Part shown: positions 1 through 64,000 of the stretch, piece by piece | How positions within the stretch are numbered: position 1 is the first letter of the stretch | Layout: every line of letters begins with the position of its first letter | Assembly (NCBI GenBank): GCA_963724765.1 | Contig: CAVRVY010000001.1 | Coordinates: 800,001-864,000, forward strand | DNA: 64,000 nucleotides | Reading direction: 5' to 3' | DNA from: an uncultured delta proteobacterium | GTDB taxonomy: Bacteria; Desulfobacterota; Binatia; Binatales; Binataceae | Made by a program: the position numbers and the translations under genes | The notes under the pieces: model-generated | The model's database searches: none | The model's input: the letters and a program-made list of their open reading frames with translations, nothing else | Told to the model about the DNA's origin: nothing

Positions 1-2
1 AG

Positions 3-1055
<1,053 letters not shown>

Positions 1056-1078
1056 TGCGGTGCAAGGAGTAATCGGGT

Positions 1079-5340
<4,262 letters not shown>

Positions 5341-5344
<4 letters not shown>

Positions 5345-5369
5345 CAGTTCGCTCAGGATGCTTTAAATA
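5341..5369 (+). promoter_or_regulatory. Putative sigma70 promoter for str operon, overlapping rpoC stop
   Basis: Perfect TTGACA at 5341-5346, AT-rich TTAAAT/TAAATA 16-17 nt downstream in a GC-rich genome. Confidence 0.45.
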
Positions 5370-5379
5370 AGTATGTTCA

Positions 5380-5414
5380 CCCCAAGGGCGAGTCCGCCCT
5401 TGGGGGGTTTATTT
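5380..5414 (+). terminator. Hairpin / possible rpoBC terminator
   Basis: CCCCAAGGGCG-AGTC-CGCCCTTGGGG perfect 11-bp stem followed by GGTTTATTT. Confidence 0.5.
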
Positions 5415-5449
5415 GAAGAGCGGTTTCCCGTCCATCAGGGCGGGTGGAG

Positions 5450-5483
5450 CCGGCTCGGAGAGACGCTCCGGGCCGGGTTTTTT
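5450..5483 (+). terminator. Intrinsic terminator-like hairpin in rpsL leader
   Basis: CCGGCTCGGAG-AGACG-CTCCGGGCCGG (one G-U pair) followed by GTTTTTT. Confidence 0.6.
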
Positions 5484-5551
5484 CGACAGGCTTGTGCGGG
5501 CCGGGGTGGAAAGGGGCGCCACCCGGCAAAGATGCAGTCCCGAGAGACGAC

Positions 5552-5923
5552 GTGCCGACCATCAACCAGCTGATTCGCCAGGCGCGCATCAAGAAGCGCT
5601 ACAAGATGAGTGCGCCGGCCCTGCAAGGCTCGCCGCAGAAACGCGGCGTGTGCACGCAGGTCAAGACCACCACGCCCAAGAAGCCCAACTCGGCACTGCG
5701 CAAGGTCGCGCGGGTGCGGCTATCCAACGGCTACGAGGTCAACACTTATATCCCGGGCGTCGGGCACAACCTGCAGGAGCACTCGGTGGTGCTGATTCGC
5801 GGGGGCCGGGTCAAGGACCTACCCGGCGTACGCTACCATGTCATCCGCGGCACGCTCGATTCGATCGGCGTCCAAGAACGGCGCAAGGGCCGCTCCAAGT
5901 ACGGCTCCAAAAAGCCCAAGTAG
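5552..5923 (+). CDS. rpsL: 30S ribosomal protein S12
   Basis: GTG start giving MPTINQL; [10 protein letters not shown] and [11 protein letters not shown] motifs. Confidence 0.98.
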
Positions 5924-5932
5924 CACACAGCC

Positions 5933-6403
5933 ATGTCACGCAAGGGTCAGGCCCGCGTCCGGGAAGTTACCCCGGACCCAAAGTTTCACGACCGCACGCT
6001 CGCCAAGTTTGTCAATGTGGTGATGGTGCAGGGAAAAAAGTCGCTCGCCGAGCAGATTCTCTATCGCGCGCTCGACACTATCGCCGAGCGTTCCAAGGAG
6101 GATGGGCTGGTGGTCTTCAAGCGGGCGCTGGATAATATCCGCCCCGCGGTTGAAGTGCGCTCGCGGCGCGTAGGCGGCGCCAACTACCAGGTGCCGGTCG
6201 AAGTGCGGCCGGTGCGGCGCAACTCGCTCGCGATGCGCTGGCTGGTGACGGCGGCGCGCGCGCGCGGCGAGAAATCGATGGAAGAGCGGCTGGCGGTCGA
6301 GATTCTGGAAGCGGCTGGCAATCGCGGCGGCGCAGTCAAAAAGCGCGAGGACACCCATCGGATGGCCGAGGCCAACAAGGCCTTCGCCCATTATCGCTGG
6401 TAA
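5933..6403 (+). CDS. rpsG: 30S ribosomal protein S7
   Basis: [26 protein letters not shown]. Confidence 0.99.
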
Positions 6404-6503
6404 GACAAAAAATAATAATCACACCCCAACTTGGGTGATCGAAAGGCAGGATTAAGGAACCCGGTCGGGAAGCGGACGAATCGGAAGCATCGGAAGTAGT
6501 AAA

Positions 6504-8597
6504 ATGGCGCGTGAAACTCCCATAGAAGATGTGCGCAATATCGGTATCATGGCGCATATCGACGCCGGTAAGACCACCACTACCGAGCGAGTGCTGTACT
6601 ACACCGGAATCAATTACAAGATCGGTGAGGTGCACGAAGGCACCGCCACGATGGACTGGATGGTGCAGGAGCAGGAACGCGGCATCACCATCACGTCGGC
6701 TGCGACCACCTGCTTCTGGCGCGACCATCGGGTCAATATCATCGACACGCCCGGACACGTTGACTTCACCATCGAGGTTGAGCGGAGCCTGCGCGTGCTC
6801 GACGGCGCGGTGGCGGTGTTCTGCGCGGTCGGCGGGGTCGAGCCGCAATCCGAGACCGTGTGGCGCCAGGCCGACAAGTATCGCGTTCCGCGCATCGCGT
6901 TCGTCAACAAGATGGACCGGGTGGGCGCCGACTTCGAGCGCGTGGTCGGAGAGATCCGCGACAAGCTCAAGGCCAAGCCGCTGGTACTTCAGCTCCCGAT
7001 CGGCAACGAGGAAAAATTCACCGGCGTGGTCGACCTGGTCGAGAACCGCGCGCTCATCTGGGACGAGGATCGCCTCGGCGCCAACTACCGGGTCGAAGAG
7101 ATTCCGGCGGAGCTCAAGGAAAGCGCGCGCGGCTGGCGCGAGAAGATGATCGAGACGCTCGCCGACCACGACGAGCGCATCATGGAGATGTTCCTGGAAG
7201 GCAAGGACGAGCCGTCGCCGGAACAGATCCGCAAGGCCATCCGCGTCGCCACGCTCAACATCGAGGCGATTCCGGTGCTGATGGGCTCGGCGTTCCGCAA
7301 CAAGGGCGTACAGCCGATGCTCGACGCGGTGGTCGACTATCTGCCCTCGCCGCTGGACGTTCCGCCTATGATGGGCAAGGTCGGCGACAAGATGGAAGAG
7401 CGCTGGCCGCGCGATGATGCGCCATTCAGCGCGCTTGCGTTCAAGATCATGACCGACCCGTATGTCGGCACGCTGACTTTTTTGCGCGTGTACTCGGGAC
7501 GGCTGGAGAGCGGATCGTCGGTGCTCAATTCGACCAAGCAAAAGCGCGAGCGCATCGGACGGCTGGTCAAGATGCACGCCAACAAGCGCGAGGAAATTAC
7601 CGAAGTTTTCGCCGGCGACATCTGCGCGGTGGGACTGCGCGACACCACCACCGGCGACACCTTGTGCGACCCGGCGCATCCGATCGTGCTCGAGTCGATA
7701 GAATTTCCCGATCCGGTCATCCAGATCGCGATCGAGCCCAAGACCAAGGCCGACCAGGACCGCCTGGGCGAGTCGCTGGCCAAGCTCGCGCGCGAGGACC
7801 CGTCGTTCCGCGTGAGCGTCAACCGCGAAACCAGCCAGACGCTGATCGCCGGGATGGGCGAGTTGCACCTGGAGATCATCGTCGACCGCTTGCTGCGCGA
7901 GTTCAAAGTCGACGCCAACGTCGGCAAGCCGCAGGTCGCTTACCGCGAGACCATCCGCAAGCCCGCGGAAGCCGAAGGGCGTTTCGTGCGCCAAAGCGGC
8001 GGCCACGGGCAGTTCGGCGTGGTCGACCTGCGTATCGAGCCGATCGAGAAGGGCGGCGGATTCGAATTCGTCGACGCCACCAAGGGCGGCTCGATCCCGC
8101 GCAACTTCATCCCGTCGGTCGAAGACGGGGTGAAGGAAGCGATGGAGACCGGCGTGCTGGCGGGCTATCCGATGGTCGACGTTCGCGTCATCCTGCTCGA
8201 CGGCAAGTACCACGAGGTCGACTCCTCGGAACTCGCGTTCAAGATTGCGGCCTCGATGGGTTTGCGCGAGGCGGTCGAGAAGGCCAGCCCCGTGCTACTC
8301 GAGCCGGTGATGGAAGTCGAAGTGGTGATGCCGCAGGAATTCATGGGCGAGGTGATCGGCGACCTCAACGGGCGGCGCGGCAAGATTCTCAACATGGAGA
8401 ACCGCGCCGGCGCCCAGGTGGTCGAAGCGCGCGTGCCGCTGGCCACGATGTTCGGTTACGCGACCCGTCTGCGTTCGATGACGCAGGGACGGGCGACTTA
8501 CACGATGCAGTTCGGCGCCTACGAACCGGTGCCGCAGCAGATATACACGGAGTTGATGGAGCGTAGCGGCGAGAATGCCGAGCGCGCTCGGGCCTAA
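6504..8597 (+). CDS. fusA: Elongation factor G
   Basis: [29 protein letters not shown]; str operon position. Confidence 0.99.
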
Positions 8598-8635
8598 CGG
8601 AGTCAGCCAGGGAGGGTCACACCGGAGGACGGATC

Positions 8636-9835
8636 ATGGGCAAGGCTAAATTCGAACGTAACAAGCCGCACGCGAATGTGGGCACGATCGGCCATATCGA
8701 CCACGGCAAGACCACGCTCACCGCGGCGATCACCAAGGTGCTCTCTGCGAAGAAACTTGCCCAGTTCGTCGCCTTCGATCAAATCGACAAGGCGCCCGAG
8801 GAACGCGAGCGCGGCATCACCATCGCGATCGCGCACGTCGAGTACGAGACCGCCAATCGTCACTACGCGCACGTCGATTGTCCGGGCCACGCCGACTACA
8901 TCAAGAATATGATTACCGGCGCCGCCCAGATGGACGGCGCCATCCTGGTGGTCGGAGCCAACGACGGGCCGATGCCGCAGACGCGCGAGCATATCCTGCT
9001 CGCGCGCCAGGTCGGCGTGCCTTCGATCGTGGTCTTCATGAACAAGGTTGACATGGTCGACGACCCCGAATTGCTCGACCTGGTCGAGCTCGAAGTGCGC
9101 GACCTGCTCAAGAAATACGAATTTCCGGGCGACGACGTGCCGGTCATCCGCGGCAGCGCCCTTAAGGCGCTCAACTGCGGCTGCGGCAAGGACGACTGCC
9201 CCAACTGCAAGCCGATCCTCGATCTGATGGCGGCGGTCGACAGCTACATCCCCCAGCCCACGCGCGAGATCGAAAAACCCTTCCTGATGCCGGTCGAGGA
9301 CGTGTTCTCGATCTCCGGCCGCGGTACGGTGGTCACCGGACGCGTCGAGCGCGGCAAGGTCAAGGTTGGCGAGGAAGTGGAAATCGTCGGCTTCCGCGAC
9401 ACCTCCAAGACGGTGGTGACCGGAGTCGAGATGTTCCGCAAGATTCTCGACGAAGGGCAGGCGGGCGACAATATCGGCGTGCTCCTGCGCGGACTCAAGC
9501 GCGAAGATGTCGAGCGTGGACAGGTGCTGGCCCGCCCCGGCAGCATCACGCCGCACACCAACTTCGAGGCCGAGGCTTACATCCTGACCAAGGAAGAGGG
9601 CGGACGGCATACGCCGTTCTTCACCGGCTACCGGCCGCAGTTCTACTTCCGCACCACCGACGTGACGGGAGTGCTCAATCTGCCCGAAGGCACGGAGATG
9701 GTGATGCCCGGCGACAACATCAAGATCACGGGCGAACTGATCACGCCGGTCGCGATGGACGAGGGGCTGCGCTTCGCTATCCGCGAGGGTGGCCGTACGG
9801 TCGGCGCGGGCGTGGTTTCCAAAGTCCTGAAGTAA
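8636..9835 (+). CDS. tuf: Elongation factor Tu
   Basis: [27 protein letters not shown]. Confidence 0.99.
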
Positions 9836-9863
9836 AGTCCTGACGTAAGGGCTTGGAAGTAAA
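9822..9863 (+). repeat. Tandem duplication of tuf 3' end (13-bp unit, 2 copies plus 1 degenerate)
   Basis: AAGTCCTGAAGTA / AAGTCCTGACGTA / AGGGCTTGGAAGTA. Confidence 0.7.
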
Positions 9864-9936
9864 CATGATGACGATGAGACGGGGATTGGGATGGGTGCGA
9901 GTGCCGGTAAGGGCGGCTGACGGAAATCTGGTTTAG

Positions 9937-10245
9937 ATGAACGATAAGATCCGCATACGCCTTAAAGCGTACGACTACCGGCTGCTCGACCAGTCGGTGC
10001 GCGAGATCGTGGATACGATCCGGCGTACCGGCGGGCGCGTGGCGGGACCGATCCCGCTGCCCACGCGAATTGAGCGTTTCTGCGTCAACCGCTCACCGCA
10101 CGTCGATAAGAAATCGCGCGAGCACTTCGAAATCCGCACGCACAAGCGGCTGCTGGACGTGCTCGAACCGACCCAGCAAACCATCGACGCGCTCGGCAAG
10201 CTCGACCTTGCCGCGGGAGTCGACGTTGAAATCAAACTCGAGTAG
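9937..10245 (+). CDS. rpsJ: 30S ribosomal protein S10
   Basis: [27 protein letters not shown]. Confidence 0.99.
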
Positions 10246-10251
10246 CGCGCC

Positions 10252-10917
10252 ATGCTGAGCGGACTCATCGGAAAAAAGCTGGGCATGACCCAGGTGACCG
10301 AGGCCACCGGCACGGTGCGGGCGGCGACGGTTATCCAGCTCGGTCCGTGCGCGGTGACGCAGATCAAAACCGCCGCGACCGACGGCTATGACGCCGTGCA
10401 GATAAGTTTCGGACGGCGGCGGGTCTCGCGTGTGAGCGCGCCGCTGCGCGGCCATTATGCCAAGGCTGAGGTCGCACCGGGGATCAAGCTGGGCGAGTTC
10501 GATCGCCGCGGCGAAAGCGAACTCAAGCCGGGCCAGAATATCGCCGCCGCCGACGTCTTCAAAGCGGGCGACGTGGTCGATGTGTCGGGCACTTCCAAGG
10601 GCCGCGGCTACGCCGGCGTTATCCGGCGCCATCACTTCGCCGGCTTTCCCGGATCGCGCGGCACGCACGAGTATTTTCGCCATGGCGGATCGATCGGTAA
10701 CCGCTCCTACCCGGGCCGCGTGCGCAAGGGGATGCGGATGGCGGGACAGCTAGGCAACGAGAGCGCCACGGTGCTCAATTTGAAGGTGCTCGAGATTTTA
10801 CCCGACGACAACGCGATCCTGGTATCGGGCGCGGTGCCCGGCGCCGACGGCACGATGGTGGTGGTGTATCACTCGGCCAAGGAGCGCGTCCGCCAGGCGG
10901 AGTCGGCCAATGGCTGA
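10252..10917 (+). CDS. rplC: 50S ribosomal protein L3
   Basis: [33 protein letters not shown]. Confidence 0.98.
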
Positions 10918-11584
10918 GCGCAAGCATCGTGAGGCAGTGAAACCGCCGGAGGCGGTCAAAGTGCCGCTCTTTTCGGCGTCGCGTGAGCGCGTGGGCGAAA
11001 TCGAGGTCGCGGGCGTGGTCTTCGGCCGCACGGGCGACAAATCGCTTTTGTACGAAGCGGTTAAGATGCAGATGGCGAACCGGCGCTCGGGAACCGCCTC
11101 GACCAAGACGCGCGGGTTCATCTCGGGCGGCGGCAAAAAGCCATGGCGGCAAAAAGGCACCGGGCGGGCGCGAGCCGGCTCGATCCGCTCGCCCATCTGG
11201 CGTCATGGCGGGACGATCTTTGGACCCCAGCCGCGCGACTACTCCTACAAGATGCCCAAGCAGGCGTGGCGACGCGCGCTCTGCCTGGCGCTCTCGGACC
11301 GCGCGGCTAACGGCAAGCTGGTGGTGACGCAGTCGCTGGAGTTGTCGGAGCCCAAGACCAAGGCGGCCAAGGCGATGCTCGAGGCGCTGGGCCTAAAGCA
11401 CGCGCTGATCGTGCTCGGCGAGGGCGAAGACAGTTTCTTCCGCGCCGCGCGCAATCTCGCCGCCCACAAGGTGCTGGCCGTGGCGGGACTCAACGTTTAC
11501 GACTTGCTCAACTACGACGAAGTGTTGATGAGCGAGACGGTCGCGCGCGCGATCGAGGCGCGGCTTAAGGGAGAGACGCGATGA
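10910..11584 (+). CDS. rplD: 50S ribosomal protein L4
   Basis: GGGKKPWRQKGTGRARAGS. Confidence 0.98.
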   Translation: MAERKHREAVKPPEAVKVPLFSASRERVGEIEVAGVVFGRTGDKSLLYEAVKMQMANRRSGTASTKTRGFISGGGKKPWRQKGTGRARAGSIRSPIWRHGGTIFGPQPRDYSYKMPKQAWRRALCLALSDRAANGKLVVTQSLELSEPKTKAAKAMLEALGLKHALIVLGEGEDSFFRAARNLAAHKVLAVAGLNVYDLLNYDEVLMSETVARAIEARLKGETR

Positions 11585-11868
11585 CCGGGGAGAATCTGAT
11601 TCTCTCGCCGCTCATCACCGAGAAGGGCACGGCGGTCGGCGAGGAAGGCAACCAGGTCGTGTTCCGGGTGCGGCCGGAGGCGAGCAAGGACGCGATTCGC
11701 GACGTGATCGAGCGCATGTTCAAGGTCACGGTGCTCAAAGTGCGCACGCTCAGGGTGCTCGGCAAAAAGCGCCGCCGCGGACGGATCGTCGGCGCGCGTT
11801 CGGACTGGAAAAAAGCCTACGTGACGCTGAAAGAAGGCGACCGGATCGAATTTTTCGAGGGCCTCTAA
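11581..11868 (+). CDS. rplW: 50S ribosomal protein L23
   Basis: PLITEK, WKKAYVTL; operon position. Confidence 0.97.
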   Translation: MTGENLILSPLITEKGTAVGEEGNQVVFRVRPEASKDAIRDVIERMFKVTVLKVRTLRVLGKKRRRGRIVGARSDWKKAYVTLKEGDRIEFFEGL

Positions 11869-11906
11869 GACGCTTCGGGTGATATTGGCAATCGGGTGAC
11901 TTTGCG

Positions 11907-12737
11907 ATGGCGGTAATTCAACTCAATCCGCGGACCCCGGGTCAGCGCTTCATGCAGCTGGCGGATTTCTCGGGGCTCACCGCTAAGCCGCCCGAGAAGC
12001 GTCTGCTCGCGCCGCTCAAACATTCGGGCGGGCGCAACAACCGCGGCCGCATGACCACGCGCCATCGCGGCGGCGGTCATAAGCGCCGCCTGCGGCTGAT
12101 CGATTTCAAGCGCAACCACGACGGCGTGCCGGCCGTCGTCGCGGCGCTCGAATACGATCCCAACCGCTCGGCCAATATCGCGCTGCTGCATTATGCCGAC
12201 GGCGAGAAGCGCTACATCCTGGCGCCCGAAGGCCTCAAGCAGGGCGACAAGGTCGAATCGGGACCGCAGGCCGATATCAAGCCGGGCAACGCGCTGGCGC
12301 TCAGGAACATCCCGCTCGGCACGATGGTGCATGGGGTGGAACTCAAGCCCGGCGCGGGCGCGCAACTGGTGCGCGGCGCAGGGACGGCCGCCCAGTTGAT
12401 GGCCAAGGAAGGCAAGTTCGCGCTGCTCAAGTTGCCCTCGGGTGAGCAGCGGATGGTGCAGGCTGAGTGTCGCGCGACCATCGGTCAGGTCGGCAACCTG
12501 GACCACGAGAATATTTCGATTGGCAAGGCCGGACGCAGCCGCCATCTGGGCAAACGCCCGCACGTGCGCGGGATGGCGATGAATCCGGTCGACCATCCGC
12601 ACGGCGGCGGCGAGGGACGCTCCAAGGGCAATCATCCGCAATCGCCGTGGGGGCAGCCGGCCAAGGGTTACAAGACGCGCGGCAAGAAGCCCTCGGACCA
12701 TTACATCGTGAGCCGCCGGCCCAAGGGCAAGCGTTAG
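11907..12737 (+). CDS. rplB: 50S ribosomal protein L2
   Basis: [22 protein letters not shown]. Confidence 0.99.
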
Positions 12738-12760
12738 GCAGAGATTAAGCAGAATTAAAA

Positions 12761-13096
12761 ATGAGGTCGCTCAAAAAAGGTCCGTTCATCGATGGCCATC
12801 TCGAACGCAAGGTCGCGGCCGCGCTCGCTTCGGGCGACAAGCGGATCATCCGGACCTGGTCGCGGCGCTCGATGGTGGTGCCGGACATGGTGGGGCTGAC
12901 GTTCGCGGTGCATAACGGCCACAAGTTCATCCCGGTCTACTGCACCGAAAACATGGTCGGTCACAAGCTGGGAGAGTTTTCGCCCACGCGCACCTTCCAC
13001 GGCCATGCGGGCGACCGCAAGGGCGAGGTCAAGGGATCCGGTGGCGGTGCGCCGGCCGCTCCACCGCCGGCCGCGGCCAAGTCGGCGGGAGGCTGA
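12761..13096 (+). CDS. rpsS: 30S ribosomal protein S19 (Ala/Pro/Gly C-terminal tail)
   Basis: [25 protein letters not shown]. Confidence 0.98.
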
Positions 13097-13109
13097 GAGA
13101 GGGCTCGCG

Positions 13110-13448
13110 ATGGAATCGGTTGCCAGAACCCGCCACGTACGCATCTCGCCGCAAAAGCTGCGGCTGGTGTGCGAACTTATCGTGGGCAAGAAAATCGACC
13201 TTGCGCTCTCGGTGCTCGAGTTCACGGCCAAGCGCAGCGCCAAGGTGGTATCCAAAACTTTGCTGGCGGCGGTGGCCAACGCGCGCGACCAGCAGAACGT
13301 CGACGAGGATCGGCTCTATGTGAAACGTGCGACCGCCGACACGGGACCGACCTGGAAGCGATCGCTCGCGCGCGCGCACATGCATTCAACGCCGATCCTC
13401 AAGCGCACCAGCCATCTGACGGTGGTGGTCGACGAGCGCGCCTCGTAG
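13110..13448 (+). CDS. rplV: 50S ribosomal protein L22
   Basis: [23 protein letters not shown]; start reassigned to ATG 13110. Confidence 0.97.
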
Positions 13449-13456
13449 GGAGCCCC

Positions 13457-14137
13457 ATGGGACAGAAATCGCATCCGCGCGGGCTGCGGCTCGGCATTAT
13501 CGAGGGTTGGGATTCCAAATGGTATGCGTCGCACAACTACGCGGCGCTGCTGCACGAGGATTTGAAGCTGCGCGACTTCATCAAGCGCCGCCTCTACCAC
13601 GCCGGCATCTCGCGGATCGAGATCGAACGGATGGCCAACAAGGCCAAGATTAATATCCACACGGCGCGTCCCGGAATCGTGATCGGCAAGAAAGGCGCGG
13701 AGATCGACAAGCTCAAGGGCGACATCCAGAGACTGATGAAGGGCAAGGAGGCGTTCATCAATATTCACGAAGTGCGCCGCCCGGACCTTGATCCGCAACT
13801 GGTGGCCGAGAATATCGCGCTCCAACTGGAGCGGCGCGTGGCCTTTCGCCGCGCGATGAAAGAGGCGGTGCTGCGCGCGATGCGGATGGGCGCGCAGGGG
13901 GTCAAAGTCCACGTCGCGGGGCGCCTGGGCGGCGCGGAAATCGCGCGCGTGGAGTGGTATCGCGAAGGACGCGTGCCGCTGCAGACGCTGCGTGCGGACG
14001 TGGCCTACGGATTTGCCGAGGCGCGCACCACCTACGGCCAGATCGGCGTGAAAGTATGGATTTTCCGCGGCGAGGTTCTGACCCGCAAAGAGGAAGACAT
14101 CCGGCGCTCCGGCCTTAGCGGAGCCCATCAGCAGTAA
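13457..14137 (+). CDS. rpsC: 30S ribosomal protein S3
   Basis: [28 protein letters not shown]; start reassigned to ATG 13457 after GGAG. Confidence 0.98.
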
Positions 14138-14168
14138 CGGAGAGCATGCGCGCTAGCGGAATTGCATA

Positions 14169-14594
14169 ATGCTTCAGCCCAAAAAAGTTAAATATCGCAA
14201 GATCCAGAAGGGCCGGGTGCGCGGCGCGGAGTCGCGTGGCCTGGAACTGGCCTTTGGCGACTACGGGCTGAAAAGCATCGAGACCTGTCGCATCGACACG
14301 CGCGCGCTCGAAGCGGCGCGTATCGCGCTCACCCGCCATATCAAGCGCGGCGGCCGGGTATGGATTCGGGTCTTTCCCGACAAGCCGTTCACCAAGAAGC
14401 CGGCCGAAACCCGGATGGGCAAGGGCAAGGGCGGCCCCGAGGGCTGGACGGCGGTGGTGCGGCCGGGACGGATTTTATTCGAGATGGAAGGGGTCGACCG
14501 GGCAACCGCCCACGAGGCGATGCGTCTGGCGGCGCACAAGCTGCCGGTCAAGACGATCGTGGTCGAGCGGGAGGGCGAGAGCCTTGGAGCTTGA
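14169..14594 (+). CDS. rplP: 50S ribosomal protein L16
   Basis: [18 protein letters not shown]. Confidence 0.99.
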
Positions 14595-14826
14595 CGAATT
14601 CAGACAGATGAACGTCGGTGACTTGCGGCTCAAAGAACGCGAGGCGCGCGAGGAAATTTTCCGCCTCAAGCTCAAGTTGCGCACCAATCAGCTCGACAAT
14701 CCGTCGAACTATCGGCGCGCGCGCAAGGAATTGGCGCGCATTATGACTCTGCTGCGGCAGAAAAGCGGACCGGCGGGCGCGGATACCGCCGCACGGACGA
14801 AGGCGAGCGATGCGGGAGCGAGTTAA
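14584..14826 (+). CDS. rpmC: 50S ribosomal protein L29
   Basis: TTG start after GGAGG; [18 protein letters not shown]; operon position. Confidence 0.93.
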
Positions 14827-15064
14827 ACAGCGCGTGGGCGTCGTGGTTTCGGCCAAGGCGGCCAAGACCGTGGTGGTGCGGGTGGACCGGCTGGTCCAGC
14901 ATCCGCTCTACGGCAAACGGATCCGCCAGCGCACGCGTTTCATGGCGCACGACGAACGCGGCGAGTGCCACGAGGGCGACCGCGTGCTGATTATCGAATC
15001 GCCGCCGATTTCACGACGCAAGCGCTGGCGCGTCAGCAAAGTGCTGACGCCGGCTGCCGGCTAA
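14810..15064 (+). CDS. rpsQ: 30S ribosomal protein S17
   Basis: GVVVS.K..KTVVV, HPLYGK, AHDE, PISRRKRW. Confidence 0.97.
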   Translation: MRERVKQRVGVVVSAKAAKTVVVRVDRLVQHPLYGKRIRQRTRFMAHDERGECHEGDRVLIIESPPISRRKRWRVSKVLTPAAG

Positions 15065-15079
15065 GGGAGCGCAGGCGTC

Positions 15080-15448
15080 ATGGTGCAGATGCGAACGGTG
15101 CTGGACGTGGCCGACAATTCGGGCGCGCGCAAGGTGATGTGCATCAAGGTGCTCGGCGGCTCGCGCCGGCGTTACGCCACCGTGGGTGACGTTATCGTGG
15201 TGGCGATTCGCGAGGCGATCCCGAATGCCAAGGTCAAAAAGGGCGATGTCGCCCGTGCGGTGATTGTGCGCACCAGCAAGGAAATCAGCCGCAACGACGG
15301 CAGTTACATCCGTTTCGATGACAACTCGGCGGTGCTGGTGGACAATCAGCACGAACCGATCGGCACCCGCATCTTCGGCCCGGTCGCTCGCGAACTGCGC
15401 GCCAAGCGCTTTCTCAAGATTATCTCGCTGGCTCCGGAGGTGCTGTGA
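15080..15448 (+). CDS. rplN: 50S ribosomal protein L14
   Basis: [26 protein letters not shown]. Confidence 0.99.
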
Positions 15449-15795
15449 TGGCTTCGGAACGCAGCGCGGCCAAGTATCCGGTCAAGAAGAACGACATGGT
15501 GATGGTGATCACCGGGCGCGAACGCGGCAAGACCGGCAAGGTGCTCAAAGTGATCCCCGCTTCCGGCCGCGTGATTATCGAGCGGCTCAATATCGTGAAG
15601 CGCCATTCCAAGCCGCGCGGCGCGGCGAGTCCCGGCGGTATCGTCGAGAAGGAGGCGCCAATCGCGATCTCCAACGTGATGGTGTTCTGCGATCGTTGCA
15701 ACGCGCCGGTGCGCGTGGGGGTAAAGAAAGCCGAAGCCGGCGGCGAGCGCTCGCGCGTATGCCGCCGCTGCGGCGAAGCGCTGGGTAACGAGTGA
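15448..15795 (+). CDS. rplX: 50S ribosomal protein L24
   Basis: KOW motif [23 protein letters not shown], two CxxC. Confidence 0.97.
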
Positions 15796-16511
15796 TGGCG
15801 GACGAAAAGGACAAATCGCAGAAGCCCAAAAAAGAGCCGAAGGCCGAGCGCCAAGGTAAAAAGGGCGCCGGCGGCGCAGCGCCCGCGGCGGCCGAGACCA
15901 AGGCCGAGGCCAAGCCGCGCGAGCCCGAGGTCAAGGTGCCGGCGCGCCTGAAGTTGCGCTACGAGCAGGAGATTCGGCCGACCCTGATGCGCGAGCTCAA
16001 GATCGAAAACCCGATGCGTGCGCCGCGGCTGGATAAGATCGTGATCAATATGTCGCTCAGCGAGGCGCGCGACAACGCCAAAATTCTCGACGCCGCGGTC
16101 GAGGAGCTCAAAGTTGTTACGGGCCAGAAGCCGGTCATAACGAAGGCGCGCAAAGCGATCTCGAATTTCAAGCTGCGCGAGGGCATGCCGATTGGCGCGA
16201 TGGTGACGCTCAGGCGCGAGCGGATGTACGAGTTCTTCGACCGGCTGGTGAACGTGTCGCTGGCCCGCGTGCGCGATTTTCGCGGAGTCAGCGACAAGGC
16301 TTTCGACGGGCGCGGCAACTACTCGCTGGGCCTGCGCGAGCATACGATTTTTCCCGAGCTCAACCTGGACAAGGTCGAGCGCGTCAAGGGGCTGACGGTG
16401 ACGATCAACACGACCGCGCGCAGCGATTTCGAGGGCTACACCCTGTTGCGTGCGCTGGGGATGCCGTTTCGCGGGGCGCTCGAGCGTGAAGCCGCGGCGC
16501 GGGCGGCGTAG
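15795..16511 (+). CDS. rplE: 50S ribosomal protein L5 (long N-terminal extension)
   Basis: [32 protein letters not shown]. Confidence 0.98.
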
Positions 16512-16522
16512 GGTAAGCAGAG

Positions 16523-16708
16523 ATGGCGAAGACCTGTCTTCGGGTAAAAGCGCTGCGCACGCCCAAGTTCAAGACGCGCCAGCACAACCGCTGTCCGCTG
16601 TGCGGACGCTCGCGCGCGTTCTATCGGCGCTTCAAGATGTGCCGGCTCTGCCTGCGCAAGAACGCACTTCGCGGCGCGCTGCCCGGCGTGGTCAAGGCGA
16701 GTTGGTAG
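16523..16708 (+). CDS. rpsN: 30S ribosomal protein S14, short Zn-binding (type Z) form
   Basis: 61 aa, CPLC...[13 protein letters not shown]. Confidence 0.97.
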
Positions 16709-16801
16709 GGACGGCCGGTTGAGCCATCGCTTCGAGAATCGATGGGCAACAGGGAATCGACGAGCAGAAGGATCGACGGATAAAAGGATCAAAGAGACTT
16801 A

Positions 16802-17200
16802 ATGTCGCAGACCGATCCCATCGCTGAGTTGCTGACCCGGATTCGTAACGCCATGCACGCGCGTTACAACCAGGTCGAAGTCCCCCATTCGCGCATGCGC
16901 GAGGCGATTTGCCGCACGCTGTCGGCCGAGGGTTTTTTGGGCGGAGTCGAAGTCGCCGGCGAAATACCCAAGAAGAAACTGGTCGTGGGCCTGCGCTACT
17001 CGGGCGAGCGCGAGCCGGTTATCCGGGGAATCGAACGCGTCAGCCGTCCAAGCCTGCGGCGCTACGCGGGCGCCAATTCGATGCCGCGTGTGCCGCACGG
17101 GATGGGCGTGCAGGTGGTGACGACGCCGCTTGGCGTGATGACCGATCGCGAGGCGCGGCGCAAAAAGGTCGGCGGCGAAGTCCTGCTGAGGATTTGGTAG
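16802..17200 (+). CDS. rpsH: 30S ribosomal protein S8
   Basis: DPIAELLTRIRNA, SRPSLRRY, GGEVL. Confidence 0.98.
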   Translation: MSQTDPIAELLTRIRNAMHARYNQVEVPHSRMREAICRTLSAEGFLGGVEVAGEIPKKKLVVGLRYSGEREPVIRGIERVSRPSLRRYAGANSMPRVPHGMGVQVVTTPLGVMTDREARRKKVGGEVLLRIW

Positions 17201-17214
17201 GGGAGAATGGGCCG

Positions 17215-17766
17215 ATGTCGCGCATAGGTAGATTGCCGGTGCCCTTGGAAAAAGGCGTGAAGGCCCAACTCGCGGGCGACATGCTCAAGGTCGAGGGTCC
17301 CAAGGGCAAGCTGGAGCTCAAGATACCCGAGGGCTTCGCCCTGGAGATGAGCGACTCGCGGATCGAGGTGAAACGCTCGGGCGATACGCAGCAGGAGCGC
17401 TCATTGCACGGCCTGGTGCGCAAACTCGTCGCCAACATGGCCGAAGGCGTGGGCAAGGGATTCACTCGCGTGCTCGAGATTAACGGCGTCGGCTACCGGG
17501 CCGAGGTCCGCGGCAACAATATTCATTTCACCCTGGGTTACTCGCATCCGATCGTCTACCAGTTGCCGCCCGGCGTGACGGCCAAGGTCGATCGTCAGGT
17601 GACGATCACGCTGGAGAGCGCGGACCGCCAGTTGATTGGATCGGTGGCGGCGCAGGTGCGCGAACTCAGGCCGCCCGAGCCGTACAAGGGCAAGGGTATC
17701 AAGTACGCAACCGAAAAGATTCGCCGCAAGGCCGGCAAAGCGGCGGCCGGAGCGGCGGCGGGCTAG
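17215..17766 (+). CDS. rplF: 50S ribosomal protein L6
   Basis: [21 protein letters not shown]; start reassigned to ATG 17215. Confidence 0.98.
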
Positions 17767-17786
17767 CGTCGCGGGAGCGGATCAAG

Positions 17787-18149
17787 ATGGCTGCGGAACG
17801 ATTTGCAAAACGGATGGAGCGGCGCCGGCGCGTGCGGCGCCGGGTCAGGGGCAGCGACGAGCGGCCGCGGCTCTCGGTCTACCGTTCGCTCAACCATATT
17901 TACGCGCAGGTGGTGTCCGACGATTCGGGACAAACGCTGGTGGCGGCCTCGACGCTCAGCGCGGAGTTGCGCGAGGGGCTCAAGAGCCGGCACAACGTGC
18001 AGGCTGCCAAGGTGGTCGGCAAGACGATCGCCGAGCGCTGTCTCAGCAAGGGAATCAGCCAGGTCATCTTCGACCGCAACGGATTTCTCTATCATGGCCG
18101 CGTCAAGGCGCTGGCCGACGCGGCGCGCGAGGCGGGACTGAAGTTTTAA
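17787..18149 (+). CDS. rplR: 50S ribosomal protein L18
   Basis: [29 protein letters not shown]. Confidence 0.98.
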
Positions 18150-18181
18150 GGGCGCAAGCCTTTTCGCAAAACGGGAGCATC

Positions 18182-18688
18182 GTGGCACAGCGGATAGAAA
18201 CGCAAGGGCTCGACATCAAAGAAAAGGTCGTCCACATCAACCGGGTGGCCAAGGTCGTCAAGGGCGGCCGGCGCTTCAGCTTTAGCGCGCTGGTGGTGGC
18301 CGGCGATCAGAACGGCCTGGTCGGCTTTGGTTTGGGCAAAGCCAACGAAGTGCCCGAGGCGATTCGCAAGGGCGTCGAGCGGGCCAAGAAGAGCCTGATG
18401 CGGGTGCCGCTGCAGGAGGGGACGATTCCGCACGAGGTGCTCGGGCGCTTCGGCGCGGGCAAGGTGATTCTCAAGCCGGCCTCGGAAGGCACCGGGGTTA
18501 TCGCGGCGGGCGGCGTGCGCGCGGTGGTCGAACTGGCGGGTATCCGCAATATCCTGACCAAGCGGCTGGGTTCGTCCAATCCGCACAACCTGGTGAAGGC
18601 CACGCTGGAGGCGCTCGCCGAGCTGCGCAGCCCCCGGGATATCTTGCGTACGCGCGAGCACGGCCCCAAGCGTCCGGCCGCGGCCTGA
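18182..18688 (+). CDS. rpsE: 30S ribosomal protein S5
   Basis: GTG start after GGGAG; [26 protein letters not shown]. Confidence 0.98.
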
Positions 18689-18786
18689 GGCGGGTTGCGG
18701 GAAGTTCTGAGCGAAGGGGACGTTCGAGCGAAGAAAGTTTGACGGGTCAGGCTGAAGGAAGGTCGAGCTAAGGAGAAACGCACGCG

Positions 18787-18969
18787 ATGTCGCAATCGAT
18801 CAGAATCAAGCTGGTGCGGAGCCCCATCGGGACCAACCAGCGCGTGCGCCAGACGCTTAAGGGACTGGGGCTTCGTCGCGTGGGCAGCGAGAGCGAGCTC
18901 GTGCGCAGCCCGTCAGTCGATGGCATGTTGCTTAAGGTGTTACACCTGGTTGCCGAAGTGAAGAAGTAA
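18787..18969 (+). CDS. rpmD: 50S ribosomal protein L30
   Basis: [21 protein letters not shown]; operon position. Confidence 0.96.
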
Positions 18970-19448
18970 TGGCTGTGGATTTACATACGCTCAAACCGGC
19001 CCCGGGCTCAAAGCGCCGCCACGCGCGGGTGGGCCGCGGAATCGGCTCCGGCAGCGGCAAGACCGCGGGACGCGGCCACAAGGGCAAGGGCTCGCGCTCG
19101 GGCGGCAATACGCCGCCGGGCTACGAGGGCGGCCAGATGCCGCTCAAGCGGCGAGTGCCCAAGCGCGGATTTCGCCGCCTGCAGAAGGCCGAAGACCGGC
19201 GTGAAGGATTCGTAGTGGTCAACCTCAAGCGGCTGGCCGCGTTGGGCGTCGAGACAGTCGATCCGGCGCTGATGGCCGAGCGCGGGATAATCCGCGCTGC
19301 GGACAAGGTCAAGGTGCTCGGCGATGGGGCGCTGGCGGGACGGATAACCATCCGCGCCCATGCGTTTTCGTCGAGTGCGAAAGAGAAGATCGCGGCTGCC
19401 GGAGGAGTGGCGGAGTTAATCGAGGATAACCCAAAGCTTAATGCTTGA
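18969..19448 (+). CDS. rplO: 50S ribosomal protein L15
   Basis: GRGIGSGSGKTAGRGHKG, EGGQMPL..RVPKRGF. Confidence 0.98.
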   Translation: MAVDLHTLKPAPGSKRRHARVGRGIGSGSGKTAGRGHKGKGSRSGGNTPPGYEGGQMPLKRRVPKRGFRRLQKAEDRREGFVVVNLKRLAALGVETVDPALMAERGIIRAADKVKVLGDGALAGRITIRAHAFSSSAKEKIAAAGGVAELIEDNPKLNA

Positions 19449-20748
19449 CGGGTTCTCAAACGCCTCGCGCATCCCCGAGTTGCGCCGCCGCCTGTGGTTT
19501 ACGGCCATGATGCTGGTCGTGTACCGCGCCGGCGTAGCCGTGCCCACACCGGGCATCGATGGGCAGGCGCTCGCCTCGTTCTTTGACGCGGCTTCGAGCA
19601 CGCTGTTCGGCTGGGTCAATCTGTTCTCGGGCGGCGCGCTGGAGCGGTTTTCAGTCTTCGCACTTGGCATCATGCCCTATATCTCGGTCGCGATCATTTT
19701 GGACCTGCTCAAGGTTGCATGGCCCTACCTCGACGAACTGTACAAGGAAGGCGAGGCGGGGCGGCGCAAGATCAGTCAGTACACGCGTTACGGGACGGTC
19801 GCGCTGTCGGTGGTGCAGGGCTTCATGATCGCCGTCTCGCTCGAACATATCCAGGCGCCGGGCGGCGGCTCGGTGGTCTACGCTCCGGGCTGGAGCTTCC
19901 GCATCCTCACCGTGCTCACGGTCACCGCGGGCTCGATGTTCGTGATGTGGATCGGCGAGCAGATAACCGAGCGCGGGATAGGCAACGGCATTTCGCTGAT
20001 CATCATGGCCGGGATCGTCGCGCGCCTGCCGAGCGCGCTTTCGACCACGTTTCAGTTCGTGCGCGAGGGCGAGATGAGCCTGTTCGTGCTGATCCTGATC
20101 CTGCTGATCGTGGTCGGGGTCACCGGTTTCATCGTCTACGTGGAGACCGGCCAGCGCCGGATTCCGATTCAGTACGCGCGGCGCGTGGTCGGACGGCGGG
20201 TCTATGGCGGCCAGAGCTCGCACTTGCCGCTCAAGATCAATACCGCCGGGGTCATCCCGCCGATCTTCGCCTCTTCGATCCTGGTCTTTCCGGCCACCGT
20301 GGCGACCTTCCTCCCGGCGGCCAAGAATTACTCGTCGCTGCTCACTCCGGGCGGATGGGTTTACAACGTCGTGTACGTCGCCCTGATCGTCTTTTTCTGC
20401 TACTTCTACACGGCCGTCACTTTCAATCCGGTAGACGTCGCCGACAATCTCAAAAAGTACGGCGGCTTCATCCCGGGCATCCGGCCGGGACGCTTCACCG
20501 CCGAATACATCGATCGGGTGCTGTCGCGGATAACCCTGTTCGGCGCGATCTACGTCAGCATCATATGCGTCCTGCCGACGCTGCTGATCCAGCGCTTTAA
20601 CGTGCCCTTCTACTTCGGCGGCACCGCACTGCTGATCGTGGTCGGCGTGGCGCTCGACACGATCGCTCAGATGGAAACCCATCTGCTGACCCGCAACTAC
20701 GAAGGCTTCATGCGGCGCGGCCGGGTCAAGTCGCGCAGGGGAGGGTAG
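19441..20748 (+). CDS. secY: Preprotein translocase subunit SecY
   Basis: FALGIMPYI, GIGNGISL, AGVIPPIFA, FIPGIRPG, GGTALLIVVGV. Confidence 0.99.
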   Translation: MLDGFSNASRIPELRRRLWFTAMMLVVYRAGVAVPTPGIDGQALASFFDAASSTLFGWVNLFSGGALERFSVFALGIMPYISVAIILDLLKVAWPYLDELYKEGEAGRRKISQYTRYGTVALSVVQGFMIAVSLEHIQAPGGGSVVYAPGWSFRILTVLTVTAGSMFVMWIGEQITERGIGNGISLIIMAGIVARLPSALSTTFQFVREGEMSLFVLILILLIVVGVTGFIVYVETGQRRIPIQYARRVVGRRVYGGQSSHLPLKINTAGVIPPIFASSILVFPATVATFLPAAKNYSSLLTPGGWVYNVVYVALIVFFCYFYTAVTFNPVDVADNLKKYGGFIPGIRPGRFTAEYIDRVLSRITLFGAIYVSIICVLPTLLIQRFNVPFYFGGTALLIVVGVALDTIAQMETHLLTRNYEGFMRRGRVKSRRGG

Positions 20749-20754
20749 GCGCAA

Positions 20755-21432
20755 GTGCGGCTGGTTTTGCTGGGCCCGCCCGGAGCGGGCAAGGGCACGC
20801 AGGCAAGGATGCTTGAGAAGCGTCTGAACGCGCCTCAAGTGGCGAGCGGCGACCTCTTGCGCACGGCCGTGCGTAACCGCACCGCGCTGGGCGTGGAGGC
20901 CAAGCGCTACATGGACAAGGGTGCGCTGGTGCCCGACGAACTGGTGCTAAAGCTCATCGAAGAACGGCTGAACCGGCCCGATGCCGCGACCGGCTTTATC
21001 CTGGACGGTTTCCCGCGCACTGCGGCGCAGGCCGAGACGCTGACCGCGATACTCAAGGAGAACGGAGCCCGGCAGCTCGACAAGGTGGTGGCCATAATTG
21101 TGCCGGATGACGAAATCGTTAAGCGCATCTCCGGGCGGCGCACCTGCAAGAATTGCGGAGCGATGTATCATCTGATTTACGATCCGCCGCGCAATCACAA
21201 TCTGTGCAATAGCTGCAACGGCGAACTTTATCAGCGCGACGACGACGCCGAGGATACCGTGCGGATGCGCCTGGACGTTTACGCGGCGACGATGAGGCCG
21301 TTGCTGGAATATTACGAACGCGCGGGATTGCTGGCGCAGATCGACGGGATCGGGCGGCCTGAGGAAATTCAGCAACGGATCGTCAATGCGCTGGGCGACA
21401 AGGGCGTGGCGGCCAAGGGTAAACCAGCGTGA
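20755..21432 (+). CDS. adk: Adenylate kinase (Zn-lid type)
   Basis: GPPGAGKGTQA, LDGFPRT, CKNC...CNSC lid. Confidence 0.98.
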   Translation: MRLVLLGPPGAGKGTQARMLEKRLNAPQVASGDLLRTAVRNRTALGVEAKRYMDKGALVPDELVLKLIEERLNRPDAATGFILDGFPRTAAQAETLTAILKENGARQLDKVVAIIVPDDEIVKRISGRRTCKNCGAMYHLIYDPPRNHNLCNSCNGELYQRDDDAEDTVRMRLDVYAATMRPLLEYYERAGLLAQIDGIGRPEEIQQRIVNALGDKGVAAKGKPA

Positions 21433-22199
21433 TCCTGCTTAAGAATCCCGAAGAGATCGCGCTGATGCACAAGGCGAGCATGATCGTGGCCGAAATCCTC
21501 GAAGAGCTGGCGGCCGCGGTGAAGCCCGGCGTCACCACCGGGGATCTCGACCGGCTCGCCGAAGATCTGACCTATCGCAAAGGCGCGCGGCCGGCGTTCA
21601 AGGGATACAAACCGCACGATGTGGCTTATCCCAAGACGCTGTGCGTATCGGTCAACGACGAGATCGTCCATGGCATTCCGTCAGGGCGGCGTCTCAAGCC
21701 GGGCGACATCGTGGGGCTGGACTTCGGCGTGGTCTACCAGGGCTTCTTCGGCGACGCGGCGCGCACCGTGCCGGTGGGCAAAATCTCGGACCGCGCCGAA
21801 CTTTTGTTGCGCGTCACGCGCGCGGCGCTCTACGCGGGAATCGAGCAGGCGCGGGTCGGTAACCGGATAAGCGATATCGCCGGTGCGGTGCAGCAGACCG
21901 CCGAGGGTGCAGGCTTCTCGGTGGTGACCGACTTTGCCGGGCACGGTATCGGGCGCAGCCTGCACGAGGATCCGCAAGTGCCCAACTACGTGCGGCGCGG
22001 GATGCCGAATCCGCGCTTGCAGGAAGGGATGGCGCTTGCAATCGAGCCGATGATCAACGAAGGAGTGCCCGAACTGCGCATCCTCGACGACGGCTGGACG
22101 GCGGTGACCGCCGACGGCAAACTGTCGGCGCATTTCGAGCACTCGATTGCGATTACGGCCCGCGGGCCGCGAATTTTGAGCGAAATGGCAAATGTCTAA
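21429..22199 (+). CDS. map: Methionine aminopeptidase type I
   Basis: [34 protein letters not shown]. Confidence 0.98.
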
Positions 22200-22410
22200 G
22201 GGAGACTCAATCGAGGTACAAGGTACCGTACTTGAAGCGCTCCCCAACGCGATGTTCCGGGTGTCGCTGGAAAATGGACATCGGGTGCTGGCGCATATTT
22301 CGGGCAAGATGCGGATGCATTACATCAAAATCCTGCCGGGCGATCGGGTCACGGTGGAATTGTCGCCGTACGATCTGACTCGCGGGCGGATAACTTACCG
22401 GATGCGCTGA
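22192..22410 (+). CDS. infA: Translation initiation factor IF-1
   Basis: [27 protein letters not shown]. Confidence 0.99.
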
Positions 22411-22439
22411 GGCGCTCGGGCAGCCCCAGGGTACGACCG

Positions 22440-22467
22440 GCAAGATACGATTAGCAAGATACGATTA
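22440..22467 (+). repeat. Perfect 14-bp tandem duplication
   Basis: GCAAGATACGATTA x2 between infA and rpmJ. Confidence 0.85.
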
Positions 22468-22528
22468 GATTAGAGAACAGGCAGATCAGGAAACAGAACA
22501 CGACCGCACGCGAAGCGGACAGAATACG

Positions 22529-22645
22529 ATGAAAGTCAGGGCGTCAGTTAAAAAAATCTGCAAGAATTGCAAGGTTGTGCGCCGCCAGGGCGTGGTGCGC
22601 ATCCTGTGTTCCTCCAACCCGCGTCACAAGCAACGCCAGGGCTGA
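22529..22645 (+). CDS. rpmJ: 50S ribosomal protein L36 (not in ORF track)
   Basis: Manual translation [38 protein letters not shown]. Confidence 0.98.
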
Positions 22646-22711
22646 ACCAAGACAGCCAGGACCGGCAAGATATGAAAGACGGGGAAGACAGGGAATAAGG
22701 AGAGTCGCCGC

Positions 22712-23095
22712 ATGGCACGCATCGCCGGAGTCGAACTGCCGCATCACAAGCGGATGGAAATCGCACTGACCTACATTTATGGAATCGGCCGCGGCGCGGC
22801 ACAGCAGATCCTCGCCGAAGCCAAGGTCGATCCGGCGCGCAACAGCGACGATCTGGGCGCCGACGAACAGGTTCGCATCCGCAACGTTATCGACGAAAAG
22901 TTCAAGGTCGAAGGCGATCTGCGGCGCGAGGTGCAGCAGTCGATCAAACGGCTGATGGACCTCGGATGCTACCGCGGCATCCGCCATCGCCGCGGACTGC
23001 CGGTGCGCGGCCAGCGCACGCATACCAACGCACGTACGCGCAAGGGACCGCGCAAGGTCGTCGCGGGCAAGAAGCAGTCGCCGCCCAAGGGTTAG
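22712..23095 (+). CDS. rpsM: 30S ribosomal protein S13
   Basis: [32 protein letters not shown]. Confidence 0.99.
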
Positions 23096-23195
23096 AGGCG
23101 GCTTGAGCGTGGCGCGGAAACTATCGATTGGAAATTATCGCGGAGTCTATCGGCCTGAAATTACCGGCTGAAGTGCAGGAGAGAACGCAAGCCTA

Positions 23196-23693
23196 ATGGC
23201 TGACGAGAACAAGGAAACGAAGCCCGCGACGGGCAAAGCGCAGGATGGCCAGAGCGGCGGTGAGAAATCCGCAGCCGGTGCGTCCGCGGCCGCTGCCGGA
23301 GCGGCCACGGCGGCGCCCGCACCGCGGCGTCGGCGCGTGCGGCGCACGGTGCCCGAGGGTATCGCGCACGTGCATGCGACTTTCAACAACACGATCGTCA
23401 CCATCACGGACCAGCAGGGCCTGGTGGTGGCGTGGGCGAGCGCCGGATCGGTCGGCTTCAAGGGCTCGCGCAAGGGCACGCCGTTCGCCGCGCAGATGGC
23501 CGCGGAAGCGGCGGCGCGCAAGGTTAGCGACGTTGGGATGCGAGCGGTGGTGGTGTACGTCAAGGGTCCGGGCGGCGGGCGCGAATCGGCGGTGCGCGCG
23601 CTGCAGGCGGCGGGGCTTTCGGTCATTTCGATCAAGGACGTAACGCCAATCCCGCACAACGGATGCCGGCCGCCCAAGCGGCGCCGCGTTTAG
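23196..23693 (+). CDS. rpsK: 30S ribosomal protein S11 (long N-terminal extension)
   Basis: [43 protein letters not shown]. Confidence 0.98.
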
Positions 23694-23707
23694 GGGAGCA
23701 GAACAAG

Positions 23708-24334
23708 GTGGCAAGGTATTTAGGACCGGTATGCCGGTTGTGCCGGCGCGAAGGGCTCAAGCTCTTCCTCAAGGGCGAGCGCTGCTATACGGACAAGTGC
23801 GCGATCGAACGGCGCAACTATCCGCCCGGCGCGCACGGACAGGCCCGCACGCGCTTTTCAGAGTTTGCGATTCGCCTGCGCGAGAAGCAGAAGGTCAGGC
23901 GAATTTATGGTCTAATGGAGACGCAGTTCAAGCACTACTTCGAGATGGCGGAGCGGATGCCCGGGATCACGGGCGAGAACTTGCTGGTGCTGCTCGAGCG
24001 CCGGCTCGACAGCATGGTCTATCGGCTCGGCTTCGCCAGTTCGCTTGCCCAGGCGCGCCAGATCGTGCGCCACGGCCATATCGAAGTCGACAACAAACCG
24101 GTGACCGTGCCCTCTTACCTGCTTGACGTGGGCGAGGTGGTGAGCGTGGCCGGTCGCAGCCGCACCAAGAAGGTGATCGTCGAGGCGATCGAGATGTCAC
24201 AGCGCCGTGGCGCGCCGTCATGGATCGCGCTGGAGCGCGATCAGTTTCGCGGCTCGATGCGAGCGCTGCCGGCGCGCGCCGACCTGACGATGCCGGTCAG
24301 CGAAAAGCTGATCGTCGAGCATTACTCGCGCTGA
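23708..24334 (+). CDS. rpsD: 30S ribosomal protein S4 (Zn-binding type)
   Basis: GTG start MARYLGPVCRLCRREG, LERRLD, ARQIVRHGHI. Confidence 0.98.
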   Translation: MARYLGPVCRLCRREGLKLFLKGERCYTDKCAIERRNYPPGAHGQARTRFSEFAIRLREKQKVRRIYGLMETQFKHYFEMAERMPGITGENLLVLLERRLDSMVYRLGFASSLAQARQIVRHGHIEVDNKPVTVPSYLLDVGEVVSVAGRSRTKKVIVEAIEMSQRRGAPSWIALERDQFRGSMRALPARADLTMPVSEKLIVEHYSR

Positions 24335-24404
24335 GGCTGAACGACAGGGGCGAGGTGCGGGGCGAGGTGGGGGCGAAAAAACTTCCGGAGAAGAGCGATC
24401 GGAT

Positions 24405-25430
24405 ATGCACAATGATTGGCGCGATTTAATTAAGCCCAAGGCTGTCGAGTTCGACGAAAAAGAACTAACTCCAACCTATGGACGGTTCTTCGCCGAACCG
24501 CTGGAGCGTGGCTACGGCATCACGATCGGCAATGGTCTGCGCCGTATCCTGCTGTCTTCGCTGCCCGGCTTTGCGATCACGGCAGTGCGGATGAAAAGCG
24601 TGCTGCACGAGTTTTCCACCATGCCCGGCGTCAAAGAGGACGTGACTGACGTTGTCCTCAACTTGAAGGAGGTGCGCCTGCGCCTCCACGAGGGCGAGCA
24701 TCTGACCGCTACGCTCAAGGCGCGCGGCGAGGACACGGTGACCGCGCGCGACATCACCGGCGGGCCCAGCCTCGAGGTGCTCACTCCCGACCAGCACATC
24801 GCGACGCTCGAGAAGGGCGCCGAACTGGAGATGGAACTGGTGATCCGGCGCGGGCGCGGCTATGCGCCGGCTGAGCGCACCGAGGACGAGGAGCCGATCG
24901 GCACCATTCGGCTCGACGCCGTCTACTCGCCGATCAAGAAGGTCAACTTCACCGTAACCAACGCGCGTGTCGGCCAGCGTACCGACTACGACCGCCTGGC
25001 GCTGGAAATCTGGACCGACGGCTCGATCTCGCCGCGGGACGCGCTGACCTATGCGGCGCGCGTGGCGCGCGACCAGATGACGATCTTCGCCGGCGTCGAA
25101 GAAGAGGCCGAGACTCCGATCGCGATCGAGAACGGCGAGCAGCGTCCGCTGCTCAACGAGTATCTCTACCGTCCGGTCGAGGGGCTGCCGATTTCGGTGC
25201 GCGCTTTCAACGGGCTGCAGAACGCCGACATCAAGTACATCGGGGAGCTGGTCCAGCGTACCGAGCAGGACATGCTCAAAATCAAAAACTTCGGCCGCAA
25301 GTCGCTCAACGAGATCAAAGAGGTCCTCACCGACATGGGCCTCTCGCTCGGGATGCGCCTGGACAACCTGCCGCCGCGCAACGAGCTCGACCGCATGTGG
25401 GCCGAGCAGGAGCGGCGCGAGTCGCCCTGA
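24405..25430 (+). CDS. rpoA: RNA polymerase alpha subunit
   Basis: [42 protein letters not shown]. Confidence 0.99.
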
Positions 25431-25463
25431 GCGCGGCGCGGCGTACCGCGGGAGCCACTATCG

Positions 25464-25910
25464 ATGCGTCACCTTAACTCGGGCCGCAAGCTCAATCGCA
25501 CCTCGGCCCATCGCAAAGCCCTGATGCGCAACCTGGTTTTGAGCCTTATCCAGTATGGCCGGCTCAAGACCACCGACGCCAAGGCCAAAGAGCTGCGGCG
25601 CTGGGCCGACCGGATGGTGACGCTGGGCAAGCGCGGCGACCTCGCCGCGCATCGGCGCGCCTACGCCTTCCTGGGATCTCACGGCGCGGTCAAGAAGCTG
25701 TTCGACGAGATCGCACCGCGCTTCAAGGAGCGTCCGGGCGGCTACACCCGGGTCATCAAGTACGGTGTGCGCCGCGGCGACGCCGCACCGATCTCGGTGA
25801 TCGAGTTTACCGGCGCCTCCGAGACCGCCGCGCCACGCAAGAAGCGGCGCAAAACGGAGACGCGCGAGCATCAGCACGGCGAGCGCCGCGCCGCGGCTGC
25901 CGCCGGTTAG
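25464..25910 (+). CDS. rplQ: 50S ribosomal protein L17
   Basis: MRH...[24 protein letters not shown]. Confidence 0.98.
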
Positions 25911-25939
25911 AATCTCTCGCGAACATCCCTTGCGGCTGG

Positions 25940-25977
25940 GAAACAGCGGCGGGCCTGTCCGGCTTCGCCGCTGTTTC
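25940..25977 (+). terminator. Hairpin after alpha operon
   Basis: GAAACAGCGGCG...CGCCGCTGTTTC perfect 12-bp inverted repeat; weak U-tract. Confidence 0.5.
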
Positions 25978-26066
25978 GTGCTGAGCCCGCGAGCGCCGTT
26001 CTGGACTTGTCCGCGCTCTGATAAACTTGATCGTACATCGCGATCGTACATCGGTGGAGTGCGTTA

Positions 26067-27515
26067 ATGGCCAACGAATTGATTCAGCCAGACAAGTTTT
26101 TCCTGAGCCGCTTCGGGATGACCGAGGGTGCGCTCGAACGAACCCTGGGCGCCGCGCTGGAGCGCAAGGCGGATTACGCCGATCTCTACTTCGAGTACCG
26201 AAGCGCCGAGGGGCTCAGCCTCGAGGACTCGATCGTCAACCGGACCAGCAAGAGCCTGAGCCACGGCGTCGGCGTGCGCGTGTGCGCCGAAGACCGCACC
26301 GGCTACGCCTACTCCGACGAGGTCACGATCGACCGGATGCGGCTGGCGGCCGAGGCCGCCCGTGCGATAGCGCATAGCGGCGGCGACGCGCCTGCGGCGG
26401 TGCAGGTCGGCCGCCCGGTCCCGCGCCACGCGCTGTACGAGCTTGAGAGCACACCGCTGGAAGTGCCGCTGGAGGAGCGCGCAAAGCTGCTTAACGAAAT
26501 CGATCGCGTCGCGCGCGAGTTCGACCCGCGAGTCAAAACCGTGATGGCGTCGTTCGCGGCCGAGCGCAAAATCATCATGGTGGTCAACAGCGAAGGGCGA
26601 ATCGCGGCTGACGTGCAGCCGCTTTGCCGCCTCAACGTGATGGTCATCGCCGAGGACGACAAGGGCCGCCAGTCGGGCAGTTCAGGCGGCGGCGGACGCG
26701 TGGAGTGGAGCTTTTTCTTCGAGGGCGAGCGATGGCGTGAGCACGCGCTCACGGCGGCACGCCAAGCAATCACCAACCTCGACGCGGTCGACGCGCCGGC
26801 CGGCGAGATGATGGTGGTGCTGGGGCCGGGATGGCCGGGAATCCTGCTGCACGAGGCGATCGGTCACGGGCTGGAGGGCGACTTCAATCGCAAGCGCACT
26901 TCCGCTTTCTCCGGGCGTATCGGCGAGCGCGTCGCGAGCGAATTCTGCACGGTGGTCGACGACGGCACGATCCCCAACCGCCGCGGCAGCCTCAATATCG
27001 ACGACGAGGGCACGCCGACTTCGCGCACCGTGCTGATCGAAAAGGGCATCCTGCGCGGCTATCTGCAGGACCGCCTCAACGCGCGGTTGATGAAAATGGA
27101 ACCGACCGGGAACGGGCGCCGCGAGAGCTTCGCGCACAGCCCGATGCCGCGCATGACCAATACTTTCATGCTGCCTGGCGAAGCCACCCCGGAGGAAATT
27201 ATCGGCTCGGTACGCAACGGGCTCTATGCAGTTAACTTCGGCGGCGGCCAGGTCGACATCACCAACGGCAAGTTCGTTTTTTCGGCCTCCGAGGCCTACC
27301 TGATCGAGGACGGCAAGGTGACTCGTCCGGTCAAGGGCGCGACGCTCATCGGCAACGGCCCCGACGTGCTCACTCGCGTCACGATGGTGGGCAACGACCT
27401 CGAACTTGACGCGGGCGTCGGCACGTGCGGCAAGGATGGCCAATCGGTGCCGGTGGGCGTGGGGTTGCCGACGATTCGAATCGACGCAATCACGGTCGGC
27501 GGCACGCGCTCCTGA
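26067..27515 (+). CDS. tldD: Metalloprotease TldD
   Basis: LLHEAIGHGLEGDFNRK (HExxxH), PMPRMTNT, GTCGKDGQSVPVGVG. Confidence 0.97.
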   Translation: MANELIQPDKFFLSRFGMTEGALERTLGAALERKADYADLYFEYRSAEGLSLEDSIVNRTSKSLSHGVGVRVCAEDRTGYAYSDEVTIDRMRLAAEAARAIAHSGGDAPAAVQVGRPVPRHALYELESTPLEVPLEERAKLLNEIDRVAREFDPRVKTVMASFAAERKIIMVVNSEGRIAADVQPLCRLNVMVIAEDDKGRQSGSSGGGGRVEWSFFFEGERWREHALTAARQAITNLDAVDAPAGEMMVVLGPGWPGILLHEAIGHGLEGDFNRKRTSAFSGRIGERVASEFCTVVDDGTIPNRRGSLNIDDEGTPTSRTVLIEKGILRGYLQDRLNARLMKMEPTGNGRRESFAHSPMPRMTNTFMLPGEATPEEIIGSVRNGLYAVNFGGGQVDITNGKFVFSASEAYLIEDGKVTRPVKGATLIGNGPDVLTRVTMVGNDLELDAGVGTCGKDGQSVPVGVGLPTIRIDAITVGGTRS

Positions 27516-27548
27516 CGCGGGCCTATCGCAGCCGGAGAAAAATCGCAG

Positions 27549-28904
27549 ATGTCATCAGTCGAACCGGGCGTTGATCTGGCTCAATGGAGCTTGGAGCAGG
27601 CGCGCGCCGCGGGCGCCGACGCCGCCGAAGTTTTGATCGTGAGCGGCGAGTCGCTCAGCGCCGGTGTGCGCATGGGCGAGGTCGAAAAGCTCAAGAGTTC
27701 GCGGGAGCGCCGGCTGGGCGTGCGCGTTTTTGTCGGTAAATCGTCGGCCACGGCGTCGACTGCCGAATTCGAACGCAAAGCGTTGGGCGAATTCGTCGCC
27801 GACACGGTGCGCCTCGCGCGCCTGACGGCGCCTGACCAGTGGTCCGGGTTGCCCGACCCCGCGCTTCATCCGCGGACTGTGCCGGAGCTCGATCTCTCCG
27901 ATCCCTCCAGTGGCATTATCGACGCTGACCGCGCGCTGGAAATCGCGCGCACGGCCGAGCGCGCCGCGCTCGGCGCCGACAGCAGAATCAAAAACTCCGA
28001 GGGCGCCGAGTTCGACTCGGGCCGCTACCGCGTGGTCTTCGCCAACAGCCAGGACTTTGCCGGCGAGTATGCGGGCACCAGCTACAGTCTCGCGGTCGCG
28101 CCGATCGCGGAAGAAAACGGCGCGATGCAGCCCGGGCACTGGTACACGCAGAACCGCCGCTTCGACGGCCTCGAGGATGCCGCCTCGGTCGGACTGACCT
28201 CGGCCAGACGTGCGCTCAGAAAGCTCGGAGCGCGCAAGATCAAAACCACGCGCGCGCCGATCGTGTTCGATCCCGACATGGCTGCCGGCTTGCTGCGCGC
28301 GCTGGCGGGCGCGGCCTCGGGGCCGTCGCTCTATCGCGGCGCGTCGTTCCTGGTCGGCCGGATGGGCACGGAAGTCGCCAACGCCGGCGTGACGATCATC
28401 GACGACGGCACGATTCGCGGTGGACTTGGATCGAAGCCGTTTGATGGCGAAGGTCTGCCGATCGTGCGCAAGAACCTGGTCGAGCGCGGCGTGCTCAAGA
28501 CCTACCTGCTCGACTCCTACTCCGCGCGCCGGCTCGGCCTTGCGTCGACCGGCAACGCCGCGCGCTCGGTCGGCGATGCGCCCTCGGTCAGCCCGACCAA
28601 TCTTTATCTGCAGCCGGGCGCCTATTCGCCCGAGGAGATAATCCGCACCGTCAAGAGCGGCCTTTATCTGACCGAGCTTATCGGCTTCGGCGTCAACTCG
28701 GTCACCGGTGATTACTCACGCGGCGCGGGCGGAATGTGGATCGAGAACGGTGAGCTTGCTTACCCGGTGCAGGAGATCACGATCGCCGGCAATCTCAAGG
28801 GGATGTTCATGTCGATCGAGATGATCGGCAACGATCTCGCCTGGCGATCTTCGACGGTCGCTCCGACGCTCAAGATTTCCGAAATGATGATCGCGGGCGA
28901 ATAA
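27549..28904 (+). CDS. pmbA: TldE/PmbA family protein
   Basis: Follows tldD; NSEGA, PFDGEG, TGDYSRGA, ITIAGNL. Confidence 0.93.
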   Translation: MSSVEPGVDLAQWSLEQARAAGADAAEVLIVSGESLSAGVRMGEVEKLKSSRERRLGVRVFVGKSSATASTAEFERKALGEFVADTVRLARLTAPDQWSGLPDPALHPRTVPELDLSDPSSGIIDADRALEIARTAERAALGADSRIKNSEGAEFDSGRYRVVFANSQDFAGEYAGTSYSLAVAPIAEENGAMQPGHWYTQNRRFDGLEDAASVGLTSARRALRKLGARKIKTTRAPIVFDPDMAAGLLRALAGAASGPSLYRGASFLVGRMGTEVANAGVTIIDDGTIRGGLGSKPFDGEGLPIVRKNLVERGVLKTYLLDSYSARRLGLASTGNAARSVGDAPSVSPTNLYLQPGAYSPEEIIRTVKSGLYLTELIGFGVNSVTGDYSRGAGGMWIENGELAYPVQEITIAGNLKGMFMSIEMIGNDLAWRSSTVAPTLKISEMMIAGE

Positions 28905-28938
28905 GTCGCGCGCCGGCCGCGCCGCTAGCGCTGTGCCT

Positions 28939-29469
28939 TCAGCCGCGCGCGAAAAGTGAACGGACCAGCCGTACCAGGTAGCGCCAGAAATTGAGCAAGA
29001 AACCCTGGCGCGCGACCGTGCCTGCCGCCTCGGCCTTGAGCTCCGCCTCGGCGGCGGCGAAGAATTGCCCGATCATCATCTTGGCTGCGCTGTCGATTAC
29101 GCGCTGGCCGACCTGCACCAACGGCCCGCCGATCTGGATATCGCCGCCATAGGTCGCCACGGTTTGGCCCGGGCCTTTGGCCACGAGATCCAGCGTGCCC
29201 GAGCCGCGCATGAAGCCCTGCTTGCCCTTGCCGTCGACCGACATCTTGTAATGCTCGGGCGCACGGACTTCGTCGAGCTTGAGCTTGCCGGCATAGATGC
29301 CCTTGACGGCGGCGATACCGACGTTAAGCGTGCCGGCGAACTCGGTGGGGCTGATGACGTCGAGCTTTTCGCATCCGGGAATCAGGCGCGAGAGGCGCTC
29401 GGGATCGTTAAAGAGGGCCCACACGCGTTGGCGCGGGGCTGAGAGCGTTTGTTCTCCAGAGATTTTCAT
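28939..29469 (-). CDS. coxG: CoxG / SRPBCC family protein
   Basis: VWALFNDPERLSRLIPGCE, GGPLVQVGQRVIDSAAK..IGQFF; amphipathic C-tail. Confidence 0.85.
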   Translation of the reverse strand: MKISGEQTLSAPRQRVWALFNDPERLSRLIPGCEKLDVISPTEFAGTLNVGIAAVKGIYAGKLKLDEVRAPEHYKMSVDGKGKQGFMRGSGTLDLVAKGPGQTVATYGGDIQIGGPLVQVGQRVIDSAAKMMIGQFFAAAEAELKAEAAGTVARQGFLLNFWRYLVRLVRSLFARG

Positions 29470-29478
29470 CTAGACTCG

Positions 29479-29603
29479 TTAATCCGCTCTCCGTGGTCCG
29501 CGCCGATCAGTCCTTGGCGCTGCGACCGCGCTCTTCAATGCGCCGCGCGTGTAGACGCGCGCCAGTTCGGCGCAAATCAACTGCATCCGGGGCTCGATTT
29601 CAT
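29479..29603 (-). pseudogene. Probable remnant of CoxM/xanthine dehydrogenase-type FAD subunit
   Basis: Minus strand reads AELARVYTRGALKSAVA, resembling CoxM C-terminal helix; orphan GAGG-ATG-AAA-TCG start just upstream; lies 5' of coxG. Confidence 0.5.
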
Positions 29604-29620
29604 CTTCGCCTCGTTGATTG

Positions 29621-29648
29621 TTGACTGATAGCGTCAAGCGCATAGGCT
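29621..29648 (+). promoter_or_regulatory. Putative clpB promoter with overlapping dyad
   Basis: TTGACT-16nt-TAGGCT; TTGAC-N7-GTCAA inverted repeat at 29621-29637. Confidence 0.35.
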
Positions 29649-29800
29649 AGCTCCATCGTCAGAGCACAATGTGCTTAGCAAATGCGGAGCGACGGGCCAA
29701 ACCAAAAAATGGTCGTCCGGCGGCAGGCCGCCTTCGCCGTTGTCGGCCAACAGAAAGTGGTTAAATTCAGAAAAGATTTTCCAAAAAAGGCCAACCACTC

Positions 29801-32422
29801 ATGAGTAGCCCATCCCGTTTTACAGAGAAACTTCAGGAGGCGCTCGGGCGTGCGCAAAACGCGGCGCTTAGCGCTCACAATCAGGCGGTCGACGTCGAGC
29901 ATCTGCTCGCCGCGCTACTCGAGGACGACGAGGGACTGGTCTCCTCTGTGCTGAAGTTGGCCGGCGTGGACCGCGCCATCGTGCGGCGCAAGCTGGCTGA
30001 CGAGCTCGCGAAAGTTCCGCAGGTTACCGGCGGCGGAACCGACTCCAGCCAGGTCTACGCCACGCAGCGCCTTGGCCGCGTGCTGGCGCGCGCCGAACAG
30101 GAAGCGGGCAAGCTCAAGGACGATTACATCTCGGTCGAGCACGTGTTGATCGCGATGCTCGACGAGCCGGGCGCCGCCTCGCGAATCTTGCGCGAGGCTG
30201 GGATGACCCACGACAAGCTGATGGAGACGCTGCAGAAAGTTCGCGGCAATCAGCGCGTCACTTCGGCCAATCCTGAGGCGACCTACCAGGCGCTCGAGCG
30301 CTACGGGCGCGACCTCACCAAGATGGCTGCGTCGGGCAAGCTCGACCCGGTCATCGGGCGCGACGAAGAGGTCCGCCGCGTGATCCAGGTGCTGTCGCGG
30401 CGCACCAAGAACAACCCGGTGCTGATCGGCGAGCCGGGCGTGGGCAAGACCGCGATTGTCGAGGGCCTCGCCCAGCGTATCGTCGCCGGCGACGTGCCCG
30501 AGGGACTAAAGGATCGCCGCCTGGTCGCGCTCGACATGGGCGCGCTGGTCGCGGGCGCCAAGTTCCGCGGCGAGTTCGAGGAACGGCTCAAGGCCGTGCT
30601 CAAGGAAGTCCAGGAGGCCTCGGGCCAGATCATCCTGTTCATCGACGAACTGCACACGGTGGTGGGCGCAGGCGCGGCCGAGGGTGCGATGGATGCGTCC
30701 AACCTGCTCAAGCCGGCGCTGGCGCGGGGCGAGCTGCACTGTATCGGTGCGACCACGCTCGATGAGTACCGCAAGCACATCGAGAAGGACGCCGCGCTGG
30801 AACGCCGCTTCCAGCCCGTGATGGTCGAGGAGCCGAGCGTCGAGGACACGATTTCCATCCTGCGCGGGCTCAAGGAACGCTACGAGGTCCATCACGGCAT
30901 CCGGATCAAGGACGCCGCGCTGGTGACCGCGGCGATTCTCTCCAAGCGCTACATCACGGACCGTTTTCTGCCCGACAAGGCGATCGACCTGGTGGACGAG
31001 GCGGCGGCCAAGCTGCGTACCGAAAAGGAATCGATGCCGGTCGAGTTGGACGAAGTCAACCGGCGAGTGATGCAGCTCGAGATCGAGCGCGAGGCGCTCA
31101 AGCGCGAGACCGACGTGGCCTCGCGCGAGCGGTTGGAGCGGCTGGAGAAGGAACTGGCCGAAGTGCGCGACAAACGCGACGCCTTGCGGGCGCAATGGCA
31201 GAGCGAAAAGGGCGCGGTCGAAAAGCTCGCCGCCATCAAGGCGCAGATCGAACACACCCGAGTCGAGATCGAAAAAGCCAAGCGCGAGTACGACTTGAAC
31301 AAGGTCGCCGAGCTGCAATACGGGACGCTCGCCGCGCTGGAAAAGGAACTTGCCGAGGGCGATGCGCGCAATGCGCCGTCGGGCGGCGCCACCCGGCTGA
31401 TCAAGGAAGAGGTCGACGAAGAGGACATCGCCGAGGTCGTCGCGCGCTGGACCGGCGTTCCCGTCGCGCGCCTGATGGAGGGCGAGGTCCAGAAACTCTC
31501 CCATCTCGAGGAGCAATTGCACAAACGCGTTATCGGACAGGACGAGGCGGTCCAGGCGGTGGCCGACGCGGTGGTGCGGGCTCGCGCGGGCCTTAAGGAT
31601 CCCAACCGTCCGATCGGATCGTTCATCTTTCTTGGCCCCACCGGCGTCGGCAAGACCGAGCTTGCGCGCGCCCTCGCCGCGTTCCTGTTCGACAACGAGG
31701 GCGCGATGGTGCGGATCGACATGTCCGAGTACATGGAAAAACATACGGTCTCGCGGCTGATTGGCGCGCCGCCAGGCTACATCGGATTCGAGGAAGGCGG
31801 CCAGTTGACCGAGGCCGTGCGCCGGCGCCCCTACTCGGTCATCCTGTTCGACGAGATCGAGAAGGCTCATCACGATGTCTTCAACGTATTGCTGCAACTG
31901 CTCGATGACGGACGGCTCACAGACGGGCAGGGGCGGACGGTGGACTTCAAGAACACCGTCGTGATCATGACCTCGAACATCGCGAGCGACCTCATCCTTG
32001 CCTATCGGGGCAAGGACTACGACAAGATGAAGGAGGAGGCGCTGGACGTACTGCGCAAGAGCTTCCGTCCGGAGTTTCTCAACCGGGTCGACGAAATCGT
32101 GGTGTTCCATCCGCTGACCCGCGACGAGTTGCGGCAGATCGTCAGCATCCAGATGGGTGGACTGCGCAAGCGGCTCGAAGAGCGCAAGATCGAGCTCGAG
32201 CTTACCGACAAGGCGAGCGATTACTTCGCCGAGCGCGGCTACGATCCTCAGTACGGGGCGCGTCCGCTTAAGCGCCTGGTGCAGCAGGAACTGGAGACCG
32301 GGCTCGCGCGCAAGATTCTTGCCGGTGAAGTACGCGACGGCTCTAAAGTCGTGGTCGACGCGGGGCCCCGCGGGCTGACGTTCGCGGTGAAAGAGCCGGC
32401 TGCCAAGGCCGCCGCCGCGTAA
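29801..32422 (+). CDS. clpB: ATP-dependent chaperone ClpB
   Basis: Two Walker A motifs ([16 protein letters not shown]), long coiled-coil middle domain, 873 aa. Confidence 0.98.
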
Positions 32423-32453
32423 CTCCAGGCGGCCATCCTGAATCTTCCATGTC

Positions 32454-32491
32454 AGGAGGATGCGACAGTCGCATCCCCCTTCTCTGACTTT
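32454..32491 (+). terminator. Palindrome / likely clpB terminator
   Basis: GGATGCGAC-A-GTCGCATCC perfect dyad (32458-32476), extended by AGGA/CCCT, followed by pyrimidine-rich TCTCTGACTTT. Confidence 0.5.
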
Positions 32492-32616
32492 GTATTGACG
32501 TCTGCGTGCTGACGCCCCGCGGGCGCGTCTTTGCACAGGACGGCCGATGCGCCACAATCCGCGCGGCGCAATGGCGCCGGACGTTGGCCGGATATCGCCA
32601 GCGCGCCGAGGAGAAC

Positions 32617-33861
32617 ATGACCAAGCAAGACCGCACGGCCTGGATGCTCGCCGGCGCGCTTTTCCTCGCGCTCTTTTTCCTCTGGGGAGCCGCGTACGAC
32701 TGTTTTCCGATCCTTCTGCCCTCGGTGCTCAAGCAATTTCATCTGAGCAAGGAGCAAATCGGAAAGGTGCCGGCGGCTCAGGCGCTGGCAGCCCTCGTGG
32801 TTGGCCCGCTGGTCGGCTGGCTGCTCGATCGGATCGCGGCGCAAATCGTGATGAGCGTCGGCGCCGTGCTGACCGCGATCGGAATCGTGATGATGGCCCG
32901 GGCCGACTCGTTCGATGGCGTGCTCGCCGGGTCAGTCATAACCGGGGTCGGGTTGAGCGCGTCGACTATCCTGCCCGCCACGATGGTCATATCAAACTGG
33001 TTCGGCGAGCGGCGTGGCGCCGCTCTGGGCGTCACGACGGCGGGGATGGAACTGGGCGGGATGGTGACTGCGATAGTGGCGGGATCCCTGATTGTAGCCC
33101 GCGGTTGGCGCTTCGCATACGCGGCATTGGCCATTCCGCTGATCGTGATCGTTGTGCCGTTATGCCTGATTTTCGTGCGCACGCGTCCCGAGCAGCAGGC
33201 GCATAGCGGGAGCGCGGGCAATCAGAGTCCCGCCGAGATCGCGTCCGATCTTCCGGGCCTGGAAGTGGACGAGGCGGTGCGCACGCGAGCCTTCTGGATG
33301 CTGGTGGTGCTGCAGTTCTGCTACACGTTCTCGGTCGGCGGCAGCTTTATCCATCTCGTGCAGTACCTCATCAGTATCGGCTACACGCTGAGAGCGGGGA
33401 CGATGGTGGTCGGCTTCTCGTTGGGACTGGCGCTGATCGGCAAGCCGGCGATGGGCGTGCTGGGTGACCGGATCGGCGGGAAGAACGCGCTCGCTCTTTG
33501 TCTGGTGCTCGGAGCCGCGAATACCGCTTTCCTCCTGCTCGCGCGGATGTTCTGGGTCCTGGTGATCTTCACCTTCGTCGGCGGAATCACCGGTTCGGCA
33601 CCTATCGCGTTGGGTCCGCTGGTTCAGGTCGAGACGCTGGGACTCAAGCGCTATGGCTCGATTGCCGGGCTTCTCGGGATAACGTTTACCTTGGGCGCGA
33701 TGATGGGCCCGCCGATAGTCGGCAAGCTCGCGGACGTTACCGGCACCTACACCGTGTCATTCGAGGTCTGCGCGCTGGTCGGATTCATAGGCGCCATCGC
33801 TTCATTCCTTTGCGTGGCGCCGGGGCGGGCGCGGGTCGGCGGCCTGGTCCAGGCCAAATAG
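32617..33861 (+). CDS. MFS transporter (OFA/MCT-like)
   Basis: About 12 hydrophobic segments, GWLLDRI and GVLGDRIG motif A, WFGERRG; ATG after GAGGAG. Confidence 0.9.
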   Translation: MTKQDRTAWMLAGALFLALFFLWGAAYDCFPILLPSVLKQFHLSKEQIGKVPAAQALAALVVGPLVGWLLDRIAAQIVMSVGAVLTAIGIVMMARADSFDGVLAGSVITGVGLSASTILPATMVISNWFGERRGAALGVTTAGMELGGMVTAIVAGSLIVARGWRFAYAALAIPLIVIVVPLCLIFVRTRPEQQAHSGSAGNQSPAEIASDLPGLEVDEAVRTRAFWMLVVLQFCYTFSVGGSFIHLVQYLISIGYTLRAGTMVVGFSLGLALIGKPAMGVLGDRIGGKNALALCLVLGAANTAFLLLARMFWVLVIFTFVGGITGSAPIALGPLVQVETLGLKRYGSIAGLLGITFTLGAMMGPPIVGKLADVTGTYTVSFEVCALVGFIGAIASFLCVAPGRARVGGLVQAK

Positions 33862-34074
33862 AGATCGCCGCTGCACGTCTTAAGCAGGCATCTGTCGCCG
33901 CCAGGCGGTCTCGCGTCGAAGCGCCGCCCGGACATTGGACGAGTGCGCGGGGCGGCGCTAGGCTGTTAGCTGGACTTAATTATCCGGATACGCAATATTA
34001 GCCCGAAACCCGGCAGAACCGGGTAAGAGGAGGCAGCGGGCAGACCTGACCCGCTGTGTGAGGAGCCGCAAGCC

Positions 34075-34479
34075 ATGCGTGAACTGAGAGTTCGAACCAC
34101 CTTTCGCGGCGTCGGCGCAGCCCTGGCCGCACTGATTCTGGTTGTTGGCGCCGTCCCGTCGATCGCGGCGGCCAAGACAGTTGAAATCAAGATGAGCGAC
34201 ACGCCACCCAAGTTCATCCCGATGACGGTCACGATCCAGAAGGGAGACACGGTCGAGTGGATCAACAACGCGGCGTCGCTTCACTCGGTGACTACCAACC
34301 CGGCGGTCGCGCAGGATCCCAAGGACGTTTCGGCGCCCGCGGGCGCCAAGCCGTTCGACTCGGGCTTCATGACGCCGGGGGGGAAGTGGAGCTATACGTT
34401 CACCGTCCCGGGCACCTACAAGTACCTCTGTTTGCCGCACGAAAAGGACCACATGACCGGCATCGTGGTGGTCAAATAA
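34075..34479 (+). CDS. Secreted type-1 blue copper protein (plastocyanin/azurin-like cupredoxin)
   Basis: Signal peptide; H (LHSV) and C-x2-H-x4-M (YLCLPHEKDHM) ligands; GDTVEW. Confidence 0.9.
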   Translation: MRELRVRTTFRGVGAALAALILVVGAVPSIAAAKTVEIKMSDTPPKFIPMTVTIQKGDTVEWINNAASLHSVTTNPAVAQDPKDVSAPAGAKPFDSGFMTPGGKWSYTFTVPGTYKYLCLPHEKDHMTGIVVVK

Positions 34480-34558
34480 AAAGCGCGAAACCGGGCCCGA
34501 AGACGTTGCCGACGGGGGTAAGGTTAGGCTATTGTGCCGAGCCGAAAAGGAGTCGATC

Positions 34559-35170
34559 GTGATCGTGCCGAGCAGGATCGTGCCGAACCAGTCAATTCGC
34601 GCCGCCGGAAGTAATCGCGCGGCGCGCGCCGCTCAGCCGAGGCTGGTGGTGATCGTGGCCGCGATGGCGGCGTTCGTCGTTGCGGGGGCTAGCGCGGCTT
34701 GGTGTTTCCCCTGGAGCATCGACATGTTCCGTGGCCCGGCGATTCAGCCGCTGGAGATTTCGCCGCGTGTGATGCCGGAGGGAACGCTGCCTACCGATAC
34801 CGGCTCGCCGCCACAGGACCTCGAGCAGGCGACCATCAAGGCGCATAACCCGCTCAAGCCGACGGCGGAAAATATCGCTCATGGCAAGGTGCTTTACGAC
34901 AACACTTGCATGCCGTGCCATGGCGCGAGCGGACACGGTGACGGTCCGGTGGCTCATCTGTTGCACGCCCACGGTTTCGATCCGAAGAATCTCGTGACGG
35001 GCGTGACCAAGAACCTGCCCGACGGCTATATCTACGGCTACATCCGCGACGGCGGCATTCATATGCCCTCGTACGCGGACGCGATGAACTCCGACGAGCG
35101 CTGGGATGTGGTGATGTACGTGCGCCAGCTCCAGGTGCCGCCGAGCGCCCAGAAAACCGCCTCGAAGTAA
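34559..35170 (+). CDS. Monoheme c-type cytochrome, ActE-like
   Basis: CMPCH heme motif, distal Met in MPSY, N-terminal hydrophobic anchor, DM...P...PEGT.P segment; GTG after AGGAG. Confidence 0.85.
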   Translation: MIVPSRIVPNQSIRAAGSNRAARAAQPRLVVIVAAMAAFVVAGASAAWCFPWSIDMFRGPAIQPLEISPRVMPEGTLPTDTGSPPQDLEQATIKAHNPLKPTAENIAHGKVLYDNTCMPCHGASGHGDGPVAHLLHAHGFDPKNLVTGVTKNLPDGYIYGYIRDGGIHMPSYADAMNSDERWDVVMYVRQLQVPPSAQKTASK

Positions 35171-35514
35171 CCGTCTCTCGAAGCACGGCGGCAATCGAGG
35201 CGCGCGGGTGCGCGCGTCGATTGCCGCCGTTTCCCGTTTCCATGGCGCTCTGCGCTACGGCGGACAGCTCCACGGCCGCCGCGCGCGCCTCCGTTACAGC
35301 CCTGTGAAGTGGGGATCCCGAGGGTATGAGCATGCCGCCTGCCTCTTCCGTAAGGCCTCTGGAGACGGTCTAATTGATCCGCACAGTTGCGCGGGGGCGC
35401 GCGGGACGCGGCTCGGGACGCGTCCCGCACGGCCGGCCAACGTCGATATCTGCAACCTCGAGACGGCTGGCAACGTCTATACCTGCTACCTTGCGATGGA
35501 AGGGGGGCCGAAAT

Positions 35515-36819
35515 ATGCGGATTCATGCGAGCAAGGCGGCCGTGGGCGCCGTGATAGCGGTCGCGGCGACGGTGACACTTGCCTTGACGCTGGCACAGGC
35601 TGCGTCGGGGAGCCGTTCGGGGAGTCAGGCGCTGGACGTGACGCAACTGGTGCAGGTCGCGCTGGAAGTGAATCCCCAGGTACGTGCAGCGCGCGCGCGA
35701 TGGGAGTCGGCCGAGCACTCGATCAAGCAGGCCTATGCGCCGAACGATCCGCAGATCTCGTATACCAACGGTGATAGCGCAGGCAACGGCTTTAACCGGT
35801 CGTCGTATCACACTTTGCTGGTAAGCGAGGCTTTTCAGTTCCCCGGCAAGGCGCTGTTGCAGGGAACCCAGGCGAAGCGCGCGGCGGAGATCGCGCGGCT
35901 GACGTATCAGGCCACGGTTCGCGATACCCGGGCCGCGGTCGAAACCGCTTATTACCAACTCTTACTGGACAGTGCGCTGGCGGACGTCAACGCCGAAAAT
36001 GTAGGGAATCTTGAGCAGGTCCTCAAAGTGACGCAGGTCGCATACTCCGTCAACCAGGTGACGCAAACCGATTTCGTAAGCGCCGAGTTCGACCTTGCCG
36101 CGGCCAGGCAGTTGCAACTTCAATACAAGACCAACATCGAGAACGACGAAACCGCGCTGAATCAACTTCTCAGCCGGCCACCCGGCGCTCCGCTGGACTT
36201 CGAGCGCACGCTTACATTCGATGCGCTCAAAATCCCGCTCGACACGCTGATCGTCCGCGCGGAAGGTCTGCGCCAGGAGATCCTCGAGGCCGCGCTCACC
36301 GAGCGTAATTCCGATACGGCGCTTCAGCTCGCGAAGATGGAATATCTGCCCGACTTCACCGTGAGCTACTTCTTCGACCACTACCTGCTGCCCAGTGCCG
36401 CGCCGGCGCCTAACCGCACTGAGGACCATTCGTGGGTAATCGGCGCCAACATGCCGATCTTCTTCTGGCTCAGGCAGAACGAAGACGTCGCGCGCGCGCG
36501 AACTGAGCTTGAGGCTTCACGCTACGACCTGGTGTCGGTGAAGAACCAGACGGCGGCGACTGTGACCTCGCTCTATCGCTCGGCCCAGTATGGCTATCAG
36601 ACCGCGATTCTGTACCGGCAATCGCTCATCCCACTGGCCAACGAGGATTTCGAGGTAGCGCTGACCGCATACCAGTCGGGCAAGATCTCGTTTGTGGAAC
36701 TGGCGGCGGCGTTGCGCCGCGGTTACGATGCTCGGGTAAGCTATTTGCAGGGCGCCAACCAGTTTGTGGCTAATCGAGTGGCGCTGGAGCAGGCGGTCGG
36801 TGCGCCACTGGGCCAATGA
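35515..36819 (+). CDS. TolC-family outer membrane efflux protein (CzcC/CusC-like)
   Basis: Signal peptide, ALEVNPQV, FPGK, YLPDF, YQSGKISF; first gene of efflux trio. Confidence 0.88.
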   Translation: MRIHASKAAVGAVIAVAATVTLALTLAQAASGSRSGSQALDVTQLVQVALEVNPQVRAARARWESAEHSIKQAYAPNDPQISYTNGDSAGNGFNRSSYHTLLVSEAFQFPGKALLQGTQAKRAAEIARLTYQATVRDTRAAVETAYYQLLLDSALADVNAENVGNLEQVLKVTQVAYSVNQVTQTDFVSAEFDLAAARQLQLQYKTNIENDETALNQLLSRPPGAPLDFERTLTFDALKIPLDTLIVRAEGLRQEILEAALTERNSDTALQLAKMEYLPDFTVSYFFDHYLLPSAAPAPNRTEDHSWVIGANMPIFFWLRQNEDVARARTELEASRYDLVSVKNQTAATVTSLYRSAQYGYQTAILYRQSLIPLANEDFEVALTAYQSGKISFVELAAALRRGYDARVSYLQGANQFVANRVALEQAVGAPLGQ

Positions 36820-37943
36820 TGAGGCTTAAAACGGCCGCGACACTCCTATGTGCCCTCGCGACGCTCGTGGCACTCCACGGATGCGAGGGCTCGTCGCCCA
36901 GCCGCGCCGCGGTCGATACGCCGCCCGCGCCGGTTCCGCAAATCATCCACCAAAGCAACGGCGAGGATCTGCTTCAACTGGACCCCACGCGCGTGCCGGG
37001 CGCCACGCTCGGCGAAGTGCGCGAGGTCGAGCTGCCCGCGGTGCTCGAGGCCAATGGCCAGGTGACATTCGACGACCGCCGCGTCTCGAGCATTGTCTCG
37101 CGCGTCGCCGGACGTATCGAACAGGTGCGCGTTTCGCAGTGGGACAACGTGCGGCGCGGCGAGCCGATAGTCGCGCTCTATAGCCCCGACTTCATGACCG
37201 CTGAGGCGGAGTATCTGCAGGCCAAGCAGACCACGCATCTGAGCGGCGCACCCGGAATTGCCGCTACGGCGGGGCTGGCGGCCTCGATGCAAGACGCGGC
37301 CGAGCGCAAGCTGGAACTGCTCGGCATGGAACAGGCGGACATCCGCGCGATCAGCGTCCCCAATCCGACGGTCTGGATGCGCGCGCCGATCGGCGGCACG
37401 GTGATCGACAACAAGGCCACGCGTGGCGCCGCGGTCTCCCCGGGTGACGTTCTTTATACGCTCGGCACTCTTAACGACGTCTGGATCACTGCCAACATCT
37501 ACGAAGATGATCTCGCGCGCGTGCACGAAGGCCAGGCCCTCGAGGCGGTGACCACCGCTTATCCCGATGACGTCTTCAAGGGCGTTATTTCGCGAGTCAG
37601 CCCCGGCATCGATCCCACTACCTTCACTGCGCAGATCCGATGCACCGTCGCAAACCCGGGCCTCAAGCTCAAGCCGCAAATGCTCGCGCGGGTGCGGATA
37701 GTGACGCGGCCGGGCCTGGCGCTGGTGGTGCCGCAGCAGGCGCTGGTTTTCGACACCGATTCTTACTTTGCCTACGTGCGGGTGGCGCCCAACGCGGTGG
37801 CGCGGCGCAAGGTCGCGATCACTTCGTGGAACGAAAAGGGCTACGCACGAGTGGTTTCCGGGCTTAGTACCGGTGATACGGTGATCGTGGCCGGGGCGTT
37901 GCAAGTCGACGAACTGTGGCGCGCGGCGCATGGCCAGGGATAG
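36816..37943 (+). CDS. RND efflux periplasmic adaptor (CzcB/CusB-like)
   Basis: GRIEQV, LYSPDF...AEY, RAPIGG, LKPQM, VPQQA; lipobox-like LHGC. Confidence 0.9.
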   Translation: MMRLKTAATLLCALATLVALHGCEGSSPSRAAVDTPPAPVPQIIHQSNGEDLLQLDPTRVPGATLGEVREVELPAVLEANGQVTFDDRRVSSIVSRVAGRIEQVRVSQWDNVRRGEPIVALYSPDFMTAEAEYLQAKQTTHLSGAPGIAATAGLAASMQDAAERKLELLGMEQADIRAISVPNPTVWMRAPIGGTVIDNKATRGAAVSPGDVLYTLGTLNDVWITANIYEDDLARVHEGQALEAVTTAYPDDVFKGVISRVSPGIDPTTFTAQIRCTVANPGLKLKPQMLARVRIVTRPGLALVVPQQALVFDTDSYFAYVRVAPNAVARRKVAITSWNEKGYARVVSGLSTGDTVIVAGALQVDELWRAAHGQG

Positions 37944-37952
37944 GAGCCGTCC

Positions 37953-40900
37953 GTGATCCGCTCGTTAATGGAGGTCGCGCTCAAGGGCCGCGCCGTAATC
38001 ATCGGCCTGGCCATCGCGCTGCTGCTGTCCGGCATCTACGCCTTCTCCCAGATCGACATCGAGGCTTATCCCGACCCGGTCCAGCCGATGATCGAGCTGT
38101 TGACGCTGCCCAACGGGCTCAGCGCTGAGGAGGTCGAGCGGCTGGTGACGGTGCCGCTGGAGTACACGCTCAGCACGACGCGCAACCTGGAGGCGATGCG
38201 CTCGATTTCGCTGTTCGGCCTGTCTGACATCCGCTGCTATTTTTCGTGGGACAGCGACTACTACTGGGACAACGCCGAGACCATCAACCAGCTCCAGTTT
38301 GTCAGCCTTCCGGCGGGTATCACGGCGGGTATCTCGCCCGAAAATGCGATCGGCGAGATCTACCGCTACACGGTCGAAAGCCCCGAGCACGATCTGATCA
38401 ACGAGAAGACGGTCAACGACTGGATTGTCTCGCGCCAGCTCAGCACCGTGCCGGGCGTAATCGGCGACAGTACCTTCGGCGGACTGACCAAGCAGTACCA
38501 CGTCGACGTTGACCCGCAGAAACTGGACTACTACCACGTCCCGCTTTCCGCCCTGACCAGCGCGCTCGCCAACGCCAACATCAGCTCGGGCGGCAATTAC
38601 CTGGACGTTGGCGAGCAGGCCTTCGACGTGCGCGGCCTGGGCTTCATCGAAACGCTCGACGACATCCGCAACACCATGCTGTCGGCCAACAAGTCGACTC
38701 CAATCACCGTTGGCAACGTGGCCGAGGTCTCGGTCGGCTATGCGCCGCGCCTGGGCATCGTCGGGATGAACAATCGCGACGAGGTGAGCGAAGGCATCGT
38801 CCTGATGCGCAAATATGGCAACACGCTCAATACGCTGCGCGGCGTGGAGGCCAAGGTAAAACAGCTCAACACTTCGGGGATGCTGCCGCACGGCTACAAA
38901 ATCGTGCCGTACTACGATCGCACCTCGCTGGTCCAGACCACGCTGCACACGGTGCTGGAGAATCTGACCATCGGGATGGCGCTGGTGTTCCTGGTACTGA
39001 TTTTTTTTCTCGGCAATCTGAAAGCGGCGATAATCGCCGCGATCAATATTCCGCTAGCGCTATGCGGCGCGTTTATCCTGATGCGGGTGAGCGACACGCC
39101 GGCCAACCTGATTTCGCTCGGCGCCATCGACTTCGGCATCATCATCGACACCACCGTCATCGTGATGGAGAACATCAATCACCACCTCAGCCTCGCCGAG
39201 TTTCCGCAGGAATCCGCGGTCGGCAAAATCCTGCGCGCGGCGCAGGAGGTCGGCGGTCCGATGTTCTTTTCGACCCTGATCTTCGTGATTGCGTTTCTAC
39301 CGCTGTTCACGATGCGCGGGGTCGAGGGCGCGATTTTCTCGCCGATGTCGCATACCTATGCGTACGCGCTGGGCAGCGCCATCCTGCTTGCGGTAACGCT
39401 CACGCCGGTATTGGGCTCGTTCGCTTTCGCGCGCGGCCTGCACGACGTCAACAATCCCGTGTGGAATGCGATCACGCGTTTTTACCACGCGATGTTCGTG
39501 GGCGTGCTGCGATGGCCGCGGCTGACGCTGGTCCTGCTGCTGGTGCTGGCCGCGCTGGCGGCCTCGACCTATCCGCGCCTGGGCGGCGAGTTCCTGCCCA
39601 AGCTCGAGGAGGGCAACATCTGGGCTCGCGCTACGATGCCGTTGACGATCTCGCTCAAGCGCGGGGCTACGCTCACCACGCGGATGCGTCACGTTTTCAT
39701 GTCGTATCCCGAAGTGACGACCGTAGTCTCGCAGCTTGGGCGGCCCGACGACGGTACCGAGACCACCGGCTTCTTCAATATCGAGTTCTCGGTCGACCTC
39801 AAGCCGAAGTCGGAGTGGCCTGCGGGGCTCGACAAGCCTGAACTCATCAAGCAGATGGACGAACGGCTGCAGCGCGAGTTCCCAGGCGTGAGTTTCGGCT
39901 ACTCGCAGAACATCCAGGACAACATCGACGAGGCGCTGTCGGGGGTCAAGGGTACTAACTCGGTCAAGGTGTTCGGCCGTGACCTTGCCGCGGACGAGCG
40001 TATCGCCAACCAATTGATCGAGGTGATGGGCAAGGTCCGCGGGATCGTCGACCTTGCCGTATATCGCTCGCTTGGTCAGCCCAATCTGGTGATCAAACCC
40101 GACCGCGCGGCCGCCGCGCGCTATGGGCTGAACGTCTCCGACGTCGCCGCGATTGTGCAGGCGGCGATCGGCGGCCAGGCCGTGACCCAGGTCTTCGAGG
40201 GTGACGAGCGCTTCGACCTGGTCGTGCGATGGAAGCCGCAGTACCGCCAGAGCCTCGACGCCATCCGGAGCATTCGAGTTGCGACGCCCACCGGCGCCGA
40301 GATTCCGCTCGCCCAGATCGCCCAGGTCCGCACCGACGAAGGCGCGTCATTCATCTACCGCGAAGGTCTGGAGCGCTACGTGCCGGTGCGCTTTGCCATC
40401 CGCGGACGCGACCTTCAAAGCACGGTCGAGAGCGCCAAGCGGCTTGTCGCGCGTGAGATAAAGCTTCCCGAAGGAGTTCACCTGGAGTGGGCAGGCGAGT
40501 ATGGAGAACTGCAGGAGGCCAATCGCCGCCTGATGATCGTGGTGCCGTTCGCGCTGGTGCTGATAGCCGGCGTGCTCTACGCCGCGACCACTTCTCTCAT
40601 CGACACCTTCATCATCATGGCGCAGATTCCGGTCGCCTGCATGGGTGGAATACTCGGGTTGTACCTGACCGGCACGCCATTCAGCGTCTCGGCCGCGGTC
40701 GGCTTCATCTCGATCTTCGGCATCGCTGTGATGGACGGAATCCTGCTGAGCTTCTACATCCGCCAGCTCTGGCAGGAGGGGCATCCGTTCCGCGAGGCGA
40801 TCGTCATGGGATCGGACCGGCGGCTGCGCGCCACTATGATGACCGACATGGTCGACGCGTTCGGATTGCTGCCGGCGGCGCTCTCGACCCGGATCGGCGC

Positions 40901-41054
40901 GCAGACCCAGCGCCCGTTGGCGATCGTGGTGATCGGAGGCGCGCTCGCGATCCTGCTCCTGACCCGCATCCTTCAGCCGGTGCTCATCTATCTATGCCAT
41001 CGCCGGCTGCGCCTCGAAGACGCGCCGCCATCGCCAATCGAGCGGCGCGCTTAG
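37953..41054 (+). CDS. CzcA/CusA-family heavy-metal efflux RND permease
   Basis: 1033 aa; IEAYPD, AEEVERLVT, GAIDFGIIID...MEN, EFLPKLEEG, QRPLAIVVIGG. Confidence 0.93.
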   Translation: MIRSLMEVALKGRAVIIGLAIALLLSGIYAFSQIDIEAYPDPVQPMIELLTLPNGLSAEEVERLVTVPLEYTLSTTRNLEAMRSISLFGLSDIRCYFSWDSDYYWDNAETINQLQFVSLPAGITAGISPENAIGEIYRYTVESPEHDLINEKTVNDWIVSRQLSTVPGVIGDSTFGGLTKQYHVDVDPQKLDYYHVPLSALTSALANANISSGGNYLDVGEQAFDVRGLGFIETLDDIRNTMLSANKSTPITVGNVAEVSVGYAPRLGIVGMNNRDEVSEGIVLMRKYGNTLNTLRGVEAKVKQLNTSGMLPHGYKIVPYYDRTSLVQTTLHTVLENLTIGMALVFLVLIFFLGNLKAAIIAAINIPLALCGAFILMRVSDTPANLISLGAIDFGIIIDTTVIVMENINHHLSLAEFPQESAVGKILRAAQEVGGPMFFSTLIFVIAFLPLFTMRGVEGAIFSPMSHTYAYALGSAILLAVTLTPVLGSFAFARGLHDVNNPVWNAITRFYHAMFVGVLRWPRLTLVLLLVLAALAASTYPRLGGEFLPKLEEGNIWARATMPLTISLKRGATLTTRMRHVFMSYPEVTTVVSQLGRPDDGTETTGFFNIEFSVDLKPKSEWPAGLDKPELIKQMDERLQREFPGVSFGYSQNIQDNIDEALSGVKGTNSVKVFGRDLAADERIANQLIEVMGKVRGIVDLAVYRSLGQPNLVIKPDRAAAARYGLNVSDVAAIVQAAIGGQAVTQVFEGDERFDLVVRWKPQYRQSLDAIRSIRVATPTGAEIPLAQIAQVRTDEGASFIYREGLERYVPVRFAIRGRDLQSTVESAKRLVAREIKLPEGVHLEWAGEYGELQEANRRLMIVVPFALVLIAGVLYAATTSLIDTFIIMAQIPVACMGGILGLYLTGTPFSVSAAVGFISIFGIAVMDGILLSFYIRQLWQEGHPFREAIVMGSDRRLRATMMTDMVDAFGLLPAALSTRIGAQTQRPLAIVVIGGALAILLLTRILQPVLIYLCHRRLRLEDAPPSPIERRA

Positions 41055-41126
41055 CGCGGCGCGCGTCCGCGCGGTTCTCGCGGCCCGGCCCCGCTCCGTG
41101 CTAAACGGGCATTGGAGGATCCCGCG

Positions 41127-41972
41127 ATGCAGCTTGAAACCCTGGCCCACGGCTACGGCCTCATCGAGGGGCCGCGCGTCGACGAACGCAACCGGCTCTA
41201 CTTCAGCGACGTGCTCAATGGCGGCGTCTACCGGCGGAGCCCCGACGGTGGCATCGAGACTCTCATCCCGCGCCGCCGCGGCGTCGGCGGAATCGCGTTC
41301 AACGCGGCGGGCGGAATCGTATGCAGCGGCCGCAGCCTGATCGGTTGGGACGAGGCGACCAGGCAAAGCCGCGACCTGTTCACCGAATGGGAAGGCCGCG
41401 CGACGCGCGGACTCAACGATCTTACCGTCGACGCGCAGGGTAGCGTCTTCGTCGGATCGCTCGAGTTCGACGCGCTCAGCGCAGACAAGCCTATCCCCGG
41501 CGACGTCTTTCGCGTCGACCCTCCCAACAGCGTCACCAAGCTGTGGGAGGGGATCGAAGTAACCAACGGAATGGGCTTCAGCCCGGACGCCACGCTGCTG
41601 TATCATTGTGATTCGACCACCAAGGCGGTGTGGGCATATGACGTTACCGGCGACCGCCGGCTCAAAGACCGCCGCGTCTTCGCCACGGTGCCCGAGGGAT
41701 GGCCGGACGGGATGGCGGTCGATGTCGAGGGTGGTGTGTGGGTCGCGGTCGTGCGCTACGGCGAAATCGTGCGCTTCAAGGCCAACGGCACGCTGGAGCG
41801 CAGGATCAAGATGCCGGCGCTGATGGTCACGAGCCTCTGCTTTGGCGGCGCCGACCTGATGGACCTGTACGTGGTCACCGCCGACAACACCGAGGACTCA
41901 AGCCGCAAGGGGACGATATTCAGAATGCGCGCGGACGTCCCAGGATTGGCAGTGCCGAAGGCACGCTTCTAA
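41127..41972 (+). CDS. SMP-30/gluconolactonase/LRE family protein
   Basis: EGP, LNDL.VD, NGMGFSPD, PDGMAVD.EG, TSLCFGG.D; ATG after GGAGG. Confidence 0.93.
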   Translation: MQLETLAHGYGLIEGPRVDERNRLYFSDVLNGGVYRRSPDGGIETLIPRRRGVGGIAFNAAGGIVCSGRSLIGWDEATRQSRDLFTEWEGRATRGLNDLTVDAQGSVFVGSLEFDALSADKPIPGDVFRVDPPNSVTKLWEGIEVTNGMGFSPDATLLYHCDSTTKAVWAYDVTGDRRLKDRRVFATVPEGWPDGMAVDVEGGVWVAVVRYGEIVRFKANGTLERRIKMPALMVTSLCFGGADLMDLYVVTADNTEDSSRKGTIFRMRADVPGLAVPKARF

Positions 41973-42114
41973 ACGAGATTGGCAGTGCCGAAGACACGCT
42001 TCTAAAACGGACTGGCAGTGCCGAAGGCACGGTTCTAAAAAAGACTGGCAGTGCCGAAGGCTCGCTTCTAAACGAGAGTGGCAGTGCCGAAGGCACGGTT
42101 TAGAGAGTTGGCAG
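41944..42114 (+). repeat. 33-bp tandem direct repeat array (5 copies plus a partial) duplicating the gluconolactonase 3' end
   Basis: TGGCAGTGCCGAAG starts at 41947, 41980, 42013, 42046, 42079; partial TGGCAG at 42109; internal GTGCC-GAA-GGCAC hairpin. Confidence 0.95.
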
Positions 42115-42141
42115 CGGAAAAACTCATACAAGGAGACGCGG

Positions 42142-42609
42142 ATGGCCTTACAGGTGGGACAGCAGGCGCCCGACTTCACGATGAAGTCGAACAAGATGAA
42201 GGACGTGAAACTCTCGGAGTTGCGCGGCGACAAGGTGCTTTTGTTGTTCGTGCCACTGGCGTTCACCGGCACCTGAACCAAGGAATTCTGCAGCGTGCGT
42301 GACACGCTGGGAGAGTTCGAACAGCTCGGATGCAAGGTGTTCGGAATTTCCACTGACAGCCCGTTCGCGCTCGACTCGTGGGCGCGCGAGCAGAATTACC
42401 AGTTCCCGCTGCTCAGCGATTACAACAAAGAAGTGTCGCCAGCCTACGATTCGATGTACGCCGAGCTGCTGGGCTTCAAGGGCGTGTGCAAGCGTTCGGC
42501 TTACGTGATCGACGGCCAGGGCAAAATCCGCTACCGCGAAGTGCTCGAAGACGCGCGCCAGGTCCCGGACCTCGAAGCGATCAAGAAGTGTCTCAAGGAA
42601 ATCTCGTAG
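42142..42609 (+). CDS. Selenocysteine-containing peroxiredoxin (AhpE/BCP-like, AhpC/TSA family)
   Basis: AGGAG SD, MALQVGQQAPDF...FVPLAFTGT-TGA-TKEFC...GISTDSPF...FPLLSD...RSAYVID; TGA 42274-42276 occupies the PxxxTxxC peroxidatic site; frame continues to TAG 42609 (155 aa). Confidence 0.9.
42283..42318 (+). promoter_or_regulatory. Putative bacterial SECIS element
   Basis: GAAUUCU-G-CAGCGUG-(CGUGA)-CACGCUG-GG-AGAGUUC two-stem hairpin; apical loop begins 21 nt after the UGA and has GU at loop positions 2-3. Confidence 0.75.
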
Positions 42610-42680
42610 CTTGTGCGAGCCGTCGGCGCGGATTCCGATCTGCACCGACGTTCGCCGTAAACCGGAGTGGCGCTTAGCGA

Positions 42681-43886
42681 ATGCCTAATACCCTCGATGG
42701 AATAGTCGCGGTCGACCTCACGCAGAACGTGGCCGGCCCATATTGCACCCAGCTCCTCGGCGACTTCGGCGCCACGGTGATCAAGATCGAACGCCCCGGA
42801 AGCGGCGACGATTCGCGCGGCTACGCTCCCGCATGGCATGGCGGCGGGGCCGAACCAGGCGACTCGACCGCGTTTTTAGCGTACAACCGCAATAAGAAGA
42901 GCGTGTGCGTCGATCTCGACCATCCGGCTGGAGCGGAGATCGTGCGCCGGCTCACCGCCAACGCGGACATCTTCGTGCATTCGCTCAAGCCCGGCAGCGC
43001 CGAGGCGCGCGGGCTGGGCTACGACGATCTGAAGGCGCACAACCCGAGGCTCATCTATGCCGCAATCAGCGGCTTTGGCGAGAGCGGTCCGATGCGCCTT
43101 CTGCCCGGCTACGATCCGCTCGGCCAGGCGCACTCGGGCGTGATCAGCGTGACCGGCCATCCCGGCGCGCCGCCGGCGCGAGTGGTTGTTCCTATTATCG
43201 ATATGGGCTCGGGGCTGTGGCTGTTCTCCGGAGTGCTCGCGGCGATCATCGAGCGCGGCAAGACCGGGCTCGGGGCGAAGGTCGGCGTGAGCCTGCTCGA
43301 AACCGGCGTCGCGTGGACCACGCTGCACATGAGCAACTACATGGCGACCGGCGAGGTGCCCGAGCGCACCGGCTCGGCGTCGCCCGCGGCGGCGCCTTAC
43401 GAGGCGTTCGAGACCGCGGAGGGATGGATCATGATCGCGGCTGGCAACGATCGTTTGTTCGGCCGGCTGTGCGAGCTGCTGGGTATTTCCGAGATCGCCG
43501 CGGACGATCGCTTCGGAAGCAACGCGGCGCGCGTGCCGCGGCGCGCCGAACTGCACGCAATTATCGAGGAGCGCACGCGGCGGCGTCCAACCGAACACTG
43601 GGTCGCGGCGCTGCGCGAGGTGGGCGTGCCGTGCAGCCCGATCAACCGGCTCGACCAGGTGCACGACGATCCGCAGGTCAATGCGACCGGCATGATCAAA
43701 CGAATCGAAGGCTTTCGCGTGCCGAATTTCGAGATCGTTGACGTCGCGGTCAACGTCAACGGCGAGAAGGCGGTGCTGCGCTCGATGGCGCCGCGGTTGG
43801 GCGAGCATACTGGCGAGGTGCTGCGCGCCGCCGGCTATACTGAGCGCGAAATCGCCGCGCTGCGCGCGGCCAAAACGATCGGTTAG
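42681..43886 (+). CDS. Family III CoA-transferase (CaiB/BaiF)
   Basis: DLTQNVAGPYC..LLGDFGA.VIKIE, NRNKKS, GYD, APRLGEH. Confidence 0.95.
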   Translation: MPNTLDGIVAVDLTQNVAGPYCTQLLGDFGATVIKIERPGSGDDSRGYAPAWHGGGAEPGDSTAFLAYNRNKKSVCVDLDHPAGAEIVRRLTANADIFVHSLKPGSAEARGLGYDDLKAHNPRLIYAAISGFGESGPMRLLPGYDPLGQAHSGVISVTGHPGAPPARVVVPIIDMGSGLWLFSGVLAAIIERGKTGLGAKVGVSLLETGVAWTTLHMSNYMATGEVPERTGSASPAAAPYEAFETAEGWIMIAAGNDRLFGRLCELLGISEIAADDRFGSNAARVPRRAELHAIIEERTRRRPTEHWVAALREVGVPCSPINRLDQVHDDPQVNATGMIKRIEGFRVPNFEIVDVAVNVNGEKAVLRSMAPRLGEHTGEVLRAAGYTEREIAALRAAKTIG

Positions 43887-44770
43887 CGAGAAGCGCCGGC
43901 GCCGAGATCGCCGGCGGCGAGCGCCGCGCTGGCCACGATAGTCAGCACGAACGCGCCCGCGCGCATCGCCGCTGCAAACGGGTCGTCCGGAAGCCGCTCG
44001 CCGAAGACGGCAATTCCGCCCGCGATCGGAATTACGTTGGAGATCGTGGAGGAGAGCGGCATCGCGATGATCCCGCGCCCCATCGCGAACGAGTTCTGCA
44101 GCATCACCAGCCCCGCCACGTTGGTTATGATCGTCAGATAGGTATAAGGGCTCACAAGCAGTACCACCAAGAGCGCGGCAAGGTCCGGGGTGCCGGCCAG
44201 GCGGTCGGCGAGCGGTTTGGTGTAGAGGCTGGCGAACCCCAGCGCGATCCCCGATGCGATCGCGGTGGCCGCGCCGTTTTGCCGCAGCCCTTGCGGGACC
44301 AACAGCGCCAGCGTGATCGCAACGGCAGCCACTGAGGTTATAGCGAGCGCGCCGACGTCGACCGGGCTTTGAAGCGCGCCCGCGTTGAGCGAACCGGCGA
44401 GCATAAGCGCAGCCACCAGGAACGTGGCAATCCCGAGCCATTCCCAGATCCGCGCGCGCTCGCCGAGGAAGATTACCGCGAGCACCACGAACAGCGCGAT
44501 CCCGCCCTGCATCGCCACCGCCATCATCGAAACCGGTGCGCTCGCGAGCGCGACCATGTACAAGGCATAGCCGGCAGCCTGCACCGCGAGTCCGCCGATC
44601 CATATCGGGTCGCGAATCCACGCGATCACCGCGCCGAGTGTGCCGCGCCCACGCGCCATCGGCAGCACGTCCGCGCGGACTTTCATCATCATCAATCCCA
44701 CCGCGAGCAGCAGGCTGGCGACGAGCCCGAGCGCGAGGCTCTGCACGAGCACGCCGCGCGCGCTAACCAT
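43883..44770 (-). CDS. DMT superfamily membrane transporter
   Basis: About 9-10 hydrophobic segments, duplicated LGER/FGER motifs, ALASAPVS; overlaps hpnI stop. Confidence 0.75.
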   Translation of the reverse strand: MVSARGVLVQSLALGLVASLLLAVGLMMMKVRADVLPMARGRGTLGAVIAWIRDPIWIGGLAVQAAGYALYMVALASAPVSMMAVAMQGGIALFVVLAVIFLGERARIWEWLGIATFLVAALMLAGSLNAGALQSPVDVGALAITSVAAVAITLALLVPQGLRQNGAATAIASGIALGFASLYTKPLADRLAGTPDLAALLVVLLVSPYTYLTIITNVAGLVMLQNSFAMGRGIIAMPLSSTISNVIPIAGGIAVFGERLPDDPFAAAMRAGAFVLTIVASAALAAGDLGAGASR

Positions 44771-45923
44771 CGGTGATTTCACGCATCACGCCGTCACGCG
44801 AGATGGTGAAACGCCGCCCGCCCCACGCCACTTCATTGCCGACCAGGCTCGCGGCCCAGATCGCCGCCATCATCAGGTCCTTCAATGGCACCAGCCATAC
44901 GTCGCGCATCAACTCTGGCAGCTTGAGCGTGCGGGCGAGGATCAGCGCCGAGGTCGCCAGGCGCGCGGCGATCACGGCAGCGCAAACGGCGATCGCGGCG
45001 GGGCGACGGGTCACGGCCAGCATCAAGAGCGCCCACAAAGGTCCGTTGATCAGGATGGTGAGCAGGCTCAGCGGGCGCATCGTGCGGTAAGTTCGGGCCC
45101 AGCGCAGCTTGCGCTGCCAGAATTCGCCGAAGGTGCGCTCCTCGCAGGCCGAGGTGACGAGCGAGCGCGAGAGCCTGATCTCCCATCCGCTTTCGGCCAC
45201 CGCACGGCCCAGCTCGAAGTCGTCGGCGAGCTTGTCGCCGAGCGGGCGCATGCCGCCAGCGGCTTCCAGAGCCGTACGGCGCACCGCGATGGTCGCGCCG
45301 AAGGCATAGCGCAGAGGCTCGATCCCTACCGCCAGCATGACCATCGGCGCGAAGTCGGTGTTGATGAAGAGCGCGGCCAGACGCGAAGCGAACGTGCCGG
45401 TCGGCCGCGCGCGGTAGGCGCAGGTCACCATCCCTACGCGCTCGTCGGCGAAGAGTTCGCCGATGAGATGGTCCAGATGGCCACGTTCGACGGAGATATC
45501 GGCATCGCTGAGCACGAAGGCGTCGGCGCGCTCGGCCCGCTCGGCCATGCGGATGACCTTGGCGATCTTGCGGTTGGCGACGCCGGCTTCATCGCCGACG
45601 ATGAGCGTGATGCTGGCGTAAGGGTACTGTGAGCGGAGCGCGACCGGCGCCTCGGCGGCGCGATCCTCGTAGCCGGGGACGGCGAAGAAGAAGTCGGCGC
45701 GCGGATAGCCACTTTCGAGGTAACTGGTGAGGTTGGCGAGCAGGCTCGAAGTGAGCCCGGACAGTGGCTTCAGCACGGCGATGCGCGGCGGCGGCTTGGG
45801 GAGCGGGGGGGCTGGATCGGAGGCGTGCGCGGCAAAGCGCATCGCGGTCAGCAGCGAGGCTGCGTAGTAAACCAACGAACACACGACGCCGAGCGTCGCG
45901 AGCGACAGCAACACGGTAGTCAC
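44763..45923 (-). CDS. hpnI: Hopanoid glycosyltransferase HpnI-like (ceramide glucosyltransferase-type GT2)
   Basis: LKPLSG, GVANRK, SDAD, GATIA, LADDFELG, RKLRWART; adjacent to hpnJ. Confidence 0.8.
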   Translation of the reverse strand: MTTVLLSLATLGVVCSLVYYAASLLTAMRFAAHASDPAPPLPKPPPRIAVLKPLSGLTSSLLANLTSYLESGYPRADFFFAVPGYEDRAAEAPVALRSQYPYASITLIVGDEAGVANRKIAKVIRMAERAERADAFVLSDADISVERGHLDHLIGELFADERVGMVTCAYRARPTGTFASRLAALFINTDFAPMVMLAVGIEPLRYAFGATIAVRRTALEAAGGMRPLGDKLADDFELGRAVAESGWEIRLSRSLVTSACEERTFGEFWQRKLRWARTYRTMRPLSLLTILINGPLWALLMLAVTRRPAAIAVCAAVIAARLATSALILARTLKLPELMRDVWLVPLKDLMMAAIWAASLVGNEVAWGGRRFTISRDGVMREITDG

Positions 45924-46026
45924 GAGACGATCGTGGCGGCCGGCGGACGTGGCGGGGCACCGCTGCGCGGGCGGGCGGGCGCGTAACGCTCTGAGGCGAT
46001 AATTACCGCGCGCACGTGCGGCGCGG

Positions 46027-47481
46027 CTACGCCGAAACCTGCTCGGCCGTGGACGTCTGCGCGCGCCGCTGGCGCATCGTGGAGAGGAACTGTCCGCCCT
46101 CTTTGAGCAGCCGCTTGCATTCTTCGCGCGAACCCATCATCTTGCGCACCGCTTTGAATATGTAACGCGGGCGGAAGTAGAAGCTGCGGTAAAAGCGCTC
46201 GACCGCGCCATAAATTTCATCGTTACTCAGCCCCGGATATTTGATCGTGCACTTCTGGTAGCCGGACTCGTCGAGCAACGGATCGACCGCCAGATAGCCG
46301 TTCTTGACTACATAGTTGTAAAGCTCGGTCCCCGGATACGGCGAGGCCAGCGAGACCTGGATGGTTTCGCAATCCATCTCGCGCGCAAAGCGCATCGTTT
46401 CCTGGATCGTCTCGCGGGTCTCGCCGGGCAGGCCGAGGATGAATGTGCCATGGATCAGGATGCCGATTTCGTGGCAGTCGCGAGTGAAGCGCCGCGCGCG
46501 GTCGAGCCTGACGCCTTTCTTGATGTTCTTGAGAATCTGGTCGTTGCCGCTTTCATAGCCGACCACGAACAGACGCAGGCCTCCGTCCTTGAGCACCTTG
46601 AGGGTTTCGTAATCGACGTTGGCCCGCGAGTTGGTGGACCAGGTGATGCCGAGCGGCTTAATCAGTTGCGCAATCTTGCGCGCGCGCCCCGGATCGGCGG
46701 TAAACGTGTCGTCGTCGAAGAACAGCTCCTTCATCTTGGGGAACTTGCTTTTCATCGCGACCACTTCTTCATAAACGTTCTCGGGACTGCGCACGCGGTA
46801 GCGATGGCCTTGTGTGACCTGCGGCCACAGGCAAAAAGTGCAGCGTGCCGGACATCCGCGTCCCGTGTACATCGAGACGTACGGATATTGGCAATAGGGA
46901 CTGTTGTATTTCAGGTAGTCGAGATTGTTTTGGTAAACCTCGGTGACGAACGGCAGTTTGTCCAGCTCTTCATTGGTGAGCTGGGCACGGTCGGGGTTGT
47001 GATGAATCGCCCCGTTCTTGCGATAGGAGATTCCCCCGATCTTGCTCCAGTCCCAGCCCTGCGCCACCTCGACCATCGAGTGGTCGAATTCACGCCGCCC
47101 GGCGATATCGATAGCGGATGAAACCTTGAGCGTCTCGTCAGGCTGGGCCGTGGGATGGCCGCCGACGAAAGCGATGATGCAATCGGGATTGGCGGCTTTG
47201 ATCGCCTCGGCCGTGCGCGCGTCCATCCGCAGCGACGGAGTCGAGGTGTGCAGCACCACGAAGTCGTAGCTCTTGGCTTCGTCAACCGTGCGCTTGAGGT
47301 CGTAACCGTGGGGCGGAGCGTCCAGCAGGCGCGCTCCCGGAATCATCCCGGCCGGGTAGGCCAGCCAAGTCGGATACCAGAACGACCAGACCTCGCGCGT
47401 GGCCTGGTAGCGCGACCCCGCACCACCGTCAAAGTCCTCATAGGAGGGAGGATTGAGGAAAAGCGTCTTCATCACGTCCAT
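46027..47481 (-). CDS. hpnJ: Hopanoid-associated radical SAM protein HpnJ
   Basis: FDGGAGSRYQA.RE..SFWYPTWLA N-terminus typical of HpnJ; CPARCTFC motif; FFDDDTF. Confidence 0.92.
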   Translation of the reverse strand: MDVMKTLFLNPPSYEDFDGGAGSRYQATREVWSFWYPTWLAYPAGMIPGARLLDAPPHGYDLKRTVDEAKSYDFVVLHTSTPSLRMDARTAEAIKAANPDCIIAFVGGHPTAQPDETLKVSSAIDIAGRREFDHSMVEVAQGWDWSKIGGISYRKNGAIHHNPDRAQLTNEELDKLPFVTEVYQNNLDYLKYNSPYCQYPYVSMYTGRGCPARCTFCLWPQVTQGHRYRVRSPENVYEEVVAMKSKFPKMKELFFDDDTFTADPGRARKIAQLIKPLGITWSTNSRANVDYETLKVLKDGGLRLFVVGYESGNDQILKNIKKGVRLDRARRFTRDCHEIGILIHGTFILGLPGETRETIQETMRFAREMDCETIQVSLASPYPGTELYNYVVKNGYLAVDPLLDESGYQKCTIKYPGLSNDEIYGAVERFYRSFYFRPRYIFKAVRKMMGSREECKRLLKEGGQFLSTMRQRRAQTSTAEQVSA

Positions 47482-47748
47482 ATTCTGGTCGTCTCCACGA
47501 GCCTGTCCGATTGGTTAGTGCGACTATACAAACCGCGCAGGGCACAGGCAAGATAGGTCGGCGCACGAATTGTTGGCGAAGACCTTGTCGGTCAAGCGCG
47601 CGCCCGCGCAAGCGGTGCGGCGCCCTGGGCCCGAAACAGGGCGGGCGACAGGAGCGGATCCGAATAGACCCAAGCGTCGAGCCTCCCCTCACGGGTCATG
47701 GGGCGGCAGTAATTGCCCGCTCGGCGCGCGCGCGATAGGTTGCCTGAA

Positions 47749-48228
47749 ATGCGAAGGACAGCAATTGCAATTGGAGGATTGATGCTGGCGCTGCTGGTGG
47801 CGCCGTCATTCGCGCGGAGCGACGAGTGGGAGCAGGTGCCGTCGGAGTCCGGCCAAGGCGCGGCTGCCGAGGGCAGCGGCGCGGCAAGGGCGCCGACGGG
47901 TGACAAGGGAGCGACGGGATGCATGATGGTGGGAGCGCTCGCCCAACAAGCGGCGAAGCAGCGTGACCAGGGAGTCAGCGAGCAATCCCAGCTTGCCAGC
48001 ATCGATCAGCCCAACGGCAAGCTTTACCAGCTCACGACCGGCAAAACGCTGTCGGCCGATACGGCAGGCACGCTGCGAACCCTGATACATCGCGATATCG
48101 CCTACGTCTATGAGCATCGCGAGATGACGCCCGCGCAGCTCGGCGCTCGTGCGCGCCAGACCTGCGGCAATCCCGAGAGTGGCGTCGAGCAGACTCCCGC
48201 TCCGGTTACCACCCCGTCACCCGGATGA
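47749..48228 (+). CDS. Secreted hypothetical protein (paralog 1)
   Basis: Signal peptide; shares WEQVPS, RDQGVSEQSQ, HRxxxYxYxHxxM and two Cys with next gene. Confidence 0.75.
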   Translation: MRRTAIAIGGLMLALLVAPSFARSDEWEQVPSESGQGAAAEGSGAARAPTGDKGATGCMMVGALAQQAAKQRDQGVSEQSQLASIDQPNGKLYQLTTGKTLSADTAGTLRTLIHRDIAYVYEHREMTPAQLGARARQTCGNPESGVEQTPAPVTTPSPG

Positions 48229-48252
48229 CTATGTGAGATACGTAAGACGGTC

Positions 48253-48735
48253 GTGAAACGCGTGACCAAGCGGATGATAGTCGCGGCATGCCTCACGGCG
48301 ATGCTGCTTGCGCCGCTCCTCAGCCGTGCTGACGACGACTGGGAACAGGTGCCCTCGAGCGGGGAGCAGGGCGGCAGCGATGTGGCGGTGCCGTCGGGCG
48401 GCGGCTCCGACGCTTCCGCGGTGGTAAATTTTCTCGTCGAGATGAGAGCAATCAGGGGCGACACCGGCAAGCCGTGCGAGGTCGTCGGAACCTACGCACA
48501 TCTGGCTGCGACCCTTCGCGACCAGGGCGTCTCCGAGCAGAGTCAGGAGCAGGATATCGACAACAACTTCGAGCGCGGCGCCGCCGAGCATCACGTTCCA
48601 AAGCCATGGATAAAGCCGATCGAGGTCGTGTTGCATCGTGAAGTAACCTACGCCTACGGGCATCCCGCGATGAGCGTCGACCAGGTCAAGTCGCACTGGG
48701 TCGGGATCTGCGAATCGCAGCGCAGCAGCGAATGA
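48253..48735 (+). CDS. Secreted hypothetical protein (paralog 2)
   Basis: Signal peptide ending SRA; same motif blocks as upstream gene. Confidence 0.75.
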   Translation: MKRVTKRMIVAACLTAMLLAPLLSRADDDWEQVPSSGEQGGSDVAVPSGGGSDASAVVNFLVEMRAIRGDTGKPCEVVGTYAHLAATLRDQGVSEQSQEQDIDNNFERGAAEHHVPKPWIKPIEVVLHREVTYAYGHPAMSVDQVKSHWVGICESQRSSE

Positions 48736-48764
48736 CAACGATCCCCTCTGCTCGGAAACTGCTC

Positions 48765-49763
48765 CTACGACGGCGCTTCGGCTGTCGCGCGCAGCGGGGG
48801 AGTTTCGGTCAGGACGAAGGCCACCACGCCGGTCAGATTGCCGAGCACGGTCGCCGCGAACCATAACAGCCCCAGCGCGATCGCGTCCGCCTTCGCCATC
48901 CCGGCCATCCCGAACAGCATCAGGTACGCCGTCTCGCGCACGCCCAATCCGTTAAGGGTCACCGGCAGGCTCGCGAACACGTTAGCGATCGGCACGCATA
49001 GCACGAACAACGTCAGCGGCGCCGACAGCCCAAGTCCGCGCGCCAGGATCCATTGACACACCGCAAGCGACAGTTGCAGCGCGATCGACAGCCCAATCGC
49101 CGGCATCATCGCGAGCGGCCGGTTGAGGTATGGCGCGATAGTCGCCGCGACACTGGCGATTCGCGCAGGCATCCGCGCCGCCAGCTTGCCGATGAGCGGC
49201 AGCGCGACGAAGCCGGCCAGCGAAATCCCGCCGACCGCGATCATTGGTAGCGTCACCGAGTGCGGCAACTTGACGCTCAGCGCTGCGGCCGCCGTGGCGG
49301 CCAACCAGAACAGCCCGATCAGACCCACGATACGGTCGGCCGCGACCGAGGCGATCGCGTCGGCCATCCGCTGATGGCGCCGGCCCAGATAGACCGCGCG
49401 CAAGGCGTCGCCACCGACCAACCCCGGCACGAAGACGTTGGTGAACATCCCGATGAAGGCGTAGCTCAGGTAGTCGATAAACGGTGCGGGGATTTTCAGG
49501 ATCGCGCCCAGCAGGCTCCATCGCCACGCCGACATTACCTGTCCGCCCACGTACAGTCCTATCGCTGTGAGAAAGAATGCGACCCGTTCGCGAGCGAGCT
49601 GATGGAGCACCGGGCGCACGTCGTAATGCCATAGCAGCAGCGTGACGATCACCAGTCCCGCGCCCACGCGCATCGCGAAACCGAGCACGGGATGGCTCTT
49701 GCGGGCGGGTGGCGATTCGGACGGTGGTGCGGGCGACGCGCCGATAGCCGCTTCAGCTTGCAT
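48765..49763 (-). CDS. Lysylphosphatidylglycerol synthase TM-domain / flippase-like protein (UPF0104)
   Basis: AWRW..L, FTNVFVPGLVGGDA.R, DRIVG, LPVTLNGLGVRE. Confidence 0.88.
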   Translation of the reverse strand: MQAEAAIGASPAPPSESPPARKSHPVLGFAMRVGAGLVIVTLLLWHYDVRPVLHQLARERVAFFLTAIGLYVGGQVMSAWRWSLLGAILKIPAPFIDYLSYAFIGMFTNVFVPGLVGGDALRAVYLGRRHQRMADAIASVAADRIVGLIGLFWLAATAAAALSVKLPHSVTLPMIAVGGISLAGFVALPLIGKLAARMPARIASVAATIAPYLNRPLAMMPAIGLSIALQLSLAVCQWILARGLGLSAPLTLFVLCVPIANVFASLPVTLNGLGVRETAYLMLFGMAGMAKADAIALGLLWFAATVLGNLTGVVAFVLTETPPLRATAEAPS

Positions 49764-51498
49764 AGCGTGGCTCACTGAATTTGAGGATCGCGCGCTTGCG
49801 CCATTCGGATCCAATCACGGTGAATTCTCCCAGCCGCTCGCGCAACTGTCCAAGTTCGCGTTCGTCGATCACCAGGACCACCGGCCCCGGCATATTCCAT
49901 AGCCTCAGCACATCGTCCTCCGAGCGAAAGAAATAGCGGCTGCCGTCGGCCGCGTGCATTTGGCCGAAGGCGAGTTCGGTCGGCGCGCCGACCAGGATCA
50001 CGCGGCGCCGGGTGTAAAACGGCAGCGCCTGGACATAGCGCGGGTAGCAGATGAGTGTCGCGTCCGGCGCGCGTGTCTGCACCATGCGCGCAAGCGCGGC
50101 GTAGGAACGCAGCGGCTCCGCCTCCAGACGGACATAGCTTCCGGCGCCTAACGCAATCGCCGCCGCCAGCACCATCGCCGCCAGTCCGGCGTCGAGCCGC
50201 CAATGGCGAAAGATTTCAGCCACCAGCGCGCCGCCGGCCGCGCCGATTAGGCCGAGCGCATAGAGCGCCGGCCGCGCAGCGATCACGTAGGGGCTGCTGA
50301 ACAACGGCGCCGTCATTGCCGCCACCAGCATCGCCACTCCGAGCAGGCTCAGGATAACGCCCACCGCGGCGAAGCGAATTCGCACGCCGGGAGGCTCTGC
50401 GCCGGCATGCGCGCCGGCCGGGAACGCGCGCGAATAAATTCCGTCGGCCAGCAACACCGCGATCGGCGCGGCGGCCGGCAGGATGTACGGGATGAGCTTG
50501 GCGCTGGCCGCCGAGAACATCACGATCACTACGGCGGCGGCGACGATACAGAAGCGCCCCGCCGGCGTGCGCGCGAGCGCGCGCCACGTGATGAACGGCG
50601 CCATCAGCGTCCACGGCATCATCCCGGCCGCCACCACTGGCAGATAGTAGTAAAAAGGCTCGCTGTGGCTGTAGCTGGATTGGAAGAAGCGGCGCAAATG
50701 CTCGCCGATGAAATAGAAGTCGACGAAACCGGGCTCGCGGATCGCGATCGCGATGAACCATGGCGCAGCGATCAGCAATACCATCGCGCCGCCCGCCAGC
50801 GCATGGAAGCGGCCGATCACGCCCGGCAATTCGCCCTGCCACCAGAGAAAGATCGCGAGCGTGAGGATCGGGATTGCCGCGGCCACCGGGCCCTTGGCGA
50901 GCAGGCCCATCGCGATCGCCGCGTAGCCGAGCCAGCACCAGCGTCCGCCCTCGCGCCAGTGCAGGTAGAGCGCGAACAGCGCCACCGTTACCGCCGCCGC
51001 GAGCAGCATGTCGGTGGTCAGCACTTGCGCCATCACGGCGTACAGCATCGAGGTAGTGAGAATCGCGCCGGCCAGCAGCGCCCGCCCGCGGCCCATCGTG
51101 CGCCGCACGAAAAGCCAGGTCATCAGCACGCCGCCGAGCGCGGCCAACGCCGGCGTCAGGCGCGCGGCGAATTCGTTGACGCCGAAGAGCGCCATCCACA
51201 TCGCGCCGAGCCAGTACAATAGCGGCGGCTTCTCAACGTAAGCGACGTAGTTGAGATGCGGCACGATGAAGTTGCGCGTGGCCAGCATCTCCCGCGCGAT
51301 CTCGGCGTAGCGCGCTTCGTCGGGCTCCCACAGGCCGTAACTGCCGAGATGGAAGAAGAAGACCGCGGACGCTAGCCCTAGCAATGCGAGCACTTCGACC
51401 TCGGACGAGCGCCAGAACGCGGCCGGCGCCGCGGATGCGGACGCGGCGGGCGATGCGAAGTGCGGCTCGATAGGCGCGGGCTCGGACACGACGCCCAA
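49753..51498 (-). CDS. ArnT-like lipid-carrier-dependent glycosyltransferase (GT83/GT-C)
   Basis: LWEPDEARYAEIAREM, YVEKPPLLYW, LAKGPV, APWF, HSEPFYYY, KL.PYILP. Confidence 0.9.
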   Translation of the reverse strand: MGVVSEPAPIEPHFASPAASASAAPAAFWRSSEVEVLALLGLASAVFFFHLGSYGLWEPDEARYAEIAREMLATRNFIVPHLNYVAYVEKPPLLYWLGAMWMALFGVNEFAARLTPALAALGGVLMTWLFVRRTMGRGRALLAGAILTTSMLYAVMAQVLTTDMLLAAAVTVALFALYLHWREGGRWCWLGYAAIAMGLLAKGPVAAAIPILTLAIFLWWQGELPGVIGRFHALAGGAMVLLIAAPWFIAIAIREPGFVDFYFIGEHLRRFFQSSYSHSEPFYYYLPVVAAGMMPWTLMAPFITWRALARTPAGRFCIVAAAVVIVMFSAASAKLIPYILPAAAPIAVLLADGIYSRAFPAGAHAGAEPPGVRIRFAAVGVILSLLGVAMLVAAMTAPLFSSPYVIAARPALYALGLIGAAGGALVAEIFRHWRLDAGLAAMVLAAAIALGAGSYVRLEAEPLRSYAALARMVQTRAPDATLICYPRYVQALPFYTRRRVILVGAPTELAFGQMHAADGSRYFFRSEDDVLRLWNMPGPVVLVIDERELGQLRERLGEFTVIGSEWRKRAILKFSEPRYAS

Positions 51499-51552
51499 GT
51501 GTATCGTGCGGGGCGCGCTCGCGCAGCTATGCGCGCGCGCCTTCGCTTCCCG

Positions 51553-53277
51553 CTATAGCCCTGCGGCGCCGCCGCCCTTGCGCCGGTCGAAAGCGCCATT
51601 CAGATCGCCCGGCGCAATCGTGATCGCGCCGACCGCTCCCAGCGACCGCACTTCCTTGAGCCGGTAACCCATCTGCGCCAACGCGCTGCGCGTTGCCGCC
51701 GGCATCGTGGATTCGACGAACACCACGTCGGGCGCGGCCTGCTCATGTACCCGCGGCTCGTCGACGGCCGCCTCGGGTCCGAGGTGGAAGTCGATCACGT
51801 TGAGCGCGACCTGCAACACGCCGCTGATGATCGTCGGGCCGCCCGAGGCGCCGGCCGTCAGCACCGGATGACCGTGTCGCATCACGATGATCGGCGACAT
51901 GCTCGAGAGCGGGCGCTTGCCCGGTGCGATCTCGTTGGCCACCACGCCCTCGAGCTTGAACACGTTGGGCACGCCTGGCCCGGCGGCGAAGTCGTCCATC
52001 TCGTCGTTGAGCACCAGGCCGAGGCTCGCTACCGTCATCTTGGCGCCGAAAATCGTATTGATGGTGGTAGTGACGGCGACCACGTTGCCGTCCTTGTCGA
52101 CCACCAGCAGGTTGGAGGTGCCGTGGTCGGAGGCTGGCGCGAGGTGTTCCGGTGCGCCGCGATGCAGCGCGCGCTGGAGCGCCTCATCTATATGGCGCTG
52201 CGAGAGCAGCACGTCGATTGGTACGTGGACGAAGTCCGGATCGGCGTACTGCGCGCGATCGATGAAGCCTTCGCGCATCACCTCGATAAGCCGCGCCAGG
52301 TAGGGCGGCGAATCGACGCCCAAGCCGGAGACCGGAGCGCCGGCGAGCATCCCGAGGATTTCCAGCACCACGCCGCCCGATGACGGCGGCGGCATCGTCC
52401 AGACCTCGCAGTCGCGGTAGGCGCGATGAAGCGGCGCGCGCCATACCGGCTGGTATTGGGCGAGATCTTCGGCGCCGATCAGCCCGCCGTGCGCCTTCAT
52501 CCATTCGGCGAGGGTTTGTGCGATCTCGCCATGATAAAAGCGCGTCACTGGGTCGTCACCGAGCGAGCGCAGCGTCGCGCCGAGCGCCTTCTCGTGCAGG
52601 ATGTCGCCAGGCTTGGGTGGCGCGCCCGCGGGCGTGAGGTAGGTCGCCTTAAGCCCCGGATCGGCGGCTATTTGCGTCGTGGTTCGCGCGATGTCTTCCG
52701 CCAGATGAGGGGTGGCGGGAAAGCCCTGTTCGGCGAGCCTGATGGCCGGCGCCGCGGCCGCGGCAAATTTTATCGTGCCGAAGCGCCGAAGCGCGGCGTC
52801 GAGCCCCGCAAGCTCGCCCGGTACCGCGACGGCCAGCGGTCCCGTGCGCGCCAACTCTTCGTCGACCCTGCCGTTGCGCACGTACATCGTGGCGCTGGCG
52901 GCCATCGGCGCTCGCTCGCGATAGTCGAGCGCGTAAAAATTGTGCGTGCGAGCCAAGTAGATAAGCATGAAGCCACCGCCGCCAATTCCGCTCGAGGCCG
53001 GGTTGGTCACGCCCACGGCGAGCGCGGTTGCGGCGGCGGCGTCGATCGCGTTGCCGCCGTGGCTTAGGATTTCCACTCCGGCGCTCGCGGCAAGGGCGTT
53101 TTCCGCAACCACCATTGCGCGATGCGCTTCGGTGGCGCGGGCCGGCACGGTGGCGACGCAGAGCGCGACGATTGCGAGTGCCACGCATCCGGCGCATATG
53201 ACGAACGCGCGCGCGCGGCGGGTTGCACCGAAAAAAGTTTGTGCGGAAAACATCACTGGCCTTTGTAACAGCGTCAT
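51553..53277 (-). CDS. ggt: Gamma-glutamyltransferase
   Basis: GGNAIDAA, SGIGGGGF, DYRERAP, HGTSNL nucleophile Thr, LNDEMDDF, PGKRPLSSMSP. Confidence 0.95.
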   Translation of the reverse strand: MTLLQRPVMFSAQTFFGATRRARAFVICAGCVALAIVALCVATVPARATEAHRAMVVAENALAASAGVEILSHGGNAIDAAAATALAVGVTNPASSGIGGGGFMLIYLARTHNFYALDYRERAPMAASATMYVRNGRVDEELARTGPLAVAVPGELAGLDAALRRFGTIKFAAAAAPAIRLAEQGFPATPHLAEDIARTTTQIAADPGLKATYLTPAGAPPKPGDILHEKALGATLRSLGDDPVTRFYHGEIAQTLAEWMKAHGGLIGAEDLAQYQPVWRAPLHRAYRDCEVWTMPPPSSGGVVLEILGMLAGAPVSGLGVDSPPYLARLIEVMREGFIDRAQYADPDFVHVPIDVLLSQRHIDEALQRALHRGAPEHLAPASDHGTSNLLVVDKDGNVVAVTTTINTIFGAKMTVASLGLVLNDEMDDFAAGPGVPNVFKLEGVVANEIAPGKRPLSSMSPIIVMRHGHPVLTAGASGGPTIISGVLQVALNVIDFHLGPEAAVDEPRVHEQAAPDVVFVESTMPAATRSALAQMGYRLKEVRSLGAVGAITIAPGDLNGAFDRRKGGGAAGL

Positions 53278-53470
53278 TCGCCCAAGGAAAGCTCGCGCGC
53301 ACGGCCGCGGGTGCAGCGAAGACCGGTCCGGGGAGGGTTTAACCGGTTAGATTTAGCGCGTGCGAAGTGCTTTGATCGCTTTCTCCCCTCGCGCCCCGCG
53401 CAAGCGCGTGGCGCGGGCGCAATCCAGGCCAAGAGTTCCAGATTAATTCCAGACTAAGAGGATAAGCCCA

Positions 53471-54292
53471 ATGGGATTCGACGAAATCATTTACGAAAAA
53501 GCCAACCGCGTCGCCGTGATCACGCTCAACCGCCCCGCGCGGCTCAACGCCTGGACCGGCCAGATGGAATCCGAATTGCGCGAGGCGCTGCTGGATTCCG
53601 AACACGACGACAAGGTCGGCGCGGTCGTGATTACCGGCGCGGGCAAGGCCTATTGCGCGGGCGCCGACATGGGCGCGCTCAACCGCGTGGCTGACGGCAC
53701 GACCTCGGCGGTGCAGGCCGTTTCGGGTGAGGTCGCCGGCACCAGCGAGACACGCGCGGACTTCCGCCAGCGCTTTTCCTGGATCGCCGGCCTCAGCAAG
53801 CCCGTGATCGGCGCGATCAACGGCGCGTGTGTCGGGATGGGCTTTACCACGGCGCTCTACCATGACATCCGGATCGCCTCGACGCGCGCGCGGATGGGGC
53901 TGATCTTCGTGCGCCGCGGCCTCGCCATCGAGCACGGCGCGAGCTGGCTGTTGCCGCGAATCGTGGGGCTCGCCAACGCGCTCGACCTCGCGCTAAGCGG
54001 GCGGCTGCTCGACGCGGAGGAGGCGCTGCGAATTGGCCTGGTAAGCCGGGTAGTGGCGCATGAGCAATTGATGCCGACGGCGCTGGAGCTGGCGGGCGAG
54101 ATCGCGACCAACTGCTCGCCGCTCGGAGTCGCGCATGCCAAGCGGCTCATCTATCACCATCTGTCGACCGACCTGGGCGCCGCGCTGGCGGAGGAGAACG
54201 AGTCAATTGCGGTGATGACGCATTCGGAGGATTTCAAGGAGGGCATCCGCGCCTTCCAGGAGAAACGTGCGCCGCGCTTCGTCGGGCGCTAA
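53471..54292 (+). CDS. Enoyl-CoA hydratase/isomerase family protein
   Basis: ITLNRPARLNA, YCAGADM, KPVIGAINGACVG, DFKEGIRAFQEKRAP. Confidence 0.93.
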   Translation: MGFDEIIYEKANRVAVITLNRPARLNAWTGQMESELREALLDSEHDDKVGAVVITGAGKAYCAGADMGALNRVADGTTSAVQAVSGEVAGTSETRADFRQRFSWIAGLSKPVIGAINGACVGMGFTTALYHDIRIASTRARMGLIFVRRGLAIEHGASWLLPRIVGLANALDLALSGRLLDAEEALRIGLVSRVVAHEQLMPTALELAGEIATNCSPLGVAHAKRLIYHHLSTDLGAALAEENESIAVMTHSEDFKEGIRAFQEKRAPRFVGR

Positions 54293-54335
54293 AGCGCAGG
54301 CGATATGGCGCGCACAGAAATCGGTAAACGGTCGT

Positions 54336-54821
54336 CTACTTGTCGAGCGGATGCTTGAAGCGGCGGTCGGGATGGCGCACGGTCAGTACCGCGCAGCCGG
54401 CCTTCTGCACCACGCGCTCGGCGACGCTGCCCAGCAACACGTGCGCAAGGCCGGTACGGCCGTGCGTTCCGAGCACGATGAGGTCGACATTGTCGGTCTG
54501 CGCAGCGTGGATGATCTCGAGAAATGGGGCGCCGACGCGCAGCAGGCTGCGCGCCTTGATTTGCGCGTCGCGCAGATGGGTGACGATCTTGTCGATCTCG
54601 CGCTGTGCCGCGAGCCGCTGTTCCTCGGCGATCTGGTTCATCGCGCCTGCATCGAAAGCGGGTCCCAGCTCGCTCACCATCACAGGCGGCAGCGGCTGGT
54701 CGACATGCAGCACGATTATTTCAGAGCCGAACTTGCGCGCCAGCTCCTCGGCGAAACGTTGCGCATTGAGCGAGTCGTCGGAGAAATCAGTGGCGAGCAG
54801 AATCTTGTTGAGTTCGGGCAC
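54336..54821 (-). CDS. Universal stress protein
   Basis: ILLATDFS, LHV, DLIVLGTHGRTG....LGSVAERVV. Confidence 0.93.
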   Translation of the reverse strand: MPELNKILLATDFSDDSLNAQRFAEELARKFGSEIIVLHVDQPLPPVMVSELGPAFDAGAMNQIAEEQRLAAQREIDKIVTHLRDAQIKARSLLRVGAPFLEIIHAAQTDNVDLIVLGTHGRTGLAHVLLGSVAERVVQKAGCAVLTVRHPDRRFKHPLDK

Positions 54822-54926
54822 GGCTGACAGACGATACGCTGGTGGCGGCCGGTTGGGCAAGCGCCCGGTGGGGTGGATTCCGAGTATCGCGGCGCACTAA
54901 AATCGGCCAGAGGACGGCGGTCATAA

Positions 54927-55295
54927 ATGAAACGCTCCGACACGATGGCGTTGCGTGACTTCGAGCGCGCCTGCGACGAACTTTTCGACGAGTGGCTCGG
55001 GCGATGGCGTGGCGGAGCCGTCGCCGCAGCTTCAGGGGGTGCGGTCGTGGTCGACCGCGGCGAGGAATACGAGGTACGGGTCGAGGCCGCCGTGGAGGAC
55101 CCGGAGGTAATTCATATCGAGGTCAGCGAGGCGGCCTTGATCGTGCGAATTCCGCCTGGCGCGCATCCGGCCATCGAGCGCAGGATGACCTTTGCGCAAC
55201 CGGTCGATCGCGAGCGCACCACGGCGCGCTGGGCGGGTGGCATGCTGACGATCGTGCTGCCCAAGCTGCGCGGCCGTCGCGTCAAAGTGCAATAA
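54927..55295 (+). CDS. Divergent Hsp20/alpha-crystallin-like protein
   Basis: DELFD N-terminal arm, YEVRVE, IHIEV, ERRMTFAQPVD....A.W.GGMLTIVLPK, C-terminal VKV (IXI-like). Confidence 0.65.
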   Translation: MKRSDTMALRDFERACDELFDEWLGRWRGGAVAAASGGAVVVDRGEEYEVRVEAAVEDPEVIHIEVSEAALIVRIPPGAHPAIERRMTFAQPVDRERTTARWAGGMLTIVLPKLRGRRVKVQ

Positions 55296-55324
55296 CCCGG
55301 ACACCGGACAAAAAGGAAGCGACG

Positions 55325-57871
55325 ATGGCCGAGGGCCACGATAACAAGCCCGCGCCAGAGCCACAGGAGCCGGCGCTGCAGCCCGCGGCCCCGCCGGTTG
55401 AACTCGGCGCGGACGAGCTGCGCGGCCACTCTCCACTGAGCCCCGACGAGCTGGTGAAGGCGGCGCGCGACGGCGCGCACGAGCTGCTCGGCCAGCAGCG
55501 CGCGCTCGACGCGGTGCGGATGGCGATCGGTATCGGCGCGCCCGGCTACAACGTCTTCGTCAGCCGCGTCCGCTCGCGGCGCGAGCGCGAATCGATCGTC
55601 CGCATCCTGCAGCAGCGGGCGGCGGCGATGCCGACGCCGGGCGACTGGGTTTACGTCAACAACTTCAAGAGTCCCGAGTCGCCGGCCGCGATTTACCTGC
55701 GTGGCGGGCAGGGCGCCGAGCTGCGCGACGGCATGCGCGATCTCGTCAGTTTCCTCATCGAGCAACTGCCCAAGGCCTTTCGCCGTGAAGACTTTGACCA
55801 GGAGCGCAAGGCGTTGCGCGAGAAGTACAACCGCCGCGCCCAGGAATTGTTCACCCAGCTCGAGACTGCTGCCCGCCAGCGCGGCTTCGCAATCCAGGGC
55901 ACGCCCACGGGCCAGCTGTTGTTCATACCGCTCATCGGCGGCAAAGTGCCCGAGTCGCCCGAAGATCTGAATCGCAAGATGCAGGAACTTCCCGAGCAGG
56001 AGCGCGAGCGGCTGGGCAAGGAGCAAAGCGAGCTCGCGGACCTATTCGCGACCATGACGATGCATCAGCAGGAGCTGATGCGCGAACTGATCGAGGAGAT
56101 CCGCCAGATCGAACGCACCTTCGCCGCGCGCCTCATCGCACCCGCCATCGCCGCGCTCAAAACTCGCTTCGAGAGCGCGGCCGTCTCGGCCTACCTCGAC
56201 CAGGTCGCCGCGCACATGCTCGACCGTCTCGATCGCTTCCGCGAGGCTGCGGAAGCGGGGCCCGAGGGCGCGCCGCGTTCCCCCGTGGCGCAGCGCCCCG
56301 ACAGCGCCGACGAGACCCGGTTCTTCGAGTATCAGGTCAACGTGGTCGTCGATAACGCCGGGCGTAGCGGCGCCCCGGTTATCGCCGAGGATGCGCCGAC
56401 TTATCGCAACCTGTTCGGCACCATCGAACGCTGGGTTGACCCGACCGGCCGCAGTGCGACCAACTTCACGCGCATAATCGGCGGCTCGCTGGTCAAGGCG
56501 CACGGCGGCTTTTTGCTCTTCGACCTCGACGACGCGATCGTCGAACCGGGCGTGTGGAAAACGCTCAAGCGCACCCTCAAGACCGGCCGCATGACGCTGG
56601 AGACGCTCGAGCCGTTCCCGTTCTTCATGGTGAGCGGACTCAAGCCCGAGCCGATCGAAGTGGCGACCAAGGTCGTCGTCACCGGCAGCCCTTACCTCTA
56701 CAACACGCTGTACTTTTACGATCCCGAGTTCATCGAGCTGTTCAAGGTCAAGGCCGAGCTGCGTCCGGTGGTTGATGCCGACGCGGAGGCCGCGCGCCAC
56801 TACGCCGCACGCGTGGCCGCGCTGGCGAAGACCGAGGGGCTGCTTGATTTCGAGGGCGGCGCGCTCGCGCGAATCGTGGAGTTCGGGATGCGCGAGGCTG
56901 GCGACCGCAAACGGCTGTTGAGCGTGATGGAACCGATCGACGACCTCGCGCGCGAGGCAGCGTATTACGCGCGCGCGGCGAACGACAAGCAGGTCGGCGC
57001 ACGCCACGTCGATCGCGCGCTCAGCGAGCGCATCCTGCGGGTCAACTTCATCGAGGAAGAAATCCGCCGGCTGATTGCCGGCGGCACCCTCATCGTTCAT
57101 CTCGAGGGCCGCGCGGTGGGCCAGGTCAACGGACTCGCGGTGCTCGACGCCGGCGGCTACAGCTTCGGCCGTCCCTCGCGCATCACCGCGACGGTCGCGC
57201 TCGGCCAGGCCGGCGTGATCAACATCGAGCGCGAGGCGCGGCTGTCGGGATCGACCCACGACAAGGGCATGATGATCCTCGGCGGTTTCTTCCGCCAGCG
57301 TTTCGGCCAGGAGTTGCCGGCCGCGATGACCGCGAGCATCGCGTTCGAGCAGTCCTACTCCGGGATCGACGGCGACAGCGCCAGCTCGACCGAACTCTAC
57401 GTGCTGCTCTCGGCGCTGAGCGGTGTGCCGCTGCGCCAGGACCTGGCCGTGACCGGCTCGGTCGACCAGTACGGCACGGTGCAGGCGATCGGCGGCGCCA
57501 ACGAAAAGATCGAGGGCTTTTACCGCGTGTGCAAGGCAACCGGGCTGAGCGGCACGCAGGGCGTGCTGCTCCCGCGCGCCAACGTCAACAACCTGATGCT
57601 CGATCCGGAAACGGTCGAGGCGGTCGCGAGCGGCCGCTTTCATGTCTACCCGGTTGACACTATCGACCAGGGAATCGAGATCCTGACCGGGATGCGCGCG
57701 GGCACGCTGCAGGAGCCGGGCACCATCAACCATCTCGTGAGCGCCCGCCTGCGCCGCATGTCGGACATCCTGCGCGAGCGCCGGCCGCCCGAGGAGAATC
57801 GCGCGCTGCAGGCGGGTCCGTCGCCAGCACCGGAGCCGCCGCCGCCGACACCGCCGGTTCCGCCGCGTTGA
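55325..57871 (+). CDS. Lon-like (LonB/LonC-type, S16) protease with degenerate AAA module
   Basis: GQQRA, DWVYVNNF..P, NLFGTIE, GQVNGL, DGDSASS (Ser) and GGANEKIEGF (Lys) dyad; ATG after AAGGA. Confidence 0.9.
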   Translation: MAEGHDNKPAPEPQEPALQPAAPPVELGADELRGHSPLSPDELVKAARDGAHELLGQQRALDAVRMAIGIGAPGYNVFVSRVRSRRERESIVRILQQRAAAMPTPGDWVYVNNFKSPESPAAIYLRGGQGAELRDGMRDLVSFLIEQLPKAFRREDFDQERKALREKYNRRAQELFTQLETAARQRGFAIQGTPTGQLLFIPLIGGKVPESPEDLNRKMQELPEQERERLGKEQSELADLFATMTMHQQELMRELIEEIRQIERTFAARLIAPAIAALKTRFESAAVSAYLDQVAAHMLDRLDRFREAAEAGPEGAPRSPVAQRPDSADETRFFEYQVNVVVDNAGRSGAPVIAEDAPTYRNLFGTIERWVDPTGRSATNFTRIIGGSLVKAHGGFLLFDLDDAIVEPGVWKTLKRTLKTGRMTLETLEPFPFFMVSGLKPEPIEVATKVVVTGSPYLYNTLYFYDPEFIELFKVKAELRPVVDADAEAARHYAARVAALAKTEGLLDFEGGALARIVEFGMREAGDRKRLLSVMEPIDDLAREAAYYARAANDKQVGARHVDRALSERILRVNFIEEEIRRLIAGGTLIVHLEGRAVGQVNGLAVLDAGGYSFGRPSRITATVALGQAGVINIEREARLSGSTHDKGMMILGGFFRQRFGQELPAAMTASIAFEQSYSGIDGDSASSTELYVLLSALSGVPLRQDLAVTGSVDQYGTVQAIGGANEKIEGFYRVCKATGLSGTQGVLLPRANVNNLMLDPETVEAVASGRFHVYPVDTIDQGIEILTGMRAGTLQEPGTINHLVSARLRRMSDILRERRPPEENRALQAGPSPAPEPPPPTPPVPPR

Positions 57872-58001
57872 GCGCCGCGCCATGCGCGATGCGGGAATTG
57901 ACGCCGCCCGATGGGCAGCATAGGAATGCTTCGGCGGACGTGCCGAACCTGACCGCGCCACGGTAGCTATACGCCTCGAGCCAAATTGCGGATTACCTGA
58001 G

Positions 58002-59405
58002 ATGCCGATCGACCTGCGCCTGGACGCCGACGAAGTCTCGCTGCTCACCGATTTCTACCTGCTCACAATGGCAGCAGCGTTTTTCGCCAACGGCAACAAC
58101 GATTCCGCCTGCTTCAGCATGTTCACGCGCCGGATGCCGCCGCGGCGCGGCTTCCTGGTGGCGGCCGGGCTGGAGCGGCTGCTCGAAGCGCTCGAGCAGT
58201 TTCACTTCGCGCCGCGGATGCTCGAATATCTCGAATCGCTGCGGCTGTTCACTTCAGAATTCCTGGGCTTCCTCGGCGGACTGCGGTTCAGCGGCGAAGT
58301 ATGGGCGATGCCCGAAGGCACGATCTTCTTCGCCAGCGAACCGATCCTGGAAGTACGCGCACCACTCATCGAGGCGCAGCTGCTCGAGACGCTGGTACTC
58401 AATCAGGCCGGCCTGGCTTCGCTCATCGCGAGCAAGGCGGCGCGCAGCCTGGTGGCGGCTGGCGGGCGGCGGCTGGTTGATTTCGGGCTGCGCCGCAGCC
58501 AGGGCGCCGACGCGGGGCTGGCCGCCGCGCGCTCCAGCTATCTCGCCGGCTTCGCCGGCACCTCCAACGTGCTGGCCGGGATGCGCTACGGAATTCCGCT
58601 CTACGGCACAATGGCGCACAGCTACGTGATGGCGCACGAGCAGGAGCGCGAAGCCTTCGACAGTTACGTCAAAGTTTTTCCGCGCCTCAGCACGTTGCTG
58701 GTCGATACGTACGACACGCTGCGCGGGGTTGAGAACGCGGCCACGGTGGCGTTGGAACTGCGCGAGAAGGGGGTCAAGCTTCAGGGCATCCGGCTTGACA
58801 GCGGCGACCTGCTGGAGCTGAGCAAACGTGCGCGCCGCCTGCTTGATCGGCGCGGGCTCTCCGACGTGCCGATTTTCGCCAGCGGCAACCTCGACGAATA
58901 CCGGATCGCCGAGCTGGTCAAGGCTGGCGCGCCGATCGACGCTTTCGGAGTGGGCACCGCTATGGCGGTGAGCGCGGATGCGCCCGCGCTCGACGTGGCC
59001 TACAAGCTGGTCGAGTACCGCGGCGAGCCGCGCCTGAAAACCTCGAGCGAAAAGGTCACGCTGCCCGGCCGCAAGCAGGTCTTCCGCGCGCGCAACGCCG
59101 CCGGCGGATTTTACGCCGACCTGATCGGTCTGTTCGAAGAGAGCCCGGACAGCCTGGAGCGCGAGTTTCGTCCGGCGCCCGGATCGGTCCAGCCGATGCT
59201 CGAACGCGTGTTCGCCGACGGCCATCGAATTGGCGCGCGGCCTCCGTTAAGCGAGCCGCGCGAGCGTTTCCTCGAATCTTTCGCCCGGCTCGAGCCTCGC
59301 TACAAGGACATCGACCGTCCCGAGACTTTCCCGGTACGCCCGAGCGCCGCGCTCAACGCGCTTATGATCAGCGAGAAGCTGCGCGCCGGCCGCCGCCAGG
59401 GCTGA
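58002..59405 (+). CDS. pncB: Nicotinate phosphoribosyltransferase
   Basis: LLTDFY.LTM, DFGLRR, GTMAHS, LVDTYD, GIRLDSGD, FGVGT, YKLVE. Confidence 0.95.
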   Translation: MPIDLRLDADEVSLLTDFYLLTMAAAFFANGNNDSACFSMFTRRMPPRRGFLVAAGLERLLEALEQFHFAPRMLEYLESLRLFTSEFLGFLGGLRFSGEVWAMPEGTIFFASEPILEVRAPLIEAQLLETLVLNQAGLASLIASKAARSLVAAGGRRLVDFGLRRSQGADAGLAAARSSYLAGFAGTSNVLAGMRYGIPLYGTMAHSYVMAHEQEREAFDSYVKVFPRLSTLLVDTYDTLRGVENAATVALELREKGVKLQGIRLDSGDLLELSKRARRLLDRRGLSDVPIFASGNLDEYRIAELVKAGAPIDAFGVGTAMAVSADAPALDVAYKLVEYRGEPRLKTSSEKVTLPGRKQVFRARNAAGGFYADLIGLFEESPDSLEREFRPAPGSVQPMLERVFADGHRIGARPPLSEPRERFLESFARLEPRYKDIDRPETFPVRPSAALNALMISEKLRAGRRQG

Positions 59406-59410
59406 GCGCG

Positions 59411-60865
59411 ATGGCCGAGCAGCGCGCGGTCCGCCAGGCGGCTTCGGGCCGGCACTTCTCTTCAACCGCGCAACCCTGGTTCGCGCGCGCAGTGCTTGCC
59501 GCGGCGATCGTGATCGGGGCTGGCGCGCGCTTCCATCGCCTCGGCCTCGCGCAGATGGACGTCGACGAAGGCGCCTCGTGGGCGGGCGCCTCCGTACCCA
59601 CGCTCGGCGAAGTAGTGGCTATGGAGCGGCGGATCGATCCCGGCAAGCTCGCGCTCTACGACCTCATGCTGCACGAATGGATCGGCGTTTTTGGCGACCG
59701 CCTCTCTGCGATGCGCGCGATGTCGGCCGTTGTGGGGACGATCGCTATCGTGCTGGTCTTTGCCGCCGTGCGTGAAGCCTGCCGCGGCCCCGATGATGCG
59801 GGCGGCGTAACGGTGGGCGAACTTGCGGGCGCGTTTGCCGCGCTGGCCGTCGCGACCAATCTTACGCTGGTGATCTCCGATCGCACGGCGCGAATGTACT
59901 CGCTGACGCTCGCCGCTGAGTTGGCGCAGGTGATTTTTTTTCTGCGCGCGCGGCGCGAGAGCGGATTGCGTAACTATGCCGGCGTCGCCTGCTTCTCGGC
60001 GCTCGCCGTGGCCGCGAATTTCTCCGCGCTGTGTCTGCTGTCGGCAGAGGCTGCGTGGCTCTTGTGGCTGCTGGGTGGATGGCGCGCGGGCGAGGCTATT
60101 GCGCCGCGCCCGGTGCTGCTGGCCGGCCTCTCCGTCACGGCCGGAATGGCGATGCTGGTGCCGGTGCTGATGGCGGTAGCTCCGACCGTAGCGACGGCGG
60201 TTCACGGCGGCATCATCGACTGGATCAAGCCGCGTCCGCTGTGGTGGCCGCTGGTGATGCTCGAGCAATGGACGGGTTGGGAGCTGTTCGCGCCGGTGGC
60301 GGCGCTGGCGGGCTTCGGCGTGTGGCGGCAATGGCGCGGCGCGGAGTCGGCGCCCGCATTTTTTTCGGTCTGGCTGCTGGTTCCGATGGCCGCGGTGGCC
60401 GTGTTTTCGTGGACCGTCATGCCGCTGATGGTGCCGCGCTACCTGCTCGGCAGCCTGGTCGCGTTATTCGCACTCGCCGCTCTGGGAGCGGCCTCGGTGG
60501 AAAACCGTCTCGCGGTGCTGGGCCTCGCGGCGGCGCTCGCCTTCGTTTCCTTGCAGCGCATCCATCGTCATTTCCGCCGGCCGCAGGGCGCGCAATGGCG
60601 CGAGGCGGTCGAACTCGCGCACGCGAGCGCGGGGCCGCAGGGACAAATCGCCGTGGTCCCCTACTACGCGGCCGACGTGGTGCGTTATTGCCTACCTGCC
60701 GGCAGCCATCAACTCGCGGTCGGCTTCGAAGAGGCTTGCGGACCGGCGCGCGTTGCGATTTTAGCCAGCGCGATCTACGTGCCCGATGGCATGACCGCGA
60801 AAGCGCAGGCTTGCTATCCGCGGGTGCTCGCCGAGCTGCGCCATCTCGAAGTGCGTGCGCGTTGA
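59411..60865 (+). CDS. GT-C fold membrane glycosyltransferase (GT39/PMT-like), paralog 1
   Basis: TM1 then DEGASW, DPGKLALYD.MLHEW, RMY, PRY, WRE; multi-TM. Confidence 0.75.
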   Translation: MAEQRAVRQAASGRHFSSTAQPWFARAVLAAAIVIGAGARFHRLGLAQMDVDEGASWAGASVPTLGEVVAMERRIDPGKLALYDLMLHEWIGVFGDRLSAMRAMSAVVGTIAIVLVFAAVREACRGPDDAGGVTVGELAGAFAALAVATNLTLVISDRTARMYSLTLAAELAQVIFFLRARRESGLRNYAGVACFSALAVAANFSALCLLSAEAAWLLWLLGGWRAGEAIAPRPVLLAGLSVTAGMAMLVPVLMAVAPTVATAVHGGIIDWIKPRPLWWPLVMLEQWTGWELFAPVAALAGFGVWRQWRGAESAPAFFSVWLLVPMAAVAVFSWTVMPLMVPRYLLGSLVALFALAALGAASVENRLAVLGLAAALAFVSLQRIHRHFRRPQGAQWREAVELAHASAGPQGQIAVVPYYAADVVRYCLPAGSHQLAVGFEEACGPARVAILASAIYVPDGMTAKAQACYPRVLAELRHLEVRAR

Positions 60866-60870
60866 ATCCG

Positions 60871-62343
60871 ATGAGGCAGCGCGTGGCGGTCTTCGATCGA
60901 ATCGTGGCATCCAGCGCCGGTCAGGCGGCGATGCGGACCGCGCGCTCGCCGCGAGCGCTCGCCCTGGGGCTGCTCGCGCTCGCACTGGTGCTCGGCGCGG
61001 CCCTGCGCTTTCACGAGTTAGGGTTGGCCGACCTCAGCGCCGACGAAGGCGCTTCGTGGGCGGCCGCCTCCGCGCCCGGCGTGAGCGAGGTGGTGGCGAT
61101 GGAGCATCAGCTCGATCCGGGCAAGCTGCCGCTCTACGATCTTCTGCTGCATGGATGGATTCGCATCTTCGGCGACAGCGTGTCCGCCATGCGCGGGATG
61201 TCGGCCGTCCTGGGAATGATCGCGATCGTGCTGGTCTTCGCCGCCGTGCGCGAGGTCTGCAGCTCATTGGGCGGGCAACCAGGCGCTGCGATCGGCGAGT
61301 TGGCGGGCGGGTTCGCCGCGCTGATCTATGCTGTCAATTTCATGATGGTAACCTCAGATCGCACGGTGCGGATGTATCCGGTGGCGATGAGCGCGGAGCT
61401 TTTGCAGATTTTTTTTCTGGTTCGCGCGCAGCGCCGGGGCGGATGGCTTAACTATGCGGGCGCGGGAATTTTTACCGCGGCGATGGTAGCGGCCAATTTC
61501 ACGGCGTCGTTCCTGCTGTTGGCCGAGGGGCTGTGGCTTGGATGCCTGCTGGCGGCGAAAGCGTCGGGGGCGCGGGTGGAAGGCCTGGCGATCTTTCGCC
61601 CTGGCGCAGCGCTAACCGCAGGCGTCGCACTGCTCGCGCCATTGCTGCCCGCGGCGCTCGCCTCTTCGCGGCAGGCCGTGGCGATGGGCGCGCTCGACTG
61701 GATAAAGATGCGGCCGATGACGTGGCCCTACCAGGTGCTGTTGAATGCGGCCGGCGGCCGGATGTTGTTCTGGAGCTTCGCGGCGCTGGCGGTTTTCGGG
61801 GCGTGGCGGCAAACGCGCCCGGGGCGCCTGGCCTCGGGTTTTTTCGCCGCGTGGACGGTGGGGCCGATCCTGGGCCTGATGGCGGTGACCTACCTGGTCC
61901 GGCCGTTGGAGTTTCCGCGCTACGCGCTGATCGCTTTCGTCGGGATGTTCGCGCTGGCCGCGTTCGGCGCGGCATCGCTGCGCGGCGTTGCCGTGAGTGT
62001 CGCGCTCGCCGCGGCGTTCATCGGCCTCTCGCTCGGCCGTACCCGTCATGCGATCAAACATCCGCACGAAGCGGCCTGGCGCGAGGCGACCGGACTCGCC
62101 GTCCGGCAGACTGCGCCGGACGAACCGATAGCGGTATTCCCGGAATACTGCAAAAACGTGGTGCGCTATTACGTCAGCGCCGAGCGTCGCGCCACCGTGC
62201 GGGGAGAAAACGCGTGCGGGCCGCCGCGGATACTGATTCTCAGCGGCCGGGATATCCTGGGCAAGGACCAGATCGCCGCGATGGAGAAGTGTTACCCGCG
62301 TCTCATCGAGCGGCTGCGCCTGGTGGAGGTCCGCGCACGTTGA
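60871..62343 (+). CDS. GT-C fold membrane glycosyltransferase (GT39/PMT-like), paralog 2
   Basis: DEGASW, DPGKLPLYD.LLHGW, RTVRMY, PRY, WREA; start reassigned to ATG 60871. Confidence 0.75.
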   Translation: MRQRVAVFDRIVASSAGQAAMRTARSPRALALGLLALALVLGAALRFHELGLADLSADEGASWAAASAPGVSEVVAMEHQLDPGKLPLYDLLLHGWIRIFGDSVSAMRGMSAVLGMIAIVLVFAAVREVCSSLGGQPGAAIGELAGGFAALIYAVNFMMVTSDRTVRMYPVAMSAELLQIFFLVRAQRRGGWLNYAGAGIFTAAMVAANFTASFLLLAEGLWLGCLLAAKASGARVEGLAIFRPGAALTAGVALLAPLLPAALASSRQAVAMGALDWIKMRPMTWPYQVLLNAAGGRMLFWSFAALAVFGAWRQTRPGRLASGFFAAWTVGPILGLMAVTYLVRPLEFPRYALIAFVGMFALAAFGAASLRGVAVSVALAAAFIGLSLGRTRHAIKHPHEAAWREATGLAVRQTAPDEPIAVFPEYCKNVVRYYVSAERRATVRGENACGPPRILILSGRDILGKDQIAAMEKCYPRLIERLRLVEVRAR

Positions 62344-63770
62344 TGGTCCGGACGCAGGCGGTTGCGCTGCTCGCTCTAGCGCTGATTGTGGGCGCCGGCC
62401 TGCGCTTTTACCGATTGGGGACGGCCGAGCTCAGCGCCGATGAGGCCGCCTCGTGGGCAGGTGCGACCGCGCCCGATCTTCGTGCGGTCGTCGAGCGCCA
62501 GGGGGTGCTCGATCCCGGCAAGCTCGCGCTCTATGACCTCGCTCTGCACGGATGGATCGCACTTGCCGGCGACGGTGTGGGATCGATGCGTGCGTTTTCG
62601 GCCGTGCTCGGCACCGTCGTGATCGCGCTGGTTTTTGCGGCGACGCGCGAGCTGATGCTGGACCTCGGCGGCGCGGCTGAAATCCCGCGTGCCGAGCTTG
62701 GCGCCGCGTTCGCCGCGCTGATCGCCGCCGTGAATCTCACCTTGCTCGACCAGGCGCGCACGGTGCGGATGTATCCGCTGACGCTGGTGATGGAACTGGC
62801 GCAAGCCGTCTGCTTTCTGCGCGCGGTGTCTGTCCGAGCACGAGGTCTGCGCCGTATCGCGAGCCTCGCTGGCACCGCAGTTTTCAGCGCGCTCGCGATC
62901 GCCTCCAACTTCACTGCCGCCCTGTTGATCGCTGCCGAAGCGATGTGGCTCGGGTGGGTGGCGCTGCGCAGGAGCGGTGACGCTCGCGCAACCGCCGCGA
63001 GCGGACTTCATCTCCTGTTCCCGGCGCTGGCGCTTTGTGCCGGGATGGCGCTGCTGGGGCCGATAGCGCCGAGGGCGGGCCGTACATCGATCGCCGTCGT
63101 GCACGCTGGCGTGCTCAACTGGTCTCATCTGCGGCCGCCCTGGTGGCCGCTTGAAATGCTGCGCAGCGCCTCGGGCAAAGCGCCATTCATGCTGCTGCTG
63201 CCGCTGGCGATGTACGGCGGATGGCGGATGGCCCGGGCCGGCGGCGGCGCGGCGCTGGGCTTCGTGCTCTGGTGGATCCTTGCGCCGGTAGCGCTGGTGA
63301 TGGCCGTCTCGTACGCGTTCACTCCGTTCGAGGAGATGCGCTACGTGATTTCGAGCGTGGCCGCGTTCTTTGTCCTGGCGGGGATGGGGTTGGCGGCGAT
63401 CGATGACGCGAGGTTGCGCCTTGGGTTGCTCGTGCTGGTCGTGGCGCTGTCGCTCGACCATGTGCGCCGCGACTTCGCTAAGCCGCGGTATGTTCAATGG
63501 CGCGAGGCCACCGCGCTTGCGCTCGCGGTGGCCCCCCCCGGCGGCACAATCGCCGTGATGCCCGGCTACGCTGTGAACGTGGTGCGCTACTACCTGCCAC
63601 TTGAACGGCGAGCAAACGTCGAGGAGGACAGAGGGCAATGCGAAATGCGCCAACGCGTACTAGTCCTGAGCGGTGCGGAACTGCTCGCGCCCGCAGAGCT
63701 CGCGGCGCTGCGGGATTGCGACCCGCTGGTTGCCGGGCGGTTTCGGCTGGTCGAAGTCCGCAAGCGCTGA
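62343..63770 (+). CDS. GT-C fold membrane glycosyltransferase (GT39/PMT-like), paralog 3
   Basis: TGATG overlap with paralog 2; DEAASW, DPGKLALYD.ALHGW, RTVRMY, MRY, WREA. Confidence 0.75.
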   Translation: MVRTQAVALLALALIVGAGLRFYRLGTAELSADEAASWAGATAPDLRAVVERQGVLDPGKLALYDLALHGWIALAGDGVGSMRAFSAVLGTVVIALVFAATRELMLDLGGAAEIPRAELGAAFAALIAAVNLTLLDQARTVRMYPLTLVMELAQAVCFLRAVSVRARGLRRIASLAGTAVFSALAIASNFTAALLIAAEAMWLGWVALRRSGDARATAASGLHLLFPALALCAGMALLGPIAPRAGRTSIAVVHAGVLNWSHLRPPWWPLEMLRSASGKAPFMLLLPLAMYGGWRMARAGGGAALGFVLWWILAPVALVMAVSYAFTPFEEMRYVISSVAAFFVLAGMGLAAIDDARLRLGLLVLVVALSLDHVRRDFAKPRYVQWREATALALAVAPPGGTIAVMPGYAVNVVRYYLPLERRANVEEDRGQCEMRQRVLVLSGAELLAPAELAALRDCDPLVAGRFRLVEVRKR

Positions 63771-63809
63771 ACGCGAGGTTGTGATTTCGCCGCGCGCATC
63801 GCGGCACGC

Positions 63810-63998
63810 TTAGGGTTTCGACGGCATGGGAGTCGCCGGCAAACCAGGCTGCGGCACGGCGCTCGGCCGCGCGAGCGATGGTGCCGCATGGGCCGCGCGT
63901 GCGAGTTGGTCGAGCTCGAATACCATCGTCATCAATGCCGGGTCGTCGCCCCGTGGCGGCTTCGCGGAAAGCTTGCGCGGATAGGGAAAATAGATCGC
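63810..63998 (-). CDS. 3' end of a hypothetical gene entering from the right edge
   Basis: Open minus-strand frame AIYFPYPRKLSAKPPRGDDPALMTMVFELDQLARAAH...PSKP* convergent with GT-C paralog 3. Confidence 0.45.
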   Translation of the reverse strand, partial: AIYFPYPRKLSAKPPRGDDPALMTMVFELDQLARAAHAAPSLARPSAVPQPGLPATPMPSKP

Positions 63999-64000
63999 GG

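Follow-up and report, generated by a model that had tools for sequence, protein, structure and literature searches.

The window analysed here is the whole 64,000-nt stretch at C1:800001-864000 of a 5.4-Mb assembly in 4 contigs. At 42142..42609 of its forward strand, on which all the features of the window described below are located, translation with TGA read as selenocysteine (Sec, U) gives a coding sequence of 155 codons followed by TAG, which is predicted to encode a PrxQ/BCP-like selenoprotein of the peroxiredoxin group. A Shine-Dalgarno-like AAGGAG, read from the sequence, is located at 42130..42135, with the ATG start codon (42142) 6 nt downstream; AAGGAGAC is also found 5' of the start codon in most related loci. 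The upstream neighbour, a gene for an SMP-30/gluconolactonase-like protein (41112..41972, Pfam SGL 1.2e-60), is syntenic, and its 3' end lies upstream of the peroxiredoxin gene in 12 out of 12 related loci viewed. Scanning of the 41800-42800 region for sigma-70 promoters and terminators found 0 sites of both kinds.

The protein begins with the peroxiredoxin N-terminus MALQVGQQAPDF. Further on, the read-through frame includes FVPLAFTGT, then TGA (42274-42276) and TKEFCSVRD. This TGA, codon 45, is the only one in frame, and the frame continues 3' of it through GISTD, FPLLSD and KRSAYVID, with no other stop until the TAG at 42607-42609. The ribosome binding site, the start codon with the N-terminus of a peroxiredoxin and the uninterrupted downstream frame are all present where the original prediction, made from the letters of the window, had placed them. 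Its assignment of the TGA to the Cys position of the PxxxTxxC motif is likewise borne out, by the sequence and by the Pfam match described below. The active-site motif P38-L-A-F-T42-G-T-U45 (PxxxTxxU) occupies 42253..42276. Its last codon, the putative Sec codon at the peroxidatic position (42274..42276), aligns with the peroxidatic Cys of homologues and of solved PrxQ structures. The TGC at 42289..42291 codes for Cys50, a candidate resolving residue, so that the U-x4-C spacing, which had been compared to that of BCP/PrxQ, does exist in the window. CGT at 42493..42495 codes for Arg118, the conserved active-site Arg of peroxiredoxins. In an alignment of 47 sequences (A1), P38, F41, C45 (the counterpart of U), T46, E48, C50 and R118 are invariant.

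The product matches the Pfam AhpC-TSA family (PF00578; 1.4e-37; 128.9 bits, cut-off 26), residues 5-131 covering profile positions 1-123 of 124 in one stretch, and P38, T42, U45 and R118, i.e., the PxxxTxxC/U motif and the conserved Arg, are all there. The best solved relatives by sequence are 2ywn/4g2e (3.9e-34), 2cx3 (3.1e-29) and 3hjp (4.7e-26). Archaeal CxxxxC PrxQ/BCP enzymes make up the top three sequence matches, with 120.9, 105 and 94.6 bits, while AhpE of M. tuberculosis scores about 77 bits (about 1e-20). An AlphaFold model built with the 47-sequence alignment has a mean pLDDT of 86.7, which drops to 55 at residues 41-50, the active-site turn. When this model is compared with solved structures by Foldseek, the best match is 3hjp (TM 0.89) and the top six are PrxQ/BCP proteins, including a locally unfolded A. 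pernix PrxQ (4gqf). AhpE comes just behind these six, and its modelled similarity in fold reaches the same TM of 0.89. The protein thus appears to be nearer to archaeal CxxxxC PrxQ/BCP enzymes than to AhpE by sequence, the two being about equal by fold. The AhpE-like label of the original prediction needs adjusting on this point: in sequence score AhpE lies behind PrxQ (77 versus 121 bits), while the fold does not separate the two.

The archaeal enzymes that match best in both sequence and fold, PrxQ of S. tokodaii (2ywn/4g2e), PrxQ/BCP of A. pernix (2cx3/4gqf) and Bcp4 of S. solfataricus (3hjp), share the active-site stretch C-T-K-E-x-C, but have Cys instead of the putative Sec and are only about 35-36% identical in Foldseek alignments. 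AhpE of M. tuberculosis (1xvw/1xxu) is of similar size and has the same FxPLAFTG context, but it is titled a 1-Cys Prx in PDB, whereas the x4 Cys is present in the protein from the window. With NF006960, the equivalog model for Bcp of the E. coli type, the score is 81.8 bits, below the cut-off of 140. NCBIfam has two models specific to selenoprotein peroxidases, PrxU (NF040737, 69.9 bits with a cut-off of 270) and Prx-SUH (NF045827, 50.8 with a cut-off of 298). Both describe thiol peroxidases with Sec that belong to this superfamily, but the scores are so far under the cut-offs that the window gene is a member of neither.

The stem-loop downstream of the TGA codon

Minimum-free-energy folding produces a two-stem hairpin at 42283..42318. 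Its lower stem pairs 42283-42289 with 42312-42318, and its 7-bp upper stem (42291-42297 with 42303-42309) is closed by the apical loop CGUGA (42298-42302), whose first base comes 21 nt past the UGA. A 62-nt segment folds with -20.8 kcal/mol (z -2.1; 7 of 200 dinucleotide shuffles are as good), a 48-nt segment with -19.2 kcal/mol (z -3.18; 2 of 200) and the upper stem-loop alone, 25 nt, with -11.6 kcal/mol (z -2.56; 4 of 200). The single-sequence fold therefore goes moderately beyond chance, and it is the comparison with relatives that carries the weight.

The bSECIS model outlined in a recent review (PMC13188914) allows for a loop of 3-9 nt and an upper stem of 4-16 bp, according to the legend of its Fig. 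2, and includes a G in the first two loop positions, a UGA-loop spacing of 16-37 nt and a minimum free energy of -7.5 kcal/mol or below. Checked by hand, the window hairpin falls within every one of the constraints given there: the loop has 5 nt and the upper stem 7 bp, G occupies the second loop position and is followed by U, the spacing is 21 nt, and the energies range from -11.6 to -20.8 kcal/mol.

The two stems fare differently in relatives. All 30 sequences with TGA, which correspond to 22 out of 22 distinct rows, keep the inner six upper-stem pairs, and the outermost pair is lost in five of these 22. Lower-stem pairs are often open; 14 of the 22 distinct rows, for instance, have no pairing between columns 16 and 39. 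The conserved unit is the upper stem with the apical loop (42291..42309), which we regard as the core of the bSECIS on the grounds of the folds, the pairing in relatives and low synonymous variation, and not the whole two-stem hairpin. The original prediction had described the two-stem hairpin; its fold and the distance of the loop from the UGA stand, but conservation does not extend to the lower stem.

Codons 51-55 (S V R D T) overlap this element and are mostly four- or six-fold degenerate, but their synonymous sites are frozen: the fractions of synonymous pairs are 0, 0, 0.07, 0 and 0, with a mean of 0.275 for the gene. The seven-codon window that starts at codon 50 has the lowest synonymous variation among 147 windows. 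Such a pattern points to an RNA element under constraint; a second stretch of low variation, at codons 11-17, counts against this argument. The 22 distinct Sec rows give no support for covariation in the stem, as the observed score and percentage of paired cells were reached by 493 of 500 shuffles and only one two-sided change occurs, so it is invariance, together with the contrast to the Cys forms, that makes the case for a SECIS.

This contrast is provided by the four close relatives with TGC at codon 45, in all of which synonymous changes break the inner core of the stem. In L028 and L055 it is broken by GTG to GTA, in L024 and L054 by ACG to ACA together with CTG to CTC, and V-R-D-T-L is still encoded in each case. 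Paired cells amount to 61.9% over 18 Cys-form rows versus 89.3% over the Sec rows. Rfam at gathering thresholds gave no match in the window, so the hairpin matched none of its curated families.

Codon 45 in relatives and the Sec machinery of the genome

A search of a large protein collection returned 896 matches, and the figures that follow come from the 120 listed. Among these, 108 are full-length and have Cys at both positions 45 and 50 (108 of 108), two have Trp at position 45, from TGA translated as Trp, and ten are N-truncated proteins of 103-107 aa which start just past the TGA and are 92-96% identical to the window product. One cluster of such truncated proteins represents 123 sequences. 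The expectation that standard gene callers would split this gene is confirmed by these entries. Since public collections store the gene and its relatives in N-truncated form, inventories of antioxidant functions and selenium use in abundant uncultured bacteria of soil and peat miss it.

At the DNA level we retrieved 71 related loci, 30 from contigs of one genome per species and 41 from metagenomes. Codon 45 is TGA in 29 of them (11 of the 30 genome loci and 18 of the 41 metagenome loci). All 29 are of the Binataceae type, are 77-98% identical to the window gene and fall within one close clade, which also includes the four loci with TGC (L024, L028, L054 and L055). More distant loci with a readable motif, from Vicinamibacterales, Chitinophagales and Actinomycetota (the last at 37-41% identity among the loci retrieved), all have TGC or TGT. 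Nine metagenome loci of 35-43% identity (L081-L089) lie outside the motif pattern, and their codon is not included in the count; three genome loci (L045, L047 and L048) are also outside the pattern, with Cys seen in their translations. Homologues with TGA at this column do exist, so this refuting condition of the original prediction was decided in its favour, as were its two others, on the Sec machinery and on the letters at codon 45 (see below). Together with the window there are 30 TGA sequences, 29 of them with an intact frame and 27 distinct in DNA. The exception, L040, comes from the MAG that also has L026 and is a second copy with a frameshift; the other 28 TGA loci are free of further stops and frameshifts. 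Binataceae MAGs with the Sec form come from soil and peat metagenomes.

Three public contigs bridge 42274-42276, one from a DNA run and two from RNA libraries (metatranscriptomes of different studies, one with a Cys50-to-Gly replacement), and none of them has a differing letter there, in particular no TGC or TGT. The RNA-library contigs are no proof of transcription, and depth and expression are not readable from contigs. The coverage of another public run (X1) leaves the TGA outside, hence it has no say on codon 45.

The Sec machinery predicted to exist elsewhere in the genome is encoded there in full. selB (383 bits, cut-off 242), selA (561 bits, cut-off 268) and selD (388 bits, cut-off 125) were all found above the curated cut-offs, as was a gene for tRNA-Sec (70.2 bits) with the anticodon UCA (ARAGORN). 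selD adjoins selB and itself contains a single in-frame TGA at the active-site position of SelD, in the context KAAG-[TGA]-AGK, with a hairpin 3' of it whose loop GGA begins 17 nt after the UGA. TGA has not been reassigned in this genome: of 1994 open stretches with 400 codons or more, 968 end in TGA, compared with 628 in TAG and 398 in TAA.

Decoding of codon 45 and the putative catalytic cycle

We consider it very probable that 42142-42609 is one gene coding for a 155-residue PrxQ/BCP-like thiol peroxidase with Sec in place of the peroxidatic Cys. Most of what separates this prediction from full confidence concerns the insertion of selenium itself.

A translated UGA need not be read as Sec. 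Near-cognate readthrough with Trp or Cys, or decoding by some other tRNA, would also give a full-length product, and Cys at residue 45 would make an active enzyme. The genome has two tRNA genes to be considered in this respect. One of them is a 74-nt tRNA-like gene at C1:1040840-1040913 (Rfam tRNA, 51.1 bits) with UCA at the anticodon position, but its anticodon arm is aberrant, with a 4-bp anticodon stem and a loop GAUCACG without U33. The other is a second Sec-like tRNA with the anticodon GCA, which reads UGC/UGU, not UGA. A general suppressor would also be costly in a genome where TGA is the commonest stop. Moreover, a stem-loop of bSECIS type at the right distance, decaying once the codon is TGC, is what SelB-dependent decoding would be expected to leave behind. 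We therefore regard decoding of the UGA as anything other than Sec as very unlikely.

Loss of function is less likely still. A single TGC-to-TGA change would suffice to turn the gene into a nonsense pseudogene, dead or dying, and the 103-107 aa proteins in public annotations (10 of the 120 clusters listed) could be taken for its remains. However, the same codon is fixed as TGA in 29 further loci, down to 77% identity, with L040 as the only broken one. In 12 pairs compared (dS reaching 1.4), dN/dS does not exceed 0.2 on either side of the TGA (codons 1-44, 0.02-0.17; codons 46-130, 0.07-0.20), so both sides are translated and under purifying selection. Low dN/dS in both halves excludes a pseudogene and, equally, a pair of independent products.

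This pair is what a table-11 ORF listing shows at the locus, namely 42142-42276 (44 aa) and 42295-42609 (104 aa), and several public gene calls contain such pieces. If a peptide of 44 residues stopped at the TGA and a protein of 104 residues started from GTG 42295, however, a single thioredoxin-fold domain would be split inside its active-site helix, within the continuous Pfam match, and the catalytic motif would be severed from Arg118; the bases 5' of the GTG are coding sequence in the same frame. We find two separate products highly improbable. A sequencing or assembly error at 42276, for which we see no specific point in favour, can be practically dismissed, as MAGs and metagenome contigs that were assembled independently have this TGA too, and the three bridging contigs from public runs agree at the site.

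Returning to Sec as the predicted residue 45, UGA would be recoded co-translationally. SelB carrying Sec-tRNA(UCA) would bind the downstream stem-loop with its 7-bp stem and CGUGA loop and bring Sec to the ribosome in place of release factor 2; what is known of Sec decoding is left unchanged by this gene. In the protein, the U45 selenolate, positioned by P38, T42 and R118, would presumably attack a hydroperoxide, which would yield a selenenic acid. Once the active-site helix has locally unfolded, Cys50, five residues on, could resolve this acid by forming an intramolecular selenenylsulfide, and a thioredoxin-type reductant may reduce this bond. We propose the U45-C50 selenenylsulfide for the window form because its numbering matches that of CP45 and CR50 in S. 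solfataricus Bcp1, an enzyme of the atypical 2-Cys type whose disulfide is described as intramolecular (PMC5056240); the spacing of the two residues is the same as well.

Sec peroxiredoxins with TxxU have been a catalogued family of bacterial selenoproteins since at least 2005, when the Sargasso Sea selenoproteome was reported to include 43 Sec-Prx sequences, assigned to COG1225 (PMC1088965), and a 2026 review places Sec-Prx, with the motif PxxxTxxU, among the verified families (PMC13188914). As far as the accounts of the family go (PMC1088965, PMC1794560, PMC13188914), our gene shares with it the AhpC/TSA fold, the peroxidatic Sec in PxxxTxxU, a bSECIS just 3' of the UGA and widespread Cys homologues. 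It differs in belonging to a clade of Binataceae MAGs from soil and peat, the likeness to the catalogued proteins being drawn from their descriptions. A literature search for Binatota and selenocysteine returned nothing on the subject among the titles listed; one Binatota paper has the word in its reference list only. The present gene adds a mis-annotated Binataceae member to a long-known family, and we make no claim to the first report of this clade.

Evolution of the Sec and Cys forms

Cys50 is replaced by Gly, without a new Cys elsewhere, in 12 of the 29 intact Sec forms, and the other 17 keep it. Nine of the Gly50 forms constitute one supported clade and three are without resolved placement; the frameshifted copy L040 has Gly50 too. 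Loss of Cys50 was found in none of the 108 full-length Cys proteins among the matches listed and in none of the Cys-form loci in which the motif was read. The Gly50 forms resemble AhpE only in doing without a resolving Cys.

The maximum-likelihood tree of this short gene (48 rows) was rooted at the midpoint, with a Cys group of 66-77% identity having the motif GVCT on the other side. Every deep branch within the close clade (L030, L067/L068, L066/L025 and L065/L057) carries Sec forms, while the Cys forms L024, L054, L028, L055 and P0002 constitute one group (99/97) nested among them. P0004 and P0005 also nest among the Sec forms in the tree; their codon 45 was not read. The simplest reading of this topology would be one gain of Sec from Cys, followed by one reversion to Cys and subsequent decay of the SECIS. 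As judged from the tree, the stem decayed in one lineage, with different mutations in its two sublineages, so that the four broken stems should not be counted as four independent events. For Prx, Table 1 of Zhang et al., 2006 (PMC1794560) gives five Cys-to-Sec events and zero Sec-to-Cys events, and the one reversion suggested by our tree is a difference from that account. The loss of the Sec trait was considered as the cause of the Cys forms and rejected, since both Cys-form genomes tested retain selA and tRNA-Sec(UCA).

We tentatively suggest, as a possibility that we would not yet favour, that the resolving Cys became dispensable through the presence of Sec as the peroxidatic residue (a switch from 2-Cys to '1-Sec') in a clade where a Sec-to-Cys reversion has also left behind a decaying 'fossil' SECIS. 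If so, an external thiol or Cys150 could directly reduce the selenenic acid of the Gly50 forms. The forms U45/C50, U45/G50 and C45/C50, about 90% identical, constitute a natural series relevant for what Sec buys a peroxiredoxin and for how a SECIS decays.

As to the Sec genes of the two Cys-form genomes, selA is split over two frames in one of them.

Further UGA-containing genes in the genome

A redoxin-like gene of the genome studied here (the Binataceae MAG G000), lying outside the window, is probably its second selenoprotein gene. Its in-frame TGA (G000:C2:98435-98437, minus strand) falls within a thioredoxin-type W-[TGA]-P-Y-C motif (UxxC) in an open frame of 372 aa, and is followed by a hairpin whose GUC loop begins 21 nt past the UGA. 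selD (G000:C3:1462704-1463630, minus strand), located next to selB, is a selenoprotein gene in its own right: its TGA is flanked as KAAG-[TGA]-AGK, with a hairpin resembling a bacterial SECIS (bSECIS) after it.

selA and peroxiredoxin copies in related genomes

In G002, the genome carrying the close Cys-form (TGC) peroxiredoxin locus L028, the selA match (G002:C4:499281-500634) falls into two neighbouring parts, which lie in different frames and cover model positions 1-339 and 342-444. Either a frameshift error or an inactivated selA, in a genome where the peroxiredoxin has reverted to Cys, could account for this. Locus L040 (positions 905-1368), near a contig start, holds a second copy of the Sec-peroxiredoxin gene in the same MAG as locus L026. 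The copy is frameshifted past about residue 91 and could be either a duplicate produced by the assembly or a paralogue in decay.

Unusual tRNA and tRNA-like genes

The tRNA-Sec model also detected a Sec-like tRNA of 91 nt with a GCA anticodon (G000:C4:64275-64365, minus strand; positions 1499-1589 of the fetched locus L012). It scored 61.9 bits, above the gathering score of 47, and is located in an ORF-poor stretch of reduced G+C content. An ordinary 76-nt tRNA-Cys is present in the genome besides it, and BLAST found a relative in one of five related genomes. With its Sec-like architecture, the GCA anticodon and a U following the acceptor stem, this tRNA fits the 'selC* tRNA-Cys' class of Mukai et al. 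(PMC5389517), who reported the class in anaerobic Firmicutes, Thermodesulfobacteria, Nitrospirae and Proteobacteria.

Two neighbouring aberrant tRNA-like genes are located at G000:C1:1040722-1040913 (minus strand; fetched locus L098, positions 4722-4914). One (74 nt) has UCA in the anticodon position, but its anticodon stem is 4 bp long and its loop reads GAUCACG. The other (95 nt) is Ser-like; its variable arm is long and its anticodon arm abnormal.

Tandem array upstream of the peroxiredoxin gene

The gap between the gluconolactonase-like gene and the peroxiredoxin gene includes a tandem array (window positions 41947-42097; 4.6 copies, 33-nt period), the unit of which corresponds to the final 33 bases of the gluconolactonase-like gene, stop codon included. 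A small hairpin, GTGCC-GAA-GGCAC, lies within the unit. The array occurs nowhere else in the genome, and across 13 related loci the number of copies ranges from 1 to about 6.
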